11,190 nt of DNA from Octopus sinensis (Eukaryota): NCBI RefSeq assembly GCF_006345805.1, contig NW_021827153.1, positions 1 through 11,190 on the forward strand. The letters are read 5' to 3'. The position numbers and the translations under genes are program-made. Position 1 is the first letter of the stretch. Each line of letters begins with the position of its first letter. The notes under the pieces are model-generated. The model was not told the origin of the DNA and made no database searches. It was given only the letters and a program-made list of their open reading frames with translations. Positions 1 through 11,190 of the stretch are shown here, piece by piece.

Positions 1-102
1 ACGTATGTACGTATGTATGTATGTATGTATGTATGCATGTATGTATGTATGTATGTATGTATGTATGTATGTATGCATGTATGTGTGTATGTGTGTATGT
101 GT
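1..102. repeat. (ATGT)n microsatellite grading into (GT)n
   Basis: Direct tandem ATGT units from base 1 with occasional substitutions. Confidence 0.95.
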
Positions 103-905
103 GAGTGGGTTTCTAACAAAGATACAAAGCTCCATCATCGGAAAGTAGATAACGAAAATAATGTCATGTTTTAAACCTGAGAAAAGTCTTGCAGAATTTT
201 ATTGTTCCACTTACGGATTATGTTTGTAATGTGCGAATCAGATTTCTTTTTCTGAAAATCCAAGTTTATCCAGACTGGCAGTTAGGCATGTACTTACGAA
301 ACCAAACTATGGCGTGTATGAGTCTATGTATGAAATATGATAGCATGTTTCCAGGTTTCTATTTAAAGAAAAAAAAACGAGGAAAACCACAATGTGTATG
401 TCACTCACGCACAAGCATATATGTATGCGTGTGAATGTATGTAAATCTTAAATGAAAATTCTTTTGAACTAACAAAGATATTCTGTCAGGATGTATATAT
501 ATATTATTTGAAATTATTTCTATTCTGTCTCGATTTCCTTCCGGTTGTATAGCACATATGCAGAAGCGAACAAACTCTGTTTGTATGGACAGGAATCAAT
601 TACATATGTACAGATATGTTTACATACACAAGTGTACACTCATATAATGAATGTGAGCAGAGTTTACTATTACAAAGAAAACGAAAAATATATATAAATA
701 TGATAGACAGAGACAGACAAAAAGACAGACAGACAAACAGAGATATAAGGATAGAGAGAGGCGTGGAGAGTGATGGATTTTAAAGTCGGTGGAACATCTT
801 TGTTCATAGATTGGTCATTCAGGACTGACCAGTAAAAGCAATAATAAATATATTTAAGCATTTCATAGCACTAAAATCTATGATTGCTCAATAGATTAAT
901 CTATT

Positions 906-1234
906 GTTAGAGCGTAGAGCTTGCGATCGTGAGGTTGTGAGTTCGATTCCTGGACCGGGCTGTGTGTTGTGTTCTTGAGCAAGACACTTTATTTCACGTT
1001 GCTCCAGTTAACTCAGCTGTAGAAATGAGTTGCAACGTCACAGGTGCCAAGCTGTAACGTCCTTTGCTTTTCCCTTGGATAACATTAGTGGTGCGGAGAG
1101 GGGAGGCTGGTATGCATGGGTGACTGCTAGCCTTCCATAAACAATCTTGCCCTGACTTGTGCCTGGAAGGGTAATTTTCTAGGTGCAATCCCATGGTCTG
1201 TGTCATGACCGAAGGGGGTCTCCTCCTCCTCTTC
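906..1234 (+). mobile_element. tRNA-derived SINE, family A, copy 1 (5'-truncated, A box missing)
   Basis: Pol III B box GTTCGATTCC at 941-950. Colinear homology with the minus-strand copy at 5547-6428 (e.g. ttgagcaagacactttatttc, ttcccttggataac, ctaggtg). Ends gaccgaagggggtctc plus a (CCT)n tail. CTATT flanks both sides (901-905, 1235-1239) as a candidate 5-bp TSD. Confidence 0.9.
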
Positions 1235-1266
1235 CTATTAAATTGTCACATGCGCGGTGAAAAAAA

Positions 1267-1753
1267 TGACTTGCATATTTATTGTTAATTCGTTCCGGTA
1301 AATTCGAACGTGGATATGCTGATCGCTGTTATGCTTCATCGCAGGAGATCAGCTTCTTCTTTACGACGAATGTGTGTTCACAACACACACGATTCATCAG
1401 AACAAAGGATTCTGGAGCACCCGGTGTTTCGACATCGCTGTGTCTCATCAGTGACAGACACCTCAGGATTAATGAATCTCATAATAACTATTTTTAACTA
1501 CAGCCAACAAACTGTTCGTTGATCCGTACCGATATCTGCCAACTGATAAATACATCGTCAAATGTGAGGTGAACAGATCCAAAGATGTCGAAAAACCACC
1601 TGTCCCAGAATCCCTTATGCAAACGAAGCGAGCCTCTTATAAACACACATTTATCATAAAAGTGAAGTTGCTCTCTTGTGATGGAACAAATCAGCGATTA
1701 GCATTTTCACGTTCGAATATGCCTAGACGCATTAAGAATAGATTTACAAGTCA
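1267..1753. repeat. Long imperfect inverted repeat (arms 1267-1450 and 1570-1753, 119-bp spacer); possible ancient foldback/MITE-like element
   Basis: Manual alignment of the left arm to the reverse complement of the right arm gives 132/184 identities with zero gaps. Termini are TGACTTG...CAAGTCA. No TSD found. Confidence 0.9.
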
Positions 1754-1930
1754 ACGTTAATCCGTTTAATCTCACTGAAATGATTCTGTATTATATTAAA
1801 TTACCTTCTTACGTCATAACGTCTACTTTTGAGGCAGTTTCCCGGTTTTGTTTTTCATTTCTGTTGGAGCAAAGTAAACATACTGGCAGACTGTATACCC
1901 CGCGGTTTCAGTGTTTCCGCCGGATAACAG

Positions 1931-2310
1931 TCTCCCCCCCCGCTTCTCTTCCTTAACACACTCTGCCTATCTCCCTTTCACACTGTTTATCTGTCTATCT
2001 GTCTTCTACACACACACACAAGTTCTTCCTCTCTCCGTTTCCTTCCTTCTCTCGGTTTCTTTCTTTCTCTTTCTCTCTCTCTTTCTCTTTCTCTCTCTCT
2101 CTCTCATACACACACATACACACGCACGTTCTCTCTCTCTCTCTCTCTTGGTATCTCTCTTTCTCACACACACACACCCACACATACTCACACACATACA
2201 CACGCACGTTCTCTCACTCTCTTCCTTTCCTTCCTTCCCTCTCTTCAACTCTCTCTTTCATTCACTCTCTCTCTCTCTCTCTTTTTCTCTCTCTCTCCCA
2301 CTTATTTCCT
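1931..2310. repeat. Compound (CT)n/(CA)n low-complexity tract
   Basis: Alternating CT and CA dinucleotide runs with pyrimidine-rich spacers. Confidence 0.9.
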
Positions 2311-2455
2311 TTTGAATTTTCCTTATTTTTCGCACAAACTTGTCATGCTTTACCATATATATATATATAATATATAGATAATAATATATAGATTTCATAT
2401 ATACTCACGTACATGTACATGCCTCCATATATATGTATATACACATGCATATATG

Positions 2456-2645
2456 GTTACGTGACGTCAAAAACAAAAACGTGAACAAAATGAGAAACGA
2501 AAACATAAAAGACAAAAGCATGGAAAACGAACTATTTTTTCGAACAACAGAAGAAACAAATAGAGAAAAGAGACAGGTAACATAAAGAGCATTCCCTTCA
2601 TCAGTTGAACCCTGGTTTATCTACTCCAAGTTTCGAAGGTAGGGG
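2456..2645. mobile_element. Unclassified probable dispersed-repeat fragment embedded between (AT)n tracts
   Basis: A-rich non-microsatellite block bounded by AT-rich microsatellite. Resembles a common octopus repeat (recall only). Carries TTCATCAG-N25-GTTTCGA. Confidence 0.35.
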
Positions 2646-2653
2646 ATATATAT

Positions 2654-2700
<47 letters not shown>

Positions 2701-2717
2701 ATGTGGTGTGTGTGTGT
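2646..2717. repeat. (AT)n + (GT)n microsatellite
   Basis: Direct dinucleotide runs. Confidence 0.95.
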
Positions 2718-2835
2718 AAAAAATATAAACTGGGACAAGAACGCAAAACATTTAGAAGACGATACAAAAAACACGGACAGGACATACGAAGCCTTCAATC
2801 TTCAGTCAAGAACCGGATCATCCTCGCAATTTCGG
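2718..2835. mobile_element. Unclassified dispersed repeat (TGGGACAAGAACGCAAAACAT family), copy 1
   Basis: The 21-bp string at 2731-2751 is identical to 4818-4838. Both copies directly follow AT/GT microsatellite plus an A-rich lead. Confidence 0.55.
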
Positions 2836-2937
2836 CACCCCTTAACACATTTCTCTAAATTCCTGCCAATCACCCCCTTGTGCTATTTCCCCTTATTTCA
2901 TTTCATTTCAAGAATGTTCTTACATATGACTGTGTCC

Positions 2938-2939
2938 TC

Positions 2940-2994
<55 letters not shown>

Positions 2995-3199
2995 CACACA
3001 TATATATTTATGGGTGTATATGTGTCAGTGGGTGTCATAATGGTATTGTTCGTAATAGCGATGCTTACAAACATACCAGTGTGCAGGTGCGTCCGCGCGC
3101 ATTTCCTTATGAGTACGTGTGTTTTCTTTCTCTCTTTTCTCCCCTCTCTTCTTTCTCATGCATGTTTGTATGTAGTTTATATACACACACATATATATG

Positions 3200-3230
<31 letters not shown>

Positions 3231-3357
3231 ATATATATAATATAGATATATATGTGTATATATATAATGTGTATATATATATACTATAACATATATATAT
3301 AAAATATGTATGTATATGTATATATATGTATGTGTGTGTGTATATATATACATATAC

Positions 3358-3412
<55 letters not shown>

Positions 3413-3467
3413 ATATATATATATATATACATATATATGTATGTATATATGTATGTATATATATATA
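2938..3467. repeat. (AT)n/(GT)n/(ATGT)n microsatellite cluster with a short unique island (about 3030-3175)
   Basis: Direct dinucleotide and tetranucleotide runs. Confidence 0.9.
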
Positions 3468-3762
3468 GGCGCTGAAGTAGCTGTGTGGTAGGTACCAACA
3501 CATGGTTTGGGGTTCAGTCCTATTGCGTGGCACCTTGGGCAAGTGTCTTCTACTATAGCCTCGGGCCGACCAAAGTCTTGTGAGCGGATTTGGTAGACGG
3601 AAACTGAAAGAAGCCCGTTGTATGTGTGTGTGTGTGTGGTTCCATGCATGCATGTATATATTTGTGCGTCTGTTTGTCCCACTACCATCGCTTGACAACC
3701 GATGTTGGTGTGTTGACGTCCCTGTAACCTAGCGGTTCGGCAAAAGAGAACCGATAGAATAA
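3468..3762 (+). mobile_element. tRNA-derived SINE, family B, copy 1 (3'-truncated)
   Basis: Colinear with 9270-9552 (gtggcaccttgggcaagtgt, ctactatagcctcgggccgaccaaag, ggaaactgaaagaagcccgt, gcttgacaaccgatg, agcggttcggcaaaagag). Degenerate A box and B box ggttcagtcc. Internal GT/AT microsatellite. Stops at gatagaataa. Confidence 0.92.
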
Positions 3763-3828
3763 TCTAACCCTAACCCTAACCCTTACCCTAAGCCTAACCC
3801 TAAAACCTAATCCTAACCCTAAAACCTA
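3763..3828. repeat. Interstitial telomeric-type repeat, about 11 degenerate (CCCTAA) units
   Basis: tctaaccctaaccctaacccttaccctaagcctaaccctaaaacctaatcctaaccctaaaaccta; the reverse complement is (TTAGGG)n-like. Confidence 0.9.
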
Positions 3829-3914
3829 TGTGTATGCATATACATATCGAAACACACTCTCAGACGGATATATATATATTATATATATATATATATAGTA
3901 TGTATATGTATATT

Positions 3915-3985
<71 letters not shown>

Positions 3986-4099
3986 CATATACATACATAA
4001 ATAATATATATATATATATATATAACATACATATATATAATATACATACATTACATACTACATACATACATATATATTAACATATATATACATATAATG

Positions 4100-4144
<45 letters not shown>

Positions 4145-4165
4145 AATATATACATAACACATATA
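3829..4165. repeat. (AT)n/(ATAC)n microsatellite cluster
   Basis: Long AT runs with ATAC interruptions. Confidence 0.92.
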
Positions 4166-4399
4166 TACTTGGGACACGTGCACAGAGACACACTCTCATC
4201 TACACAGAACGCGAACTCCTCCCCACCCCCCACACCACGACCCAAACCTACATTACTCATTCTATGATCTAGATCTACTTGTAACACATATTTTACATTT
4301 TACAAAGAATTTTTTGAAACTTCTTTTTTTTCTTTTCATTATTTCCTTCTTTCTCTTATTCTGCTTATTTCATTCGCGCCTTCATCTTTTCGTCGTCAA

Positions 4400-4590
4400 T
4401 TAATGTCCCCCCTCTCCCCCCTTCCCCCCTCTCTCTCTATCTGACTGTGTTTCTATATTTCTTACCATCTCCTTTTGTCTACTTCTCACTCCTACTCTCT
4501 CAATGCCCATGATTTTAAGTGTGTGCGTGTGTGTGTGAGGGAGGAGGGATACAGAGCGAGAGAGTGAGAGAGAGAGAGAGGAAGGAGGAG
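4400..4590. repeat. Low-complexity CT, GT and AG tracts
   Basis: Direct dinucleotide and pyrimidine/purine runs. Confidence 0.75.
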
Positions 4591-4659
4591 AATGCGGGAC
4601 AACCACATATGTTTGTCATATAGATTTTATAAATACATATGTCTCAGATGATGTGTGTG

Positions 4660-5182
<523 letters not shown>

Positions 5183-5546
5183 TCTCTATTTGTACATACG
5201 CGTATGGCTGCCAACAGAGGCTGCAATCGTCTCCAAATGGCCTCTGTCTTTCGATGGAAAAAAATAAATAGTGGAAACAAAATATAAAAAACTCTACGGA
5301 CCAAAATAGCCAGGATTCTTCAACCCGCTGCAACCGATCCTTCTGTCTCTGAAGTCACCATCAACCCCACTTCCCATCAGACCAGAATTTTCTAGATTTT
5401 CTACCGGTCACATAAAAACAGTAAAAACAGAAATACACAAGTCTTTTCTGTTTTCCTCGTGCTTCTAATCTGACATTGTTTATTTATATTTCTTCGTATC
5501 TCATTGTTTTGTTTTGTTTTGTTTTCTACTCTTCCTTTTGCCACGA

Positions 5547-5589
5547 TAAAGATCCCCTTCGGTCATGAATGATCATGGGATTACACCTA
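5547..5589 (-). mobile_element. 3' terminal piece of SINE family A copy 2 (split by LINE insertion)
   Basis: Reverse complement (taggtgtaatcccatgatcattcatgaccgaaggggatc) matches the 3' end of copy 1 (ctaggtgcaatcccatggtctgtgtcatgaccgaagggggtc, 1180-1220). Confidence 0.88.
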
Positions 5590-6133
5590 CCGCTCTATGT
5601 CACGCTGGTGAGACCCATATTGGAGTACGGGATTCATGCCTCTTCCCCTTATCTCCTCAAAGACATACAGCATCTCGAAAGAGTCCAGAAGCTGGCTACC
5701 TGCATGGTTCTTGGTCTCAAGCATTTGTCTTATGAAGAAAGGCTGAAGACGCTCAACCTTTATTCTCTAGAAAAACGACGACGCCGTGGTGATCTCATTC
5801 TTGCTCACAACATCATAAGCGGAAAGTGTAACCTCTCGAAAGAGCTGTTCTTCACTACTGCTCCAGAGCGTCGGCTGCGGGGTCATTCCGAAAAGCTCTA
5901 TCTGCGACGATTTTATCTCAATCGAAGGAGAGGGGGCTTTCTCCGTCCGGGTTGCGGATCCGTGGAATAAGCTGCCGGACGAGATAGTGTAGATGCCGAT
6001 GACCGCTCGGTTCAAAGTCTCTCTTGACCAGAAATGACCTGAACTCTTTACATGAACACCACCCTGTACATAACTCCATGTCCCCCTACATGGCCTTGCT
6101 TTTTGCTTTTTGAGCCAAAAAATTAACTAACTA
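5590..6133 (+). mobile_element. 5'-truncated CR1-clade LINE: C-terminal ORF2 remnant plus 3' UTR
   Basis: Translation LYVTLVRPILEY...HLERVQKLAT...LSYEERLKTLNLYSLEKRRRRGDLI...RLRGHSEKL. After a +1 shift in the G run at 5932-5936 it continues FSVRVADPWNKLPDEIV*..RFKVSLDQK, the typical CR1-type post-RT region. Ends in a (TAAC)n-like tail. TSD ACACCTA at 5583-5589 and 6134-6140. Confidence 0.92.
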
Positions 6134-6428
6134 ACACCTAGAAAGTTACCCTCCGAGACACAAGTCCGGGCAAGGTTGTTTATGGATGACCTGCAGTCGC
6201 CCTAGCAAAACAACCTCTCCTCTCCATAACACTGATGTTATCCAAGGGAAAGGCAAAGGGGCCGGTACATCTCGGCACCAGTGACATGCCAACTCATTTT
6301 TGCCAGCTGAGTGAACTGGAGCAACGGGAAATAAAGTGTCTTGCTCAAGAGCACAACACAGCCCCATATGGAATCGAACTCACAACCTCATGATTGTGAG
6401 CCCGACGCTCTAACCACTGAGCCATGCG
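6134..6428 (-). mobile_element. tRNA-derived SINE family A copy 2, main body with intact Pol III promoter
   Basis: On the minus strand: A box TGGCTCAGTGG (6424-6414) and B box GTTCGATTCC (6379-6370). Colinear with 906-1186. Confidence 0.92.
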
Positions 6429-6585
6429 ATGGTATTAAATGTAGTTTTAATGCGTAATTTGTTATGGATCGATCTTTACAAATGTTTCTTGTATTTCGGA
6501 CTGCTAACTTCTTACTAGGTCATGTAAAAAAACGAAACAAAATTGGAGTCATATCCACACCCATTTTGTTTTCGACCCTTACATA

Positions 6586-6622
6586 TGAGAGGCGTTCAAT
6601 AAGTAATGCCCCTGACCCACTT
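6586..6622 (+). repeat. Mariner left TIR
   Basis: tgagaggcgttcaataagtaatgcccctgacccactt, preceded by TA. Confidence 0.95.
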
Positions 6623-6658
6623 CCCATAGCAGTAGAGCAACGAAACTTGGCACAGTTA

Positions 6659-7697
6659 TTAGTCTTTTTCTACATAGGAACCACCCAGAGTTACGCATTT
6701 CTCCCATCGTTTGATGCGGCTCTGGAGACCGTTTTTGTAGAAGAACCCAGCTTGGTCCTCCAACCTCAACGTGACTTCAGAAAACAAGGCTGCATCATCT
6801 GGGAAACGCTTTCCTTTCAAAAACAACTTCATGATTGGGAAGAGGTGAAAATCAGAGAGTGCAAGGTCAGGAAAGTAGGGGGGATGGGGAGGAGTTCATA
6901 GCCATACGCCTGTGCTTCTGATCTGGCGACAAGCGAGTTGTGGACCGGAGCGTTGTCCTGCAGGAGGAGGATGCCTTTGCTGATCTTGCCCCGCCTCTTG
7001 ATTTTGATAACTTCTCTTAATTTCCTCAAAAGTGAAGCATATAGGCTCCTGCAATTGCCAGGAAATCTGTCATCACTACTCCGTCCTGGTCCCAGGAGAC
7101 TGTGAGCATGACCTTGCCAGCGGAGGGCTGCACCCTTGCCTTCTTTGGAGGGGGTGAGTCACGGTGCTTCCACTGCATTGACTGGGATTTGGTCTCTGGA
7201 TCATCGTGATGGACCCAGGTTTCATCCTGTGTAATCAGTCTTTTGAAACATTTTGACTCATCTTCTTGGCACATCTCCAAATTCACCCTCGAGCACTCGA
7301 CGCGTTCTTGCTTCTGGAAAGGTGTGAGCAACCTGGGAATCCATCTGACAGACACCTTTTGCATATGCAAATGGTCATGAATGATAGTTTCCACAGACCC
7401 GGTACTAATCTTGACCTCATGGGCTATTTGGCGAATAGTTATGCGTCGATCTTCCAAAATGGCAGCCTCAACTTGATGGACAGATGCCTCATCAATGGCA
7501 GAAGTGGGGCGACCAGATCTGGGAGCTGTTTCCACAGAGTTCCGACCGTGTTTGAATTCACGATGCCAGCGTTTTACAAGGTCATATGATGGGGCATCAT
7601 CACCATAAGTTACTTTCATTTCATCAAAAGTCTCCCGTGGTGTGCGTCCTTTCAAATACAAAAACCGGATCACTGCTCGACACTCAACAGGCTCCAT
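6659..7697 (-). pseudogene. Mariner transposase pseudogene
   Basis: ATG at 7697 (MEPVECRAVIRFL...RSGRP...WIPRLLT...ITQDETW). Frameshift near 7040, then QDNAP. Second frameshift near 6885, then HPPYFPDLALSDFHLF...RWEKC..LGGSYVEKD, stop at 6659-6661. 34 residues lie between the 2nd and 3rd catalytic Asp after frame correction. A short in-frame deletion (about 4 codons near 7055) is inferred from family knowledge. Confidence 0.93.
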
Positions 7698-7827
7698 TTC
7701 ACACTTGACTCGGTTCAAACACCTGTAAATCAGAAACCACAATTAATTCAGAGCTGTAATTTGCCACTTATTCTATAGAGATATAAATGATTGCACATGC
7801 AAGATTTCAGCTAGATCAAACAACTGC

Positions 7828-7864
7828 AAGTGGGTCAGAGGCATTACTTATTGAACGTCCCTCG
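7828..7864 (-). repeat. Mariner right TIR
   Basis: Reverse complement cgagggacgttcaataagtaatgcctctgacccactt, followed by TA. Confidence 0.95.
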
Positions 7865-8296
7865 TACATCATATTCCTAGGTCCTATATTTCTAAACTAC
7901 CTTTTTTGTATAAGTTCTTTAGTTACTTGAGATACGGTAAGGCAATTTGTCGTGCTGATGACGGTTGCTGAAGCAGAAACACGTATCAATGCCCACGACT
8001 GTCCTCCCATCTCCAGACAATAAACCTCTCTCTTTTTTTTTCCTTAATGGCATCTGAGCCCTGAAGAATTCCTGACTCTTAAGGTATTCTCCCCTTCTGA
8101 CAAGGAGCTGATCTTCATTGCCATTCGCTAACCAGGACACATCCTAGAGAGGCGGTTATTCTTATTATACTTAAAGGGTCCAGCTAGCAGAAACGTTAGC
8201 ACATCCCCTACTGTCATGTGTTTTACTTATATAATGGTGAACATGATAAAATGAGCGTTTGTATATGAATTCAAATATATGTCACATAATTCTGCA

Positions 8297-8758
8297 AATG
8301 AGCGGTACATCAGCGTCGCCGTGAGCGGTACATCATTTGTACGATGTGGAGAATATATCGCCAACTTTGCCCAAACGACCTGAACATTAGCTTCAAGGTT
8401 CATTCAAGACTGGGACCACGGGCCATACGTCCCCTGCCCAATTCAAGATCACAGCATACATGTACACTGCAACATAATTTCTTTTCCTCAACAGGCCCTG
8501 CTCTATTTAACATTGTCCCGAAAGAGATCAAAAAGGAAAAGGATCCCATCAACTTTAAACGGAGTCTGGATAGATTCCTTCAAGGAATACCAGATAAGCC
8601 ACCCATAATTAGATACAACTCACCCAACAAGAACTCACAACTTGAATGGACCATAAACAAAACTTGACTTAAACAAGATTCAAATAATCCTATCAGGTGG
8701 TGCTATTAAGTTAGACATGGCCTGGACCAATCTTTGGTCGAAACATATCTAAGTTTAT
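8297..8758 (+). mobile_element. 5'-truncated CR1-like LINE 3' end (a second family)
   Basis: Frame reads QRRRERYIICTMWRIY...CPN...FSSTGPALFNIVPKEIKKE...FKRSLDRFLQGIPDKP...*, a CR1-type ORF2 C-terminus (stop 8665-8667). The 3' UTR has a GACCA/TGGTC stem-loop. 8-bp TSD ATTCTGCA at 8289-8296 and 8759-8766. Confidence 0.85.
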
Positions 8759-9002
8759 ATTCTGCATGGCAGCTGACTACATGAAGGTGTTAGAGATTTA
8801 ACAGCTCTTCTTCGATAGTAATCAAATATAATACATTACATTCTGACGTATTTGCAAATAATTTGTCACGCTGCAGGCCTGGTTCAGTCGTTTGAAGAAT
8901 CGGCAACGTGAAACTCGGTTATGATTTAAGACTCTTCTGCTTCTAATAGAATATAGACATCTGAGAATTGAATAAATTTTTTCGTTGAAACACTCAGCAA
9001 TC

Positions 9003-9007
9003 CATAC

Positions 9008-9038
<31 letters not shown>

Positions 9039-9115
9039 GTATGTATGTATGTATGTATGTATGTATGTATGATGTATGTATGTATATATATACATATATA
9101 TAATGTATATCTATC

Positions 9116-9162
<47 letters not shown>

Positions 9163-9269
9163 AATTATATAATATATATATAGATATATATAATATATTA
9201 TATAATACATATATAAATTGGTGGTTGTATAAATCTATATGTATATAAATAAATGTATATATATATATA
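9003..9269. repeat. (ATGT)n and (AT)n microsatellite cluster
   Basis: Direct tandem runs. Confidence 0.92.

Positions 9270-11190: not shown

What the first reader, a model, noticed from the sequence alone, without database searches (positions are those of the whole stretch)
1267..1753. Gapless, 72%-identical 184-bp-arm palindrome of unknown origin
Seen: 1267-1450 aligns to the reverse complement of 1570-1753 with 52 substitutions and no indels. Mismatches are spread evenly along the arms and across codon phases (18/18/16), so these are not inverted coding paralogues. There are 29 transitions and 23 transversions. Transitions split 13 vs 16 between G:U-compatible on the plus vs minus transcript, so there is no strand-specific wobble bias. 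Six CpGs are retained in both arms, while about 5 other mismatches look like CpG deamination. No TSD or transposase is evident, and it lies in the main microsatellite-free island of the left half of the window. Inference: 28% neutral divergence would usually include some indels, so arm register may be constrained. Candidates are a foldback/MITE family whose master copy already had divergent arms, a long hairpin RNA (endo-siRNA precursor or ADAR substrate, relevant if the host is a heavily editing cephalopod), or a cruciform-forming DNA element.
Basis: partly seen in the sequence, partly recalled or inferred. Interest (0 to 1): 0.7.

Follow-up and report, generated by a model that had tools for sequence, protein, structure and literature searches.

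The report
Decayed inverted repeat in octopus DNA
The 487-base palindrome is real, but it looks like an old, neutrally decaying inverted repeat in an octopus genome (a transposon relic or a small inverted duplication), not a hairpin that selection keeps in shape.

Summary
Bases 1267-1450 pair with the reverse complement of 1570-1753 over 184 nt, with 52 substitutions, no indels and a 119-nt spacer. This is far beyond chance (gapless score 89, against 13.7±2.1 in shuffles).

The inference that the register is constrained does not hold:
- Mismatches are placed at random.
- The transition/transversion ratio (1.26) equals that of other octopus repeat pairs (1.30).
- G:U-compatible changes show no strand bias (13 vs 16).
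- Both strands fold equally well.
- Repeat pairs from the same genome have about 0.06 gaps per mismatch, so zero gaps in 52 mismatches has P≈0.02-0.06. Two of 33 control alignments are also gapless.

The window's SINEs identify the host as an octopus close to O. bimaculoides. There, degenerate inverted repeats of this size occur about once per 8 kb.

The element has no target-site duplication, no coding signal, no Rfam or Pfam match, and no relation to the mariner 5 kb away. No other copy appears in about 103 kb searched.

Copy number in the host genome could not be tested. A long-TIR foldback/MITE relic, a local inverted duplication and two inverted copies of one repeat therefore all remain open. 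A cruciform role is rejected. If transcribed, the element would be a mediocre, passive ADAR substrate. Interest is low.

The parts
1267..1450 (+). Arm A of the inverted repeat (184 nt; GC 0.43; 12 CpG)
1451..1569 (.). Spacer or loop of 119 nt, unique sequence with no residual palindromy
   Evidence: spacer halves P=0.33; no other copy
1570..1753 (-). Arm B, the reverse complement of arm A at 71.7% identity with no gaps (GC 0.39; 7 CpG)

Best explanation
This is a relic of a single event that created two identical inverted arms around a short loop. Most likely that event was the insertion of a non-autonomous, foldback-type (long-TIR, MITE-like) DNA transposon of about 487 bp into an octopus genome. 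Since then both arms have decayed neutrally, by about 0.18 substitutions per site per arm (JC/K2P distance between arms 0.355-0.362). The element has no present function that depends on pairing. If a transcript runs through it, either strand would fold into a 184-bp imperfect duplex (79-80% paired counting G:U; longest uninterrupted helix 14-15 bp). Such a duplex could be edited passively by ADAR, as inverted repeat pairs are in other animals. Shown here: the repeat is real, it shows neutral-type decay, it has no coding or known-RNA signal, and the host is an octopus. Inferred: the arms were identical at birth, and the origin was a transposon.
For: The repeat is real and compact, with sharp ends. 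It is small, non-coding, and has no Pfam or Rfam match. Mismatches are randomly spread: longest match run 11 against 12.9 expected (P=0.76), and 13 adjacent mismatches against 14.6. The ts/tv ratio is 1.26 against 1.30 in octopus control repeats. G:U-compatible changes are 13 vs 16. Both strands fold equally well, with z -12.5 and -12.0. Gaplessness is only a mild outlier, P≈0.02-0.06. The window's SINEs match O. bimaculoides at up to 92% identity, so the host is repeat-rich. Degenerate inverted repeats with 100-330-nt arms at 64-78% identity occur about 8 times in 61 kb of that genome. Self-palindromic transposons that fold on themselves are documented, for example the Xenopus Harbinger repeat (PMC5625713).
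Against: No target-site duplication of any length from 2 to 11 bp was found, and the observed matches fall below the null. This argues against superfamilies with 8-11-bp duplications (hAT, Mutator, Merlin, P). The termini (TGACTTG...CAAGTCA) match no terminal motif I know, and do not match the resident mariner TIRs. No second copy was found in about 103 kb: the window plus 61 kb of O. bimaculoides and 31 kb of non-octopus contigs. For the octopus genome, the 72 kb of octopus sequence only bounds the family at about 10^5 copies or fewer. Arm A keeps more G/C and CpG than arm B (20 vs 9 directional transitions, P=0.06; 12 vs 7 CpG). Arms born together should decay equally.
Confidence: 0.4

Rival explanations
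1. A local inverted duplication. A 184-bp segment was copied in reverse orientation 119 bp away by a replication template switch or fold-back repair, and then decayed neutrally. No mobile element is involved.
For: There is no target-site duplication. Arms, spacer and flanks are all unique in about 103 kb. No terminal motif or partner transposase was found. The neutral-decay statistics are the same as for the best explanation.
Against: Inspection of the junction sequences showed no evident microhomology, though this was not tested formally. Small isolated inverted duplications are rarer than transposon-derived palindromes in animal genomes (general knowledge). The arm asymmetry in G/C content is not expected here either.
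Confidence: 0.3
2. Two independent insertions of one dispersed repeat, either full-length at about 184 bp or truncated alike, landed 119 bp apart in opposite orientations. The 28% divergence would then reflect each copy's distance from a family consensus, possibly with different ages.
For: This is the usual source of inverted repeats in this genome: about 8 such pairs made of multi-copy repeats occur in 61 kb. The G/C and CpG asymmetry between arms fits unequal ages. A 23-nt direct repeat lies immediately to the left of each arm (18/23 matches, P=0.004) and could be a shared target motif.
Against: No solitary copy was found in about 103 kb even with a profile search. A family dense enough to make a 119-bp neighbour likely should have appeared there. 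The control pairs have spacers of 400-1300 nt, none as short. Both ends of both copies coincide to the base. There is no tRNA, 5S or 7SL head and no A-rich or microsatellite tail at either end of the unit (sequence).
Confidence: 0.2
3. A selected long hairpin RNA (an endo-siRNA/hpRNA precursor, or a dsRNA kept as an ADAR substrate) whose register is held by selection. Compensatory changes would be invisible within a single sequence.
For: Zero indels is a mild outlier (P≈0.02-0.06). The hairpin is stable on either strand. CpG content is unusually high for the locus: o/e 1.18, a value reached by only 4% of GC-matched windows. Octopus is a heavy editor with abundant dsRNA-forming loci (PMC5625713).
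Against: There is no strand bias in G:U-compatible changes and no conserved blocks. The substitution spectrum matches neutral controls. The longest perfect duplex is 11 bp, or 14-15 bp with G:U, which is poor for Dicer and far from the nearly perfect dsRNA that hyper-editing tracks. There is no Rfam match and no homology of the arms to any gene that could be a target.
Confidence: 0.07
4. Inverted coding paralogues or pseudo-exons, or a cruciform-forming DNA element.
For: One frame (antisense frame 2) has only 1 stop in 120 codons across both arms. The single strand folds as DNA at -84.8 kcal/mol, z -7.6.
Against: Amino-acid identity is the same in all six frames (28-31 of 60-61), and mismatches are flat across codon phases. 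There is no Pfam hit and no protein relative. The six hits of the representative search are sums of sub-noise matches (under 5 bits each) to tandem-repeat 'proteins'. Cruciform extrusion needs near-perfect arms and a very short spacer (established knowledge). Here 119 bp would have to melt, and 28% of the stem is mismatched.
Confidence: 0.02

Closest known systems
Foldback-type or long-TIR MITEs, such as the palindromic ~200-bp Harbinger-derived repeat of Xenopus tropicalis (PMC5625713)
   Same: A small non-coding unit made almost entirely of two inverted arms around a short loop. It folds on itself into dsRNA when transcribed.
   Different: No target-site duplication, no recognisable terminal motif, no second copy seen, and arms only 72% alike. 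Family membership is unproven.
Inverted pairs of dispersed repeats, such as inverted Alu pairs in primates and inverted SINE pairs in octopus
   Same: Arm length (100-300 nt) and arm identity (65-85%). Several examples occur in 61 kb of O. bimaculoides. These are the usual passive ADAR substrates.
   Different: The arms here belong to no repeat family seen in the sample. The spacer is much shorter (119 nt against 400-1300 nt), and both ends of the arms coincide exactly.
Drosophila hpRNA (endo-siRNA) loci
   Same: A long inverted repeat with a loop that can form an intramolecular hairpin of hundreds of nucleotides.
   Different: hpRNA arms are highly complementary and derive from a target gene. 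Here complementarity is 72%, the longest perfect helix is 11 bp, and no parent gene was found.

Membership tests
MITE / foldback non-autonomous DNA transposon | Terminal inverted repeats at both ends of a short (<800 bp) non-coding unit | tested here: met
   184-nt arms at the ends of a 487-bp unit. No Pfam domain in any arm ORF.
MITE / foldback non-autonomous DNA transposon | Target-site duplication flanking the unit | tested here: not met
   For lengths 2-11 bp with offsets of ±4, the best matches are at or below the null (P≥0.8). A decayed 2-4-bp duplication cannot be excluded.
MITE / foldback non-autonomous DNA transposon | Multiple dispersed copies with different flanks | tested here: inconclusive
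   No copy in the window, in 61 kb of O. bimaculoides or in 31 kb of other contigs. This bounds the family only at about 10^5 copies or fewer. The host genome cannot be searched with these tools, and the protein-database route is uninformative, as a SINE control shows.
MITE / foldback non-autonomous DNA transposon | Termini shared with an autonomous partner element | tested here: not met
   No similarity to the TIRs or body of the resident Mos1-type mariner at 6583-7880. Other partners are not testable.
hpRNA / endo-siRNA precursor | Long, highly complementary inverted repeat able to yield ~21-nt duplexes | tested here: not met
   71.7% Watson-Crick pairing. The longest perfect run is 11 bp, or 14-15 bp with G:U.
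hpRNA / endo-siRNA precursor | Small RNAs mapping to the arms; arms homologous to a target gene | not testable with these tools
   No RNA data are available. No protein-level homologue of the arms was found.
ADAR hyper-editing substrate (inverted-repeat dsRNA) | Reverse-oriented similar sequence within 2 kb, at least 65% identical (criterion of PMC5625713) | tested here: met
   72% over 184 nt, 119 nt apart.
ADAR hyper-editing substrate (inverted-repeat dsRNA) | Long, nearly perfect dsRNA (>95% over at least 40 bp), transcription, and clustered A-to-G mismatches | tested here: not met
   The structural part is not met. Transcription and editing are not testable here.
Cruciform-forming palindrome | Near-perfect arms with a very short or absent spacer | tested here: not met
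   28% mismatches and a 119-nt spacer.
tRNA/5S/7SL-derived SINE (for the arm as a unit) | Pol III head recognisable as tRNA, 5S or 7SL; a tail | tested here: not met
   No ARAGORN hit. No Rfam hit in 1267-1753 at E≤1. No A-rich or microsatellite tail at either end of the unit.

The most novel reading that the evidence does not exclude
The hairpin is much older than its 28% arm divergence suggests and is held at about 72-80% pairing, in strict register, by selection on a long dsRNA. That RNA could be an editing-dependent or Dicer-dependent regulatory transcript in a cephalopod, with compensatory changes hidden inside the single sequence. The CpG richness and the absence of indels would then be real signals.
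Probability: 0.05. Interest if true: 0.6.

Novelty: new member of a known kind. Interest (0 to 1): 0.13.

Why it matters
It matters little. It is one more degenerate inverted repeat in a genome where such repeats occur every few kilobases. The useful outcome is negative: the absence of indels, which made the finding look special, falls within what other repeat pairs of the same genome show. Only if orthologues showed compensatory evolution, or the locus produced small RNAs or edited transcripts, would it become an example of a selected long hairpin in a heavily editing cephalopod.

Tried and rejected
1. Exact look-ups of three window ORFs in the assembly index found nothing.

2. A six-frame concatenated translation of 1260-1760 against 5.8 billion proteins gave no hit. 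A positive control with the window's SINE ORFs found only 2 proteins, both from O. bimaculoides. So this negative result says nothing about copy number.

3. The representative-library search with the arm-B ORF gave 6 'hits' at E down to 2e-17. For the top hit, P0123, re-scoring split the score into 31 sub-noise matches of under 5 bits each. P0124-P0126 are likewise tandem-repeat sequences with multiple matched stretches. I rejected these hits as spurious.

4. Degenerate DNA patterns from the best-conserved arm blocks found nothing in metagenome, viral or prokaryotic genome collections. None of these holds octopus DNA.

5. Contigs carrying close mariner relatives (L001, L002) share only the mariner with the window, so they are not the host.

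6. I tested whether the palindrome continues beyond the neighbouring SINE, and whether that SINE abuts it. It does neither: the SINE ends at about 1221.

7. I tested derivation from the resident mariner and found none.

P0122 could not be located.

Full report
**Observation**

The arms are 1267-1450 and 1570-1753, 184 nt each, with 132 matches and 52 substitutions (29 transitions, 23 transversions). There is no indel, and the spacer is 119 nt.
- The best gapless inverted-repeat score in 1001-2000 is 89, against 13.7±2.1 (maximum 22) in 200 dinucleotide-preserving shuffles.
- The phase split is 18/16/18.
- The ends are sharp. The outer flanks and the two halves of the spacer show no residual palindromy, even with gaps allowed (P=0.45 and 0.33).

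**Host and surroundings**

The window is eukaryotic, rich in microsatellites and full of mobile-element debris.
- Two SINE families in it (3463-3762 and 9235-9790; about 895-1221 and 6135-6427) have many copies in 61 kb of Octopus bimaculoides GCA_001194135.2, at up to 92% identity (loci L003, L004).
- The only proteins matching the SINE translations are from O. bimaculoides.
- The host is therefore an octopus, either this species or a close relative.
- A frameshifted Mos1-type mariner with its own TIRs lies at about 6583-7880. It is unrelated to the palindrome.
- The tRNA-derived SINE copy to the left ends near 1221, 45 nt before arm A, and is not part of the palindrome.

**Is anything constrained?**

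Mismatches are placed as randomly as a shuffle would place them.
- The longest match run is 11, against 12.9 expected (P=0.76).
- There are 13 adjacent mismatches, against 14.6 expected.
- There are 4-10 mismatches per 23-nt bin.

The substitution pattern and folding also look neutral.
- The ts/tv ratio is 1.26, against 1.30 for 3,065 differences in control repeat alignments from the same genome.
- RNA folds of the two strands are equivalent: -182 kcal/mol (z -12.5) and -194 kcal/mol (z -12.0).
- Counting G:U, 79% (+ strand) or 80% (- strand) of positions pair. The longest uninterrupted helices are 14 and 15 bp. The longest perfect Watson-Crick run is 11 bp.
- All six reading frames give the same arm-to-arm amino-acid identity (28-31 of 60-61).
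- There is no Pfam domain and no Rfam family at E≤1 inside the element.

**The missing indels**

This was the feature that made the finding look special, so I built an internal control.
- I took all repeat-pair alignments of at least 150 columns, with microsatellites masked, within the window plus L003 and L004, using one scoring scheme. This gave 58 alignments.
- They contain 3,169 mismatches and 193 gap openings, a ratio of 0.061. For 52 mismatches about 3.2 gaps are expected, and Poisson P(0) is 0.04.
- Empirically, 12% of runs of 52 consecutive mismatches are gap-free. This falls to 2% when the mariner coding alignment is removed.
- Two of 33 alignments with at least 45 mismatches have no gap at all, for example L003 7977-8135 vs 4967-5125, with 57 mismatches.
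- Arm A also has no homopolymer of 4 or more, which lowers its indel risk.
- Gaplessness is therefore a 1-in-20 to 1-in-50 event, noticed after the fact. It does not call for a register constraint.

**How common are such structures here?**

In 61 kb of O. bimaculoides there are about 8 inverted pairs with 100-330-nt arms at 64-78% identity and spacers of 400-1300 nt. This agrees with the report that octopus has an exceptionally high fraction of loci able to form dsRNA (PMC5625713). The present case differs in two ways: its short spacer, and arms that belong to no family seen in the sample.

**Origin**

What could be tested:
- There is no target-site duplication of 2-11 bp, with ±4 nt of slack. 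The observed matches are at or below a positional null. Since the arms keep 72% identity, an 8-11-bp duplication should still be visible. That argues against hAT, Mutator, Merlin and P-type elements.
- The termini match neither the local mariner nor any motif I can name from memory.
- BLAST and a profile (nhmmer --max) search find no other copy of the arms, spacer or flanks in the window, L003, L004, L001 or L002, about 103 kb in all.
- For the octopus genome this caps the family only at roughly 10^5 copies, from the 72 kb of octopus sequence.
- Routes to the host genome failed or were uninformative.

Three ordinary origins therefore remain open:
- a single foldback-type or long-TIR element (my best guess, about 0.4);
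- a local inverted duplication (about 0.3);
- two independent inverted insertions of one repeat (about 0.2).

The third is weakened by three points: no solitary copies were seen, the spacer is short, and the ends coincide exactly. It is mildly favoured by the asymmetry between arms. Arm A has G/C where arm B has A/T at 20 transition sites, against 9 the other way (P=0.06), and 12 CpG against 7.

**Function**

Nothing indicates one.
- A cruciform is excluded by the 119-nt spacer and the 28% mismatches. This rests on established knowledge of extrusion requirements; the DNA fold is given for reference.
- An hpRNA is unlikely at 72% complementarity.
- If transcribed, the element meets the lenient criterion of at least 65% identity that Porath et al. 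used for putative dsRNA. It does not meet their 'nearly perfect' class, which is the one hyper-editing tracks. At most it would be a mediocre, passive ADAR substrate, on either strand.

**Residual oddities**

- The element is CpG-rich for its neighbourhood: 23 CpG, o/e 1.18. GC-matched windows average 0.63, and only 4% reach 1.18. CpG sites carry no excess of mismatches. This fits a germline-unmethylated patch in a mosaically methylated genome; L003 has o/e 0.32 and L004 has 1.05.
- A 23-nt direct repeat sits immediately to the left of each arm (1239-1261 and 1551-1573). It has 18/23 matches, with P=0.004 for flank against spacer and about 0.13 expected region-wide. Because the arms are inverted, this repeat is not part of the palindrome. 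I could not explain it and treat it as probably chance.

**Verdict**

This is a real but ordinary feature: an old inverted repeat decaying neutrally. Its exact origin cannot be settled without a search of the octopus genome.

Noticed in passing
window 1239-1261 and 1551-1573: A 23-nt direct repeat (TAAATTGTCACATGCGCGGTGAA / TACATCGTCAAATGTGAGGTGAA, 18/23 matches) lies immediately to the left of each arm. It sits at the outer end of arm A but at the inner end of arm B. P=0.004 for flank against spacer, about 0.13 expected region-wide. It may be chance, or a shared insertion-target motif.
   Followed up: partly
window 1267-1753: The element is CpG-rich for its surroundings: o/e 1.18 against a mean of 0.63 in GC-matched windows. 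Arm A's 12 CpGs are reached by only 0.7% of 184-nt windows. The arms are also asymmetric, with arm A keeping more G/C and CpG than arm B.
   Followed up: partly
window ~895-1221 (+) and 5550-5589 + 6135-6427 (-): Two copies of a tRNA-derived SINE (A box and B box visible in the second copy: TGGCTCAGTGGTTAGAGCG...GGTTGTGAGTTCGATTCC). The second copy is split by a 545-nt insert (5590-6134) carrying an ORF that looks to me like a LINE reverse-transcriptase C-terminus (5569-5970, no Pfam hit). Copies of the SINE head also occur in O. bimaculoides L003.
   Followed up: partly
window ~6583-7880 (-): A frameshifted Mos1-type mariner has TIRs of about 30 nt (…CGTTCAATAAGTAATGCC…). Copies 89-95% identical in DNA lie on ENA metagenome-assembly contigs that share nothing else with the window. 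Protein relatives reach 88% in the mantis shrimp Oratosquilla and 70% in abalone, but only 63% in O. bimaculoides. This pattern suggests horizontal spread across phyla.
   Followed up: partly
window 3463-3762 and 9235-9790: Copies of the abundant octopus SINE, followed by microsatellite. They match O. bimaculoides copies at up to 92% identity, which identifies the host lineage.
   Followed up: yes
window 10549-10918: A long imperfect trinucleotide array (units in steps of 9-12 nt) reads as runs of M and V on one strand and S and P on the other. It produces artefactual ORFs of 224 and 120 aa.
   Followed up: no
proteins P0123-P0126 (representative library): A method caution. Predicted 'proteins' that are translations of tandem repeats gave E-values down to 2e-17 against a 63-aa query. 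In the top hit the score is the sum of 31 sub-noise matches of under 5 bits each.
   Followed up: yes
L003 4874-8136: An O. bimaculoides locus carries several mutually related 160-740-nt blocks at 64-87% identity, in both orientations. Two pairs are gapless with 54-57 mismatches. The repeat family was not identified.
   Followed up: no
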